Origin: Syntrophales bacterium | Lineage (GTDB): Bacteria > Desulfobacterota > Syntrophia > Syntrophales > PHBD01 | DNA: 64,000 nucleotides | NCBI GenBank assembly: GCA_963668175.1 | Contig: OY764159.1 | Span: 1,536,001-1,600,000, forward strand | Direction: 5' to 3' | Part shown: positions 1 to 64,000 of the stretch, piece after piece | Numbering within the stretch: position 1 is the stretch's first letter | How the letters are laid out: every line of letters starts with the position of its first letter | Position numbers and translations under genes: made by a program | Notes under the pieces: generated by a model | Told to the model about the DNA's origin: nothing | The model's database searches: none | Seen by the model: the letters and a program-made list of their open reading frames with translations, nothing else

Positions 1-141
1 GGCGTCGATGACGCGGGCGAAGGCCTTGGGGTCCATGAGCTTGACCCCTCCGCCGTAAACGAAGAGAAGGGCGAGCCCGATCCGGACCAGTCCGTAAAGC
101 CGTCGTGAGGAAACGATTTTTGTGATGTATTCCCGCTTCAT
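1..141 (-). CDS. DoxX/MauE-family membrane protein, N-terminal part (runs off window start)
   Basis: Manual translation from ATG 141: MKREYITKIVSSRRLYGLVRIGLALLFVYGGGVKLMDPKAFARVIDA; RxxLxxxFxxxGxxKLxDPxxF is the MauE/DoxX N-terminal pattern. Confidence 0.7.
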   Translation of the reverse strand, partial: MKREYITKIVSSRRLYGLVRIGLALLFVYGGGVKLMDPKAFARVIDA

Positions 142-378
142 GGAAACCGGACCGAAGACGATGCGTTCATTCCGAATCTGAAAGTGAGTTTCCTATATAA
201 CAGAAGGGGATAGATATCCAATTCTATATATGAATAAAAGTAATAAAGATCATAGCCGCATGGCATAACTTCCCGGGTCGCTTCGGATCTCCGATATGGC
301 GAAACGAGAAACGGATGCCGCGCGAAGGCCCTGTTTACACTCGCCGCGGTCGATGACGGGCCGCTGCCGGCAGAGGCT

Positions 379-1404
379 TTATTTCATGAGATTGCTGGCC
401 CTGACGCCGATGAGGCGGACGCGCTTGTCCAGGGAGATGCGCTTGAGGCAGGCAAAGGCCGCTCTCCGGGCCTCTTCTTCCGAATCGGTATAATCGGGGA
501 GCGTTTTGGCCCTCGTCAGGGTCTGGAAATCGTGGAACCGGATCTTGATCGTGATCGTCCGGGTCCTGTAGCCCTGGTCCTTCAGGTCAGCCACGACCTC
601 CCTGGTCAGACCCGCGAGGCAGCGGGCGATAATCTGCCAGTCCCGAATGTCGTTCTGGAAGGTTGTTTCCCGGCTGACGGACCGGGGTTCCCAGTGGGTG
701 ACGAGGGGGCTGTCGTCGATTCCGTGGGCGGCGTCATGGAGATAGGCGCCGTAGGATGCGCCGAAGACGGCAATCAGCTTTTCCGTCGGAAACCCGGCCA
801 GTTGACCGATCGTGTCGATTCCCGCTTCTTTCAGGCGCGTCTCCGTTTTGGGGCCGACGCCGAAGAGCTTGCGGATGGGGAGCGGCCATATCCGGGCGGC
901 GACATCCTGCTCCGTGAGAATGGTGAGGCCGTCGGGCTTCTCCAGGTCGGAGGCGATCTTGGCCAGAAGCTTGTTGGGGGCGACGCCGATGGAGCAGGTG
1001 AGGCCCGTCGCTTGCCGGATGCCGTCCTTGATCCGCCGGGCGATCTCCACGGAGGAGGATGGGACATCGGTGAGGTCCAGATAGGCCTCGTCGATGCCGC
1101 CGCTTTCCATGACGGGGCTGGCATCCGCCAGGACTTTCTTGAATTTATGGGAGGCTGCTGTGTAGGCTTCGAAGTCCACCGGCAAATAGACGGCGTGGGG
1201 ACAAAGCTTGTAGGCCGTCTTCAGGGGCATGGCGGAATGGACGCCGTATTTGCGCGCCTCGTAGTTGGCCGTGGAGACGACGCCCCGTCGCGAGGGATCG
1301 CCCCCGCCACCGATGACCACGGGCTTCCCCGTTAGGGCCGGATTCCTTCTCTCTTCCACGGCGGCGAAAAAGGCGTCCATGTCGCAATGCAGGATTCTTC
1401 TCAT
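379..1404 (-). CDS. dinB: DNA polymerase IV (Y-family)
   Basis: ILHCDMDAFFAAVE, STANYEARKYGV, GIDEAYLD, KLLAKIASD, FGVGPKT motifs; start moved to ATG 1404 (MRRILH). Confidence 0.95.
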   Translation of the reverse strand: MRRILHCDMDAFFAAVEERRNPALTGKPVVIGGGGDPSRRGVVSTANYEARKYGVHSAMPLKTAYKLCPHAVYLPVDFEAYTAASHKFKKVLADASPVMESGGIDEAYLDLTDVPSSSVEIARRIKDGIRQATGLTCSIGVAPNKLLAKIASDLEKPDGLTILTEQDVAARIWPLPIRKLFGVGPKTETRLKEAGIDTIGQLAGFPTEKLIAVFGASYGAYLHDAAHGIDDSPLVTHWEPRSVSRETTFQNDIRDWQIIARCLAGLTREVVADLKDQGYRTRTITIKIRFHDFQTLTRAKTLPDYTDSEEEARRAAFACLKRISLDKRVRLIGVRASNLMK

Positions 1405-1427
1405 GAACGCCGGTGTAGCACAGGAAG

Positions 1428-1661
1428 CTAACGCATGCATATCGAAAAGAGAACGGGCAGGAAGTAAAGCATGGCGACGGCGATGCCGAACCAGCACATG
1501 CGGTCCAGCCATTTTTCGTGCTGCATAAGTTTCTCCTCCCAGGTGGTTTCTTCAACAAGATAGCAAACATATTCGCATATGGTCGGCCGAGCGGCTTTCG
1601 GTTCCGCCGGCCATACGCAGGCGGAGCGGATATCGGAGGCGATGATGGTCTCTTTGGACAT
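1428..1661 (-). CDS. small hypothetical membrane protein (77 aa)
   Basis: RBS AAAGGA before ATG, one C-terminal hydrophobic helix, ends 23 bp before dinB on the same strand. Confidence 0.5.
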   Translation of the reverse strand: MSKETIIASDIRSACVWPAEPKAARPTICEYVCYLVEETTWEEKLMQHEKWLDRMCWFGIAVAMLYFLPVLFSICMR

Positions 1662-1737
1662 GGGCGGTTCCTTTTCTCTATAAATTTTTACTTCTCCCGA
1701 CGCCTGACGGGATGGTTCTTCTTGTGGCCCAGTATTT

Positions 1738-1761
1738 ATAGTACGATCGTACTATTGTCAA
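1738..1761 (-). promoter_or_regulatory. sigma-70 -35 box with adjacent perfect 18-bp palindromic operator
   Basis: Minus-strand TTGACA (1756-1761) followed directly by ATAGTACGATCGTACTAT (1738-1755). Confidence 0.65.
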
Positions 1762-2027
1762 GAAAAAAATGGACCGTGAACAGGAGGAGATGCCTTGCCC
1801 GGGGGGCCGCTGTGTTAAAACGACAAATCATACAAGGAGGATAGTCTCCGGGCGGTGGTTTGAAGGGGGCATGTAATACGCATAACGCATTTGCATTACA
1901 AATATAGATAAATGTAGAGATAGCGACAATCATCAAAATAACGGGCACTTAAAATTTCACGGCAAGCCCCTGTCTTTTTCTCACGGTAGTATTAGAAGTG
2001 GACTAGGTTTTTTTACTTTAATCTTTA

Positions 2028-2215
2028 TGTCGGATTGTTTTACAGGTCAGATCTGTTAAGAATTGTAAAATAAAACGGGGGATTGGCGATTAGGGCTCCT
2101 CCCAGTGCACCTTTTCTGTCAGGATATTTTACAGTATACATAATGCTTATAATAGGTGGATAAGTATCAAAAGGCCAAGATATCATGTGCTTGCTTCGTA
2201 GGCACGGGAATTGCT
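2028..2215 (+). promoter_or_regulatory. two TGT-N11-ACA enhancer sites plus sigma-54 promoter of PEP-CTERM gene 1
   Basis: TGTCGGATTGTTTTACA 2028-2044, TGTCAGGATATTTTACA 2117-2133, TAGGCACGGGAATTGCT 2199-2215 (GG-N10-GC). Confidence 0.85.
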
Positions 2216-2309
2216 ACTAACATTAAACAGCAAAGACGTGTGTCGCGTAGAAACGGTCTTTGCATTCGGTGAGGAGAATAAGAGAAAAATATCGATAAAG
2301 GGGGAATTT

Positions 2310-2831
2310 ATGAAAAAGATTGCAGTAGCACTTATGATGGTGAGTATGTTGGTTTTTGCGGGAAGCGCTATGGCGCTGACATGTCCCGACTGTTATGTGA
2401 CGTTGACCGATGATCCCAATCTTAAAATAATTCATGATGGTACGCCATCTTATTATCAGAAGACCTTCGATATCACGGTCGGCGCCCATCCCTACCAGCC
2501 CGGCGTAGATTCAATAGATTACGCATACGTCCAGATTTGGCTTAAAGATGATAATGACACATCCTATGAATCGGGCCAGATCTTACTTGATGGTCATACG
2601 AAAACTACGTCCATCGGTTATAACAGTTTCGACGTCGATTCATACCTGAACGACGGTATACTGATTGTACGTGTTACGGCCACGGCAGGCGATTTCATAG
2701 TTGATTATGTTCAGCTGGACGTGAGATTCGATGATTGTCCTACGACGGGTGTTCCCGAGCCCTCGACGATGCTGCTTCTGGGCTTCGGTCTGGCCGGTGC
2801 CGCCTATGCCAGGAAGAGATTCAGGAAATAA
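2310..2831 (+). CDS. PEP-CTERM sorting-signal surface protein 1
   Basis: RBS AAGGGGG; signal peptide MKKIAVALMMVSMLVFAGSAMA; C-terminal VPEPSTMLLLGFGLAGAAYARKRFRK. Confidence 0.93.
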   Translation: MKKIAVALMMVSMLVFAGSAMALTCPDCYVTLTDDPNLKIIHDGTPSYYQKTFDITVGAHPYQPGVDSIDYAYVQIWLKDDNDTSYESGQILLDGHTKTTSIGYNSFDVDSYLNDGILIVRVTATAGDFIVDYVQLDVRFDDCPTTGVPEPSTMLLLGFGLAGAAYARKRFRK

Positions 2832-2854
2832 CGAAGGTTTGACTTAACCTCACA

Positions 2855-2893
2855 GGGAGGCAGGGCTCATACAGGGTCCTGCCTCTTTTTTTT
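2855..2893 (+). terminator. intrinsic terminator
   Basis: GAGGCAGGGCTC...GGGTCCTGCCTC stem followed by a T-tract. Confidence 0.8.
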
Positions 2894-3301
2894 GTGCCGT
2901 TGTTTGTTTGCCGCCAACCCGAGTCGTACGCGTTGATCTCCCCCGCAATAGCGGTTTCGCCGAAGCCATCGTCCCTCGTCCGAGACGATGCGGGATTGGT
3001 TGCCCTCCGCAGGACGGATCCGTTTCTTCTCCATGCCTGCTATGCCTCGCACGATCGCCGGAAATAAAAAGACACCCTCGGAGCGCCGGCCTCAACTGCC
3101 CGTGTATTTGGGAGTCGGGAACGTCTTGACATAACATACGGATATGAAATAGAAAATAGGATAAATAGCAGAATCGTCTGCGAAAATGTAATGCAGCAGC
3201 CGACTGGGAGAGGCAAGACGGTCAAATATTTCTTCGGAAGATCGTCCTATAGGAGGACCGATTTCCGAACCAGTGCGACTTCTCCTGGCCGGCCGACTTT
3301 C

Positions 3302-3488
3302 TGTCGATTTGTTTTACAAGGCAAGAAATTGTGGAATAACTAGACAGAACAGAAAGATAGCGGCAAAAGGCGGCTAAATTGCTGCTTTGCTGTCGGGATA
3401 CTTTACAGTATCAACAAGCCGGGCATACCAGAAATACAGATATTGCGTAGCGATAACAATTGGATACGTTTTAGGCACAAGACTTGCT
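3302..3488 (+). promoter_or_regulatory. two TGT-N11-ACA enhancer sites plus sigma-54 promoter of PEP-CTERM gene 2
   Basis: TGTCGATTTGTTTTACA 3302-3318, TGTCGGGATACTTTACA 3391-3407, TAGGCACAAGACTTGCT 3472-3488. Confidence 0.85.
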
Positions 3489-3565
3489 TTACAAACGTAT
3501 AAAGAGGTGTATGGCGAAGCAATACTGACGTATAACCAATAATAAAATATAAAAAGGGGTGTAAG

Positions 3566-4141
3566 ATGAAAAAAATCGCAGTGGCAATTATGATGATCGG
3601 GATGTTGGTCTTCGCAGGGAGCGCGATGGCGTGCGAATACCCGAATTGCGGCGCCGGGGCGGTGTATTATGATGGTTCGGTGACGTTGAACCAAACGCTG
3701 TCGGGCAAATCCTCCTATACATGGACGATGAGTACGCCCACAGCTTTAAGCGTGCCGCCCGATACGGTTAATTGGGCAATGGTAACGCTCTATGCGTATG
3801 ATGTCAGCGGCAGCAACGACATAATCACTATCAAGGGATCAGGCTTTGGGGCGCTACAGAACGAGACCTGGGTTTGGGATTGGTCGTCTTGGTCGTGGGT
3901 GGCTGAGGGGCAGGAAATTTTAATTACTTCGTTGTTTGGTTCCTGGACCAGCGGCCAACTGTTAACGTTGACGTTAAATTATGACGAACAGGGCAGAGGC
4001 AATTCTCTGACCTTGGTCAGCTCCGAACTGGAAATTTGCTATACCAACGGCAATACCCCCGTTCCCGAGCCCTCGACGATGCTGCTGCTCGGCTTCGGTC
4101 TGGCCGGTGCCGCCTATGCCAGGAAGAGATTCAAGAAATAA
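3566..4141 (+). CDS. PEP-CTERM sorting-signal surface protein 2
   Basis: Signal peptide ending FAGSAMA; C-terminal VPEPSTMLLLGFGLAGAAYARKRFKK. Confidence 0.93.
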   Translation: MKKIAVAIMMIGMLVFAGSAMACEYPNCGAGAVYYDGSVTLNQTLSGKSSYTWTMSTPTALSVPPDTVNWAMVTLYAYDVSGSNDIITIKGSGFGALQNETWVWDWSSWSWVAEGQEILITSLFGSWTSGQLLTLTLNYDEQGRGNSLTLVSSELEICYTNGNTPVPEPSTMLLLGFGLAGAAYARKRFKK

Positions 4142-4165
4142 CGAAGTCTGGTTATAGCTTCACAG

Positions 4166-4202
4166 AGAGGCGGGGCCTTTAAAGGCCCCGCCTCTTTTTT
4201 TT
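4166..4202 (+). terminator. intrinsic terminator
   Basis: AGAGGCGGGGCCTTT/AAAGGCCCCGCCTCT stem followed by a T-tract. Confidence 0.85.
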
Positions 4203-4620
4203 GATACTGTTTGCCTGGCCGCTTGTGTTTCCCCGCCTTCACCATGGTATCCCCTATATAGGAAGCCGAAGCATCTTGCCTAATACACCACTGCACGATC
4301 GGCCGCCTTCCCCCGAATGGGCCCGCTTCTGTTCCATATCCGGTATTTATCCGCGTCTGCTAAGGCGGGTTTCTTCGGGGCGTTCGACTCGGCTCTCGGC
4401 GATTTTAAGGGGCAGTACACTGAGGCGCAAACGCCTGCTTGTAAAGAGAGGATATAAGCTCAAGAACCGCAGCGGCCGCAAGAATGTTATGCATATGTTG
4501 AAAAACGCAAGACGGCGGATGACGGTGCGTTGATCGGCGCAATTTATTCATGGAAAAGTTTCCTTCTCGGAAAGGGCGCTTTTCCCTGGCTGCATGATTT
4601 TTCTTGACAGGTCTCCTTTT

Positions 4621-4808
4621 TGTCGGCTTGTTTTACAAGACCGATGATTTTGGATAGAACAAATAAAAACAATGAGATAGCGATATAAAACCTCCTGGCT
4701 GTGCCTTTTCTGTCGAAATATTTTACAGTATACGCAGACCGGAAAATAGCAATATAAGTGATATGATCAGTGATAACGTATAGTTGCGTTTTAGGCATGG
4801 GACTTGCT
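4621..4808 (+). promoter_or_regulatory. two TGT-N11-ACA enhancer sites plus sigma-54 promoter of PEP-CTERM gene 3
   Basis: TGTCGGCTTGTTTTACA 4621-4637, TGTCGAAATATTTTACA 4711-4727, TAGGCATGGGACTTGCT 4792-4808. Confidence 0.85.
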
Positions 4809-4892
4809 TGTATACCTTTAAAGCGGGGGGGTTAAGCAGTCGAAACCGCAATGACTAAAAAAATGAATAATAACAATAGCAGGGGGTGCAAA

Positions 4893-5444
4893 ATGAAGAA
4901 ACTTTTAGCATCAATTTTAGTGGTTGGGATGATGATTTTCGCGGGTAGCGCGATGGCATGTACCCCAACAGAATGCCCGGGAAATTATAGCTACTACTCG
5001 AATGTCTACTATTTCAACGATGGTGTCGGAATCACGAAGCATTCCTCGGAAACTCTGAGTTGGACTCAGCCCGTAACGAGCGATCTGACCGTTCCGCCCG
5101 ATATCATCAATTATGCAAAGCTCACGATCAAAGGATGGTGGGATAGCGGCAGGGGCCTTGTTCAGGTCGAAGGCGTTGCCATGGGCGCACTCAATGCGGA
5201 CGGGAGTTGGAATTGGTCGGCGACCGTGGATATTGGCAACATATTCTCCGACGGCTGGGTGCCGGCTGACAATCCGCTCAATGTTTCGATATATGTCACG
5301 TACTCAGCGATCAACTTTACCGAGTCCGACCTGGAGATCTGCTATAAGAACGTAAACACTCCCGTTCCCGAACCCGCGACGATGCTGCTTCTCGGTTTCG
5401 GTCTGGCCGGTGTCGCCTATGCCAGGAAGAGATTCAAGAAATAA
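4893..5444 (+). CDS. PEP-CTERM sorting-signal surface protein 3
   Basis: RBS AGGGGG, ATG 4893; signal peptide ending FAGSAMA; C-terminal VPEPATMLLLGFGLAGVAYARKRFKK. Confidence 0.93.
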   Translation: MKKLLASILVVGMMIFAGSAMACTPTECPGNYSYYSNVYYFNDGVGITKHSSETLSWTQPVTSDLTVPPDIINYAKLTIKGWWDSGRGLVQVEGVAMGALNADGSWNWSATVDIGNIFSDGWVPADNPLNVSIYVTYSAINFTESDLEICYKNVNTPVPEPATMLLLGFGLAGVAYARKRFKK

Positions 5445-5465
5445 CGAAGTTTCATAAAGAAAAAA

Positions 5466-5502
5466 AGAGAGGCGGGGCCCTAAAGCCCCGCCTTTTTATT
5501 TT
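5466..5502. terminator. intrinsic terminator, probably bidirectional
   Basis: A-tract, AGGCGGGGC...GCCCCGCCT stem, T-tract; lies between convergent PEP-CTERM gene 3 and moeA. Confidence 0.75.
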
Positions 5503-5577
5503 GTTTAAACAACATTTTCAGGAAAACCATCCGCGGGATGGCGTACCGGAATATGAGAAGGCGCGACTGTTTCGGTA

Positions 5578-6819
5578 TTAAAGGTACGATGGCGTCGGCG
5601 TCTGCAGGAGCGACCGGTCCAGGAGCTGGACGGTGACCTCGTCGCCTTTCCCGGCCCTCGTCATCTCCTCCGGCAGGATGATGAGGCCGTTCGCCCGAAC
5701 CATCGACTTCAAGATGCCCGATCCCTGGTCTCCTGTCGTTGCGACTTTAAAGCCGTCCTTGTCCCTGCGGACGACCGCCCGGAGAAAGAGCCTGGCTCCC
5801 TGGCTTTTGGTCACCTCTTCTTCGAGGATCGCCCTGACGGGCGTCCGGAACAGGTCTCGGTGCCCCATCATCTTGAGGATCGACGGCCTTACGAACTGCT
5901 CGAAAGAGATCATGGAAGAAACGGGGTTGCCGGGGAGGCCGAATACCGGTATGCCCTGAATGGCGCCGAAGGCCAGGGGCCTACCCGGTCTCATGGCCAC
6001 CCGCCAGAACTGCATGCGGTTTCCCACTTCTTTCATGATGTCCTTGACGAGGTCGTAGTCCCCTACCGAAACTCCCCCCGACGAAATGATGATATCGGCC
6101 CGCGAGGCCGATTGCAGTTTGGCGATCAGGTCTGCACGGTTGTCCCGGGCGATGCCTAGCTGGAGAGGAACGGCGCCGGATTCGATGACCTGGGCGGCCA
6201 GGGAGTAACTGTTGGAGCTGACGATGCTCCAGGGCGACGGCGGCCCGTCGATATCGACCAGTTCGTTGCCCGTCGCCAGGACGGCGACCACCGGCCGCTG
6301 GTGGACCGAGACGAAGGAGCGGCCCAGGGAAGCCATCATGCCGACTTCGGCGGGTCTCACAACCGCACCTCGGCGGATGACCGTGTCTCCTGCCTGCACG
6401 TCTTCTCCTGCACGCCGTATGTCCTGGCCTTTCCTGACCTCGACCATGATGCGGACTTTACGCCCGGACTTCTTCGTATCTTCCATGCGCAGCACGGCGT
6501 TGGCGCCGGGCGGGATGGGGGCGCCCGTCATGATGCGGGCGGCCTGTCCTTCCCCGATCTTGAAACGGGGAATGACGCCGGCGGGAATGTCTTCCGTGAC
6601 ATCGAGAAGAACCGGGGTCCTGGGAGATGCGCCCCGCGTATCCTGCCATCTCAGCGCGTAGCCGTCCATGGCCGAATTGTCCTTCGGAGGGATGTCCCGG
6701 GGGGCCGTGATGTCTTCGCCCAGCACCCGTCCCAGGGCGTCCAGGATGTTGACCTTCTCCAACCCCAAGGGGGCAAAAGCGCCCAATATCTGCTCAAGGG
6801 CCTCTTCAACGTGTATCAT
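5578..6819 (-). CDS. moeA: molybdopterin molybdotransferase MoeA
   Basis: DNSAMDGYA, RIMTGAPIP, ATGNEL, SGGVSVGDYD, GLPGNPVS motifs. Confidence 0.95.
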   Translation of the reverse strand: MIHVEEALEQILGAFAPLGLEKVNILDALGRVLGEDITAPRDIPPKDNSAMDGYALRWQDTRGASPRTPVLLDVTEDIPAGVIPRFKIGEGQAARIMTGAPIPPGANAVLRMEDTKKSGRKVRIMVEVRKGQDIRRAGEDVQAGDTVIRRGAVVRPAEVGMMASLGRSFVSVHQRPVVAVLATGNELVDIDGPPSPWSIVSSNSYSLAAQVIESGAVPLQLGIARDNRADLIAKLQSASRADIIISSGGVSVGDYDLVKDIMKEVGNRMQFWRVAMRPGRPLAFGAIQGIPVFGLPGNPVSSMISFEQFVRPSILKMMGHRDLFRTPVRAILEEEVTKSQGARLFLRAVVRRDKDGFKVATTGDQGSGILKSMVRANGLIILPEEMTRAGKGDEVTVQLLDRSLLQTPTPSYL

Positions 6820-6890
6820 GGGGCAACCTAACCTGTTCTGTTTTATATAGCATTAGTGATCATCACAGAAACGCCCCGCCCTGTCAACGA

Positions 6891-7781
6891 TTAAAGTCGT
6901 GTAAAAATGCCGTCGTCGTTCCTTACGACGAGACGGCGCGCTTCGAGACGGTCAAGATGCTTTTTGACGAGGGCCCTCTCTCCGAACTCGAAGAAGGCGA
7001 GGGGCTCACGGGGCTTTCCATACATGAGCCACGCGGAGAGGATGTCGTCCAGGGTGCGGGGCTTCCTGAGGAAATCGAGGAGTCGGTTCTCCCGTTCGTA
7101 GATGACGCCTTCGAACTCTTCCCAGCGCACCCCGGGGTTCTCCTCGAAAAGTCCCGTGTCGTGGCCGGTGATCCAGGTTCGGGCCGGGATGTCCTTTAAT
7201 TTCTTGAGGGAGGATACGGTATCGTCGATGTCCGAGTAAAGATCGCCGTACCAGGGGCCGAAGGAGGTCAGATCGTAGTCGCCCAGAAAGAGAAGCCCCT
7301 CTTCACGGAAGAAAAAAGACAGGTGCCCCGGCGTATGGCCCGGCGTGGGAATCACTTCCACCGTAACGGGACCGAAGCGCATGATCTCCCCGTCCTTGAG
7401 GAAATGTTCGATCTGCCGCGGCTTATAGTTGAACTGTTCGAGGAAGGACTTTCTAAAGAACAAGCGTTGATTGTCCCGTTCGATATCGTACCAGTCGAGC
7501 ATACATTCGATATCGGTCAGGGGCGGCTTGTCCCGTTCGGAAATCCGGATCGGACGGCCGGGGAAGAGATCGAGATAAGTGATATGGTCCTCGTGCCAGT
7601 GGGTGAGCCATATTGCGTCCACACCCTCTTCGTCCCGCAGACGCAGGAGCTTCTCCCTGCTTGCCGCCGGATCGATGAGGACCCTGGCCCCTTCGATGTA
7701 CACCGAATGACAGTACGGATAGCGGCCCTTATTCTCGCCGCGGATGAACCGGATCGGTCCGAATTGCCGGTCGACTTCCAA
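6891..7781 (-). CDS. metallo-beta-lactamase-fold hydrolase
   Basis: THWHEDH, PGHTPGH, GD and TGH metal-binding motifs; TTG start uncertain. Confidence 0.85.
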   Translation of the reverse strand: MEVDRQFGPIRFIRGENKGRYPYCHSVYIEGARVLIDPAASREKLLRLRDEEGVDAIWLTHWHEDHITYLDLFPGRPIRISERDKPPLTDIECMLDWYDIERDNQRLFFRKSFLEQFNYKPRQIEHFLKDGEIMRFGPVTVEVIPTPGHTPGHLSFFFREEGLLFLGDYDLTSFGPWYGDLYSDIDDTVSSLKKLKDIPARTWITGHDTGLFEENPGVRWEEFEGVIYERENRLLDFLRKPRTLDDILSAWLMYGKPREPLAFFEFGERALVKKHLDRLEARRLVVRNDDGIFTRL

Positions 7782-7937
7782 TCTTCAGAACCTCGTCTGG
7801 ATGTGGTATAAGACAATATATGAAATAGGGGAATTGCCCGTCAAGGAATAAGTATCGGCCGTGTCTTGTTTTTCTTGACCGGCAGGATTTTTTTCCTTAT
7901 AAAACGGTCCACCATTGAAACGAAAAGGGGATACATT

Positions 7938-8582
7938 ATGAGAATCATACTGCTGGGAGCGCCCGGTGCCGGCAAGGGAACCGTGGCCAAGCTGCTGACG
8001 GAGATTGACGGTTCCGTGCAGATTTCCACGGGGGATCTGCTTCGGGCCGCCGTGAAGGAAGGTACGGAACTGGGAAAAGAGGCCCAGGCTTATATGGGCA
8101 GGGGCGACCTCGTGCCCGATTCGCTCATTATGAAGATGATGGGGGTGCGCCTCCAGGAACCGGATTGCCAAAAAGGGTTCATCCTGGACGGGTTTCCCCG
8201 GACGATTCCCCAGGCGGAGGCTTTGAAAACGCTGCTCGCCTCTCTTAAGATCACGCTCGATTTCGTCGTCAATCTCGAAGTGCCGCGGGATGTCATCCTG
8301 GACCGCCTCACGACGCGCCGGACCTGCTCGAATCCGAACTGCCAGGAGATCTATAATGTCAAGAGCAACCCGCCGAAACCCGACGGGACATGCAAGAAGT
8401 GCGGCAGCCCAACCATCCAGAGGGACGACGAGACGGAAGAGGCCATCCTGAACCGGCTTGCGACCTACAACGAGAAGACCGCTCCCCTGATCGGCTATTA
8501 CGAAAAGGAAGGCCTCTTGAAGAACTTCCTGTCCGTGAGCAGTCAGGAGACCGTGGCCGAAATCAGAAAGGCCCTGAAATAA
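7938..8582 (+). CDS. adk: adenylate kinase with Zn-binding LID
   Basis: GAPGAGKGT, ISTGDLLR, LDGFPRT, CSNPNC...CKKC, QRDD; RBS AAGGGG before ATG 7938. Confidence 0.95.
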   Translation: MRIILLGAPGAGKGTVAKLLTEIDGSVQISTGDLLRAAVKEGTELGKEAQAYMGRGDLVPDSLIMKMMGVRLQEPDCQKGFILDGFPRTIPQAEALKTLLASLKITLDFVVNLEVPRDVILDRLTTRRTCSNPNCQEIYNVKSNPPKPDGTCKKCGSPTIQRDDETEEAILNRLATYNEKTAPLIGYYEKEGLLKNFLSVSSQETVAEIRKALK

Positions 8583-8640
8583 GGGCTATGCGCATCAAGG
8601 CGGCGGCGGGAGGTCCCGGCGGGAGCGGCCGGTATCAGGC

Positions 8641-10605
8641 ATGATTGATTACGAGAAGGAACTGAATCGGGAACAACTGGAAGTGGTCATGCAGGCCGGG
8701 GGGCCGCTCCTCGTCATCGCCGGGGCCGGCAGCGGCAAGACGCGCACCCTTACGTACCGCGTCGCCCGCCTCATCGAACAGGGGACAAGGCCCGATCGGG
8801 TCCTGCTTGCCACGTTTACCAACAAGGCCGCCCGGTCCATGCTGGACCGGGTCGCCTCTCTGATAGACCGTGACATCGGCCAGCTGTGGGGAGGCACGTT
8901 CCACCACATCGCCCACCGGATTCTCAGGAAACACAGCGACAAGATCGGCTACGAGAGGAATTTCTCCATCAGCGACGGCGAGGACGCCCGCCAGCTTATC
9001 GCCTCCTGCATTGCCGAAGCCAAGGTGGAGACGAAGCTGGACAAATTCCCCAAGGCCGATATCCTCGCCTCCATCTTCAGTCTGGCGGTCAACACCGAAA
9101 CGCCCCTCAAGGAGATCGTCGTCAATCGCTACCCCTACTTCTCCCATCGGAGCGACGACGTCGCCCGGGTCGAGGCCCTCTACCGCTCTCGCAAGAGTGA
9201 CCTCAACATCATGGACTTCGACGACCTGCTCCTCAACTGCCGGCGGGTTTTATCCGAATTCCCCGACGTGGCGGCCGCGTATGCCGACCGCTTCCTCCAG
9301 GTGCTTGTGGACGAGTATCAGGACACGAACATCGTCCAGGCCGAGATCGTGGACCTGATCGCCGCCCGCCACGGGAACCTCATGGCCGTCGGCGACGATT
9401 CCCAGAGCATCTATTCCTTCCGCGGCGCCCACTTCGCGAACATCATGAAGTTCCCTGAGAAGTATCCGGCCTGCCGCATCTTCAAGCTGGAGACGAACTA
9501 CCGCAGCACCCCGGAGATCCTCCACCTGGCCAATTTAAGCATCGTGAACAACGAGCAGCAGTACCCCAAGTCGCTTCGGGCCATTCGGGCGGAGGGTGTG
9601 CGGCCCGTTCTGGTGTCGGCCGGCAATGCGGCGAGACAGGCCGATTTCGTCGCCCAGCGGATCGGCGAGCTTCACCGCGGCGGCGTACCTTATAAGGAGA
9701 TCGCCGTCATGTACCGGGCCCATTACCATTCCATGGAGGTCCAGATGGAACTGGTCCGGCGGGGCATCCCCTTCCTGATCCGTTCCGGCATCCGCTTCTT
9801 CGAGCAGGCCCACGTGAAGGACGTGACGTCCTATCTCAGGATCGCCGCCAATCCCTTCGACGAACTGGCCTGGAAGCGCGTCCTCAAGCTCTACGACAAG
9901 ATCGGCGCCGTCGCCGCCGGGAAAGTCTGGAAGTTCGTCTCCGGAGTCGACGACCCGCTGGCCGCCGTCAAGACGGACAAGTTTGCGGCCTGTGCCGGCA
10001 AAACGGCCATTCCATCCTTAAAAGCCGTTGCGGAGATTCTCGATATCGTCGCGGAGGCCGCAGGCGCCGGGGCGCCTCCGGCGGAACTGATCCGGACCGT
10101 GATGGACAGGGGCTACCTGGACATCCTGCACGAGAGGCATGCCGACGCCGTGTCGCGGGAGGACGATTTGCTGCAGTTGGCCGGTTTTGCCGAGGAGTTC
10201 GAGACGCTGGACGCTTTCCTGAACGAACTTGCGCTCATGACGGACATTGCGGAGGAAGGCCGGAGCGACCGAACGGAAGACGAAGACAAGGTCGTGCTGA
10301 CGACGATCCACCAGGCGAAGGGCCTGGAGTGGCGCGTCGTCTTCATCGTCTGGTGCGCCGAGGGCATGATCCCCCTGGCTAGGGCTCTGAAAGACCCCGG
10401 CGGAGAAGAGGAGGAAAGACGCCTCTTCTACGTGGCCGCGACGCGCGCCAAGGACCAGCTTTACCTGTCCTATCCCATGGCGGATTACACCCGGGCCATG
10501 GGCCACCTGCCCCTAAGCCCGTCCCGGTTCATCCGGGAACTCGCTCACCGTCCCTCCGGGAAAGACCGGCCGTACGATGAATGGGTCGTCGAAGCTTCGT
10601 ACTAG
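8641..10605 (+). CDS. UvrD/PcrA-family ATP-dependent DNA helicase
   Basis: AGAGSGKT, TFTNKAA, VDEYQDTN, VGDDSQSIYSFRGA, NYRST, TIHQAKGLE, EERRLFYVAATRA. Confidence 0.95.
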   Translation: MIDYEKELNREQLEVVMQAGGPLLVIAGAGSGKTRTLTYRVARLIEQGTRPDRVLLATFTNKAARSMLDRVASLIDRDIGQLWGGTFHHIAHRILRKHSDKIGYERNFSISDGEDARQLIASCIAEAKVETKLDKFPKADILASIFSLAVNTETPLKEIVVNRYPYFSHRSDDVARVEALYRSRKSDLNIMDFDDLLLNCRRVLSEFPDVAAAYADRFLQVLVDEYQDTNIVQAEIVDLIAARHGNLMAVGDDSQSIYSFRGAHFANIMKFPEKYPACRIFKLETNYRSTPEILHLANLSIVNNEQQYPKSLRAIRAEGVRPVLVSAGNAARQADFVAQRIGELHRGGVPYKEIAVMYRAHYHSMEVQMELVRRGIPFLIRSGIRFFEQAHVKDVTSYLRIAANPFDELAWKRVLKLYDKIGAVAAGKVWKFVSGVDDPLAAVKTDKFAACAGKTAIPSLKAVAEILDIVAEAAGAGAPPAELIRTVMDRGYLDILHERHADAVSREDDLLQLAGFAEEFETLDAFLNELALMTDIAEEGRSDRTEDEDKVVLTTIHQAKGLEWRVVFIVWCAEGMIPLARALKDPGGEEEERRLFYVAATRAKDQLYLSYPMADYTRAMGHLPLSPSRFIRELAHRPSGKDRPYDEWVVEASY

Positions 10606-10630
10606 CAGGCCGCGCCCCCCGCATGGGAAG

Positions 10631-10654
10631 TGTTGAAAAATGCGATTTTCAACA
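10631..10654. repeat. short palindrome resembling the joined ends of the neighbouring element
   Basis: TGTTGAAAAATGCGATTTTCAACA. Confidence 0.5.
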
Positions 10655-10673
10655 GGCCATGACCCCTGCATAG

Positions 10674-10795
10674 GGGGTGTTCAAAAATGTTCAGATGTAA
10701 GGCGCGCAAAAGCCGAGGAATGAGGCATACATAGAAGTATGTCGATTGACGAGGCTTGCAGCGCAACGCGACAGGTGGACGTTTTTCAACAGCCC
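10674..10795. mobile_element. ~120-bp MITE/REP-like intergenic element with terminal inverted repeats
   Basis: Left end GGGGTGTTCAAAAATGTTCA versus reverse complement of right end GGGCTGTTGAAAAACGTCCA (16/20); non-coding, between convergent genes. Confidence 0.6.
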
Positions 10796-10796
10796 A

Positions 10797-12686
10797 TTAG
10801 AGCCACTTGTCCGATTTCAGTTTTTCTTCGTACTCGGCCCGCAGTGCAATCTGGGTCGCTTCGGCGATGTCCTCGACCCGCTTCACCCAGTCCTCGAACT
10901 TGATGTCCGCTCCGAAGACGCCGACCATCTCGTCGTTGTCGTCCATGATCGGGGCCGAGACGGTGATGCACAACGCCCCGGTCATCTTCGAGATGTAGAA
11001 ATTGGTGATGTGGATCTTCCCCGACTGCAGGGGGCGGATGAACCATTCCCGGTCGGACTGGTCGGTCCCGACGCCGTAGTTCTCGTATTTGGCCTTGTCG
11101 GCGATGTTCGTGATGTTTTTCGTGATTTTCCGGCCGTTCATGTCCACCACGTAGGCGAACTGGATGGACGGATTCTCCTCGATGATCCTCTGCATCACCG
11201 GCTCCTGGAGATCGGGCTTCATGGTCTTCATGACGGGGTCTTCGATGATGCGCTTGACCACGGTCACGGCCACCTCTGCGGCCTTGTGCTTGATCTTGTC
11301 CAGGTCGGACATGAAGAGCTCCGGCAGGAACTTCCGGACCATCCTGTCCATCTCCTCGTGGGAAATGGAGGTCATGCGGCCTTCGTCGTACTGGTCGGCA
11401 ATCCATTTGTGGATTTTGGAGACGCCGGGGTGCCTCTTGTCGACCACGTTGTCTCCGCTTAAACCGAGACGGGAGTTGATCCAGAAGGCGATGCCCGCCT
11501 TGCCCGACTTGTCCGTCACCATGGCGACGATGGGCCGTTTCAGGATCTTCGTCGTATCGAAGATATTATAAATCTCCTCGCTCTTGATCAGGCCGTCGGC
11601 ATGGACGCCCGCACGGGTCACGTTGAAATCCTCGCCCACAAAGGGATAGTTCGCGGGGATCTTCATGCCGATCTCGTCCTCAAAGTATTGCGCGATGTCG
11701 GTGATGACCGTCGTATCGATGCCGTTGGCGGAGCCGGTGAGGCCGATGTATTCGATGAGCATGCCTTCGATGGGCGGATTGCCCGTCCGCTCGCCCAAAC
11801 CCAGCAGCGTTCCATTGGCGGCGCTGCAGCCGTAAAGCCAGGCCGTCGAGGCATTGATCAGGGCCTTATGGAAGTCGTTATGGCCGTGCCATTCCAGGAG
11901 ATGACTAGGAACACAGGCGTCCTCGACGAAGGCCCGCACCAGTTTATCGACGCTGCGGGGCAGCGATGCGCCGGGATAGGTGACGCCGTAGCCCATGGTG
12001 TCGCAGAGCCGTATCTTGATGTCGATGCCGCTTTCTTCCCGGAGCTTCATGAGCTCGAGAGCGAAGGGGATACAGAAACCGTAGATGTCGGCCCTGGTGA
12101 TGTCTTCGAAGTGGCACCGGGGTTTGATGCCCGCCTCCAGAATCGATTTGACGATGCCCAGGTAGTCGTCCATGGCCTTGCGCCGGGTACTGTTGAGCTT
12201 GAGGAAAATATGGTAATCCGACACGGACGTGAGGATTCCCGTCTCTTTGAGGCCCGCGGCCTTCACCAGCGGAATGTCCTCCTTGGCCGCCCTGATCCAG
12301 CCCGTGATCTCCGGGAAGGGGAGGCCCAGGGCCTGGCATTTCTCCACGGCCTCGCGGTCCTTGCCGCTGTAAAGGAAGAATTCGGACTGGCGGATGACCC
12401 CGTTGGGGCCGCCCAGTTTGCTCATGAACCTGTAAAGATCGACGATCTGCTTGACCGTGTACGGCGGCCGCGCCTGCTGGCCGTCTCGGAACGTCGTGTC
12501 CGTAATGAAGATGTCTTCCGGCGGGTTGATCGGAATGATCTTATGGTCGAAATCGATCTTACAGACTTCGTCGTAAGGAAAAACCTCCTTCAGGAGATTC
12601 GGTTCTTCGAGATCGCGGAGCTCGAAGCGCCAGAACTTTGAATGAACGTGATCCAGAACCCTTCTGTCTTTGTTCCACCGTGCCAT
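10797..12686 (-). CDS. Re-citrate synthase-like DRE-TIM metallolyase with C-terminal Cache/PDC-like domain
   Basis: DTTFRDGQQ, HFEDITRAD, CDTMG, EWHGHNDF, GERTGN, AGVHADG; closely resembles the Syntrophus Re-citrate synthase as I recall it; C-terminal DQSDREWF...YISKMTG..CITVSAPI...GVFGADI. Confidence 0.8.
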   Translation of the reverse strand: MARWNKDRRVLDHVHSKFWRFELRDLEEPNLLKEVFPYDEVCKIDFDHKIIPINPPEDIFITDTTFRDGQQARPPYTVKQIVDLYRFMSKLGGPNGVIRQSEFFLYSGKDREAVEKCQALGLPFPEITGWIRAAKEDIPLVKAAGLKETGILTSVSDYHIFLKLNSTRRKAMDDYLGIVKSILEAGIKPRCHFEDITRADIYGFCIPFALELMKLREESGIDIKIRLCDTMGYGVTYPGASLPRSVDKLVRAFVEDACVPSHLLEWHGHNDFHKALINASTAWLYGCSAANGTLLGLGERTGNPPIEGMLIEYIGLTGSANGIDTTVITDIAQYFEDEIGMKIPANYPFVGEDFNVTRAGVHADGLIKSEEIYNIFDTTKILKRPIVAMVTDKSGKAGIAFWINSRLGLSGDNVVDKRHPGVSKIHKWIADQYDEGRMTSISHEEMDRMVRKFLPELFMSDLDKIKHKAAEVAVTVVKRIIEDPVMKTMKPDLQEPVMQRIIEENPSIQFAYVVDMNGRKITKNITNIADKAKYENYGVGTDQSDREWFIRPLQSGKIHITNFYISKMTGALCITVSAPIMDDNDEMVGVFGADIKFEDWVKRVEDIAEATQIALRAEYEEKLKSDKWL

Positions 12687-12752
12687 TTTTGTCTTGCTCC
12701 CTCTTTTTTAACGTCGTTTCCTCCGGGACGAGATACCCGGTCTCTATGCGTC

Positions 12753-14531
12753 CTACTGGACGATCTTTAAGGATAGTTCCATGAGTTGCTCGATGCCCAC
12801 GGTCGAAGGCGCATCCGTCAGGAGGCAGGTGGCCTTCTGCGTCTTCGGGAACGCGATAACGTCCCGGATCGAATCGGTGCCGGTCATCAGCATGATCATC
12901 CGGTCGAAGCCGAAGGCCAGGCCGCCGTGCGGCGGCGTTCCGTATTCGAGGGCGTCGAGAAGGAATCCGAATTTGGTGCGGGCCTCTTCCTGCGAAAGCC
13001 CCAGGGCCTCGAATATCTGGGCCTGGACATGCTGCTGATGGATACGGATGCTGCCGCCGCCGATCTCGGAGCCATTGAGGACCAGGTCGTAGGCCCGGGC
13101 CCGGACTTTTCCGGGATCCGTTTTGAGATACGGCAGGTCTTCCATCACCGGCGACGTAAACGGATGATGCGTCGAGACGAAACGCTTCTCCGATTCGCTG
13201 TATTCCATGAGCGGGAATTCCGTCACCCACGTGAAGGCAAACTGTCCCGGGGCGACCAGGCCCAGTTTTTTGGCCAGATGCAGGCGCAGGTTGCCCAACG
13301 CGTCGTGGACGACGCGGGGGCTGTCGGCGCAGAAGAGAATCAGGTCCCCTTCCTTCGCTTCCATGACCGTTTCGATACCCTTCACCTCTTCGGGCTTCAG
13401 GAATTTGTAAATAGGGGACGTCCAGCCGTCGGGGTTCACCCTGGCCCAGGCCAGGCCTTTCGCCCCGTAGACGGCGACGAAATCCCGGAGTTCATCGAGG
13501 TCTTTCCGGGAGAGGCGTTTGCCGTCCTCGACCTTGATGCATTTGATCATGCCGCCCGCCTGCGTGACTTCCTGGAAGAGGTTGAAGTTCGAGTTCCTCA
13601 CGCAATCGGTGATGTCCCGCAGTTCCAGGCCGAAACGCACATCCGGGGCGTCCTTGCCGTAGCGGTTCATGGCGTCGTGATAGGGAATCCTGGGGAAGGG
13701 CACCGTAAGCTCGATGCCGAGACAGGCCTTCCAGACATGGGCCATGAAACCCTCCATGATCCGGATGATGTCGTTCTCGTCGATGAAGGACATTTCGAGG
13801 TCGATCTGGGTGAATTCCGGCTGGCGGTCGGCCCGCAGGTCCTCGTCGCGGAAACATTTCGCAATCTGGTAGTAGCGGTCGAAGCCGGAAACCATGAGGA
13901 GCTGCTTGAATATCTGCGGCGACTGGGGGAGCGCATAGAACATCCCCTGGTTGACGCGGCTGGGCACCAGGTAGTCCCTGGCCCCTTCGGGCGTGCTCTT
14001 CGTGAGAATGGGGGTTTCGACCTCGATGAAGCCGTTGTCCCGGAAGTAAAATCTCGTTTCCGCCGCCACCTGGCTCCGCAGGAGCAGGTTCTTCTGGATT
14101 TCGGGCCGGCGGAGATCGAGATAGCGGTATTTCAGGCGCACGTTCTCCGAGATGTCCGCCTCCACGTCGAGCACGAAGGGCGGCGTCTTCGCTTCGTTCA
14201 GGATATCGAGTTCATGGACCATGACTTCGATGTCGCCGCTTTTGAGGTCCGGGTTCTCCATGCCTTCAGGCCGGCGGCGGACCGTGCCGGCGACGGCCAG
14301 CACATACTCGCTTCTGATCCGGTGGGCCTCCTTGTGGGCCGCAGGTGCATTTTCCGGGTTGAAGACGACCTGCACGAGACCCTCCCGGTCCCGGAGATCG
14401 ACGAAAATGACGCCGCCGTGGTCGCGCCTCCGGTGCGTCCAGCCCATGAGGACGACTTCCTTGCCGATATCGTCCTTACCGACATTCCCGCAGTAGTGGG
14501 TTCTCTTTTTGGTCGTTATGAAATCAGTCAA
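12753..14531 (-). CDS. aspS: aspartate-tRNA ligase, probably non-discriminating (Asp/Asn)
   Basis: [43 protein letters not shown] and RPEG are features of non-discriminating AspRS. Confidence 0.95.
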
Positions 14532-15810
14532 GTGGCTTTTCTCCTTTGATCACTTTCTTGATGTGTACGATTTGATGAAAGCCGACGGGCGCCTGCCTGC
14601 TTTCCTGCATGTCACGGAGCGTCGCCTGGTTGTTGGCGATCTCCTGGTCCCCGATGATCATCGTGTACCGGCACTTCAATTTGTCGGCCCGCTTCATCTG
14701 GCTCTTCAGGCTCTTGCCCGCGTAATCCATTTCGGTCCGGATGCCCTCCAGCCTCAGTTTGTTGCAGAGCGCGAAGGCCATCCCCTGCGCCTCTTCGCCC
14801 ATGGCGGCGATGAAGAGGTCGGGACGGCCGTGGCGGCAGCGGCAATCCTCGTCGTGGGCCTGCATCAGGGCGACCAAACGCTCGAAGCCGATGGCGAATC
14901 CGATGCCGGGGGTATCGGGGCCGCCCAGGTCCTTGACGAGTCCGTCGTAACGCCCTCCTCCGGCGACGGCGTTCTGCGCCCCCAGAAGCTCCGTCGTGAC
15001 CTCGAAGGCCGTTTTCGTATAGTAGTCGAGGCCGCGGACCATCCGCGGATTGACCTCGTAGGGCATGTTGAAAATCGTCAGGGCTTCCCTGAACCTGTCA
15101 AAATGATCCCGGCAGGCGCCGCACAGCGCATCCAGGACTACGGGGGCGGAGGTCATGATCTCCCGGCAGGTCTCGACCTTGCAGTCGAAGATGCGCAGGG
15201 GGTTCGTCTGCATCCGCCGGGTGCAGTCCGGGCAGAAGCCCTCTTCCTTTCCCCGGACGAAGTCGGTGATCATCTTCCGGAAGACCGGGCGGCACTCCTT
15301 GCAGCCGAGGGAGTTGATCTCCAGCTTCGGGCCCGCAAGCCCCACGGCGGTGAGGAAATGCATCAGCATAAGGATCAGCTCGGCGTCGATGCGGGGATCG
15401 TCGATGCCGAGTATCTCGGCGTCGATCTGGTGAAACTGCCGGTAGCGCCCCTTCTGGGGCCGCTCGCGCCGGAACATGGGCCCGAACGTGTAGAGTTTGG
15501 TTACGGCGTCCTCGGCGTGCAGGCTGTGTTCGATATAGGATCGGATGACCCCTGCGGTCGCCTCGGGGCGCAGCGTCAGGTAGTCGTCGCCCCGGTCGAG
15601 AAACGTGTACATCTCCTTCTCGACGATGTCCGTCGCTTCCCCGATGCCGCGCTTGAAGAGGTCCGTTTTCTCGACGATGGGGATGCGGATTTCATTGAAG
15701 CCGAAGGCAGAAAAGACCTGCCTCGCCGTCTCTTCGACCATCTGCCATTGGCCCGTTTCCCTGGGGAGGATGTCCTTGAATCCCCTGATGGCGTTGATCG
15801 TCTCCTTCAT
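14524..15810 (-). CDS. hisS: histidine-tRNA ligase
   Basis: [38 protein letters not shown]; overlaps the aspS start. Confidence 0.96.
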
Positions 15811-15959
15811 GCCACGTCACCGGTACGGAAAAATGATGCCGCCTTTCTGTTCAATGCCCTGGTCCACCTCTAAAAAAGGGTAAATTAAAGCAGAAACCTT
15901 TAGCACAATCGGCCGGCCGGCGCAACAGAAAGATAGGAAAGCGGAACGCAGACGAAAAA

Positions 15960-18443
15960 TCAAGGGATATAGGTCGATACGAAACACTTTTTGCCGTCGG
16001 AAGTGACCGTAATGGCTCCGTGAATGTCTGTCCGGTACAATTTTGTGCCAGCGGCCCGAATCCGGCCGACGACGTCGGGATGAGGAAAGCCGAAGACGTT
16101 CTCCTTCCCGCAGCTCACGACGGCCGCCTCCGGCCGGACCGCCGCCAGGAAGGCCGCCGTCGAGGCATGGCCGGAGCCGTGATGGGGGACAAGGAGGATG
16201 TTGCTGGCAACCGTGCCTCCTGCCCGGACGATTCTCTCCTCCTCCGTGCCGGAGATGTCAGCCGTGAAAAGAAGGAAGGTATCCCCGTAAGCTATCCTCA
16301 ACACGAGCGAATCGGCATTGGCGGAGACGTATTCGTCCCGATCTTCCCCTGTCGCGGGCGTTTCCGGATTGAGGAAGCGGATCGAGACGCCGTCGATGTC
16401 CACCGGAGGCGTCCGGGCCGATACGATCCGGTGCCTGATCCCTTTGGCGGCGATGACCGCCTTCATGCGGAGGTAGTCGTCTGTCCGCGCCTCCTCGCCG
16501 TTGCTCCAGAGTTCATCGACCTGGAGATGGCCGAGGATGTGGATCAGGCCCTGAAGGTGGTCCGGATGGGGATGGGTGAGGATGACGATATCGACCTTCC
16601 TGACCCTTTCCTGACCTAGATAGGGCGCCAGGACGTTTTTTCCCATGTCGAAGGTGCTGCCCGGGGCGCCGCCGCCGTCGATCAACATCTTCTTGCCGTG
16701 CGGGAACCGGATGAAAGCGGCATTGCCCTGGCCGACGTCCAAAAAGGTCACTGTCAGGTTGCCGGGGTGCCTGTCCCGGACATAAAGACGGATGCCGTCG
16801 GCGGCAAAGAGCGCAAGACAGAAGACGGCCGCAGCGGCAGACCAACGCCGTCTGCGGACGAGGTCGGCGGGCGGCTTGTCGCCGGGACGGACCGTTTCCA
16901 TGAAACGCAGGATGGCGTAAAGGAGGAAGTAGTAGAGCAGCATTTCGAAAAGCGACGGTGTGCCGACCGTCAAAGACGACCATCCCGGCTCTGCAAAGCA
17001 TTTCGTAATCTTAAGCGATACGTCTACGAGAAAGGTTGCCGCCTGTATCAGAAGGACCGCCGCCCATGTCGAGAAGGGGGCCGCGATCATGATCGCCGTG
17101 CAGACGGGGATTGCCAGGATGCCCAGGATCGGTCCCACCACGAGATTGGCGGGGAGGACGACGGTGGAGATGCGGTTGAAATAGAAGGCGATCAAGGGGA
17201 GTGTCCCGGCCGTGGCGCTCACGGTGACGATGAGAAAGAGCAAAACGCCGCGCAGGGCCTTACGCCAGGGGGAAGGTCTCGACGACCCCTCCGCCGCGGG
17301 CGCGGGGAGGAAACGGGACAGGACAGGTGCGATGGCGAGGATGGCGCCGACCGCGATAAAAGAGAGCTGGAAGGAGACGTCGAAGAGGGAATAGGGGGCG
17401 ACGGCGAGGATGACGAAGGCGGCGACAGCGAGCGTGTTGAACATGTCCCGCCGCCGGCCGATCAGGAGGGCGACCAGGAAGACGACGATCATAAGGGTGG
17501 CCCGCACGACCGAGATACCGGCGCCCGCGGCATAGGTGAAGAGAACGATGGGGACGGCCGTCGCCGCCAGGGCGACTTTATTCATGTCGAATCTCAGCAT
17601 GAGATAGACTGAGCGCTTCATTGCACCGCGGATCAGGAAGACGATGAAGGCGGAGATGATACCGATGTTGAACCCCGAGATGGCGATGATGTGGGAGGTG
17701 CCGGTGCGGTTGAATATCTCCATCGTCTCCTGGGGGATCTCCTTCTGGTTGCCGAGGATGGAGGCCTGGATGATCTGGGCATGGGGGGAAGGCGCATGGT
17801 CGGCGATCAGGGTCTTGAGATCGGTGCGGAAGGTCTCCAGGCGCGTCCTCAAAGGGTTCCCCTGACCCTTCCGCAGGACGACCAGGTCCGCGGCGCCTGC
17901 CGTGTACCCTCGGACCGGCGTCTCCCGGAAGAGGTATCGCTTTTCGATGTCGCCGCCCCCGGGATTGTTGAAGTTATGGGGGAAGCGGAGCCTGGTCCGG
18001 AACCGTATCACGTCCCCGTAGGCAAGTTCGGGATGGCCCTTGACCGTAAGCCAGACATTGCCGCGGACGGGCAGCGCCGCCCCGTCCCGGATGACCTGGA
18101 AGGCAGCCACTTTCATTTCCATTTTTTCCGGCTGCTGCACCTGGGGGTTGTCCAGAACGATCCCGTCTATCAGGACCTTGTCCCTGCCGGCGAACGCGCT
18201 GATATGGCTTGCGTCTGTTTCCGGGTAGAGATAAGGATTGACGGCTAGGACGCCGATGACGGCCAGGGCGGGCAGCGACAGGGGCATGATCCATTCGCGC
18301 TGCTTACGGAGCACTGCCGCAGCAAGAAAAACGAGCATGACGGCCAGGATGGTCCACAGGACCGGGTCGGGAATACGGAACCGGTACCCGGTCAGGATTC
18401 CCGCCATCAGAGCCAGCACCAATGGGATAAAGGGTCGTTGCAT
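15960..18443 (-). CDS. comEC: DNA internalisation competence protein ComEC/Rec2
   Basis: GTSHIIAISGFN, SFQLSF, LDVGQGNA, THPHPDH, VPHHGS, FGFPHP, YRTD..GAI; many transmembrane helices. Confidence 0.93.
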   Translation of the reverse strand: MQRPFIPLVLALMAGILTGYRFRIPDPVLWTILAVMLVFLAAAVLRKQREWIMPLSLPALAVIGVLAVNPYLYPETDASHISAFAGRDKVLIDGIVLDNPQVQQPEKMEMKVAAFQVIRDGAALPVRGNVWLTVKGHPELAYGDVIRFRTRLRFPHNFNNPGGGDIEKRYLFRETPVRGYTAGAADLVVLRKGQGNPLRTRLETFRTDLKTLIADHAPSPHAQIIQASILGNQKEIPQETMEIFNRTGTSHIIAISGFNIGIISAFIVFLIRGAMKRSVYLMLRFDMNKVALAATAVPIVLFTYAAGAGISVVRATLMIVVFLVALLIGRRRDMFNTLAVAAFVILAVAPYSLFDVSFQLSFIAVGAILAIAPVLSRFLPAPAAEGSSRPSPWRKALRGVLLFLIVTVSATAGTLPLIAFYFNRISTVVLPANLVVGPILGILAIPVCTAIMIAAPFSTWAAVLLIQAATFLVDVSLKITKCFAEPGWSSLTVGTPSLFEMLLYYFLLYAILRFMETVRPGDKPPADLVRRRRWSAAAAVFCLALFAADGIRLYVRDRHPGNLTVTFLDVGQGNAAFIRFPHGKKMLIDGGGAPGSTFDMGKNVLAPYLGQERVRKVDIVILTHPHPDHLQGLIHILGHLQVDELWSNGEEARTDDYLRMKAVIAAKGIRHRIVSARTPPVDIDGVSIRFLNPETPATGEDRDEYVSANADSLVLRIAYGDTFLLFTADISGTEEERIVRAGGTVASNILLVPHHGSGHASTAAFLAAVRPEAAVVSCGKENVFGFPHPDVVGRIRAAGTKLYRTDIHGAITVTSDGKKCFVSTYIP

Positions 18444-18542
18444 GGGGAGCGTCGGCCGAAAAAAATGAGTGCGTTTTTGTTTATATCTTTGTAATATATC
18501 CTATTCGTAAAATGATAAAGCAAAATGATTGGATGATAACGG

Positions 18543-20228
18543 TTGCTGCGACCCCTTCCCGAATATGAGCAGACTTTAACGGAGCAGAGCACCGCCACCA
18601 AATTCCGGTGGCTGATGGTCTCCCGGATAGCCATGGCCAGTTTTATCCTGGGCATCGCGCTCTTTTTGGAGATAAAGGGGACCAGCCTCTCCCCCGATGT
18701 TCATCTGCCCCATCTGTATGTTGTGATCGGCTTAACCTACCTCCTATCCCTGGCCTTTCATTTCCTCCAGAATTTCGACAAAAGCGTCAGCCTGAACATC
18801 TATATCCAGGCCGTATGCGACATGGCCCTGGTGGCGGGCCTGGTCTATGCTACGGGCGGCATCCGCAGCATTTACGCCGTCTTCTATTCCCTGGTGATCA
18901 TCTATTCCGTGCTGTTTCTGGGCAGAAGGGGCGGGCTTCTCATCGCCTCCGGGAGCAGCATCGTCCTGGGGTTCCTCTTCAACCTGGAATACTACGACGT
19001 TATCAGGCCCATGTACGGTACGGAATTTCTCGACTATCCCTTCACATCCGGATACATCTTCACCCGGCTTTGCATCTACATCCTCCTGTTTTATGTGATC
19101 GCCCTGGTGGCGAGCTTCGTCGTGGAGCGGGAAAAAGCCGCCCGGACGCTGCTCGCGGAAAAGGAGACCGCCTTCGACCAGCTCGATCAGCTTCACCGGA
19201 GCATCATCGAATCGGTCGATACGGGCATCATGACCGTCAACATGAGGGGGCGCATCAAATCGTTCAACGCGGCGGCAACCAAGATCACGGGTTTCCTGGC
19301 GAATGAGGTCGAGAACAGGCATATCTCCGAGATCTTTCCCGAATATCCGGAAAAGATGCAGCGGTGGCTGGACGAGGGGTCGAGGCGGCGGGGCTTCGAA
19401 ATGATTATCCCGGCCCAGGCGCAGATGAAGAAAATCCTCGGCTGCTCGGTGTCGCCCCTCCTGGATGCAAGGCAGCAGAGGATGGGAGACATCGTCATCT
19501 TCCAGGACGTCACGGCGATCAAGGACATGGAAGAGGCCGTCGAGCGCAGCCGGAGAATGGCCTTCATCGGCGAGATGGCGGCCGGCCTCGCCCACGAAAT
19601 GAGGAACCCCCTGGCGTCGATCAGCGGCTCCATCCAGCTTCTGAGGAAGGGACTGCCCCTGAACGATACGGACCGGAGGCTCATGGACATCATCATCCGG
19701 GGAAAGGACCAGCTCGACAACTTCATGCGGGACTTCCTGGTGCTGGCGAAGCCCGTTGCGGGCCCCCGGGAACGCTTCGACGTCCGCGAGGTCTTCGACG
19801 AGGTCGTGGAATCGCTCAAGATGACGCCGGACTGGCATGCCCGGATCGACATCCGGACGAGGTATGCCGCCGATAATGCCGTTTTCGTCAACCGGAAGGA
19901 GATGCGTCAGATCGTCTGGAACCTCCTGATGAACGCCGTTCAGGCCATGCCGGAAGGCGGGACGCTCGAGATCGAGACGAAGCCCGCCCGGATGGGCCGG
20001 GACGATTATCTCCTGATCCGCATCGTCGACACCGGTTGCGGTATCGGGCAAAACGAGCTTGAAAAAATATTCGAACCATTTTACACCAACAAGGATAAGG
20101 GTACGGGGCTGGGTCTTGCCGTCGTGAGCAGGATCGTCGAGCGATACCGGGGACGGATCGACGTCGACAGCATCAGCGGCCGGGGCTCGACCTTCACCCT
20201 GTGGCTGCCCCAATCGGAAGAGGAGTAA
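18543..20228 (+). CDS. pilS: PilS-like membrane sensor histidine kinase (TM-PAS-HisKA-HATPase)
   Basis: About six N-terminal TM helices with ATGG..S; AHEMRNPL H-box, NLLMNA, DTGCGI, GTGLGL; TTG start uncertain. Confidence 0.8.
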   Translation: MLRPLPEYEQTLTEQSTATKFRWLMVSRIAMASFILGIALFLEIKGTSLSPDVHLPHLYVVIGLTYLLSLAFHFLQNFDKSVSLNIYIQAVCDMALVAGLVYATGGIRSIYAVFYSLVIIYSVLFLGRRGGLLIASGSSIVLGFLFNLEYYDVIRPMYGTEFLDYPFTSGYIFTRLCIYILLFYVIALVASFVVEREKAARTLLAEKETAFDQLDQLHRSIIESVDTGIMTVNMRGRIKSFNAAATKITGFLANEVENRHISEIFPEYPEKMQRWLDEGSRRRGFEMIIPAQAQMKKILGCSVSPLLDARQQRMGDIVIFQDVTAIKDMEEAVERSRRMAFIGEMAAGLAHEMRNPLASISGSIQLLRKGLPLNDTDRRLMDIIIRGKDQLDNFMRDFLVLAKPVAGPRERFDVREVFDEVVESLKMTPDWHARIDIRTRYAADNAVFVNRKEMRQIVWNLLMNAVQAMPEGGTLEIETKPARMGRDDYLLIRIVDTGCGIGQNELEKIFEPFYTNKDKGTGLGLAVVSRIVERYRGRIDVDSISGRGSTFTLWLPQSEEE

Positions 20229-20234
20229 CGGGTT

Positions 20235-21599
20235 ATGGCTAAAATACTCGTCGTTGACGATGATCAGGGCATGCGGGATTTCCTGGAGATCATGCTGAGC
20301 AGGGAGGGGCATCGCGTGACCTGCTGCGCCGAGGCGGAAAAGGCCCTCGCCAAGTGCAAAAAAGAGAACTTTGACCTGATCATCACCGATCTCAAGATGC
20401 CGAAGGTCGACGGGATCGAATTCCTGAAGCGGGTGAAGGTCGTCTCCCCCGAGGCGATGGTCATCCTGATAACGGCCTATGCCTCGGGCGAGACCGCCGT
20501 TTCCGCCATGAAGGAGGGGGCCTACGATTATATCGAGAAGAACTTCGACATCGATGATTTGAATGCGATCGTCCGCAAGGCCCTGGCGAAGAAGGGGATC
20601 AAGGAAGGCGACGCCCAGTTTCTCAAGGGGGTGGAAGACGCCCATGCCTTCGGCGCCATGATCGGCAAGAGCCGGGAGATGCTGGACGTTTATACGACGA
20701 TCAAGAAAGTGGCCCAGACCTCAACCAACATCCTCATCCTGGGCGAAAGCGGGACGGGCAAGGAACTGGTGGCCAAGGCCATCCACGAGCACAGCCCCCG
20801 GCAGAACATGCCCTTTGTCGTCATCAACTGCGGCGGCATTCCCGAAAACCTCCTGGAGTCGGAACTCTTCGGCCATACGAAGGGGTCGTTCACCGGGGCG
20901 CATGTGGATAAGGCGGGGCTCTTCGAGATCGCCCGCAACGGCACGATCTTTCTCGACGAAATCGGGGACCTGACGCCCCTCCTTCAGGTCAAGATCCTCC
21001 GGGTCGTTCAGGAGAAGACCTTCCGGCGGGTGGGCGGCGGCGACGACATGAAGGTCGACGTCCGGATCATCTCCGCCACGAACAAGGACCTGGAGCAGAA
21101 GGTCCGCGAGGGGACCTTCCGGGAAGACCTCTTCTTCCGGCTCAACGTGATTCCCATCAAGATACCGCCGCTCCGGAAGAGGAAAGAGGACATCGCCCTT
21201 CTGACCCGGTACTTCATCGAAAAGTATTCGCGGGAGTTCGGCAAGGAGATTCAGACGATCTCGTCTTACGCCATGGAACTCCTTATGGATTACCGTTTCC
21301 CGGGAAACGTGCGGGAGCTTGAGAACATCATCGAGCGGAGCGTCGCCCTGGAGACGTCGAGCATCATCCTGCCGGAGAACCTTGTTCTCTCCGGCAGCGG
21401 TCTCGGCCCGTCCGACCCTGTCGACGGGGAACTGCCGGACGAGGGCATCAATATCAACGACGAACTGGCCAGGATCGAAAAGCAGTTGATCGAAAAGGCC
21501 CTTGCCAAGACAAGGGGCTCGAAGACGAAGGCGGCCGAGTTCCTCTCCATCAGCCTCGACTCGCTTCGCTACCGCATTGAGAAGCTCGGCATCGAATGA
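20235..21599 (+). CDS. pilR: sigma-54-dependent response regulator, PilR-like
   Basis: REC (VVDDD, ITDLKMP), GESGTGKE, ESELFGH..GSFTGA, FPGNVREL, C-terminal HTH SLRYR. Confidence 0.82.
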   Translation: MAKILVVDDDQGMRDFLEIMLSREGHRVTCCAEAEKALAKCKKENFDLIITDLKMPKVDGIEFLKRVKVVSPEAMVILITAYASGETAVSAMKEGAYDYIEKNFDIDDLNAIVRKALAKKGIKEGDAQFLKGVEDAHAFGAMIGKSREMLDVYTTIKKVAQTSTNILILGESGTGKELVAKAIHEHSPRQNMPFVVINCGGIPENLLESELFGHTKGSFTGAHVDKAGLFEIARNGTIFLDEIGDLTPLLQVKILRVVQEKTFRRVGGGDDMKVDVRIISATNKDLEQKVREGTFREDLFFRLNVIPIKIPPLRKRKEDIALLTRYFIEKYSREFGKEIQTISSYAMELLMDYRFPGNVRELENIIERSVALETSSIILPENLVLSGSGLGPSDPVDGELPDEGININDELARIEKQLIEKALAKTRGSKTKAAEFLSISLDSLRYRIEKLGIE

Positions 21600-22552
21600 A
21601 CCATGTCCATGTCGGCGGCGATATCCCGGCAGTCGGTCGTCAGGTAGTTGCCCACCATCATGCCGTTGGCGCCGGCAAAGAATATCCAGGACTGGAAATC
21701 CTTCAGGCCCATGCGGCCGCCGCAGATGATAATGTCGCGGTCGGCGTTGACGAAGCGGAAAAGGGCGATGCATTTAAGGGCTTCCATCGGCGCCAGCATC
21801 GGCCGGTTCTCCATTTTCGTGCCTTCGATGGGGATGAGGAAATTCATGGGGATGCCCTCGACGCCGAGGTCCCGGACGGTGAAGGCCAGCTCCAGGCGCT
21901 GCTCCCACGACTCGCCCAATCCCATGATGCCGCCTGAACAGACCCTCATGCCCGCCGCGTGGGCCATCTTGATCGTTTCGATGTCCTCGTCGTAGGCGTG
22001 GGTCGTGCAGATCTGGTCGAAGAAACTCCGGGCCGTCTCCAGGTTGTGATGGAAGATCGAGATACCGTTTTCCGCAAGCCTTTTGGCCATGACGGGGGTG
22101 AGATTGCCCAGGGACCCGCAGACGGTCATCCCCGTCTGCGACTTGATCTGTCCTGCGGCGTGGCAGACCGTATCCATTTCCTGCTCGTTGAGCATGTAGC
22201 CGCTTGTCACCATGGAGTAACGCTTCGCCCCGCCGGCGGCGAGCATCCGGCCCCGCGCCAGGATTTCCTCCTCGCTCTTCATGGGATAGATGTCGATGGC
22301 GGTCTTGTGATGGCCCGACTGGGCGCAGAAGGCGCAGTTTTCCGAGCAGCGCCCTGATTTGGCGTTGATGAGCGAACAGATGACCTGACGGTCCTTGACA
22401 AAATGTTTTTTTATTGTATAGGCGCCGAAGAAAAGGTCGATGAGGGAATCGTCGGGAAGTGCGGCCAGTTCCACCGCCTCCCCGGGCGTGAGGGCGTCGG
22501 GTCCGTTCTCGATGATCTTGTCCACGCAGGCGCTTATGTGACGGGTTGCCAT
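21569..22552 (-). CDS. bioB: biotin synthase
   Basis: NAKSGRCSENCAFCAQS, HNLET, VCSGGIMGLGE, NFLIP, GNYLTT; start at ATG 22552 after RBS GGAGG. Confidence 0.93.
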   Translation of the reverse strand: MATRHISACVDKIIENGPDALTPGEAVELAALPDDSLIDLFFGAYTIKKHFVKDRQVICSLINAKSGRCSENCAFCAQSGHHKTAIDIYPMKSEEEILARGRMLAAGGAKRYSMVTSGYMLNEQEMDTVCHAAGQIKSQTGMTVCGSLGNLTPVMAKRLAENGISIFHHNLETARSFFDQICTTHAYDEDIETIKMAHAAGMRVCSGGIMGLGESWEQRLELAFTVRDLGVEGIPMNFLIPIEGTKMENRPMLAPMEALKCIALFRFVNADRDIIICGGRMGLKDFQSWIFFAGANGMMVGNYLTTDCRDIAADMDMVHSMPSFSMR

Positions 22553-22604
22553 ATCTTTTGAACCTCCCAAGTGAGTGACCTGCCCCTTATCAACCGGTCG
22601 CCTT

Positions 22605-22639
22605 ATTGTCAACCAAAAATATTGATGGCGGTTGACAAT
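22605..22639. promoter_or_regulatory. BirA operator overlapping divergent bioB and birA promoters
   Basis: ATTGTCAACC-N15-GGTTGACAAT fits the BirA box; each half holds a TTGACA -35 for one direction. Confidence 0.88.
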
Positions 22640-22685
22640 GCCTTTGGGGAGTGCTAAGAGGCGGAGAATATTAGGGGAGGGAAGT

Positions 22686-23681
22686 ATGACAAACCGCAGT
22701 CAATTGCTGGCGCAACTGAAAGGCGGAGGCTGGGTCTCCGGCCAGGTCCTGACCTATCAACTTGCCATCAGCCGGACGGCCGTCTGGAAGCACATCTGCA
22801 AGCTCCGGGAGGAGGGTTACACGATCGAGGCCTCCCGGAAGAAGGGCTATCGGCTGCTCAAGGTTTCGGACTTTTTGAACGAGTCGGAAATCCGGGAGGG
22901 ACTCAAGACCTCCATCCTGGGGCAGGGGGAAATCGTCTGCCTGAAAGAGACCGAGTCCACCAACGCCTATGCCAAGGCGATGGCTGTCGACGGGATACCG
23001 GAAGGGACGGTGATCGTCGCCGAGCTGCAAACCCGGGGGCGCGGGCGGAGGGGCCGGGACTGGTTTTCGCCTTTCCGGGAGGGCCTCTACCTGACGATGA
23101 TCCTCAGGCCGCAGATCAGGCCGACGGAAGCGCCCCGCCTCACCCTGATGACGTCCGTGGCCGTTGCCGAGGCCATTGAAGACATGACGGACCTCAACTG
23201 CCGGATCAAGTGGCCGAACGACGTCCTCATCGGCGGAAAAAAGGTTGCGGGTATCCTGACGGAGATCCATTCGGAGATGGATGCGGTGAATTTCGTGGTC
23301 CTGGGCATCGGCATCAACGTGAATACACCTCTGGATTCGTTTCCGGACGAGCTTAAGGCGAAGGCCTCGTCGCTTCTCATCGAGACGGGCCGGATTGTTT
23401 CCCGCGTGGAACTTCTCCGGGCCTGCCTGGAGAGGATCGAGGCCCGTTACGAAGAGTTTAACAAGGGCCGTTTCGACGACGTCATGGACTGCTGGCGGGA
23501 ACGGTCGGACATTATAGGCAGAGAAATTGAAGTGGACATGATCAACCGTCGTTTCCGGGGTGTGGCGGTCGAATTCGACGCCGACGGCGTTCTGATCCTG
23601 AAGGACGGTGAGGGAAATACGCAGCGGATCTTTTCCGGCGACGTGACGGTGCCGGTGCCGGAAGAGAAAGGCGTCCGATAA
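22686..23681 (+). CDS. birA: bifunctional biotin-protein ligase/repressor
   Basis: N-terminal HTH (SRTAVWKHI), STN, QTRGRGRRGRDW, KWPND, KVAGIL; RBS GGAGG before ATG 22686. Confidence 0.95.
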   Translation: MTNRSQLLAQLKGGGWVSGQVLTYQLAISRTAVWKHICKLREEGYTIEASRKKGYRLLKVSDFLNESEIREGLKTSILGQGEIVCLKETESTNAYAKAMAVDGIPEGTVIVAELQTRGRGRRGRDWFSPFREGLYLTMILRPQIRPTEAPRLTLMTSVAVAEAIEDMTDLNCRIKWPNDVLIGGKKVAGILTEIHSEMDAVNFVVLGIGINVNTPLDSFPDELKAKASSLLIETGRIVSRVELLRACLERIEARYEEFNKGRFDDVMDCWRERSDIIGREIEVDMINRRFRGVAVEFDADGVLILKDGEGNTQRIFSGDVTVPVPEEKGVR

Positions 23682-23683
23682 AC

Positions 23684-24988
23684 ATGGATTGGATTTTTGC
23701 TATCCCCGCCTTCGTCAAGGTGGGGTCTTCTTTTGCGGGCATCCTGCTCTGCAACAGGCTGGGGCTGCCGTTGGGTGTCGCCATCCTGCTCTTTTCGGTC
23801 ATCCTCTCCCTCTGGTCGCGAACGGGCCTTTCGGGCCTTTTGCATCAGATTTTCGCCTTCGCCCGGCCGGAGAACTGGATGCTTCCCGTCGTCATCTTCC
23901 TCCTGCTTCTTTTGACCGAGGGCCTCAACCGTTCGGGAAGAATGAAGCGGACGATGGACGCCCTCAAGTTCTGGCTCAAGAGCAAGCGGATGCTCCTGGC
24001 GGGCTTCCCGGCCCTGGTGGGCCTCCTGCCCATGCCCGGCGGGGCCATCGTCTCCGCACCGCTCGTGGCCGAGGTGGACAGCGACAACGAACTCGAACTG
24101 GCGCACAAAGTGGCCATCAACTACTGGTACCGCCACCTCTGGGAGTACTGGTGGCCCCTCTATCCCGGCGTCATCCTCGCCATGAGCTATTCGGGCCTGC
24201 CCGTCGCCCTCTTCTTCGCCGTCCAGATCCCCTTCAGCGCGGCGATGATGCTGGGCGGCTACCTTTTTATCCTGAAAAAGATACCGGCGGCGGAAAACGG
24301 CAGGATCCGCCTGGCCGACCTGAATCTTGGCGATGTCGGGGCGGCACTGGGGCCCATCATGGTCCTTGTCGTCGCGTCCCTTGTCGGATCGGCCGTCCTT
24401 CCCCGGTTCGGCATGGACGAGAACCTGTCGAGCCTGGCGGCGATGTTCGCGGGGCTTCTCTTCGCCATGGCGATGGTCTTTTTCCGAAGCCCGTCCTCGT
24501 TTGCGGAGTCGCTTCGGCTCTTCCGGGACAAGGCCACCGGCCTCATGATGGTCCTGGTCGTCGCGATCCAGATGTTCTCCGGCGTTCTCACCTATCCCCT
24601 GGACCCCGCCGGCCACACGATCGTGACGGCGATGCGCGACGAATTCCTCCGGGCGGGGATTCCCATCTTAAGCCTCGTCATGCTCGTCCCCTTCATCTCC
24701 GGGGCGGTGACCGGGGTGGCTTTCGGCTTCGTCGGGGCGAGCTTTCCCATCGTCTTCGCCCTCGTCGGCTCCGATTTGTCGACAGCCGCGGCTGCGGCCA
24801 CGACGGCCCTGGCCTACGGTTTCGGCTATATGGGGATGATGATGTCGCCCATGCACGTCTGCCTCGTCGTAAGCGGCGAATACTTCCGCTGCTCCCTCTA
24901 CGGCGCCTATCGATATATCGTAGGCCCGGCGGGCGTAATTCTCCTGGCCGCCCTTTTCCTGTCTGGATTCTATTACCTCGTCCTCTGA
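23684..24988 (+). CDS. DUF401-family polytopic membrane protein (putative transporter)
   Basis: GLLPMPGGA..SAP, NYWYRH.WEY.WPLYPG, SPMHVCL; about 12 TM helices; 2 bp after birA. Confidence 0.75.
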   Translation: MDWIFAIPAFVKVGSSFAGILLCNRLGLPLGVAILLFSVILSLWSRTGLSGLLHQIFAFARPENWMLPVVIFLLLLLTEGLNRSGRMKRTMDALKFWLKSKRMLLAGFPALVGLLPMPGGAIVSAPLVAEVDSDNELELAHKVAINYWYRHLWEYWWPLYPGVILAMSYSGLPVALFFAVQIPFSAAMMLGGYLFILKKIPAAENGRIRLADLNLGDVGAALGPIMVLVVASLVGSAVLPRFGMDENLSSLAAMFAGLLFAMAMVFFRSPSSFAESLRLFRDKATGLMMVLVVAIQMFSGVLTYPLDPAGHTIVTAMRDEFLRAGIPILSLVMLVPFISGAVTGVAFGFVGASFPIVFALVGSDLSTAAAAATTALAYGFGYMGMMMSPMHVCLVVSGEYFRCSLYGAYRYIVGPAGVILLAALFLSGFYYLVL

Positions 24989-26520
24989 TTTTGATGGATG
25001 AGGAAGAAGGGGGCGTGACTGGACGTAAAGAAAGGCGGCTCGCGCCTCAGGATCGGTGCGATTGCGGGGTGCTTCCTGAAATCCTTTTCCAGAAACCGCC
25101 GGACCTGCATCCGGTCCCACCCGGCAGGGTGACGGAAATCGCGGTAGAGGGAGAGATCCCCTTCGTAGAAGCTCTCCGTGGGTAGCGCCTCCGCATCGGG
25201 TCCGTAGGCCGGCAGGTTGAAGACGGCCAGGTTGAGGAAGTCGATGAAGCCGCTGTGCCTCGCCGTGAAAGCAAGCGTCTTTTCCGCCGCGGCACGGTTT
25301 TCCGCCGGTGTGCCGAAGAGGAGGTAGACGTAGGTCCCTATCCCCGCCTCTTTCAGGGCGGTTAAGGCCGCCGCGGCCGTTTCAAGGTCGATTCCTTTTT
25401 CCAGATGGTCCAGGACCGACTGGTCCCCCGATTCCAATCCGAGCTTCATCATGACGCATCCCGAGGACTTAAGCGCCCGGCAGAAATCGGGATCGGCCAG
25501 GTGTTCCGTGACCCGCGCGAAGCCGTACCAGGGTATCCCCGGCGGGTCGTGAATGACGGCGTTCAGGAATGCGGGCGATATGGCGCTGTCCAGGAAATGG
25601 ATCAGGGAGGGCTGCAAATCTGCGGCGCACTTGCGCAGGACGGCAAGGGCTTCGCCGGCCGGGACGGGCCGGAAGCGGTTTCCTTCGGCCTTCTCCGGGC
25701 AGAACGTGCACCGGCGCCAGTAGCAGCCGGCGGCGGCGCCGAAAGGAAGGACCATCCCCGGCGACAGGTAGTCGCCGCTCCGCAGTTGGCTGAAATCGGG
25801 GACAGTCGCGGAAGGCTGTTCCGCAACTCCCAGACTTTGCAGAAGGGGGGCCTCGCCGGGCCCGGCGATTAACTCGTCGATGAGGCCGCCGAAGGGGCTT
25901 CGCCAGTCCGGCCTTCTCATCCAGGACGTGACCAGGCTTCCGCCGAGGATCACCTTGAGAGCGGGGTAGGTCTGCTTGACAAAGCCCGCCATGGCGAATG
26001 TAGCGAGGGCCTGGCTCAGGTAGTTAAGGGAGAAGCCGACGACAGCGGGAGGCCTCTCCTCGATGATTTCGCTCAAGCGTCCGTGGAAATGGGGATAGAA
26101 TGCATTGGACGCCGGCCTCTCCGCCGCGGTAAGGAGGTCGGCGCTTTTGAGGGGCGATAGCCCAGGGTCCTCGTAATTCGCCAGTCCCGCCGCAGCGCCG
26201 AAGGGCCGGGAAGCATGTTCCAGGACGCGGTTGATATCCGTGACGGCCCGGCGGTAGCGGTCGATGGCCCTGTATCCTTTGCCGCTTCGCAGAAGGGCCA
26301 GGTGCGCCTCCCGGTGCTTGAGCGCCCGCTTGGTCCAGGTGTCCGCATCATCCGCCGGGAGCGGCGAATCCAGGAGGTGAAGGATGCCTTCCCGGTTGAA
26401 ATCGGCAAGCCGGAAAGGAATGCCGTGACGCGCCAGGGCGCCGGCCAGCACGGCGATGCCCGCAGGCGGCTCGCACGGCCTGACGACCGGCGGATTGATG
26501 AGTAGGACCGGCGCGCTCAC
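24973..26520 (-). CDS. cobalamin-binding-domain radical SAM protein
   Basis: LLINPP, GCYWRRCTFC (CxxxCxxC), GLESG, YLLFGTP; GTG 26520 overlaps the upstream stop (GTGA). Confidence 0.82.
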   Translation of the reverse strand: MSAPVLLINPPVVRPCEPPAGIAVLAGALARHGIPFRLADFNREGILHLLDSPLPADDADTWTKRALKHREAHLALLRSGKGYRAIDRYRRAVTDINRVLEHASRPFGAAAGLANYEDPGLSPLKSADLLTAAERPASNAFYPHFHGRLSEIIEERPPAVVGFSLNYLSQALATFAMAGFVKQTYPALKVILGGSLVTSWMRRPDWRSPFGGLIDELIAGPGEAPLLQSLGVAEQPSATVPDFSQLRSGDYLSPGMVLPFGAAAGCYWRRCTFCPEKAEGNRFRPVPAGEALAVLRKCAADLQPSLIHFLDSAISPAFLNAVIHDPPGIPWYGFARVTEHLADPDFCRALKSSGCVMMKLGLESGDQSVLDHLEKGIDLETAAAALTALKEAGIGTYVYLLFGTPAENRAAAEKTLAFTARHSGFIDFLNLAVFNLPAYGPDAEALPTESFYEGDLSLYRDFRHPAGWDRMQVRRFLEKDFRKHPAIAPILRREPPFFTSSHAPFFLIHQNQRTR

Positions 26521-28607
26521 CAGATGATCCTGGCGTCGACGGCGACGCAGCCGCCTTCCGAGGCGATGAGCGGATTGATGTCCAGCTCGGCGATGTCCGG
26601 GATTTCCGCCGCCAGGAACGAAAGCCGCTCCATGGCGCTGGCGACGGCCTCCAGATGCACGCCCGCTTCGCCCCGAATGCCGGCGAGAAGCGGATAGGTT
26701 TTCAGGGACGAGAGCATGACATAAGCCGTTTCCCGGTCGATGGGGACAAGCTCGCGGCTTACGTCCCGGAAAACTTCCGTATAGATGCCGCCCAGGCCGC
26801 AGGCGGCGATATGGCCGAACTGGGGGTCCCGTTTCAGGCCGAGGATAAGCTCCTTTCCCGAAGCCTGTTCCTGGATCTGGAAGGCGTCCACAATCATTAC
26901 GGGATCGCGCCGCCGGACGTTTTCGACAAGCGTGCCGCAGGCGCGCGAAAGTCCCTGGCGGGACGTGATTCCGGCGATCACGCCGTTCCATTCGCTCTTG
27001 TGGAGGAAGGTGGGGCCGGAAAGCTTCAGGACGACCGGAAATTGCAGCGATGCCGCCGCCCTGAGCAAGGCTCTGCGACTGCCGGCGACGGCGCCTTTGG
27101 CGACGGGTATGCCGAATAGGGCAAGGAGGGCCAGGGCCGCTTCGCCCGCCAGGAGTTTCTCCCTGCGGCCTTCGGCAAGGAGGGGGGCGAGGGCCTGCCG
27201 GTCGACGGCAAAAGTTCCGGACTTGGGCGTCTTTCTCTGCCTGATCGCATGATACCGGCGGCATACGGACAGGCCGTAGACCGCCTGCTCGATCGTATCG
27301 AAACAGGCGACGCCGTCTATCGCTTCCAGTTTATTGACGGCGGAGGCGACGTCGATGTAGGGCCAGACGGCAAGCGGTTTCCTGTTGCCGGATGCCTCTC
27401 TGGCGGCGGCGACCATGCCCGTCATGTCCAGATCCGTATGGAGGGGGGAGGCGGATGTCGGGAAGATTGCGAGGACGCCGTCCACTCCCTGCGATTTGAA
27501 GAGTTCCGTGAGGGTGAGGCGGGAGACGTCCCGGTAGTGGCCGCCGATCATGCCGATCGGCCAGATATCGATGGGATGGCCTACGTGGAGCCAGTCGGGA
27601 GTCCCTTCCTCGAGTTTCCGGGCGAGCCCATCGGGCAGGGCCGCGACTTCCAGCCCGAAGTCCTCGCAGGCGTCTACCGTCATGATACCGCCGGCGCCGG
27701 TGACGGTCATGATGCCCAGGCGCGGGCCCGCCATCTCCTTCATCCGGACGAGGGCATGGACGGCGTCTTTCATTTCGGCGGTGCTTCTCACGCGGATGAT
27801 GCCTGCGCGCCGGAAGGCGGCGTCGAAGACGGCGTCCTCCCCGACAAGGGAGCCGGAATGGGAGAGGGCGGCCTTGGCGCCTGCCCGGCTCCGGCCGGAT
27901 TTGAAGACGATGATGGGCTTCCGGCGGGTCACTTCCGCCGCTTTCTTAAGAAAGGCATCGCCCCGCTTCATGCCCTCCATGTAGAAGACAATGACCTCCG
28001 TTTCCGGATCGTCGCCGAGATAGGAGAGACAATCGGTGAAGTCGATATCGCAGCCGTTCCCGATGTCGATGGCCTTGCCCCAGTGGCGCCAGGCCATGTT
28101 CTTGTCCGCCACCTGGAGGATGCCGCTCTGGGCGACGAGGGAGACGGGGGCGAACTGTTCGGGGGAATCGGCGTCCACGAACGACGTCGTGAAGCGGCGG
28201 TAGTTGTTGACAATCCCGATGGTGTTGGGACCGACGATGCGGATGCCGTGCCGCCTGGCCGTCGCCGCAATCTCCTCCTGGAGCTTCGTTCCCTTCTCGT
28301 CGGCATCGGCAAAGCCCTGGGTGATGATAAGCACCCGGCCGATGCCGGCGCGGACGCAATCGTTGAGAACGGGCAGAACGTTGTCCCTGCCCACGGAGAT
28401 GACGGCCAGGTCCGCCCGCTCGGGCAGATCGGCCAAGTTGGCGTAGGCCTTGCGGCCGCAGATTTCCCTCGCGTTGGGATTGATGGGGTAAATGCGGCCC
28501 TGGAAGCCGTAGCGGAGCATCGTTTCGCAGCCGTTGAACGAACCGGCCCCGGTCTTCCTGGGGACGCCGATCAGGGCGACGGAAGACGGGTTCATGAATG
28601 TATCCAT
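26517..28607 (-). CDS. ADP-forming acyl/acetate-CoA ligase family protein (fused alpha-beta)
   Basis: PSSVALIG, GPNTIG, SHSGSL (phospho-His), HKSE, RDPQFG, ELDINPL, VDAR. Confidence 0.88.
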   Translation of the reverse strand: MDTFMNPSSVALIGVPRKTGAGSFNGCETMLRYGFQGRIYPINPNAREICGRKAYANLADLPERADLAVISVGRDNVLPVLNDCVRAGIGRVLIITQGFADADEKGTKLQEEIAATARRHGIRIVGPNTIGIVNNYRRFTTSFVDADSPEQFAPVSLVAQSGILQVADKNMAWRHWGKAIDIGNGCDIDFTDCLSYLGDDPETEVIVFYMEGMKRGDAFLKKAAEVTRRKPIIVFKSGRSRAGAKAALSHSGSLVGEDAVFDAAFRRAGIIRVRSTAEMKDAVHALVRMKEMAGPRLGIMTVTGAGGIMTVDACEDFGLEVAALPDGLARKLEEGTPDWLHVGHPIDIWPIGMIGGHYRDVSRLTLTELFKSQGVDGVLAIFPTSASPLHTDLDMTGMVAAAREASGNRKPLAVWPYIDVASAVNKLEAIDGVACFDTIEQAVYGLSVCRRYHAIRQRKTPKSGTFAVDRQALAPLLAEGRREKLLAGEAALALLALFGIPVAKGAVAGSRRALLRAAASLQFPVVLKLSGPTFLHKSEWNGVIAGITSRQGLSRACGTLVENVRRRDPVMIVDAFQIQEQASGKELILGLKRDPQFGHIAACGLGGIYTEVFRDVSRELVPIDRETAYVMLSSLKTYPLLAGIRGEAGVHLEAVASAMERLSFLAAEIPDIAELDINPLIASEGGCVAVDARIIW

Positions 28608-28672
28608 AGTATTTCCCCCCCATGATGAAGATGTGGAGCTTAAGCGATACGATCGGTTGCTTCACATATTAC

Positions 28673-28701
28673 TTGACAAAACATAACAATTATAGTAGTG
28701 T
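28673..28701 (+). promoter_or_regulatory. sigma-70 promoter of the cold-shock gene
   Basis: TTGACA-17-TAGTGT, implying a ~170-nt 5' UTR as is typical of csp genes. Confidence 0.65.
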
Positions 28702-28880
28702 TAAATAAATTTACGCACCTGTCAAGCATTAGTAACCGTGATGGAAGGTGCGGAGAGCAGTCGGATTTGGACAGTTGAAGTGCAAAGGTTGCCCACCATG
28801 CTCTTAAGGGTCTGGTGGTTTTTTTATTCTGGTACCTTAGTGATCCGACTTTATGAAAATCTGTGAAAGGAGGATGCTAG

Positions 28881-29081
28881 ATGCCGGAAGGTAAGGTTAA
28901 ATGGTTCAACGAGAACAAGGGCTTCGGTTTCATCGAGAAGGACGACGGCGGTGACGTATTTGTTCACTTCAGCGCGATCCAGTCGGACGGGTTCAAGACC
29001 CTGGCCGAAGGTCAGCGTGTCAGTTTCGACGTCACGCAGGGCAAGAAAGGCCCGGCGGCTGAAAACGTGAAGGTCCTGTAA
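28881..29081 (+). CDS. cold-shock protein (CspA family)
   Basis: [39 protein letters not shown]. Confidence 0.97.
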
Positions 29082-29104
29082 GGGAAGATTCGATTTGAAA
29101 TGCA

Positions 29105-29144
29105 GGCCCCCGGGGCGCTATCGGCGTCCCGGGGGCTTTTTTTT
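29105..29144 (+). terminator. intrinsic terminator
   Basis: GCCCCCGGGGCGC...GCGTCCCGGGGGC stem followed by T8. Confidence 0.85.
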
Positions 29145-29167
29145 ATCTTGCGTGATGCCCTGCTCGC

Positions 29168-29902
29168 TTACGACAGGTCCTGGCCCGCCTTGGCGAAGGC
29201 CGCCTTCATGGCTGCCAGGTAGGCGCCGGGCATATCGTGGAAGCGAAAGACGATGCTGACGCGGTCGGGCGAACGGTCGGCGCGCCAGGAGCGAACGGCC
29301 AGACGCAATAGGCTCACGGCGATGTCCTTGAGGATCTCCTTGCCGTATTCGGCGGGAAAGCGGACGGACATCAGCGCGGTCATCATGATGTCGGGGGACG
29401 GACGGGGGCAGTCGAGTTCGCAGAGGATGCCGTCTATGCTGATATTGACGACCTCCGCCCGGACTTCACGGTCGCCGAAGCGGATGGCGGCCGTGGTGTC
29501 GGGGATGCTGTAGCGGGTGTGGATACGCTTGCTGCGGGAATCGGTGACACGGTCGATCATGTTTCTCAGTTCCAGGGCCGCACAGGGAAGCGCCAGGATG
29601 TGCTCGATGCCGTGTCCGGCCAGTTCCTGACGCCTGCCGGCGCCGCCGGACGTCGTCAGGACGATGTAGGGCACTCCCCGGTTGATCGACGCGTCGAGAT
29701 TTTTCTTGAAAGCGATGCCGTTCATGTTGGCCATGTCCAGACCGCAGAGAACGGCGTCGTATTTGTTGTTTTGCAGGATCATCGCCGCATCGAGGGCCGA
29801 ACTGAACCAGTCGACGTCGGCGTCGCTGTACTCGGTGCGGATGAACTGGACGAGCCTCGTGACGGTCTTGATGTCGTGGATGATGAGCAGCTTCATGGGC
29901 AT
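29168..29902 (-). CDS. atypical receiver domain plus PilZ domain protein
   Basis: REC-like N-terminus (KYDAVLCGLDMANMNG); PilZ motifs RIHTR (RxxxR) and NISIDG. Confidence 0.75.
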   Translation of the reverse strand: MPMKLLIIHDIKTVTRLVQFIRTEYSDADVDWFSSALDAAMILQNNKYDAVLCGLDMANMNGIAFKKNLDASINRGVPYIVLTTSGGAGRRQELAGHGIEHILALPCAALELRNMIDRVTDSRSKRIHTRYSIPDTTAAIRFGDREVRAEVVNISIDGILCELDCPRPSPDIMMTALMSVRFPAEYGKEILKDIAVSLLRLAVRSWRADRSPDRVSIVFRFHDMPGAYLAAMKAAFAKAGQDLS

Positions 29903-30085
29903 GGGATTTCATTCTCCTGGGATGACGGGGCTCGCTCCGGCCTGTGATGTAAACTTCGAGTCTTAACCGGCTCTTTCATGAACGCGCATCGACGCGCCGC
30001 GCGTGAGAGCCAAGGAGATTCTCGCATCCCGGCGGCCAGCCGGCCGGGAAAGCGGATCAGCCTGGTTCAGGTTCCGGAGGGGCTT

Positions 30086-32188
30086 TTATCGCCTTGCTTC
30101 GGAGAATTTTGCTGCCTGGGCTCCGGCTATCCTGCCGTAAGTGATCGTCTGGGCGATCGAGTTGCCCCCCAGGCGGTTGGCGCCGTGGACGCCGCCGCTG
30201 ACCTCGCCTGCGGCATAGAAGCCCGGGATCGGCCGGCCGTTCTTGTCGATGACCTGGGAAAGGGCATTGATCCTGAGGCCGCCCATCGTGTAATGGATGC
30301 CCGGTATGACCTCGATGGCATAGAATTTGGGCGTTTTGACGGGCAGAGGCATGTCCGGGCGCTTGAATTCGGCGTCGTTCTTCGCCGCCACGGCGCTGTT
30401 GTATGCGTCAAGGGTTGCCGTCAGGGCGTCGGCCGGGCAGCCGATCTTCGCGGCCAGTTCCGCGGGTGTCGCGCCTTCCCGGACCAGGGAGAGGTGGAAA
30501 TACCCTTCAATCTGCTTGAGGCTTTTCCGGATACCCTCGTCGAAGACGAGGAAAGCCGATTTGCCGGTCTGTTTGAGGATGGCTGCAGAGGCCGCGTCGC
30601 GTGTCGTCAGTTCGTTGACGAATCGCTTCCCCTCCCGGTTGACCAGAATCGCCCCGTTCCCCCGGACCGCCTCGGTGATCAGGATACGGCTGCCTGCGGC
30701 GACGGTCGGATGGATCTGGATCTGCTCCATGTCGCGGAGCTTGCCGCCGGCATCGGTGCCGATGTCGAGGCCGTCGCCCGTCGCGCCGGGCTGGTTCGAG
30801 GTGGTCATGCCGGCATATTCGGGCCGGTAAAAGGCCACTCTCTCCGGATTCGCCGAGAAACCGCCCGCCGCGTTGATCACGGCCTTGGCCCTGATGACGT
30901 ATAAATTTCTGTGCTTGCCCTGGACCACCACCCCGGTGACGTTTCCTTTCTTGTCTTCCAGGATTTTTACAACCTTGCTGTTGATGCGGACGTCGATCTT
31001 CCTCTTGGCGACATTCTTCCGCAGGACGTCCACGATATGGGCGCCGACGGCCGCACCGCCCTTGGGCCGGTGGGCGCGGCTGACACTCGCCCCGCCGAGG
31101 CGGCCGACGTCGCTGAGATCGGCCCCGAGGGACATGAGCCACTCAAGGGAGGCCGCGGAATTGGCTGCGAGGATCCGGACAAGCTCAGGATCTCCCAGGT
31201 TCTTGCCGCCTTCCATCGTGTCCTTGTACATCAGGTCCACCGAATCCTTGATGCCTTTCGCCTGCTGGAACCTCGTCCCGGCGGCGTTCATCCCGCCGGC
31301 GGCAAGGAGGCTGTTGCCGCCCGTAATGGGCTGCTTCTCGAGTACGATCACTTTCGCTCCCGCATCGCAGGCCGTGATAGCCGACGTAAAACCGGCGGCG
31401 CCCGATCCGATGACGACGACGTCCGTCTTTTCGGCGGGTACGTCCTTGGGAACGGCGACGGATGCGGGACGCAATGCGCCCTTCGGGCCGGCCGCGGGTG
31501 CCGCCTCGGCGGCTCCTCCCGGAATGGCCATTTGGTACGTATGGCAGTTCAGACAATAGGCGCGGGAAGCTGCATGGCCGTGATGGCATGTCGTGCAGGC
31601 GATCTCGCCCAGGTGTGATTTGTGGGGGTTGATATGGGCCTTGTTCTTGGCCGCGAGCTTATCCGACGTTCCATGACAGGCCGCGCAGCGGCTGTTGATC
31701 CCGGCTTCCGTATCGGAGGGAATCAGGTTTTTTCCATGGCAGGTGTCGCACATGAAATTTTTCCTGGCATGGAGATTGTCAAGATAGGCGGACTTGGCCC
31801 ACGACTCGGTGTCCTTACGAACATTGACGAACTGGCCCGCCGTAAAGACGCCGAGGGATTTTTTTTCGCCGTTCACGGTGAAGTTCTTGCCGGGACTGAC
31901 CGTATGGCAGAGCGCGCAGTCCGTTACGGCCGCATGGGCCCGGTGGAGGCGGGCAGAAAAGGGATTGGGCATCTTGTCCGCCGCGGCCTTGTGGCACGGC
32001 AGGCAGTAGACGATCGCCTCGCCTTTGACGGCAACATGTTTCGGGGGCAGCACCGTCTTGACGTCGCTGTGGCACTGACTGCATGATTTAGTCGTCACCG
32101 GTGCTTTGGCCATGCCGTTTACTGCCGGGAACGCAATCAGGCCCGCCGCCAGGCCGGCCGCCAAAACGAAACGGTATATCCTTGTCAT
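30086..32188 (-). CDS. periplasmic multihaem flavocytochrome c (FccA/Fcc3-like reductase), 7 CxxCH
   Basis: Sec signal; seven CxxCH; GSGAAG FAD motif; QIHPT, TEAVRG, TRD, HYTMGG, HGANRLGGNS. Confidence 0.88.
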   Translation of the reverse strand: MTRIYRFVLAAGLAAGLIAFPAVNGMAKAPVTTKSCSQCHSDVKTVLPPKHVAVKGEAIVYCLPCHKAAADKMPNPFSARLHRAHAAVTDCALCHTVSPGKNFTVNGEKKSLGVFTAGQFVNVRKDTESWAKSAYLDNLHARKNFMCDTCHGKNLIPSDTEAGINSRCAACHGTSDKLAAKNKAHINPHKSHLGEIACTTCHHGHAASRAYCLNCHTYQMAIPGGAAEAAPAAGPKGALRPASVAVPKDVPAEKTDVVVIGSGAAGFTSAITACDAGAKVIVLEKQPITGGNSLLAAGGMNAAGTRFQQAKGIKDSVDLMYKDTMEGGKNLGDPELVRILAANSAASLEWLMSLGADLSDVGRLGGASVSRAHRPKGGAAVGAHIVDVLRKNVAKRKIDVRINSKVVKILEDKKGNVTGVVVQGKHRNLYVIRAKAVINAAGGFSANPERVAFYRPEYAGMTTSNQPGATGDGLDIGTDAGGKLRDMEQIQIHPTVAAGSRILITEAVRGNGAILVNREGKRFVNELTTRDAASAAILKQTGKSAFLVFDEGIRKSLKQIEGYFHLSLVREGATPAELAAKIGCPADALTATLDAYNSAVAAKNDAEFKRPDMPLPVKTPKFYAIEVIPGIHYTMGGLRINALSQVIDKNGRPIPGFYAAGEVSGGVHGANRLGGNSIAQTITYGRIAGAQAAKFSEARR

Positions 32189-32266
32189 AAAGCCCCCTTG
32201 TGCATGGATTGGCGTTTCAACCGGCGGATGCCCGCAGCGCCTTTCCGCAGGCGGCCGGACGGAAGC

Positions 32267-32295
32267 AATATAGAAACAAAACAGCGGTGTGTCAA
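32267..32295 (-). promoter_or_regulatory. sigma-70 promoter of the flavocytochrome gene
   Basis: Minus-strand TTGACA-17-TATATT. Confidence 0.65.
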
Positions 32296-32509
32296 TGAAT
32301 AATGTCGGCGGGTTATCATCTTTCTTCGGGATTGGGGCGGTTCTGTTTGTCAGGTTCAACCTATCAATCGCCTTCCAATCAGCGGACATTGAATTTTGTC
32401 CGTCCGGGCTCTATACTTCAAAATATTCCATGCCGTTTCAGGCGGTGGAGGTCTTTTTTTTATACGGCTGGAGACGACATCGATATTTCGGAAGAAAGGA
32501 GAAAAGACG

Positions 32510-32803
32510 ATGGACACGGGCGATTTTGTCAAGGGATTTGTCGTGGGCGCCCTGGGAGGATTGCTCTTCGGCATCCTCTATGCTCCGAAAAGCGGCCGGG
32601 AGACCCGGGAAGATATCAGGAAATCGACGGCGGATTTATACGACAAGACGAAGGAACAGTACCGCCAGGCGATCCTGGGGATGGAAGAACTGGTGGGAGA
32701 AAGCCGTAAGGCCTATGCGGACAAAAAGGAGCGGCTGAAAAAGGCGGTCGAAGCAGGTGTCGAGGCCTACAAGGAAGAGAAGGCCGCCGCCGGTCAGTCT
32801 TGA
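32510..32803 (+). CDS. YtxH-domain protein
   Basis: FVKGFVVGALGGLLFGILYAPKSGRETREDI; RBS AAGGAG. Confidence 0.85.
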   Translation: MDTGDFVKGFVVGALGGLLFGILYAPKSGRETREDIRKSTADLYDKTKEQYRQAILGMEELVGESRKAYADKKERLKKAVEAGVEAYKEEKAAAGQS

Positions 32804-32943
32804 ATTCCGATCCGTTGCGGCGGAAGAATCCCTTGACGTGAAAGTCGACGGGCTCAAGTGCGCCTGACGCCACGCAGGTTCGACCGCTGTGCAAGGAAAG
32901 GATTCCTTATCCGGTAAGCCGAAATGAAAAAGAGAGGAGAGCC

Positions 32944-33405
32944 ATGCGCGAAGTCGTCCATACGTCGAAAATCAAGATCGTCAGGGAGAAGGGGCCCACC
33001 CGCAGGGCCATGATCGAAGGTTTTGCCGAACCCGTCTATTACGGTGTTCACGGCGGGATCAAAAAGTTTTACAGGGTGGAGCCCGATGAAGAGCATGCGG
33101 CCACGCTGGACCACATCGTCGCCGCCACGGCAGGTTGAATGATGGGAACGCTGGCCACGATGATGGCCGGGAAGAAAATTGCGACCCCCGAACACCTCTA
33201 CTGGGCCGACGTCGAAGGGGACATCGAAAACGTGGACGGCGTGCTCAGAATCACGACGATCCGGGTCAAATACCACCTGAAAACGTCCGAAGAAAAAATG
33301 GACGACGCCAGGGACTGTTTCTCGAAATACATCACCCGCTGCCCCGCCGCCCAGAGCGTGAGCGGCTGCATCAAGCTGGAAGACGATCTGATCTTCGAAA
33401 CATAA
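32944..33405 (+). CDS. OsmC/Ohr-like protein with in-frame UGA, probably selenocysteine (153 aa)
   Basis: ORFs 32944-33138 and 33139-33405 are in frame across TGA 33136-33138: LDHIVAATAG-U-MMGTLA ... CPAAQSV; U falls at the first OsmC Cys position. Confidence 0.82.
33151..33170 (+). promoter_or_regulatory. putative bacterial SECIS hairpin
   Basis: CUGGCCA-CGAUGA-UGGCCGG stem-loop separated from the UGA by 12 nt. Confidence 0.6.
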
Positions 33406-33620
33406 CCTGTCCTTCGGTGTCCCCGTTCCTGTTCTTCTTTGCCGGAGCCGGCCGCGGAGATCGCAGATGGTAGGATAAACCTACCAATCCGCTGACATTC
33501 AATCCATGTTGCCCCCCTGCCGGCGATTGCGTAAGATTCGCCTCGGTCGCGGCCGGGGCCGTCACGAACCTCCGCCGCGTTGTCTTATCGTAATACGGTA
33601 TGCAGGAAAGGAGAGCAGCA

Positions 33621-34232
33621 ATGAAAGTTCTTGTCGTCTATTATTCCATGTACGGCCATATCCGCGCGATGGCGGAGGCCGTTGCCGCCGGTGCCGGGGA
33701 GGTTGGCGGCGCCGAAGTCCTGATGAAACGCGTCCCGGAAACCCTTTCGGACGATATCCTGAAGCAGATGGGGGCCTACGAGACCCAGAAACGTCTCTCT
33801 TCGGTTCCGGTCTGCAAGGTGGAGGACCTCGCTGCGGCGGATGCCATTATTTTCGGGGCGCCGACCCGGTTTGGCAACATGTGCGGGCAGATGCGCCAGT
33901 TTCTCGATGCGACGGGCGGATTATGGGCCAAAGGCACCCTGGTGGGCAAGGTGGGAAGCGTCTTCGCCTCCAGCGCTACGCAGCACGGCGGGCAGGAATC
34001 GACAATCTTGAGTTTCCATGTCACCCTTCTCCATCACGGCATGGTGATCGTGGGATTGCCCTATGCCTTTGCCGGCCAGATGCGCATCGACGAGATCACA
34101 GGCGGTTCGCCCTACGGGGCCTCGACGATCGCCGGAGGCCAGGGGGAGCGCATGCCCAGCGAAAACGAACTGGCGGCCGCCCGCTATCAGGGAAAACACG
34201 TCGCGGAGATTGCCGCAAAACTGTTCCGCTGA
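33621..34232 (+). CDS. wrbA: NAD(P)H:quinone oxidoreductase WrbA
   Basis: [33 protein letters not shown]. Confidence 0.95.
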
Positions 34233-34322
34233 CGGCGATAAGTGGAAGGAGCCGACGGAAACAGGAAAGACAGACCCTGTCACGCAACGGATGAAACGAA
34301 TACAGCAAGAGGAGGATATCGC

Positions 34323-34499
34323 ATGGATCAGAAAACGGCCGACCAGGCCTGGCGTGACATGGAGGCGCGGATCGAACAGCTGCTGCCGCGTTTTTTGAGC
34401 GGCGAGATACGGCATCTCGATTACAAGCCCGCAGGGGAAATCCTCTTGCTCGACAAGCCTGTCGATTACGGCCGGAAAAAGGAACTGCCGATGCGCTGA
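34323..34499 (+). CDS. small hypothetical protein (58 aa)
   Basis: Strong RBS GAGGAGG before ATG 34323; lies between wrbA and sod on the same strand. Confidence 0.55.
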
Positions 34500-34633
34500 C
34501 CGCGCAATTCACCGCCATTTTCATCGAGAAGACGGTCGGGGGCGCATCCGGGGAGCGTCTCCGACCCGTTTTGATATTCAGACGAATGCACCCCCGGTGC
34601 GACAAATGCATATTACCATTTCAAGGAGGAAAA

Positions 34634-35242
34634 ATGACTGCGAAATTCTATACCCAACCGGCTCTTGCCTACGGCTACAAGGACCTCATGCCTTATATCT
34701 CGGAAGAACAACTGAAAATCCACTACGAAAAGCACCACCAGGCCTATGTCAAAGGGGCCAACGCCGTTCTCGAAAAGCTGGACAAAGCGCGGCAGGACAA
34801 TGCCGATCTTGATCTGAAAGCAGCGCTGAAGGAGCTGTCGTTCAATATCGGCGGGCATCTGCTTCATTCCCTGTTCTGGGGGAACCTGGCTCCCGCCGAT
34901 AAATCAGGCGCACCGTCGGGCCGGCTGCTTTCGGCGATCAACGGCGAATTCGGAAGCGTCGAGCGCTTCAAGAAAGAGTTCACCCAGGCGGCCGTCAGCG
35001 TCGAAGGGTCGGGCTGGGCGGCATTGACTTATTGCCGGGCCACGCAGAGACCCATCATCATGCAGGTCGAAAAGCACAATGTCCATGTCTATCCCATGTT
35101 CCGGATTATCATGGTGCTGGACGTCTTCGAACATGCCTACTATCTCGATTACAAGAACGAGCGGGCCAAGTTTGTCGACGCCTTCTGGAATATCGTCAAC
35201 TGGGAGGAAGTGGGCAAGCGATTGGAAGACGTATTAGGCTGA
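34634..35242 (+). CDS. Fe/Mn superoxide dismutase
   Basis: [41 protein letters not shown]. Confidence 0.95.
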
Positions 35243-35346
35243 GAACCATCCTTTTCGCTCCGTGCCTTTATCGCCGCCGGGAGGAAAGCATCCGGCGCGC
35301 GATAAAGAGCCATGAGGCAGGACATCACCCTTTCAAGGAGGATCTT

Positions 35347-35919
35347 ATGGACAGAAGAATGCTCGTGTCGGTTCTGATCGTCGGCGCGTTCCTGATGGTC
35401 TATACGGGGTGCGCACAGAAAGCGGCCGTCGTGGAAACACAGCCCGTTCAGGAACAGAAGATGACGCCCCAGGCGGCTCCCGAGCCGCAGAAAGATACCG
35501 CGGCCGAGGACGAGGCCCGCCGGAAGGCCATGGAAGAGCAGGCGATGAAGGAAAAGGCCATGAAAGAGGCGGAGGCTCGGATTGCCGTTCTGTTTGACGA
35601 TATCCGCTTCGATTTCGACAAGGCCATCATCAAACCGGAATTCCGCCAGCGGCTCAACGATCAGGCGGACTGGCTCCGCGGCAACGGTTGGCAGCAATTG
35701 ACCATTGAAGGAAACTGCGACGAAAGGGGAACGGAGGAGTACAACATTGCTCTGGGCCAGCGACGGGCTGAGGCCGCGAAGAAGTACCTCGTCGATTTGG
35801 GGACGGATGCCAAGAAGATCAAAGCGATAAGTTACGGGAAAGAAAAACCCCTCGATCCCGGTCACGACGAAGAGGCCTGGGCGAAAAACAGAAGGGACCA
35901 TTTTGAATTGTCCAGGTAA
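35347..35919 (+). CDS. pal: peptidoglycan-associated lipoprotein (Pal/OmpA)
   Basis: Lipobox YTGC; FDFDK, IEGNCDERGT.EYN.ALGQRRA, SYGKEKP, NRR. Confidence 0.88.
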   Translation: MDRRMLVSVLIVGAFLMVYTGCAQKAAVVETQPVQEQKMTPQAAPEPQKDTAAEDEARRKAMEEQAMKEKAMKEAEARIAVLFDDIRFDFDKAIIKPEFRQRLNDQADWLRGNGWQQLTIEGNCDERGTEEYNIALGQRRAEAAKKYLVDLGTDAKKIKAISYGKEKPLDPGHDEEAWAKNRRDHFELSR

Positions 35920-36040
35920 TGAGGAGGACTCAGGCGGATATTCAAACGGCACCTTCGGAAAACGGGGTGCCGTTTTGAATATGGTGCGCTTTCCTGGCCT
36001 GGATGCATTGGGGTGAAAGACAAGAAACGGATGGAGGTAA

Positions 36041-36562
36041 ATGATGGCAGACGAACAGGGTAAGAAAGCGATGGCCGTACGGTTGAACGTCAACGGCAGG
36101 GAGTACGCCTTCGATGCGGAACCCGATATGCCGCTTCTCTGGGCGATCCGGGAGAAAATAGGGCTGACCGGGACCAAGTACGGATGCGGAATAGCCCAAT
36201 GCGGGGCCTGTACGGTCCTCGTGAACGGAAAGGCGACACGCTCGTGCGTTACCCCCGTATCTTCCGTCGCAGGCAAGGAGATCGTCACGATCGAAGGGCT
36301 CTCGTCGGACGGCTCCCACCCCCTGCAGAAGGCCTGGGTGGATGAGGAAGTGCCTCAATGCGGTTACTGCCAGCCTGGGCAGATCATGACCGCTGCGGCC
36401 CTTCTCGTCGGGAACAAGAACCCAAGCGACGGCGATATCGACGAGGCCATGAAGGGCAATCTCTGCCGCTGCGGGACGTATCAACGCATCCGCCGCGCCG
36501 TTCACGCGGCTGCCGGTATGATGGGGAAAGCCAACAAGATGGAGAAAGGAGAGCGCGTATGA
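36041..36562 (+). CDS. 2Fe-2S subunit of xanthine dehydrogenase-family enzyme (IorA-like)
   Basis: [28 protein letters not shown]; start could be 36044 or 36071. Confidence 0.9.
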
Positions 36563-38727
36563 ACGGGATTTTCAAGATCTGTCGGCGCGATTTTCTCAAG
36601 TCAGGCCTCGTCATGGGCGGCGGGCTGGTCCTCGGCTTCTCTTTTCATCCGCTGGGGCCTTCGCAGGGAATGGCGTCGGCGCAACCATCGGCGCCGTTCG
36701 TTCCCAATGCCTTTATCCGCATTACCGACGACGACATCGTGACGGTCATCTGCAACAAGTCGGAGATGGGGCAGGGCGTTTACACGTCCCTTCCCATGCT
36801 TGTGGCCGAAGAACTGGAATGCGACTGGAGCCGCGTGCGGGTGGAGCCCGCCCCGGTCCATCCCGCTTATAACCATACCCAATGGGGTGTCATGCAGGGC
36901 ACCGGCGGGTCCACGAGCATCCGGAGCGAATGGGAGCGCCTCCGGAAGGCCGGGGCGGCGGCCAGGGAAATGCTTATCGCGGCCGCAGCGGCGACCTGGC
37001 AGACCGACAGATCGAACTGCCGTGCGGAGAACGGCATGGTCGTCCACAGCGACGGCCGGAAGCTCTCCTTCGGCCGGCTTGCCGCCAAGGCGGGCGAACA
37101 GCCGGTTCCCAGGGACGTGCCGCTGAAAGACCCGTCCGCCTTCAAAATCGTCGGCAAGCGCGTGCACAGGCTGGATACGCCGGACAAGGCGACCGGCAGG
37201 GCGTTGTTCGGCCTCGATGTGGCCGTACCCGGCATGCTGACGGCCGTCATCGCGCGTTCCCCCGTTTTCGGCGGCAAGGCGGCCGCTTTCCGCGACGGGA
37301 AGACGAGGACCGTGCCGGGCGTCAGGGACGTGGTCCAGGTGCCGACGGGCGTGGCCGTCATCGCCGACGGATTCTTTGCGGCCAAGAAGGGACGCGATTA
37401 TCTGGAGATCGACTGGGACGAAGGCGAGGGGGCGAAACTCTCGACGCCCGGCCAACGGGAAAGCTACAGGAAAATGGCCGCAACGCCGGGTGCGACGGCC
37501 AGGAAAGACGGCCGGGCCGACAAGGTCCTGCGCGGCGCCCGGAAGAAGCTCGAGGCCGAGTACGAGGTGCCCTATCTCGCGCATGCGATGATGGAGCCTC
37601 TCAACTGCCTGGTCGATTACCGGGGCGACCGTTGCGAAATCTGGACGGGCACCCAGTCCCAGACATCGGACCGGAACGCGGCGGCCTCAATCCTCGGGCT
37701 CAAGCCGGAACAGGTCGTTCTTCACACAACGTTCCTCGGCAGCGGCTTCGGACGCAGGGCCAATCCCCAGTCCGATTTCGTCCGCGAGGCCGCTTACGTG
37801 GCCAAGGCCGTGAAGCAACCGGTGAAGGTCGTCTGGACCCGGGAGGACGATACTCGCGGCGGCTTCTACCGGCCGATGTGGTTCGACCGGATCTCGGCGT
37901 CCCTCGACGCCAGGGGAAGGATCTCCGCCTGGAAACAGACCATCGTCGGCCAGTCGATTCTCGAAGGGACGCCCTTTGCCGGGATGATCAAGGACGGTGT
38001 GGACGAGACATCCGTGGAAGGGGCGTCCACGATGCCCTATGAAATCCCGAATGTAGCCGTGGATCTGCACAGCCCGAAATTACCCGTACCGGTCCAGTGG
38101 TGGCGGTCGGTGGGCCATTCCCATACGGCCTTCGTCGTCGAAAGCTTCATCGACGAACTGGCCCACGAGGCGAAAAAGGACCCCTACGAATTCCGCCGCC
38201 GCATGCTCGGCAGGCATCCCCGGAACCTGGGCGTCCTCGATCTGGCGGCGGATAAAGCGGGATGGGGCAAAAAGCTTCCCGAAGGCCGTTTCCGGGGCAT
38301 CGCCCAGCACGAGTCCTTCGGCAGTTTCATAGCCCAAGTGGCTGAAGTGTCGGTGGGTCAAGACGGCAAAGTCCGCGTCCATCGCGTGGTCTGCGCCGTC
38401 GATTGCGGACGCGTCGTCAATCCCGACACGATCGAAGCCCAGATGGAAGGCGGGATCATCTTCGGACTTTCCGCCGCCCTTTACGGCGCCATTACGCTGA
38501 AAAACGGCCGACCCGAGCAGAGCAACTTCCATAACTACAAACTGGTTCGCCTGGACGAAGCGCCGGTCATGGAGGTCCATATCGTCCCGAGCCGGGAGGC
38601 CCTGGGCGGGGTGGGGGAACCGGGTGTGCCGCCCATCGCCCCCGCAGTGGCGAATGCTGTTTTTGCCGCGACGGGCAAGCGAATCCGCTCGCTGCCGATC
38701 CGTCCGGAGATGCTGAAGAAAACATGA
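36559..38727 (+). CDS. Tat-exported molybdopterin subunit of xanthine dehydrogenase family (IorB-like)
   Basis: RRDFLK Tat motif, SEMGQG, GSGFGRR, WWRSVG, GGVGEPG; ATGA overlap with the small subunit. Confidence 0.9.
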
Positions 38728-38829
38728 CGGTCCGTGCCGCTTTCCGGGAGATTCACACCGCTGCCGGCGGTGAAGAGGATACCGCCGGACCTGGGCACGG
38801 TTGCTTCTTCACGCCGCAACCGGTAGCGC

Positions 38830-39771
38830 CTACATCGCGGCTGTCTCTTCCCTGACCTGTGCTACGCACGCCGTCAGAGCCCGGGCGAATTGGTCCTTCA
38901 TGGCCTCTCGCGTCGATTCCGGTTTGAATGCGAGCTGTGCTTCGGCCTTGGTTACATCGAGGTCCCATATCTCGTTCAGAAAGGCGGGACCTTTCCATTC
39001 GCCGGACGGCACGAATTTGACAACAGAGCGGGATTGGGTGAGGCGGATGATGATCTCGCCGATCTCCTGCCACGAGAGGAACAGGCTGCCGATGTTGTAC
39101 GTCTCTCCCGCCGCCGCGGGTGTTGTCGCTGCCGACAGTGCCGCGCGGCCCAGGTCGGCCATGGTCGCAAAGAGACCACCCGCGCCTTGGACCATTTCCA
39201 GGGGTTCGTTCTTGAGGGCCGCCCGGACGAGATTGCGGAGGTTGCTGCCGCCGATCGTGTCGCCGAAGGCCCACCAGAAACGGAAGATCGTGGCGGCCAG
39301 GCCCTTCTGCCGTTGGTAATGGCGGCAAAGCTCCTCTGCCGTCTGCTTGCCCAGGGCGTAGAGGGGTTTGCGGGCCTCCCCTGTCAGGCAGGGGTGGCTT
39401 TCGGTCACGGGATGCGTCACAGCGCGGCCGTAGGCGACGGCCGTGCTCGTGTAGATGAAGGATTTCACCCTGGCGTCTGCCGCCTCTTCCAGCAGGTTGA
39501 TATGGCCGGCGATATCGCCGCCGAAAATCGTCCGGGGATCGTCGGCGAAGCTCCATGCCAGGTTGATGACCGTATCCGCTCCCTTTACGGCCTCCCTGAC
39601 GAGGCCGCGTTCCGCGAGGTCTCCGCCAAAGTACGTCATCCCGGCGATTTGCATGCCGTCTTTCTCTTTCTCCGGCCGGTCGAGAACGGCGACCTCATGG
39701 CCCCGTCCGAGCAAATCCCCCGCCATGTATCTCCCGACCTCGCCTCCTCCTCCCGCCAGCAGGATCTTCAT
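38830..39771 (-). CDS. NAD-dependent epimerase/dehydratase (extended SDR)
   Basis: GGGGEVG, TST, YALGK (YxxxK); start ATG 39771 after GGAGG. Confidence 0.85.
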   Translation of the reverse strand: MKILLAGGGGEVGRYMAGDLLGRGHEVAVLDRPEKEKDGMQIAGMTYFGGDLAERGLVREAVKGADTVINLAWSFADDPRTIFGGDIAGHINLLEEAADARVKSFIYTSTAVAYGRAVTHPVTESHPCLTGEARKPLYALGKQTAEELCRHYQRQKGLAATIFRFWWAFGDTIGGSNLRNLVRAALKNEPLEMVQGAGGLFATMADLGRAALSAATTPAAAGETYNIGSLFLSWQEIGEIIIRLTQSRSVVKFVPSGEWKGPAFLNEIWDLDVTKAEAQLAFKPESTREAMKDQFARALTACVAQVREETAAM

Positions 39772-39886
39772 ATGATCCCTCCCATCGAAAAATAAACGGG
39801 GAACAGAAGGAAAACCCGCTTCCCTCCGTTCCCCGCGTGTTTTCTGTTGTAGTATCCCGCCGTCGCATACGGGATGCATGGTTGTT

Positions 39887-41191
39887 TTATGCCGTTTTTT
39901 CCTCGGCGATTCTCTTTCTGACGATCGGCCGCAAGACAAAAAGGGCCAGGATGCACGCCGTGATGTCGAAAATAGCGGAGATATAATAGGGAACCTCAAA
40001 CGAACCGGCGTAATAAGCTGCAACCAGGGCCGCGCCATAACCGGCCAGGATGGACGCCATGCCTTTGGCCGTGTAGAGAATGCCGTAGTTGCCGGAGGCA
40101 TTCTTGGCTCCGAAAACGTCGCCCGTGAGGGCCGAGAAGAGCGCGTAAATCTCGCCCCAGGCCAGGAAGACAAAGGGCAGCAGGATGACGAAGGCGACCG
40201 GGCTTCCCATGATCTGCGTCATGAGGAAGATGAGGACGCCCTCCAGGCCGAAGGCGAAGGCCATGGTGTATTCCCTCCCGAATCTGTCGGATACCGCCCC
40301 CCACATGATCCTCGCGAATGCGTTGGTGACGCCGGCGATGGTCGCCGTGAACGGAACGATCGCGATGCCGAGGATCTTGGCGTCGAAGACGTTCAGGGAT
40401 TTGGCGATCTGGGAAAGGTTGCCGGTGGTCATCAGGCCGCCGGTGCAGACCATGAGGAACATGAAGTACATGATGTAGAATTCTTTTTTCGTGAGCATCT
40501 GCGTCCAGGTGTAGTTGACCTTGGTCTGGATAACGGCCTTGGGCGCCACCCATCCTGCCGGTTGCCAGCCGCCGGGGGGATGGCGCAGGATCAGGGCCAT
40601 GGCGATGGCCACGACGCCCTGGCCGAGGCCCCAGGCGGTCATGGCGCCCGCCCAGCCCAGGGCTTTAATCGTGGCGGCGACGGGGATGAGCGTCAGGGCC
40701 GAGCCGCCCCCGAAGCCGGCAGCCGTGAGCCCTGCCGCCAGGCCCCGCTTGTCCGGGAACCATTTGACGGCGTTGGCCACCGTGGCGATATAAATGATGC
40801 CTGCACCGGTACCGGCGATGAGACCGTAGTAGATATAGAGTTCATTGACTGTCGTGGCGACAGTGCCTCCCAGGACCCATCCCAGGAGGATGCCCGTGGC
40901 GCCTACCAGCATGAGGTTACGGATGCCGAACTTATCGATAAAGTATCCGGCGACGGGGACGGGCCACGTTTCGAAGAGAATAAACAGGGTGTAAATCAGG
41001 GCGATTTTTGCATAGGGAACATCGGCAAATTGCTGCTTCAATCCAGGGGTGAAAAGAGTGAAGGCGTATTGAAAGTTCGAAATAACGATCATCGCCATAA
41101 CGCCGGCTGCGAGCTGAATCCATCGATTGCCGACGAATGATCCGTAGGTTTGCTTAGCGAGGTCTACTTGAGCAATGCTCTCGTTTGACAT
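39887..41191 (-). CDS. oxlT: oxalate:formate antiporter-family MFS transporter
   Basis: 12-TM MFS; KWFPDKRGLA, NAFARIMWGAVSDRFGR and NYGILYTAK carry the Arg and Lys equivalent to the OxlT substrate-binding residues. Confidence 0.85.
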   Translation of the reverse strand: MSNESIAQVDLAKQTYGSFVGNRWIQLAAGVMAMIVISNFQYAFTLFTPGLKQQFADVPYAKIALIYTLFILFETWPVPVAGYFIDKFGIRNLMLVGATGILLGWVLGGTVATTVNELYIYYGLIAGTGAGIIYIATVANAVKWFPDKRGLAAGLTAAGFGGGSALTLIPVAATIKALGWAGAMTAWGLGQGVVAIAMALILRHPPGGWQPAGWVAPKAVIQTKVNYTWTQMLTKKEFYIMYFMFLMVCTGGLMTTGNLSQIAKSLNVFDAKILGIAIVPFTATIAGVTNAFARIMWGAVSDRFGREYTMAFAFGLEGVLIFLMTQIMGSPVAFVILLPFVFLAWGEIYALFSALTGDVFGAKNASGNYGILYTAKGMASILAGYGAALVAAYYAGSFEVPYYISAIFDITACILALFVLRPIVRKRIAEEKTA

Positions 41192-41301
41192 TTCTCCTCC
41201 TCCTTTCAACAACTTTAAAAGAACTCTGCCTCACCCGGGGAAACGCCCGCTGCGCGAGCGGGGCGTTCCCTCCGGCTGCGGCAGCTTACCGCCTGGTTGC
41301 G

Positions 41302-42303
<1,002 letters not shown>

Positions 42304-42326
42304 TTATCACCTCCTTATAGGTCCTG

Positions 42327-43520
42327 TTATGCTTCATCCTCAAACCCAACCCAGTAGACCTTCTGACGCACCTTCTTCTCCTTGATCATCTGCTGGAGGA
42401 TTTTCGCCATGTAGTAGAAGTCGTCGAGAAGGATCACGTCGCCGCCGAGGCCCGCCATGAACGACGTCAGAAGCGGTCTCTTTTCGAGATCGTACAGGGA
42501 GGCGCTCACCTCGTGGATCAGGTTGCCGCCCCGGGTGGCACCGCCGTAGGACGTGCTGGTCTCGACGGTGGCGATCGCCTTGACATGGGCGAGGGCTTCC
42601 ATGATCTGCTGGGTCGGCCAGGGCCTGATCCAGCGCGGCCGCACCATGCCGGCCTTAAGACCCTGCTTCCGCAACTGGCGGATGGCCGCTTTACACGTAT
42701 TGGCATGGGCTCCCTGGATGAAAAAGGCCACTTCGGCATCCTTCATTTCGTACTGTTCCAGGTACGGATCGATCTTCCGGCCGAAGATCTTGTTGTAATC
42801 GGCGACGGCCTGTTCGATGACCTTGGGCACTTCGAGGAAGGTCATGGCCCGCTGGGCGTCCATGGGCGCGCCCTGGTCCGGCCTGATCTGCGGTCCGTGG
42901 GAAACTGGGCAAGTCGGGCTCAGGGGGTGAGGAGCGCTGTAAGGAGGCAGAAATTCCCGGACCTGCGACAGTTCGGGGAGGACAACCTTATCCGGGATGT
43001 GGGAAAGGAAATACCCGTCCTGGCAGACGAACTGGGGCAGCATGATACGGGGGTCCTCTCCGACGCGGAAATTGATGAGCGTGTTATCGAAGACTTCCTG
43101 GGGGGTCGAGGCCCATCCCATCAGCCAGCCCTGGTCCCGGGCCGACATGCAGTCGGTGTGTTCCGATCCGAAGTCGCCGGGCGGGTCGAGGGTCCGGTCC
43201 GCAATGGCCATCTGCAGGGGATAACGGCCGCCGGCCGCCGGGCTGTAAACTTCAAAGGCATACGTGACGCCGACGCCGGAACTTCCCGTATAGGCACGGG
43301 CGCCGGCGGCGGATGCGCCCAGAACGACCGAAACCTGGGCGTGTTCACCTTCGCCGTGGATGAACTCGGCGTTGAGTTCTCCGTTGGCGACCATTTTAGA
43401 AAGCTCCATCATGATAGCCGTGTAGGGACGAATCGGGTAGGAGCAGATGACTTCCACTTCCGCGAATTTGGCCCCTTGCGCCGCCGCTGCACAGCCGCTG
43501 AGTAAATATTCTTTAGCCAT
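42327..43520 (-). CDS. oorA: oxalate oxidoreductase-type alpha subunit
   Basis: SYPIRPYT (Arg where PFOR has YPITP), GEGEH, DRTLDPPGDFG; RBS AGGAGG before ATG 43520. Confidence 0.88.
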   Translation of the reverse strand: MAKEYLLSGCAAAAQGAKFAEVEVICSYPIRPYTAIMMELSKMVANGELNAEFIHGEGEHAQVSVVLGASAAGARAYTGSSGVGVTYAFEVYSPAAGGRYPLQMAIADRTLDPPGDFGSEHTDCMSARDQGWLMGWASTPQEVFDNTLINFRVGEDPRIMLPQFVCQDGYFLSHIPDKVVLPELSQVREFLPPYSAPHPLSPTCPVSHGPQIRPDQGAPMDAQRAMTFLEVPKVIEQAVADYNKIFGRKIDPYLEQYEMKDAEVAFFIQGAHANTCKAAIRQLRKQGLKAGMVRPRWIRPWPTQQIMEALAHVKAIATVETSTSYGGATRGGNLIHEVSASLYDLEKRPLLTSFMAGLGGDVILLDDFYYMAKILQQMIKEKKVRQKVYWVGFEDEA

Positions 43521-43536
43521 AATATCATCCTCCTCC

Positions 43537-43866
43537 TTAGAAAGGTTTTTCCAGACGAACCACACCGTCGGGGAAATCGAGTTCCGGTTCGCCGGAGATG
43601 GCATCCACCGGGCATTCGTAGATGCAGATCTGGCATCCTTTGCAGAAGCGCCAGTTCCATTCCATCTGATCCTCTTTTTCGTTGTAGGACCAGCAGGAGT
43701 CCGGGCATGCGGCGTAGCAGGTGAAGCACCTGGTGCATTTTTCGTGGTCGATGACGGGACGGATGATCCTCCAGTTGGAGGTTTGAAAGAGGTCCTGCGT
43801 GTTAACCGGTGCAGGGGTTATCGCTCCGAACGGTACTTCCCTATCCTTAGGGATTTTGATAGCCAT
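43537..43866 (-). CDS. 2x[4Fe-4S] ferredoxin (delta) subunit of oxalate oxidoreductase
   Basis: NWRIIRP, CTRCFTCYAACP, CKGCQICIYECP, PELDF; own RBS AAAGGAGAG. Confidence 0.88.
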   Translation of the reverse strand: MAIKIPKDREVPFGAITPAPVNTQDLFQTSNWRIIRPVIDHEKCTRCFTCYAACPDSCWSYNEKEDQMEWNWRFCKGCQICIYECPVDAISGEPELDFPDGVVRLEKPF

Positions 43867-43915
43867 AACTATCTCTCCTTTCATGTTAATTGAAATCTGG
43901 TGGTCTGAAAAACCT

Positions 43916-44554
43916 TCATCCGCCCCACGAATATTCCGAACGGGTCTTGCGGAATTTTTCCATTTTGACTTCCTTGAAGCCGCGCTCCATAGCGGCCACG
44001 TCGCTGACGATCTTGGCGAGGTTTTCCTTCTTTGCCATGCCCGTCACCTTGGCCATGGCGCCCAGGATGGGCGCGGCGATACCGGCACCGACACCGGCGG
44101 CATCGACGCCGCCTTCCGATCCGGAGAAGTCGATCGTGCGGATTCCCGAGATCTTGTCCGCATCGACGGTCGCGACGGCGCCGAGAATGTCGGCATTGGG
44201 GATGAACTTGAGCATATAGTCGATGGATCTGTTCGTGTTGATAATCAGCAATCCCCCTTCGGGCATGCCCTTGAGGATATTGATTCCTTTGACAATGGTC
44301 GGCTCGACGATGACGACGATATCGGGATGGTTGTTGGTATAGAGGTACTTCATCTCGATTTCCTCGTCGCTGATGCGGACGTACTTCCTCGTAGTGACGA
44401 GGACGCGGTCCGGCAGGTCTTCGTAGTTGTCGAAGGCCTGCACAAATTTCCCGCCCATCTGGGCGGCCTGGGCGAAGGCATTGGCAACGTCGCGGGCCTC
44501 CTTGTCCATCGTGACCCCCCTCGTCCAAACGGTTACTTCAGTCATTTTTGCCAT
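43916..44554 (-). CDS. gamma subunit of oxalate oxidoreductase
   Basis: VTVWTRGV, QAFDNYEDLPDR, SGSEGGVDAAGVGAGIAAP; resembles the N-terminal part of Moorella OorD as I recall it. Confidence 0.85.
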   Translation of the reverse strand: MAKMTEVTVWTRGVTMDKEARDVANAFAQAAQMGGKFVQAFDNYEDLPDRVLVTTRKYVRISDEEIEMKYLYTNNHPDIVVIVEPTIVKGINILKGMPEGGLLIINTNRSIDYMLKFIPNADILGAVATVDADKISGIRTIDFSGSEGGVDAAGVGAGIAAPILGAMAKVTGMAKKENLAKIVSDVAAMERGFKEVKMEKFRKTRSEYSWGG

Positions 44555-44629
44555 ATGATTGTTCCTCCTTCATGATAATGCTGAACCGTTAATTGAAACT
44601 CGAAATTACCAGTCGTCTCTCGTCGGCGG

Positions 44630-45343
44630 TTAAGCCTTGTTTCCACCTCCTTCTCGTTTTTTTATGAGTAGGGCCTTTTCTATGCCTTCCAGATGACGCT
44701 TCATCGCCTTCTTGGCCTCCTTTCCGTCCCGGCATTTCACCGCGGCCAGGATGGCGCGGTGACCGTCCAGGGACTTCCGTTTTCTTTCTTCCGTCTGGAG
44801 ATACTCGTCGCGCGTTTTCCGAAGCAGGCGGACGAGGGCCACGTTGAGCCTCTCCAGGACGGCATTCCTGGACATCCGGGAAAGGGCGATATGGAAATTG
44901 GAATCCGATAGAACGGAATGCCCGCCCTCCTTCAGGTCGTTTTCCTGCTTGCCGATGAGCCTTTCCAGTTCCTTGACGTCTCTTGCCGTTGCATTCTGGC
45001 TTGCAAGTTCGGCGATTTCCGACTCGATGATTTTGCGGACGGCGAACATGTCGATCATGTCGTCTTTTTCCGTGAAAATGGACGATGCCAGGGGCTGAAT
45101 GATGGCCTCTTCGCTGGACGCCATGACGTACGTGCCGTCCCCCTGCCGCCTCTCGACGAGGTTCAGGGTCTCGAGCGAAAGGATGGCCTCCCGCACTGTG
45201 GAGCGGGAGACTTTAAAGGTTTCCGAGAGTTCGTTTTCGTTGGGGAGTTGGTCGCCCTGCTTGAGCCTGCCGTTGGTGATGAGTTCCTTGATCTGCGTGA
45301 CGATGTCTTCGTATGCGCGTTTCTTTTTGACCTCTTTCAACAT
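44630..45343 (-). CDS. FadR/GntR-family transcriptional regulator (PdhR/LutR-like)
   Basis: GDQLPNENELSETFKVSRSTVREA wHTH; FCD domain DSNFH...H; ATG 45343 overlaps the ATPase stop. Confidence 0.9.
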   Translation of the reverse strand: MLKEVKKKRAYEDIVTQIKELITNGRLKQGDQLPNENELSETFKVSRSTVREAILSLETLNLVERRQGDGTYVMASSEEAIIQPLASSIFTEKDDMIDMFAVRKIIESEIAELASQNATARDVKELERLIGKQENDLKEGGHSVLSDSNFHIALSRMSRNAVLERLNVALVRLLRKTRDEYLQTEERKRKSLDGHRAILAAVKCRDGKEAKKAMKRHLEGIEKALLIKKREGGGNKA

Positions 45344-47475
45344 GACGATAGCCCATCCCTTTCTCGGATAAGATTTATGGCCTCCCGGAAATGGGAGGAG
45401 TTCACGGCAAATTGATCGGATCGCGATACCTGCGGGGTGGTGATGAACTCCGTAATAGCCGCCATGACGGCGTTCCGACAGATGAAGGCGATTTGGGAGC
45501 CTGCCATTCCTTCCGTCTGCCGGGCCAACGCCGCCATGTCGACATCGTGGGCGATGGGTTTGTCCTTCAGATTGACCTTGAAAATCTCGAGACGGTCCTT
45601 TTCGTCGGCCATGGGGAAAGGGATGATATAGTCGAGACGGCCCGCCCTCGTCAGGCCGGGGTCGAGCAAATCTTCGCGGTTGGTGGCGCCGAGGACGATG
45701 ATCTGGGAAAGGTCCGTCAGGTTGTCCAGTTCGTTGAAAAACTGGCTCGCCATTCTCTCGACGACGGCCCCGCCGTCGCTTGCGCCCTGGCGCGTCAAGC
45801 CCAGCGTATCGATTTCGTCGAAAAAGAGGATGCACGGCGCCGATTGCTTGGCCTTCTTGAATATCTGGTGGAGGGCCTTTTCCGATTCCCCGAGCCATTT
45901 TGAGAAGAGGATGGGGACGCTGATGGAGATGAAATTAAGTCCCGTTTCACCAGCGAGGGCCTTCGCCATGAGCGTCTTTCCCGTTCCGGACGGCCCGGAG
46001 AAGAGGATGCCCCGGGGCGGCATGACCTTGCCGGCGGCGAACAACTCCGGGTATTTCGTCGGCCATTCGACGATGGAGATCAGGGTTTCCTTGATCTTGT
46101 TGAGGCCGCCGACATGGTGCCACTTGACGTTGGAGCGCTCGGTGTAGAACTCGCGGGTCGCCGTCGGTTCGATCTCCCGGAGCGCCATGAGAAAATCGTC
46201 CATGGTGATCTGCAGGTGGCCGGAGTTGCCGAGAATATTCTCCAGCCTGTCTTCGCCCTCCAGGGACAGGTATCGCCTGAGGGCGACCATGCCCGCCTCC
46301 TTGCACAGGGCTTCCAGATCGGCGCCGACAAAGGCATGGGTGATCCGGGCGAGGCGGTCGAGGTCCACATCCGGCGCCAGCGGCATACGGTGGCTGTGGA
46401 TACCGAGAATGGCCCTCCGTCCTTCGACATTGGGGACAGGGATGACGATCTCGCGGTCGAAGCGACCCGGACGCCTCAGGGCCGGGTCGATGACCTCGGG
46501 AATGTTTGTTGCACCTATGACGACCACGTGCCCCCGCGATACCATGCCGTCCATGAGGGCGAGCAATTGGGCCACGACGCGCTTTTCCACGTCGCCCAGC
46601 ACCTCGGCCCGCTTGGGAGCGATGGCGTCGATTTCGTCGATGAAGATGACGCTGGGGGCCTTCAGGGTGGCTTCTTCGAATATCTCGCGGAGCCTGGCCT
46701 CGCTTTCGCCGTAGAACCGGTGGATGATTTCCGGACCGTTGACCCGTATGAAATGAAGCCTCGTCTCGCTGGCAATGGCGCGGGCGATCAGGGTCTTGCC
46801 CGTACCGGGCGGTCCGTAGAGGAGCACGCCCTTCGGGGCCTGGATGCCCAGCTTTTCGAAAGCCTCGGCGTAACGCAGAGGCAGCTCGACCATTTCCCGG
46901 ACGAGCCTGAGTTCCTTCTCCAGGCCGCCGATATGATCGTAGGAGACGATCTGCGAGGGCTCCAGGCTGAAGTCGGGTTTCTTCAGGACGAAGGACGTCT
47001 GCTGGTTGATAATGACGCCGCCCGAAGGCGACGTGGCCTCGACGAGAAAATAACGCTCTTTTCCCGCCAGGAAGGGCATATTGATCCGGTCGCCGACGAT
47101 AACGGCGATCCCCTGGAGGACTTTCGCAAATTGCTCCATCTCCCGTTCGTCGGGAAGGACGGTGGTGAAATCGACCGGTGTGATGACGACCGAGATCGCC
47201 GTCCTGCGGCTGATTTTTTTGATCTTGACCGTTCCGCCCGGAAGAGCCTGGGCGTTTTCACGGGTAAGACCGTCGATATAGACGGCTTTTTTGCCGCTGT
47301 ATTGCGGGAAGGCGGCCGTCAGGCGGGCCACAGTCGTCTTTCTCCCGGAGATCTCCACGACGTCGCCTAGCGTGCCCTTGAGGGAGGCAATGTCTTCGGG
47401 ATCGAGGCGGGCAAGACCTTTGCCCACATCGTCGGGAAGGGCTTCGTCGACTTTGAATTCCAGGACCGTATCCAT
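45337..47475 (-). CDS. Cdc48/p97/VAT-family double AAA+ ATPase
   Basis: N-domain DVGKGLARLD; D1 GPPGTGKT/FIDEID/RRPGRFDR; D2 GPSGTGKT/KWLGESE/FFDEID/RAGRLD. Confidence 0.92.
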   Translation of the reverse strand: MDTVLEFKVDEALPDDVGKGLARLDPEDIASLKGTLGDVVEISGRKTTVARLTAAFPQYSGKKAVYIDGLTRENAQALPGGTVKIKKISRRTAISVVITPVDFTTVLPDEREMEQFAKVLQGIAVIVGDRINMPFLAGKERYFLVEATSPSGGVIINQQTSFVLKKPDFSLEPSQIVSYDHIGGLEKELRLVREMVELPLRYAEAFEKLGIQAPKGVLLYGPPGTGKTLIARAIASETRLHFIRVNGPEIIHRFYGESEARLREIFEEATLKAPSVIFIDEIDAIAPKRAEVLGDVEKRVVAQLLALMDGMVSRGHVVVIGATNIPEVIDPALRRPGRFDREIVIPVPNVEGRRAILGIHSHRMPLAPDVDLDRLARITHAFVGADLEALCKEAGMVALRRYLSLEGEDRLENILGNSGHLQITMDDFLMALREIEPTATREFYTERSNVKWHHVGGLNKIKETLISIVEWPTKYPELFAAGKVMPPRGILFSGPSGTGKTLMAKALAGETGLNFISISVPILFSKWLGESEKALHQIFKKAKQSAPCILFFDEIDTLGLTRQGASDGGAVVERMASQFFNELDNLTDLSQIIVLGATNREDLLDPGLTRAGRLDYIIPFPMADEKDRLEIFKVNLKDKPIAHDVDMAALARQTEGMAGSQIAFICRNAVMAAITEFITTPQVSRSDQFAVNSSHFREAINLIRERDGLSSC

Positions 47476-47492
47476 GACGTTACCGGAAGGGG

Positions 47493-47523
47493 GATTGTAT
47501 AATCATCAGATGATTGTACGATC
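47493..47523. promoter_or_regulatory. 31-bp palindromic operator (FadR/LutR-type TCATC-N-GATGA core)
   Basis: GATTGTATAATCATC-A-GATGATTGTACGATC, arms match 13/15. Confidence 0.75.
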
Positions 47524-47525
47524 GA

Positions 47526-47553
47526 ACATTACCAGCATTGCCGGATTTGTCAA
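47526..47553 (-). promoter_or_regulatory. sigma-70 promoter of the AAA-GntR-oor locus
   Basis: Minus-strand TTGACA-16-TAATGT with TGn extended -10. Confidence 0.65.
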
Positions 47554-47730
47554 TACCTTTTCTTTAAAGAAAGACAAGAATCGGCCGCAAGATACCTGCT
47601 GAAAGTATTGTTATACAGGGAATCTGGAGGCAGCGAGAGAGGAAGTGCCCTGTAGTAGGGAATGACGTTTTACATAAGGACGGGGCCACGGCCGTTTGCG
47701 TATAACGGAACGGCGCTGCAAACGCGGTTC

Positions 47731-47769
47731 AAAAAAGAACCCACCTGTTATTCTAAAGCAGGTGGGTTC
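47731..47769 (-). terminator. intrinsic terminator of ppsA
   Basis: GAACCCACCTG...CAGGTGGGTTC stem followed by T6 on the minus strand. Confidence 0.85.
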
Positions 47770-47841
47770 CGTAAGCAAGTCTTTTTATCAGCAACCGGGT
47801 TTTGCCGGCGGGCTTAAGTCAAGCTCCGCCGTTCGCAGTTG

Positions 47842-50706
<2,865 letters not shown>

Positions 50707-50892
50707 TAGATTCCTCCTGATTTTAGGGTGTTGTCACATCCTTTTGCTAGACGCCTTAAGAGTTTGTGTCGTCTTTAGCAGTTTTACAAGATGAAGTCAA
50801 ATGTATTCCGCCGCTATGACAGCGGGCCTGTCCGGCCTGGCGGGGTTTTGCGTCCTTTATAAAAATATCCGAAGCTTAGGGAGAAGGCAATG

Positions 50893-50931
50893 AAAAAAGG
50901 GCGCCTCGCGCTCTGTCCGCGGGGCGCCCTT
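50893..50931 (-). terminator. intrinsic terminator
   Basis: GGGCGCCTCGCG...CGCGGGGCGCCC stem with A6 on the plus side, downstream of the lipoprotein gene. Confidence 0.75.
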
Positions 50932-51086
50932 CCGTTCCGGAGAGCGATATCAGTGTGCAGTGCGGCGTTCCGTTTTCCTGCCTTTGCTTATCTTGCGTTT
51001 GTGCCGCTGACAGGGCCCCGCGGCCGGGTTTGCCGGGCATTCAGCCGCATGAAACGGAGGAATTCCGTTTCAAAGGCACCGCTATC

Positions 51087-51680
51087 CTACTTCTTGCCCG
51101 TCTTTCCCTTCTTGGGCGGCGGAGCGGCGGCCAATTCCTTGAAGACGGCATCCCATTTGTCGATGATGGCCACCTTCATGTCCCCTGCCAGCTTTTTGGC
51201 GATGACGGGATCGCTGTTGAGGCTGTCCTTGGCGACCTTAAGTCCGTCGGCGTAAGCCTTGCCGTCGGCCTCCCAGGCCTCCTTCTGGTCCTTCATCCGC
51301 TTTTCAACGGCCTTGGCGGCGGTCTCCAGATTCTTCCATGCCTCTTCTACGCCGGCCAGGGCTGCCGTTGCCTCGCTCACCGCGGCTTTTTTGCCCTCAG
51401 CGGCGGCGGCAGCGGCCTTTGCAAACGCGGCCTTGGCATTGACGTAGCTTTGCTTGGCTTCTTCGTATTTCTGCTCGTTCATTTGTACTTCCGCACCGTT
51501 CCAAGCCATCATGGCGGCATTGAAGTCGGCGGCGGCATACTTGCCGGCGCTGGCGGCTATGGCTGCGTCCATGGCCGTCTTCGCTGCCGCCTTTTCCGCA
51601 TCCGGTGGACTGGCACAGCCGACGAATGCGAGGGCCAGCGCCAAAACCAGTGGCAATAACATGTTCCTGAATTGCTTCAT
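51087..51680 (-). CDS. alpha-helical lipoprotein (DUF4398-like)
   Basis: Lipobox FVGC, Ala/Lys-rich helices, AGKYA; RBS GGAGG before ATG 51680. Confidence 0.75.
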   Translation of the reverse strand: MKQFRNMLLPLVLALALAFVGCASPPDAEKAAAKTAMDAAIAASAGKYAAADFNAAMMAWNGAEVQMNEQKYEEAKQSYVNAKAAFAKAAAAAAEGKKAAVSEATAALAGVEEAWKNLETAAKAVEKRMKDQKEAWEADGKAYADGLKVAKDSLNSDPVIAKKLAGDMKVAIIDKWDAVFKELAAAPPPKKGKTGKK

Positions 51681-51863
51681 GATTTGAACCCTCCCTTTTT
51701 TAGTATGAATCATGGAAAAAAACGCTCCTACTCTTATACGCTCTGCGTGTGTTGTCAAGCCATTTTACAGCGAATTTGAAGAGAAAACGCGTAAAAAGAA
51801 GAGGTGAGCCGGGGGCGGATCATGCCGTTCGCGAGGCATCTTTCTCTTTCCGGAAGAGAGGAC

Positions 51864-52685
51864 TTACCCCCGGCCGATCCATCCCGCGAGCTTTCCTGCC
51901 GAGAAAAGAACCGCTGCCAGGCAGAAATTGGCGAAGGACAAGAAAACGGCAAAGACGAGGACGCCGCCCATCTCCCGCATGGAAGCCGCAAAACGGAGAA
52001 GGTACGTATGCCAGAGGGAGAGGCCGGCGAGATAGGCGATCACGTTGATAAGGAGCAGGATTGCCGCCAGGACGGCCGCTCCCCAGAGGCACCCCTTGAT
52101 GTCCGGGATGCTCAGGCCCATATGGGAGGCGATGCAGAACGAGCCGTAGAGAAAAGCCCAAAACAGAGGGCTCGCCAGGCTCCCGGGATAAAAGAGGAGA
52201 GAGAAGAAGGCCGGCAGGCAATCGGGCCTCGCTAACGGCCCCCACAGCGACGATGAACAGCTCCGGATGGCGGCGAGGGCCGCGCTTTTGCCCGGGACCA
52301 GGAAATAAAATCCGGCGAGGATCAGGGCCGAGCCGAGAAGAATAGGACCTGTGGCAATGAAGAGGTTGCCGACGTTCTGATAGATGCTTCTCCTGTTCCA
52401 GGCGTGCTCCACGGAGCCGGCCGAACCGTCCTTCGCAAACGGCGCCCAGAGGCGCAGCTTTTGGATCTTGTGTCCGAACAGAGGGCAGAAGACGGCGTGG
52501 CCCAGTTCGTGGACGGGTGTGCCGAGCCAGCCGGTAATCAGCACGCCGGCGGTCGGCCCCAGGGCCCGCATATACAGATACTGGGCCGTTCTGGCGAGGA
52601 TGTGGAGCACAAGCCCCATGACGCAGAACCAGCCCAGAAGGGCGGCCAATTGCTGCAGGGTTGTGAGTGCGATTTGTTTTAGCAT
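51864..52685 (-). CDS. membrane protein with HExxH motif (M50-like metallopeptidase)
   Basis: GTPVHELGHA, G.VEH, IATGP, S.PD; several TM helices. Confidence 0.7.
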   Translation of the reverse strand: MLKQIALTTLQQLAALLGWFCVMGLVLHILARTAQYLYMRALGPTAGVLITGWLGTPVHELGHAVFCPLFGHKIQKLRLWAPFAKDGSAGSVEHAWNRRSIYQNVGNLFIATGPILLGSALILAGFYFLVPGKSAALAAIRSCSSSLWGPLARPDCLPAFFSLLFYPGSLASPLFWAFLYGSFCIASHMGLSIPDIKGCLWGAAVLAAILLLINVIAYLAGLSLWHTYLLRFAASMREMGGVLVFAVFLSFANFCLAAVLFSAGKLAGWIGRG

Positions 52686-52773
52686 GTCTTCCGGATCTCC
52701 TCGGCAAGCCTCCGCGAAGCGCCGGCGCTTTATGGTATCGGCGCGGTCCTTCTATTACGGAGGTTTTCGCCTG

Positions 52774-53322
52774 TTATCTCTTATAATAGGATATCAGGGA
52801 TGCCTTGGCGATCGTGTGAAAATGGAGATTGAAACCCACGAGGGCCGGGGACGCCTTTTCGTCGAGGTCCAGTTTCGCTGTGTCCAGGGCATAGACGGTG
52901 AAGACGTACCGGTGGGGCTTGTCGCCGGCCGGGGGGCAGGCGCCGCCGAATCCCGGTTTGCCGAAGTCGGTGACGGACTGGATGCTGCCCGCAGGCGCCA
53001 GGCCTTTTTCGATATTGCCGGCGCCGGTTTTAAGTTCGCTCACATTCGCGGGGATGTTGAAGATGACCCAGTGCCACCAGCCGCTGCCCGTCGGGGCGTC
53101 GGGGTCGTAAACCATGACGGCGAAGCTCTTCGTATTGGTGGGGGCGTTGACCCATCTGAGCGCCGGCGATATATTCCGGCCGGTGCACCCGAACCCGGCA
53201 AAGACCTGGTCGTTCGTCAACTGGCCCCGCAAGTCGGTGCTCGTCAGAGTGAATTCCTGGGCCCGGACGGTTGCCGCGCCCAGAAGGACGGCCAAAAAGG
53301 CGATCAATAGCACTCTCTTCAT
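52774..53322 (-). CDS. YbhB/YbcL (PEBP) family exported protein
   Basis: Signal peptide; NISPAL.W, YDPDAPTGSGWWHW, GACPP.GD.PHRY. Confidence 0.9.
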   Translation of the reverse strand: MKRVLLIAFLAVLLGAATVRAQEFTLTSTDLRGQLTNDQVFAGFGCTGRNISPALRWVNAPTNTKSFAVMVYDPDAPTGSGWWHWVIFNIPANVSELKTGAGNIEKGLAPAGSIQSVTDFGKPGFGGACPPAGDKPHRYVFTVYALDTAKLDLDEKASPALVGFNLHFHTIAKASLISYYKR

Positions 53323-53422
53323 TTTTCCCTCCCTTTCGTTGTGGCAGTGGCGGTCCGCTCCGGGCGGGGCCGCAATCATGGCCGGCGGAGGCGTCTTACT
53401 CTCTCCGCCCGGCATTCCGTCT

Positions 53423-54493
53423 TTATTTCAGGGTGATGGCCTTGACGGGGCAGATCTCCTGGCAACAGAAGCAACCGATGCACAGGGCCTTGTCCACCCG
53501 GGGCAGATCGTCGTCGTCCATGGACAGGGCCGACACGGGACACTGCTCGACGCAGGCCCCGCAGCCTGTGCACAATTCGGGGTCGGCCTGGGGATGCAGG
53601 ACGGTCTTGCTGTGGATCAGGTCCTGCATGGACTTATTCCCGATCGTCGCCTCGCCGCCGAGCGGGGGCAGCTTGAACTCGGGGATGACAAAGAAGTCGC
53701 CGACGATGTCGACGGTCCGGAGGTCGTAGTCGCCCAGGCCTTCTTCCCTGGCCTTGCGGAGGAACCGCAGGCGGCCGGGATCCAGGCCCATCATCGCGGC
53801 CACGACGGCGTCGAGGGCGACGGCGTTGTCGGATGCGAGTATCCGGCCGATGTTCCGGAGATCGGGCGAGGCGGGGCCGTTGCCTTCCATCCCCACGACG
53901 GCGTCCATGATGAAGAGATCGGGGACGCGGAGCTTGAATACCTCGACCATCATATCGTGAAAGCGCTCCGCCGTGCCCGCCGCTTTGTGCAGCTTTGCCT
54001 TCTGGGCGCCGGGAAGCAGGCCGTAACTGTTCTTGACGGCGCCGGTCATGACGGTGAGGCCGTGGGTCTTGAACTTGGGCAGGCTGATGACGATATCGGC
54101 GTCCATGGCCGCCTGGGACAGGCTCACTTCGGGCATGTAATCGGGATTGAAGGCGACTTTTACGGAATCGTTGCCGATGTTCCGGTAGAAGTCCCCCGCC
54201 GCCTCCATCAGGCCCGTTTGCCGGAAGCAGTCTTCGTTCTGGCCGTAGCCGAAGATTCCGGGGTTGTCGCCGACGACGATCTCGGCGGGACCCAGGCTTT
54301 TCGCCTTCCCGACGACCGCTTTAAGGACGGCGGGATGGGTCGTGATGGCCTCTTCCGGTGTCGCCCCCCGCAGGACATTGGGCTTGACGAGGACTTTTTT
54401 CCCTTTCAGTTGCAGCGGAAAGAGGGCAAAGGCCCGGTCTACGGCTCCGCGGACGTTTTCATAGGTGGCGGGATGAATCATCACTTTGGGCAT
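53423..54493 (-). CDS. DUF362 domain protein with C-terminal 2x[4Fe-4S]
   Basis: VLVKPN, TTHP, LPKFKTH...TGAVKN, CTGCGACVEQCP, CIGCFCCQEICP. Confidence 0.85.
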   Translation of the reverse strand: MPKVMIHPATYENVRGAVDRAFALFPLQLKGKKVLVKPNVLRGATPEEAITTHPAVLKAVVGKAKSLGPAEIVVGDNPGIFGYGQNEDCFRQTGLMEAAGDFYRNIGNDSVKVAFNPDYMPEVSLSQAAMDADIVISLPKFKTHGLTVMTGAVKNSYGLLPGAQKAKLHKAAGTAERFHDMMVEVFKLRVPDLFIMDAVVGMEGNGPASPDLRNIGRILASDNAVALDAVVAAMMGLDPGRLRFLRKAREEGLGDYDLRTVDIVGDFFVIPEFKLPPLGGEATIGNKSMQDLIHSKTVLHPQADPELCTGCGACVEQCPVSALSMDDDDLPRVDKALCIGCFCCQEICPVKAITLK

Positions 54494-54681
54494 GGCAAAA
54501 CCTCGCTTAACATTCTCTCGTATTTTAACCCAAGATCGGAAGAAGCGCAAGGAGAGGCCTGTCTGATGGAGGTCCTGCGGAAATTCCCGTCGTGTCCGCC
54601 GTGCGGGCCCGGTGGAGAGGTCGGCCGGGACGGCGTGTGCATGCCGCGATTTGTTCCGCGGAGGATGTCTTTATGCAATGA

Positions 54682-54708
54682 AAAGGGCGGCCCCGACAGG
54701 GCCGCCCC
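54682..54708 (-). terminator. probable intrinsic terminator
   Basis: GGGCGGCCC...GGGCCGCCC stem with A4 on the plus side. Confidence 0.55.
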
Positions 54709-54758
54709 ATAGATACACTGTTCTTGTATACCGGAAGGCGTTTCCGGACCGATCCCGG

Positions 54759-55829
54759 TTACTTTGCCGGAGTCTTGGCGATGAAGGTGAATTCGACCCT
54801 CCTGTTGGCGTCGCCGGTGGTGTTTGCGAAAAGCGCCGGCGATGTCCCGGCCCCGGAAGCCTCCAGGTATGCGGCGTTTATCTTGCCTTTGTCCATGAGG
54901 AGGCTTTTCAGTTTGGCCGCCATGGCGTTCGTCGCCGCAATATCCTCGCCCTTGGGCGGTTTGCCGTGACCGAAGACCTTGACGTCCAGCCGGTATTCGG
55001 GGTTTTTCGCGGCGACGGCAGCGATATCGCCGGCGATCTTCTCCGCGCCGGGGGCCAGTTCGAGGCCCTTCTTGGTTGTCTTGAAGAAGGCGCTTCTTGG
55101 GATGACGACGGTGGCCCCGTCGGCGGCTATCCGCGACACGATCCCCAGCTTGCTCAGGTCGGCGAGAAAATCCCGGGCCTTGGTCGCCGCGGTCAGCCTT
55201 GCCTGGACCTGGACGAACTCGACGCCCTTCTGGGACTTGATGCCGTTCAGTTCATCCTTGATCTTCTTGTTCTCGCTCGTAAGATCTTCCCTGGTGAGAT
55301 TCAAGGACGCGATCTCGGCCTTGAGGGACGTGTTTTCCTTCGACAGGGAGGCGACCTGGCCGGAGAGGCTCGTCTTGGCGCTGCCCGTCTCCGTCTTCAA
55401 TCGCTCGATCTCGACGTTCTTGTCTTCGAAAACCTTAATGCGGGCCTTCATGTCCCGGATCTTCTTCTCGATGGTCTCCTTCTCCTGGACCTGGGCCGCC
55501 GTATCGAGTCGCGCCGTGACGATGGCCACGGTTATATCCGCCATGGAAGCGTAGTGCCGGACCGTCGGTTCGGCCTCGTCCTTAAGGCCTCCGAGGAGTC
55601 CCAGGTTCTTCTTGTATTCGCCCTCCGCCATCTTGAGATAGTTTTGGGCGGTGATGATGTCGTCCTGATAGTCCTTGTTGTCCGCGTTTCTTTTGATCAG
55701 GTTGTTCAGGTTGGTCTTGGCTTGTTCAATGGCCAGCATGGCCTTCGTCTTGTCGGCGGCCATGACGGCGGGGGATGCAAGAACGGTGCAGATAATGCCT
55801 ATGACGATGAAGAGGGCTGTCTTTTTCAT
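54759..55829 (-). CDS. exported coiled-coil protein with degenerate OmpA/MotB-like C-terminal domain
   Basis: Signal peptide, long heptad region, ASGAG..P...NRRVEF. Confidence 0.7.
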   Translation of the reverse strand: MKKTALFIVIGIICTVLASPAVMAADKTKAMLAIEQAKTNLNNLIKRNADNKDYQDDIITAQNYLKMAEGEYKKNLGLLGGLKDEAEPTVRHYASMADITVAIVTARLDTAAQVQEKETIEKKIRDMKARIKVFEDKNVEIERLKTETGSAKTSLSGQVASLSKENTSLKAEIASLNLTREDLTSENKKIKDELNGIKSQKGVEFVQVQARLTAATKARDFLADLSKLGIVSRIAADGATVVIPRSAFFKTTKKGLELAPGAEKIAGDIAAVAAKNPEYRLDVKVFGHGKPPKGEDIAATNAMAAKLKSLLMDKGKINAAYLEASGAGTSPALFANTTGDANRRVEFTFIAKTPAK

Positions 55830-56218
55830 TTTGGGTCCCCCTTTCCGGCCAGAATCGATTCGAGGCGCTGTTCGAGCTGCTTCAACTCCGTCCGCGATAC
55901 GGCCGTCTTGTCAGTCGCCTCGCGTTCGTCCGCCGTTGCATTAGCCAGCGTGATCTGCAGATTCGCCATTTCAATCGCCTGTTTGGCGGTCTTCTCGTCG
56001 CCGGCTTCTATTGCCTGCTGGGCCTTGAAGACGTTGCTTTTCGTGCTTTCGATGATTTCCCTGGCATACTTGCCGGCTTTGGTGTCGGTCAGTTTTTCCA
56101 CAGCCTCTTTCGTCTGCCGGTATTCGTCGATAGTCGCCTTCGTGACCCCTTCGCCGGCCGCCGCCGGTGTGACGATCATCAGCATGACGGCCACACACAG
56201 CCCATGATGAATTTTCAT
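55826..56218 (-). CDS. DUF4398-like exported helical protein
   Basis: Signal peptide, AGKYA.E motif, ATGA overlap with the next gene; RBS GAGGAGG. Confidence 0.7.
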   Translation of the reverse strand: MKIHHGLCVAVMLMIVTPAAAGEGVTKATIDEYRQTKEAVEKLTDTKAGKYAREIIESTKSNVFKAQQAIEAGDEKTAKQAIEMANLQITLANATADEREATDKTAVSRTELKQLEQRLESILAGKGDPK

Positions 56219-56268
56219 GACAACCTCCTCACTTGTATGATGAATTCTACGAAAACGCGTTGAGTGGA

Positions 56269-56297
56269 ACTATAGGCCCGCCCATGCGATGTGTCAA
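56269..56297 (-). promoter_or_regulatory. sigma-70 promoter
   Basis: Minus-strand TTGACA-17-TATAGT. Confidence 0.7.
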
Positions 56298-56532
56298 TAA
56301 AAAATCGGCACTGTCGAAAATGCGGCGCGGACGGCCGCCGGATCAGGACAGTCCGCGGCCTGTGCAATGATTAGGACCTTCGGCGGTACTTCGGCTGGGC
56401 GATTCTGGTGATCCGGACGAGACCGTCGGCTGAGATCCGGCTTGATAGGCGATAGCCTCTACCGAAGCTGCCCGCGGAACGATTGCGTGTGAGCCGGCGA
56501 TCGGCCATACGTGCGGCGTATATCGTCCCGTT

Positions 56533-57750
56533 TCAATCCGGAGCGAAGGGCAGGTAGACGTGGAAGACGGTCCCATGGCCGGGTTCCGATTCAACCATGA
56601 TCAGGCCGTCGTGGTTTTTGACGATGCCGTAGGCCATGGCCAGGCCGAGACCCTTGCCCCGGCTCCCCTCCCTGCCCTTGGTCGTGAAATAGGGTTCGAA
56701 GATGATCGGGAGATATTCCTTTTCGATGCCGGAGCCGCTGTCCCGCATGGATACCTTTACGTACCGGCCGTGTTTCAGGGCATAGCCGTCGCTTGCGATG
56801 TCGCAGTTTTCGGCCGTAAGGGAGAACGATCCTCCATGAGGCATGGCCTCCAGGGCGTTCCGGGCGATATTTTCGAAGGCTTGGCGTATCTGTCTGGCGT
56901 CCATCCTGACCAGTCCTAGGTCGGCCGGGACGGAGAGATCGCACCGGATATCCAATCCTTTGAAAACGTCCTCGACGATACCCCGCAGCAGGTCGCCCAC
57001 GGCCTGGACCTTCATGGTCGCGTAGCCGCCTTTGGCAAAGGTGATCAGTTTCTGGGTCAGTTCCTTGGCCTGGAAACCGTCCTGTTCCGCCCGGCTCAGG
57101 CAGTCGACCAGGATCGTGTCCTCCTTGTCCGCCATCGCCTTGGCGACGATGACATTCCTCATGATGGCGGAAAGCAGGCTGTCGAAGTCCTGGGAGACTT
57201 TCCGGGCGAAGGTGACGAGGGAGTCGAGCTTCTTCATCCTGATAAGCTCTTCTTCCGCCGATTTCTGGTCGCTGATGTCCTGGAGGGTTTCTGTGGCGGC
57301 GAAGACGACGCCCTGGGAATCGCGGACCGCCGAGGCCGTGAAGTGAAGCCAGCGGCCCCCTTCGCCGAGGTCGGGGAAGAAGTCCGTCGCCTCGTAGGCG
57401 TCGTCGATCAGGCGGGATTTACGGTATTTTCCCGAATACCAGTTGGGCACCGTTTCCAGGGTTTCGTCGACCACGAGGTCGGCCATGCAGGGTCGTTTTT
57501 CCCTGTAGAAGGCCTTCCAGTGCTCATCCGTGCCCATGATAGCGCCTGCCGGGATGCGGCTCATTTCTTCCAGGGCCTTGTTCCAGTGAAGGACCTGGTG
57601 GTCCCTGTTGATGACGAAAACGGCGATGGGCGAGGCCTGGATGATGTTGGCCAGGCGCTGCTCGTTCTCGATCCTCTGCCACATGGAGTAGCCGAGGAAG
57701 ACGATGCCTGTGATGCCCGCGCCGAGGACAAACGCCAGTAATGGATTCAT
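56533..57750 (-). CDS. TM-PAS sensor histidine-kinase-like protein lacking the phospho-His
   Basis: PAS domain; H-box reads ARKVSQDFDSLL; N, G1, F and G2 boxes intact (NALEA, DSGSGI, FEPYFTTK, GKGLGL). Confidence 0.82.
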   Translation of the reverse strand: MNPLLAFVLGAGITGIVFLGYSMWQRIENEQRLANIIQASPIAVFVINRDHQVLHWNKALEEMSRIPAGAIMGTDEHWKAFYREKRPCMADLVVDETLETVPNWYSGKYRKSRLIDDAYEATDFFPDLGEGGRWLHFTASAVRDSQGVVFAATETLQDISDQKSAEEELIRMKKLDSLVTFARKVSQDFDSLLSAIMRNVIVAKAMADKEDTILVDCLSRAEQDGFQAKELTQKLITFAKGGYATMKVQAVGDLLRGIVEDVFKGLDIRCDLSVPADLGLVRMDARQIRQAFENIARNALEAMPHGGSFSLTAENCDIASDGYALKHGRYVKVSMRDSGSGIEKEYLPIIFEPYFTTKGREGSRGKGLGLAMAYGIVKNHDGLIMVESEPGHGTVFHVYLPFAPD

Positions 57751-57976
57751 GCCGCACCCCCTCCTGCCGTCAGGACGATTGGCCTGGAATTCCCCGAATG
57801 GTCCCGATCCGCTCGCCGGGGTCTATGTACCACATTTTGCCTTCCCAAGTCTTCTTTTTTCCATGGCGGGAAAACCCGGTCCGTGTCGCCTTCTGCCATG
57901 GGAAAATAAGGTTGATTCCCGGGAAATATGCTAAAATGGTGTTACCGATATTCTTCGGCGAGGGAACGCCCCCGGC

Positions 57977-59170
57977 ATGAAAAAACGCTTGATCAGAACC
58001 GACCGGCTCCTGAGGACGATGCACCTTTTGCGGTTCATCCTCCCGTCCAGACTGCCTCAGATTCACAGGCAGAACGCGGTCGAACTCTACCGGGGCGGCG
58101 ACCGATTTTTCCCGGCCCTCTTCGAGGCCCTCCGCGGCGCAAAGAAATTCATTCTTGCAGAATATTACATCGTTCGCAGCGACCGTACCGGCAGCGCCCT
58201 GGCCTCCGAGCTGGCGGGGGCCGTAAAGCGAGGCGTCCGCGTCTATCTCATCTACGACTATATCGGTTCCATCGATTCGCCGGCCGCCTTCTTCCGGAAT
58301 CTCGCCGCGGCCGGTGTTGAAACGGCGCCCTTCAACGTCCCGTCTTTCCACCGCGGGCTCAGATGGTTCGACCGGCGGGACCACCGCAAGATGACCATCG
58401 TCGACGGCGAGGTGGCCTTTCTCGGGGGATTCAACATCGGCGACGAATACGCGGGATTAGCGGCGGACGCGGACCGCTTCTACGACCTGGGCATCAGCAT
58501 CCGGGGAAGCGCCGTGGAGGAGTTCATGCGGATCTTTTCGGAAACCTGGCGGCGGGAGCGGGGCGATCCGCCCGACGTATCGGGCGCCGCCGGTGACGGC
58601 CGGGCCGAAAGCGGGTCGGGAAACGGGGATGTCGCCATCGTCAGCGGCGGTCCGGGGCACCGCCATTCCCGCATCCGCAATGTCTTTCTTGTTCATATTG
58701 CCGCGGCATCGGACGAGCTTCTTATCGTCACGCCCTATTTTATTCCCGGCCCCCGTATGATCCGGGCGCTTATGCGGGCGGCCCGGCGGGGGGTACGGGT
58801 CAGGCTGCTCCTTCCGGCGCGGAGCGACATGCCGTTCGTCAGGCTTCTGGCGCGCGCCTATTACGATGTTCTTCTCAGGGAAGGGATTGAAATCCGGGAA
58901 TTGGAGGAGGAGATTCTCCATGCCAAAGCGATGCTGATCGACGGGAAGCAGGCGGTTATCGGCTCGGCCAATCTCGATCAGCGGAGCTTTCATCGCAATT
59001 TCGAGATAGCCGTCCTCATCCGGGACGATGCCCTCGCCGGCAGCATCCGAGCAATTTACGGTGAAGACTTCCGCAGGGCACGTACCGTGCTGCTTAAAGA
59101 CCACGAACGGCGGGGCCTTGCCGTCCGTATCCTGGAAAGGCTCATCGGCCTCTTCGGGTGGTTTCTGTAA
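57977..59170 (+). CDS. cardiolipin synthase/phospholipase D family protein (ClsB-like)
   Basis: Two HKD motifs, HRKMTIVD and HAKAMLID; TPYF, GSANLD.RS; no N-terminal TM hairpin. Confidence 0.88.
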   Translation: MKKRLIRTDRLLRTMHLLRFILPSRLPQIHRQNAVELYRGGDRFFPALFEALRGAKKFILAEYYIVRSDRTGSALASELAGAVKRGVRVYLIYDYIGSIDSPAAFFRNLAAAGVETAPFNVPSFHRGLRWFDRRDHRKMTIVDGEVAFLGGFNIGDEYAGLAADADRFYDLGISIRGSAVEEFMRIFSETWRRERGDPPDVSGAAGDGRAESGSGNGDVAIVSGGPGHRHSRIRNVFLVHIAAASDELLIVTPYFIPGPRMIRALMRAARRGVRVRLLLPARSDMPFVRLLARAYYDVLLREGIEIRELEEEILHAKAMLIDGKQAVIGSANLDQRSFHRNFEIAVLIRDDALAGSIRAIYGEDFRRARTVLLKDHERRGLAVRILERLIGLFGWFL

Positions 59171-59279
59171 GGGGTTGTGCCCCCTACGAACATCATAAGA
59201 TGAAGGTGTAGGATTCCTTGCGTGCAACGTTTCCGGAGGAGCGCGGAACAGGAGGAAATAGGCCGGAAACGATATGTCG

Positions 59280-60926
59280 CTATAAAACACCGCCGTCGAG
59301 ATAACGGACAAAATCCCCGTAGCCTGCGTTCCGGATCAGCTCCGTCGTCACCGCTTCGTCGAGGGGCAGGCCTTCGATGGCGTCATAATGCCTTGCCAGA
59401 AAAAGGTTCTTGACCTGACGGCACAGCTCGACCAGCATCTCGGGGGCGTCCTGGCCGCTTACATGTTTATAAAGGCCGATGACCGCCAGATAAACCCTCT
59501 TTGCCCCGGCAGGCGTCAGGGAATATTGTTCTTCCGCTTTGCCGGGAATCCGATTGATAAAGGGCGGCATGCACTCGGCCCTGCCGACCAGCAAGGTTGC
59601 CAGGGCCAGCCAGAAGGCGTCGACGGCGTTTCTGTGGCCGGCATGCCCGCGGATGTCGGATGCCCATGCGCCGTAGATACGGTCCAGGAGTGCGAACAGG
59701 GCCTTCGTCATCTCGTTGAGGTAAGGGGCGATGTGGGCGTGGAAAGTCTTCCAGTTACGGAAGGCGCTCTCGACGTGATCGTCGTCTACGCGGACGATGT
59801 CGCCTATGCAGGCGAGGAAGGCGTCGCTCATAGCCACGTCGCAGTAAAATGCGGTTGACACGAAAGAGAAAGGGTAAGACGTGAGGCGGCCGCGGCGGGG
59901 CAGCGTCCGCGCCTTTTCCTCCAGCAGCCGGCCGAAATCCGCCATGTTCTTCCGGATGTCGAAATGTTCGCCCGCCCTCGCAATCGCGCGGCTCCTCATG
60001 GCGTCTATATCCGGATCGCCCTCGATAATACGCCGGACAAGGTTTCTCACTGCCGATACGGCCCTGGCCCTGTCGCCTGCCGGCACCACGCAGCCCGTGA
60101 CGCCGTCAAGCACCGAGATAGGCAGGCCCCCCGTATCGGAGACAACCGCGATGGCACCGGCCGCCATGGCCTCGACGGCGGTGAGGCCGAAGGCCTCCAC
60201 GCGGGACATGTGGAGCAGGATGTCGGATGCTTTCAGGAGGGAAGGAATCCGGTCGTATTTCCGGTAGCCCAGGTATTGGATGCCGTCCCCGGACGGGCCT
60301 TCCCTGCCGACAATGGCGGCCTCGATCGGCAGCCCCTCGTCGATAAGCTCCCAGGCGACGTCCGCCAGGTCGGGGTCCATGAATTTTCCCGTCGTTGCAA
60401 GCTGGATAAGGCGGACCTTCCCGTCCCGTTTCCTCACGTCTCCTTTGTAAAGCGATACGTCCACGCCGGGGGCAAAGACGAAATCGTTCTTCTTAGGCCC
60501 CATGTAATCAAAGACGGGCCGGGAGACGGCGACGGTGATATCGACGGCGGGGCTGAGTCCGGCCTTGTAGAAGAAGTTCATGATCTCGACCACCAGCGGC
60601 TTCGGCGCGAACTGGGCGGCCTCAAGCGCAAGGGGTGCGATGACGCTGTTGGAAATGATGACGACATCGAAGCGGTCCATCAACTCGCACAGATCCTTCA
60701 GGGGGCGGAATCGCTCGAAAAAGACGATGTCGACGCCTTCGATGCCGGGCGAGTCGAAAGCATCGGTTTTGGGATCTGTCTTGCCCGTTACGATCAGGGT
60801 GACGTCGTAGCCGGCCTTCGCAAGGTAGGAGGCGTACTGCATGGCGACGATGTGCGCCCCGGACAGGCTGAGGCCGTCGGTGGTTACGGCAAACCTGAAT
60901 TTTTCACGGGCTTGGCGATGCGGCAT
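59280..60926 (-). CDS. glycosyltransferase family 4 with C-terminal helical extension
   Basis: SRVEAFGLTAVEAMAAG, SDTGG, TG. Confidence 0.82.
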   Translation of the reverse strand: MPHRQAREKFRFAVTTDGLSLSGAHIVAMQYASYLAKAGYDVTLIVTGKTDPKTDAFDSPGIEGVDIVFFERFRPLKDLCELMDRFDVVIISNSVIAPLALEAAQFAPKPLVVEIMNFFYKAGLSPAVDITVAVSRPVFDYMGPKKNDFVFAPGVDVSLYKGDVRKRDGKVRLIQLATTGKFMDPDLADVAWELIDEGLPIEAAIVGREGPSGDGIQYLGYRKYDRIPSLLKASDILLHMSRVEAFGLTAVEAMAAGAIAVVSDTGGLPISVLDGVTGCVVPAGDRARAVSAVRNLVRRIIEGDPDIDAMRSRAIARAGEHFDIRKNMADFGRLLEEKARTLPRRGRLTSYPFSFVSTAFYCDVAMSDAFLACIGDIVRVDDDHVESAFRNWKTFHAHIAPYLNEMTKALFALLDRIYGAWASDIRGHAGHRNAVDAFWLALATLLVGRAECMPPFINRIPGKAEEQYSLTPAGAKRVYLAVIGLYKHVSGQDAPEMLVELCRQVKNLFLARHYDAIEGLPLDEAVTTELIRNAGYGDFVRYLDGGVL

Positions 60927-61061
60927 GGCGGTCCTTCTGAGAGTCCGCCCGATACTACCCGATTTCGCATCAAATAGAAAGGGAATAAGACCCGACGGCG
61001 CTCTTCACGATGGAGTCCGTTTGTTGCGGAGTACGAGGCGGGGCGCGCGCCGGGAGCAGAG

Positions 61062-61715
61062 TCAGTCGTTTAACGCCACCAATCCCTCGCGAACGGCGTA
61101 TTTCGTAAGTTCCGCGACGCTTCTCATGTTCAGCTTCTCCATGATGTTGCGGCGGTGGGTCTCGATCGTCTTGATGCTCAGGTTGATATGGCCAGCGATT
61201 TCCCGTGTCGGCAACCCCTCCGCCAGGAGCTGGAGGATTTCCCGTTCCCGGGACGTCAGCTTGGCACCGCCCGCAGAGGCGGATTGCGAACCCCTGCTCA
61301 GATACTCCTTGACGACGACGTCGGCGATCTTCGGGCTCAGGTAGGAATTGCCCGCCGCGACCTGGCGGATGGCGTTGGCCAGTTCGCCGAAGGCGCAGTC
61401 CTTGAGGAGGTAGCCGGCGGCGCCCGCTTCCAGCATACCCAGTACGAAGCGGCGGTCCGAGTGCATCGACAGGGCGATGACCTTGACCTGCGGTTTTCCG
61501 GCGATGATCCGCCGGGTGGCCTCGATGCCGTTCAGGTCCGGCATCGTGATGTCCATGACGATCACGTCCGGCGACAGCTTCTCGGCGATTTTGATGGTTT
61601 TTCGCCCGTTTTCCGCCTCGGCGACGACTTCCATCCCCGCTTCCTTTTCGATCAGGGTTCTCAGTCCGTCCCGGAATATCTCGTGATCGTCCGCCAGAAG
61701 AACCTTGATAGCCAT
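61062..61715 (-). CDS. NarL/LuxR-family response regulator
   Basis: LADDH, MDITMP, GYLLK, LTSREREIL, KTIETHR. Confidence 0.95.
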   Translation of the reverse strand: MAIKVLLADDHEIFRDGLRTLIEKEAGMEVVAEAENGRKTIKIAEKLSPDVIVMDITMPDLNGIEATRRIIAGKPQVKVIALSMHSDRRFVLGMLEAGAAGYLLKDCAFGELANAIRQVAAGNSYLSPKIADVVVKEYLSRGSQSASAGGAKLTSREREILQLLAEGLPTREIAGHINLSIKTIETHRRNIMEKLNMRSVAELTKYAVREGLVALND

Positions 61716-61716
61716 T

Positions 61717-63579
61717 TTATTTCCCCTTTCTCTTCTTTCGCCTGTGACGCGGCGCCACAATGGTGACGCAGGTTCCCCGGCCTTTCTCCGAGTCGATTTC
61801 GAAGAGGCCGCCGAGGTAATTGAGGCGCTCCCGGATGCTCATGAGGCCGAAACCGCCGGTCCGCCTGGTCATGCGTCCTATTCCCGAGGTATCGAATCCG
61901 GCCCCGTCGTCCCGGATGACGATGCGGATGTTGCCGCCCTGGCTCTGGATGGCGATCCAGGCCTGCTTCGCCCCGGCGTGCTTGACGATGTTGAGGAGCA
62001 GTTCCCGGGTGACCCGGAACATCAGGATTTGGACCTCCTCGTCGATCGGGCGGTTCTTCATGTCGCTCATGATATGGATCGAAAGGCCGTGCTGTTCCTC
62101 GATCTGTTCGCTCAGCCACTCGATTGCCGACACCAAGCCGAGTTCGTAAAGGACGTAGGGGCTGAGTTCGCTCATGAGCGAGCGGATCTGCTGGATGGAT
62201 TCGTTGACCATATCCTGAATTTTCCTGAGTGGTTCCCCGAATCCGCAACAGGCGGCTTGTTCTGCCAGGGAATCGAGCTTGATTCTCGTCAGAGCGAGGG
62301 TTTGCCCGATATGGTCGTGGAGATCGCCGGCGATGCGCCGCCGCTCCCTCTCTTCCGTCATTACCAGTTCCGACGTCAGGGTCCGCAGATTTTCGTTGCT
62401 GTCGATGAGCTTCTTCTCGGCTGCAACCCAGTCGGAGATATCGACCATGGTCCCTTCGACCAGCATGAGACCCTGCTTATAGTCGTGCATCGTGGCGTTG
62501 AGGAGCACGTGCACGGGACGGCCGTCCTTTTTCCTCAGGAGGAATTGATAGTTGGTGATCGTCCGTTTCTCCAGGAGATCGCTCGTATATGCCTCAAGAT
62601 CGTTGTCGCTGAAAAAGAACTCCCGGAGCGGACGGTCCAGAAGCTCATGACGCGAGCCGTAGCCCAGGATCCGGGCATGGGCGTCGTTGCAGTCTGTGTG
62701 CTTTCCCGATTTTCCGGCGGCGTCGTAGACGGTGCGGAACGTTCCGGCGACGCTGCTTTGGAAGAAGTGGTGATAGAGGGCCTCGGATTCGTGCAGGGCT
62801 TCTTCCATCTTTTTGCGCGCCGTGATGTCGAGGAGCGAGATCACCGTCTCACGGGTGGAGGGGATGAGCGCCGCATATGCGACGACATGGATCGCTTCGC
62901 CTTTACGGTCGATCATCCGGAATTCCGTACCCGTATGTCGCGGCCCGCTGTCCGGCACCCGCGGCCGCCGGACGTTTTCGGCCGCCGTCAGGTCGTCCGC
63001 TGCAACAAAATCGATCCAGGGCCTGACGCCGACGATCTCCGTCCGGGCGTAACCCAGGAGCCTTTCAAACTCGCGGTTTGCGAGGGCGATCGTGTCGTCC
63101 TCCCTGACGATGACCGTGGCCGTGCCGGTATTTTCGAAGATGGTTCGGTAGCGGTCTTCCGAGGCCTGAAGTTCGAGTGCGAAGCGTTTCCTTTCGTTCC
63201 TCTCCGCCACCTCCTGCAGTGCCCGGGAAACGGCCGGGCCCAATCGCGACAACCGGTTTTTGAGGACATAATCCGTCGCCCCCTGCTTGAGGAGTTCGAT
63301 GGCCCTCTCTTCGCCGAGGGCTCCCGAGACGAAGATGAAGGGTATTTCCGGACACATCTGCCGGGCGATCCGCAGGGCCGAGATGCCGTCGAAGGAGGGG
63401 AGCGAGTAGTCGGAGAGCATGATGTCCGGGATACAGGCCTCCAGGGCCTCCACATAGGCGGACTCGGTTGCGACCCTCTTCGCCGCAAAGTTGAGGCCGG
63501 CCTCGGCCAGCTCGAATTCCATCAGTTCGGCGTCCGTTGCGACGTCCTCAAGGATAAGGATGCTCAATTCACCGTTCAT
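61717..63579 (-). CDS. cytoplasmic hybrid sensor kinase (REC-PAS-PAS-HisKA_3-HATPase)
   Basis: N-terminal REC (LED, SDYSLP, YVLK), two PAS domains, ERRRIAGDLHD, NIVKHA, DDGAGF, GFGL. Confidence 0.92.
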   Translation of the reverse strand: MNGELSILILEDVATDAELMEFELAEAGLNFAAKRVATESAYVEALEACIPDIMLSDYSLPSFDGISALRIARQMCPEIPFIFVSGALGEERAIELLKQGATDYVLKNRLSRLGPAVSRALQEVAERNERKRFALELQASEDRYRTIFENTGTATVIVREDDTIALANREFERLLGYARTEIVGVRPWIDFVAADDLTAAENVRRPRVPDSGPRHTGTEFRMIDRKGEAIHVVAYAALIPSTRETVISLLDITARKKMEEALHESEALYHHFFQSSVAGTFRTVYDAAGKSGKHTDCNDAHARILGYGSRHELLDRPLREFFFSDNDLEAYTSDLLEKRTITNYQFLLRKKDGRPVHVLLNATMHDYKQGLMLVEGTMVDISDWVAAEKKLIDSNENLRTLTSELVMTEERERRRIAGDLHDHIGQTLALTRIKLDSLAEQAACCGFGEPLRKIQDMVNESIQQIRSLMSELSPYVLYELGLVSAIEWLSEQIEEQHGLSIHIMSDMKNRPIDEEVQILMFRVTRELLLNIVKHAGAKQAWIAIQSQGGNIRIVIRDDGAGFDTSGIGRMTRRTGGFGLMSIRERLNYLGGLFEIDSEKGRGTCVTIVAPRHRRKKRKGK

Positions 63580-64000
63580 AACTATATGCAGATATTCGTT
63601 TCCGGATGGGTCCGTGCTCGTTTCCGGCCGTCAAGGACTCATTCCCTGCCTTTGCGCCGCACGCCGAGGTAGCCGTAGGGATGGCAAGGAAAATCAATAT
63701 CTCATAGCTTTGATCATACGGGAAAGCAATGAGCATAAAAGCGGAGATTTATGGGAGGCATATACTACCCTGCGAGAAGACTTCCATGCGGTTTCCGGCA
63801 TCCTCCCGCGGCCGTCTTTTACGGTGCGTCCTTCGGATTGTCGGACGGGCGCAGGATAAGAAGCAATGCAATAGCGGCGGCGAACTTACAAAAACCTCTC
63901 AATTATTTTCCCGAAAAGCCGATAGGAATAATAAAGACCTGGGTAGGGTGTGCATGACCGGAATTGCCAAAACAGGATATTCCTATTCGCTGACCGAGAT

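What the first reader, a model, noticed from the sequence alone, without database searches (positions are those of the whole stretch)
45337..47475. Cdc48/p97-like unfoldase as first gene of the oxalate oxidoreductase locus
Seen: an N-D1-D2 AAA+ protein with intact Walker A/B motifs in both rings, aromatic pore loops (RFYG, KWLG) and no C-terminal HbYX motif (ends DGLSSC). Its stop overlaps the regulator start, and it sits directly behind the operator. Established: Cdc48/VAT are eukaryotic and archaeal unfoldases, sporadic in bacteria. Inference: a dedicated activase or chaperone that assembles OOR, or reactivates it by releasing damaged TPP or inhibitory adducts, analogous to Rubisco activase. 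This would be an undescribed role for a bacterial Cdc48.
Basis: partly seen in the sequence, partly recalled or inferred. Interest (0 to 1): 0.8.

Follow-up and report, generated by a model that had tools for sequence, protein, structure and literature searches.

The report
Cdc48-type unfoldase tied to oxalate oxidoreductase
A protein-unfolding ATPase of the Cdc48/VAT type is the first gene of an oxalate-breakdown operon and travels with the oxalate oxidoreductase genes through many bacterial phyla, which points to an undescribed helper devoted to one metabolic enzyme.

Summary
Window 45337-47475 (minus strand) encodes a 712-aa N-D1-D2 Cdc48/VAT-type AAA+ ATPase with intact Walker motifs, aromatic pore loops in both rings and no HbYX tail. 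It is the first gene of cdc48-gntR-oorGDAB-oxlT, behind a conserved palindromic operator.

Of 109 assessable OOR loci from at least seven phyla, 101 carry a Cdc48-like gene. In two phylum-wide genome samples, 39 of 43 OOR-bearing genomes have it on the same contig as oorA. This includes close relatives of the crystallised enzyme.

OOR-linked ATPases form one clade. Its nearest relatives are bacterial Cdc48s that sit in gas-vesicle gene clusters. Cdc48 and OOR trees show the same cross-phylum groupings (distance correlation r = 0.91).

This genome has one Cdc48 and no 20S proteasome. Four genomes have OOR and no Cdc48, so the ATPase is an accessory rather than obligatory.

Functional coupling to OOR is well supported. 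The proposed reactivase or remodelling mechanism remains inference. Complex prediction gave no answer and no RNA run was listed.

I found no paper describing the pairing. This scan has found the same pairing before on other genomes.

The parts
47737..47769 (-). Hairpin (11-nt arms, 11-nt loop) followed by a T run. Likely terminator of the upstream PEP synthase gene, which separates that gene from the oxalate operon.
   Evidence: I2; sequence read
47548..47553 (-). Perfect -35-like TTGACA. The best -10 candidates, 16-17 nt downstream, match only 3 of 6 (TAATGT / AATGTT).
   Evidence: Read from the sequence. The consensus scan did not report it because the -10 is too weak.
47493..47523 (.). Palindromic operator, presumably the GntR/FCD binding site, just downstream of the -10 candidates and 18-48 nt upstream of the cdc48 ATG.
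   Evidence: I1. The core occurs once in the window. The exact core lies about 40-50 nt upstream of cdc48 in 10 related locus entries.
45337..47475 (-). Cdc48/VAT-type AAA+ ATPase, N-D1-D2, 712 aa (P0001). First gene of the operon.
44630..45343 (-). GntR-family regulator with an FCD ligand domain, 237 aa. Its ATG overlaps the cdc48 stop by 7 nt.
43916..44554 (-). OOR gamma subunit (domain III), 212 aa. It covers positions 12-212 of NCBIfam's 316-position OOR 'delta' model.
43537..43884 (-). OOR ferredoxin-like subunit, 115 aa, two 4Fe-4S motifs. It is a separate gene here and is fused to gamma in some Bacillota (L262, 315 aa).
42327..43520 (-). OOR alpha subunit, 397 aa. The start is ATG 43520, behind GGAGGAGG. 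The longer ORF from 43604 overlaps the ferredoxin gene.
41302..42300 (-). OOR beta subunit (TPP-binding), 332 aa.
   Evidence: NF045792: 569.6 bits, cut-off 590
39887..41212 (-). Oxalate/formate antiporter-type MFS transporter.
   Evidence: TIGR04259: 384.6 bits, cut-off 335
39796..39836 (-). Strong intrinsic-terminator-like hairpin (18 pairs, then a T run) directly after the transporter gene. Likely end of the operon.

Best explanation
The gene encodes an active, VAT-like double-ring unfoldase. It belongs to a distinct bacterial Cdc48 subfamily whose members are dedicated to oxalate oxidoreductase (OOR). It is transcribed from the oxalate operon's own repressor-controlled promoter, so it is made only together with OOR. 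The most likely job is to act on OOR itself as a stand-alone remodeller. In this reading it pulls on or extracts a subunit of enzyme that is mis-assembled or inactivated (a dead-end TPP adduct or damaged Fe-S clusters), so that the enzyme can be reloaded, reassembled or cleared. It improves OOR function but is not absolutely required for it. SHOWN: the domain architecture and motif integrity; the operon layout; co-location across phyla; a clade of its own; co-inheritance with the oor genes; the absence of a 20S proteasome and of an HbYX tail. INFERRED: co-transcription; a physical interaction with OOR; the identity of the client subunit; whether the outcome is repair, assembly or disposal.
For: Architecture and motifs. 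Within the OOR-linked clade (45 rows), the D1 Walker A Lys, the D1 Walker B Asp-Glu, the D1 pore-loop Tyr and the D2 pore-loop Trp are each kept in 45 of 45 rows; the D2 Walker B Glu is kept in 39 of 45. Operon layout: a 7-nt stop/start overlap with gntR, gaps of 75 nt or less down to beta, 89 nt to the transporter, a strong terminator only after the transporter, and a hairpin after the upstream PEP synthase gene. The operator core is exact in 10 related locus entries upstream of cdc48. Association: 11 of the 12 closest homologues are followed by gntR-oorGAB, and the 12th contig ends. 101 of 109 unique OOR loci with at least 5 kb upstream of oorA hold a Cdc48. By label these are Acidobacteriota 40/44, Thermodesulfobacteriota 30/30, 'Deltaproteobacteria' 17/18, Pseudomonadota 3/5, Nitrospirota 3/3, Bacillota 3/3, Methylomirabilota 3/3, Chloroflexota 1/2 and unlabelled 1/1. 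In a sample of 401 Thermodesulfobacteriota genomes, all 13 with OOR-level alpha have a Cdc48, 11 of them on the same contig 2-4 kb upstream. In a sample of 401 Bacillota genomes, 28 of 30 have it on the same contig. Specificity: this genome has 4 OFOR-alpha matches but a single Cdc48, and it lies at OOR. Clade: OOR-linked rows form one branch with SH-aLRT 100 (74 rows) and 99 (94 rows). In the 107-row tree the 44 linked rows plus one row of unknowable context (L259) form one clade. Co-inheritance: Cdc48 and OOR-alpha pairwise distances correlate at r = 0.91 (Mantel, 0 of 999 permutations as high), compared with 0.88 for alpha against beta. The same cross-phylum groupings appear in both trees. 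No degradation partner of the archaeal kind: PF00227 finds only HslV, and there is no HbYX tail. The sister bacterial Cdc48s sit in another structure-specific context, gas-vesicle clusters, which fits client-dedicated chaperones. A paper title seen in a reference list (Pierce et al. 2017, 'suicide inactivation by pyruvate') shows that OOR has a known dead-end state. I could not read that paper.
Against: There is no physical or expression evidence of any kind. Four of five genomes whose oor locus lacks the ATPase have no Cdc48 anywhere at E <= 1e-60, and one of them is a 3.4-Mb chromosome. OOR can therefore exist without it. Only 4 alignment columns distinguish the OOR clade from other Cdc48s, and none lies in the N domain. 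The N domain, the usual client/adaptor site, is the least conserved part, with mean identity 0.44 within the clade. The loci were collected by pattern-seeded searches capped at 80 hits (best 80 of 97 and of 378 relatives), and related genomes are not independent. The counts therefore overstate the number of independent observations. Distance correlation is expected for any genes inherited together and does not show contact.
Confidence: 0.5

Rival explanations
1. General proteostasis helper co-induced with oxalate catabolism. On this reading it is a broad-specificity unfoldase or disaggregase that deals with collateral protein damage during growth on oxalate, and it has no specific tie to OOR as a client.
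For: The sister clade is encoded beside Hsp20-type holdases, as in general disaggregation systems. There are few clade-specific residues. OOR occurs without it in four genomes.
Against: It is the only Cdc48 in this genome and it lies under the oxalate operon's operator. Every clade member whose context can be read lies at an oor locus. It has moved between phyla together with the oor genes.
Confidence: 0.15
2. Regulated degradation. The ATPase unfolds OOR, or the GntR repressor, and hands it to a protease for turnover when conditions change.
For: Archaeal Cdc48/VAT and actinobacterial Cpa work with the 20S proteasome (passages read in PMC6017811). The pore loops are of the processive, aromatic type.
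Against: There is no HbYX tail. There is no 20S proteasome in this complete genome, only HslV. No protease gene is conserved in the operon.
Confidence: 0.12
3. Obligatory biogenesis factor. The ATPase is needed once per enzyme molecule, to assemble the heterotetramer or to insert TPP or Fe-S clusters.
For: It holds the first position in the operon. Other AAA+ proteins serve as metallo-enzyme maturation factors (recalled, not tested here). The sister clade lies in gas-vesicle assembly clusters.
Against: Intact-looking oor loci exist in four genomes with no Cdc48.
Confidence: 0.12
4. Partner of the regulator. The ATPase remodels or strips the GntR/FCD repressor, or uses it as an adaptor, and so belongs to the control circuit rather than to the enzyme.
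For: gntR is next to cdc48 in almost all loci, on either side of it. In this lineage the two genes overlap by 7 nt.
Against: In the beta-proteobacterial loci L133 and L137, Cdc48 is kept near the oor genes with no GntR hit in the locus. No AAA+ partner is known for FCD regulators (recalled).
Confidence: 0.06

Closest known systems
Archaeal VAT / Cdc48 (PDB 5g4g, 5g4f 'VCP-like ATPase') and eukaryotic p97/Cdc48
   Same: It has the same N-D1-D2 architecture, with E 1.1e-180 to 5g4g_A. Both rings have complete Walker motifs. The D1 and D2 pore loops are aromatic, which I recall as the VAT-like state, unlike p97 D1.
   Different: It is bacterial and lacks an HbYX tail, and the genome has no 20S proteasome. 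It scores just under NCBIfam's CDC48 cut-off (770.8 against 802.65). It is encoded inside a catabolic operon and is tied to one enzyme.
[quoted passage not shown] 2018, PMC6017811; listing and passages read)
   Same: It is a bacterial tandem-AAA Cdc48 relative without a classical HbYX motif.
   Different: Cpa forms a separate actinobacterial cluster and binds the 20S proteasome. [quoted passage not shown] The present protein is one of those. I did not place Cpa sequences in my trees.
Bacterial Cdc48-type ATPases in gas-vesicle gene clusters (found here: L232-L241, L250, L251, L253-L258, L260)
   Same: They are the nearest relatives in the trees. The OOR and gas-vesicle clades together exclude all other rows when the tree is rooted on an archaeon. 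They are likewise embedded in a cluster for one specific protein assembly.
   Different: Their neighbours are GvpL/F, an Hsp20/GvpH-like protein and GvpA-family genes, not OOR.
Enzyme-specific AAA+ activases such as Rubisco activase (Rca, CbbX, CbbQO); recalled, functional analogy only
   Same: The shared idea is an ATPase encoded with one enzyme that remodels it to release a dead-end active-site state.
   Different: They belong to different AAA+ clades and have a single ring. No reactivation has been shown for OOR.
Oxalate oxidoreductase (PDB 5c4i, 5exd, 5exe)
   Same: The operon's alpha, beta and gamma/ferredoxin genes are orthologues. Bacillota loci closest to the crystallised enzyme (L261 alpha: E 1.7e-215) have the order gntR-cdc48-gamma-alpha-beta.
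   Different: Here gamma and the ferredoxin domain are separate genes, and gntR follows cdc48 rather than preceding it.

Membership tests
Cdc48/VAT/p97 family (type II AAA+) | N-terminal double-psi barrel plus beta-clam domain | tested here: met
   Pfam CDC48_N 65.4 bits (cut-off 35.1) at residues 7-88; CDC48_2 34.1 bits (cut-off 22.4) at residues 109-164.
Cdc48/VAT/p97 family (type II AAA+) | Two tandem AAA modules with Walker A/B motifs and lid domains | tested here: met
   Two AAA and two AAA_lid_3 stretches. Motifs at 221-228, 277-283, 494-501 and 550-556. They are invariant or nearly so across 41 orthologues.
Cdc48/VAT/p97 family (type II AAA+) | Curated whole-protein score of NCBIfam TIGR01243 (CDC48 family AAA ATPase) | tested here: not met
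   770.8 bits against a cut-off of 802.65. It is still the best-scoring model by far.
Proteasome-activating Cdc48 (archaeal type) | C-terminal HbYX motif and a 20S proteasome in the genome | tested here: not met
   The protein ends in SSC. None of the 36 OOR-linked rows listed has a penultimate Tyr. PF00227 finds one gene in the genome, which is HslV.
Processive unfoldase (VAT-like) | Aromatic pore-loop-1 residues in both rings | tested here: met
   D1 has F254-Y255 and D2 has W527. Tyr and Trp are each kept in 45 of 45 clade rows. Unfolding activity itself cannot be tested here.
OOR-linked bacterial Cdc48 subfamily (defined here) | Falls in the clade whose members lie at oor loci | tested here: met
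   SH-aLRT 100 and 99. In one search the clade holds 44 linked rows plus L259, whose 6165-nt contig ends 153 nt after the gene.
Enzyme reactivase / activase (functional class) | ATP-dependent restoration of activity to the inhibited client enzyme | not testable with these tools
   This needs biochemistry. Complex prediction gave no answer (see Tried and rejected).
Oxalate oxidoreductase operon (context) | Alpha, beta and gamma/delta subunits reach the NCBIfam equivalog cut-offs, and an oxalate/formate antiporter is present | tested here: met
   Alpha 560.8 (cut-off 500); delta model 235.9 (cut-off 230); antiporter 384.6 (cut-off 335); beta 569.6, just under its cut-off of 590. Alpha matches 5c4i_A at E 2.4e-149.

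The most novel reading that the evidence does not exclude
This would be the first 'repair AAA+' for a thiamine-pyrophosphate / iron-sulfur enzyme, and the first client-specific job for a bacterial Cdc48. In this reading the hexamer recognises OOR that is stuck in a dead-end state, for example after suicide inactivation by pyruvate or after cluster damage. It extracts or partly unfolds one subunit to uncork the buried active site, so that the spent cofactor can leave and the enzyme can reassemble. With the gas-vesicle-cluster sister clade, this would mean bacterial Cdc48s are dedicated single-client segregases rather than general quality-control machines.
Probability: 0.3. Interest if true: 0.85.

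Novelty: new variant of a known kind. Interest (0 to 1): 0.66.

Why it matters
Non-actinobacterial bacterial Cdc48 homologues have been noted only as sporadic imports from archaea, with no assigned function (PMC6017811, passages read). Here they resolve into at least two context-specific subfamilies, and one of them is tied to a single metabolic enzyme across many phyla. That gives an orphan class of unfoldases a concrete and easily testable client.

It also raises the possibility that OOR, an oxygen-sensitive TPP/Fe-S enzyme with a reported suicide-inactivation route, needs ATP-driven maintenance. That would matter for anaerobic oxalate turnover in soils and sediments. It would also matter for attempts to express OOR heterologously.

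Tried and rejected
1. Complex prediction of the Cdc48 N domain (residues 1-175, alignment A1) with OOR gamma (alignment A2) returned 'no answer', score 0.00 in two runs, and the controls were not run. This is neither support nor evidence against. Alpha, beta, the ferredoxin subunit and GntR were not tried because only one job was allowed.

2. Expression: no RNA holder was listed for window 41302-47600.

3. Papers: Pierce 2010 (by DOI and as PMC3003350), Pierce 2017 (PMC5463272) and Gibson 2015 (PMC4498597) are not held. Whether the original OOR papers mention the neighbouring ATPase could not be checked. I recall a 'CDC48 subfamily' annotation beside the Moorella oor genes, but that is recollection only.

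4. Literature searches for 'oxalate oxidoreductase' with AAA, ATPase, CDC48, GntR, unfoldase or chaperone and for Moth_1592-1595 locus tags returned nothing on the pairing. I judged this from listings only. The one paper I opened with find (PMC13768988) cites OOR but says nothing about an ATPase.

5. I looked for an N-domain signature of the OOR clade. Only 4 clade-specific columns were found (G395, L535, L550, F620), and none is in the N domain.

6. A divergent Cdc48 (L245, 39% identity) lies beside four cupin genes, and I asked whether this marks a second oxalate link through oxalate decarboxylase. I rejected this. NCBIfam gives only weak dioxygenase-type hits.

7. I asked whether L120 lacks the ATPase because of masked bases. 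It does not. There are no N runs, and a gamma-glutamyltranspeptidase gene occupies the place.

8. The single PF00227 hit is not a 20S subunit. It is HslV.

9. G425 looked like a Bacillota OOR genome without Cdc48. It is not assessable, because its contig ends about 0.7 kb past gamma.
Full report
OBSERVATION

The ORF 45337..47475 lies on the minus strand and encodes 712 aa. Pfam gives CDC48_N, CDC48_2, two AAA modules and two AAA lids. The best solved relatives are the archaeal 'VCP-like ATPase' 5g4g_A (E 1.1e-180) and p97 chains (about 1e-163). NCBIfam's CDC48 model is the top hit at 770.8 bits, just under its cut-off of 802.65.

Both rings have complete Walker A and B motifs. The pore loops are aromatic: HRFYGESE at 252-259 and SKWLGESE at 525-532. 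The protein ends in DGLSSC, without a penultimate Tyr.

THE OPERON

On the minus strand a PEP synthase gene (47842-50706) ends in a hairpin followed by a T run (47737-47769). Next come a perfect TTGACA with only a weak -10 (read) and a 15-nt-arm inverted repeat at 47493-47523. The genes then follow in this order:

- cdc48
- a GntR/FCD regulator, whose ATG overlaps the cdc48 stop (ATGTTGA)
- OOR gamma (43916-44554)
- a separate two-cluster ferredoxin subunit (43537-43884)
- OOR alpha, starting at ATG 43520 behind GGAGGAGG
- OOR beta
- an oxalate/formate-antiporter-type MFS transporter

An 18-pair terminator-like hairpin at 39836-39796 follows the transporter directly. Alpha matches the crystallised OOR alpha 5c4i_A at E 2.4e-149 and passes NCBIfam's OOR-alpha equivalog cut-off.

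The operator core ATCATCNGATGAT occurs once in the window. It occurs exactly, about 40-50 nt upstream of cdc48, in 10 related locus entries (L009, L010, L011, L081, L082, L085, L093, L106, L107, L112; L010 and L081 are the same contig). There is one further, probably chance, hit in a gas-vesicle-type locus, L239. Co-transcription is inferred from this layout and has not been shown.

IS THE ATPASE CO-CONSERVED WITH OOR?

Starting from the ATPase, the 12 closest homologues in the genome collection are 66-76% identical. Eleven of them are followed by gntR-oorG-oorA-oorB in the same order, and the twelfth contig ends at the gene. The remaining 68 kept hits, at 49% identity or less, had no OOR.

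Starting from OOR alpha, I ran two scans. They kept the best 80 of 97 relatives and the best 80 of 378. After removing duplicates there were 142 unique OOR loci. Of these, 109 have at least 5 kb upstream of oorA, and 101 of the 109 hold a Cdc48-like gene. In 99 it lies just upstream. In two beta-proteobacterial loci it lies about 6 kb downstream.

By record label the counts are:

- Acidobacteriota 40/44
- Thermodesulfobacteriota 30/30
- 'Deltaproteobacteria' 17/18
- Pseudomonadota 3/5
- Nitrospirota 3/3
- Bacillota 3/3
- Methylomirabilota 3/3
- Chloroflexota 1/2
- unlabelled 1/1

Among the 33 loci that were not assessable, 12 show a partial Cdc48 at the contig edge.

WHOLE-GENOME SAMPLES

In 401 genomes of the window's own phylum, 10 pass the OOR-alpha cut-off and 3 more hold truncated or near-cut-off copies. 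All 13 have a Cdc48 match at E <= 1e-100. In 11 it lies on the same contig, 2-4 kb upstream of oorA. In 2 it lies on another contig.

In 401 Bacillota genomes, 30 pass the cut-off. In 28 of them the ATPase lies on the same contig directly upstream. One has it on another contig. One has none, but its contig ends about 0.7 kb past gamma.

The Bacillota loci with the highest scores against NCBIfam's OOR model have the order gntR-cdc48-gamma-alpha-beta. The alpha of one of them (L261) matches 5c4i_A at E 1.7e-215 over its full length. Close relatives of the characterised enzyme therefore carry the ATPase too.

A CLADE OF ITS OWN, WITH A TELLING SISTER

After dereplication at 85% identity, the first tree had 74 rows. 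Its 36 OOR-linked rows separate from 38 unlinked archaeal and bacterial rows on one branch, with SH-aLRT 100.

The phylum samples also contain Cdc48 genes in genomes without OOR: about 38 Thermodesulfobacteriota genomes and 9 Bacillota genomes. I fetched 17 and 8 of these. Nineteen lie between GvpL/F genes and an Hsp20/GvpH-like gene. GvpA-family genes lie within 10 kb in all 5 genomes I checked. None of the 17 Thermodesulfobacteriota loci has an OFOR hit.

With these rows added, the OOR-linked rows stay on one branch with SH-aLRT 99, and the gas-vesicle rows form another with SH-aLRT 98 (94 rows). In the 107-row tree rooted on an archaeon, the 44 linked rows form a clade with one extra member, L259. 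L259 lies on a 6165-nt contig that ends 153 nt after the gene, so its context cannot be read. The OOR and gas-vesicle clades together exclude all other rows.

These are quick IQ-TREE searches under LG+G4. No AU test was run, and Cpa sequences were not included.

CO-INHERITANCE

Across 40 linked loci, pairwise Cdc48 distances track OOR-alpha distances at r = 0.91 (Mantel, 0 of 999 permutations as high). This is as tight as alpha against beta, at 0.88.

The alpha+beta tree shows the same groupings that cut across phyla:

- Chloroflexota with Terriglobia
- a Thermoanaerobaculia locus with delta-proteobacterial ones
- NC10 with a beta-proteobacterium

The cassette has evidently moved as a unit. 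This shows common inheritance and transfer, not physical contact.

WHAT THE PROTEIN CAN AND CANNOT BE

The catalytic and pore-loop residues are kept throughout the clade. The D1 Walker A Lys, the D1 Walker B Asp-Glu, the D1 pore Tyr and the D2 pore Trp are each present in 45 of 45 rows. The D2 Walker B Glu is present in 39 of 45. It is therefore an active, VAT-like threading motor under selection.

This complete 4.57-Mb genome has one Cdc48. It has no 20S proteasome; the single PF00227 hit is HslV. None of the 36 OOR-linked rows listed has an HbYX-like end, whereas several archaeal rows end in FYG, YFG or YYG. The archaeal proteasome-feeding mode is therefore unlikely.

The same genome has four OFOR-alpha matches, and the one Cdc48 sits at OOR.

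EVIDENCE THAT LIMITS THE CLAIM

Eight of the 109 assessable loci lack the gene. I searched five of the corresponding genomes in full. Four have no Cdc48 at E <= 1e-60. The fifth has one at the end of another contig. In L120 a gamma-glutamyltranspeptidase gene lies where cdc48 would be, while sister loci L121-L123 keep cdc48. OOR can therefore exist without the ATPase, so it is an accessory.

Only four alignment columns are specific to the clade, and none is in the N domain. The N domain is also the least conserved part, with mean identity 0.44 against 0.71 for D1 and 0.55 for D2.

The searches were capped and pattern-seeded, and related genomes are not independent.

MECHANISM

My best reading, at confidence 0.5, is an OOR-dedicated, stand-alone remodelling unfoldase. 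It would be made only with OOR and would extract or partly unfold a subunit of mis-assembled or dead-end enzyme, so that the enzyme can be reloaded or cleared. The coupling to OOR is shown by comparative genomics. The contact, the client subunit and the outcome are inference.

One reference title suggests a plausible dead-end state: 'suicide inactivation by pyruvate' (Pierce et al. 2017). I saw it only in the reference list of PMC13768988 and could not read the paper.

The rivals, with my estimates, are:

- a general stress chaperone (0.15)
- a degradation module (0.12)
- an obligatory assembly factor (0.12)
- a partner of the GntR regulator (0.06)

COMPARISON WITH WHAT IS KNOWN, AND NOVELTY

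By architecture the protein is a member of the Cdc48/VAT family. It fails the proteasome-activator features.

Ziemski et al. 2018 (PMC6017811; passages read) describe Cpa as a separate actinobacterial cluster that binds the proteasome. [quoted passage not shown]

Searches combining 'oxalate oxidoreductase' with AAA, ATPase, CDC48, GntR, unfoldase or chaperone, and with Moth_1592-1595 locus tags, returned no paper on the pairing (judged from listings). The founding OOR papers are not held, so a passing mention there cannot be excluded.

This scan has noted the same pairing before on other genomes (e1-4362198, e1-1406384, e1-758320, e1-3256694, e1-5074174). My counts agree with those notes. A further note (e1-1921237) reports a stand-alone Cdc48-N-like barrel in front of OOR-like operons in archaea. 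I did not test it.

VERDICT

I class it as a new variant of a known kind, with interest 0.66.

Noticed in passing
L232-L241, L250, L251 (Thermodesulfobacteriota) and L253-L258, L260 (Bacillota); e.g. L232:4018-11229: A second bacterial Cdc48 subfamily, sister to the OOR-linked one, sits in gas-vesicle gene clusters. The order in L232 is sigma-54 response regulator, Hsp20/GvpH-like, Cdc48, GvpL/F, GvpL/F, PAS histidine kinase. GvpA-family genes lie within 10 kb in 5 of 5 genomes checked. One literature search (gas vesicle + Cdc48 + GvpF) listed a single haloarchaeal paper, which I did not open.
   Followed up: partly
window 47842-50706 (-): The PEP synthase upstream (NCBIfam PRK06464, 1200.7 bits) carries a C-terminal tail of about 150 aa rich in Lys, Ala and Pro. 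The tail hits Pfam HC2, a histone H1-like nucleoprotein family, at residues 806-952. This is an unusual appendage for this enzyme.
   Followed up: no
L180:8115-9947 (also L182, L183, L228): Acidobacteriota OOR loci carry an extra gene of about 610 aa (558 aa in L228) between gamma and alpha. I scanned only L180, where it is a GltD/SudA-like flavoprotein (Pyr_redox_2 + Fer4_20).
   Followed up: partly
L245:4686-12775: A divergent Cdc48-like gene (39% identity, the second copy in its genome) is flanked by four tandem cupin-domain paralogues of about 380 aa and a reductive-dehalogenase-like gene. The cupins are not oxalate decarboxylases by NCBIfam. This may be a third client-specific context.
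   Followed up: partly
window 45337-45343, and the C-termini listed: Fifteen of the 36 OOR-linked rows, all from the delta-proteobacterial/Nitrospirota group, end in Cys. In the window the last codons, TGT TGA, contain the TG of the overlapping gntR ATG. The conserved terminal Cys is therefore probably a by-product of the gene overlap rather than a functional residue.
   Followed up: partly
window 43537-44554; L262:7210-8154: OOR gamma (domain III) and the two-cluster ferredoxin domain are separate genes in the window and in most loci. They are one 315-aa protein in a Bacillota locus, which matches NCBIfam's 316-position 'delta' model.
   Followed up: partly
G203:C66:18580-20698; G364:C366; G340:C173; G291:C22: Some OOR-linked cdc48 genes in draft genomes show a frameshift or an in-frame stop. 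These could be assembly errors or decay. I did not examine them.
   Followed up: no
window 36358-38727 (+): A 789-aa protein with molybdopterin-cofactor-binding domains (MoCoBD_1 and MoCoBD_2) lies on the opposite strand beyond the operon. No link to the finding is evident.
   Followed up: no
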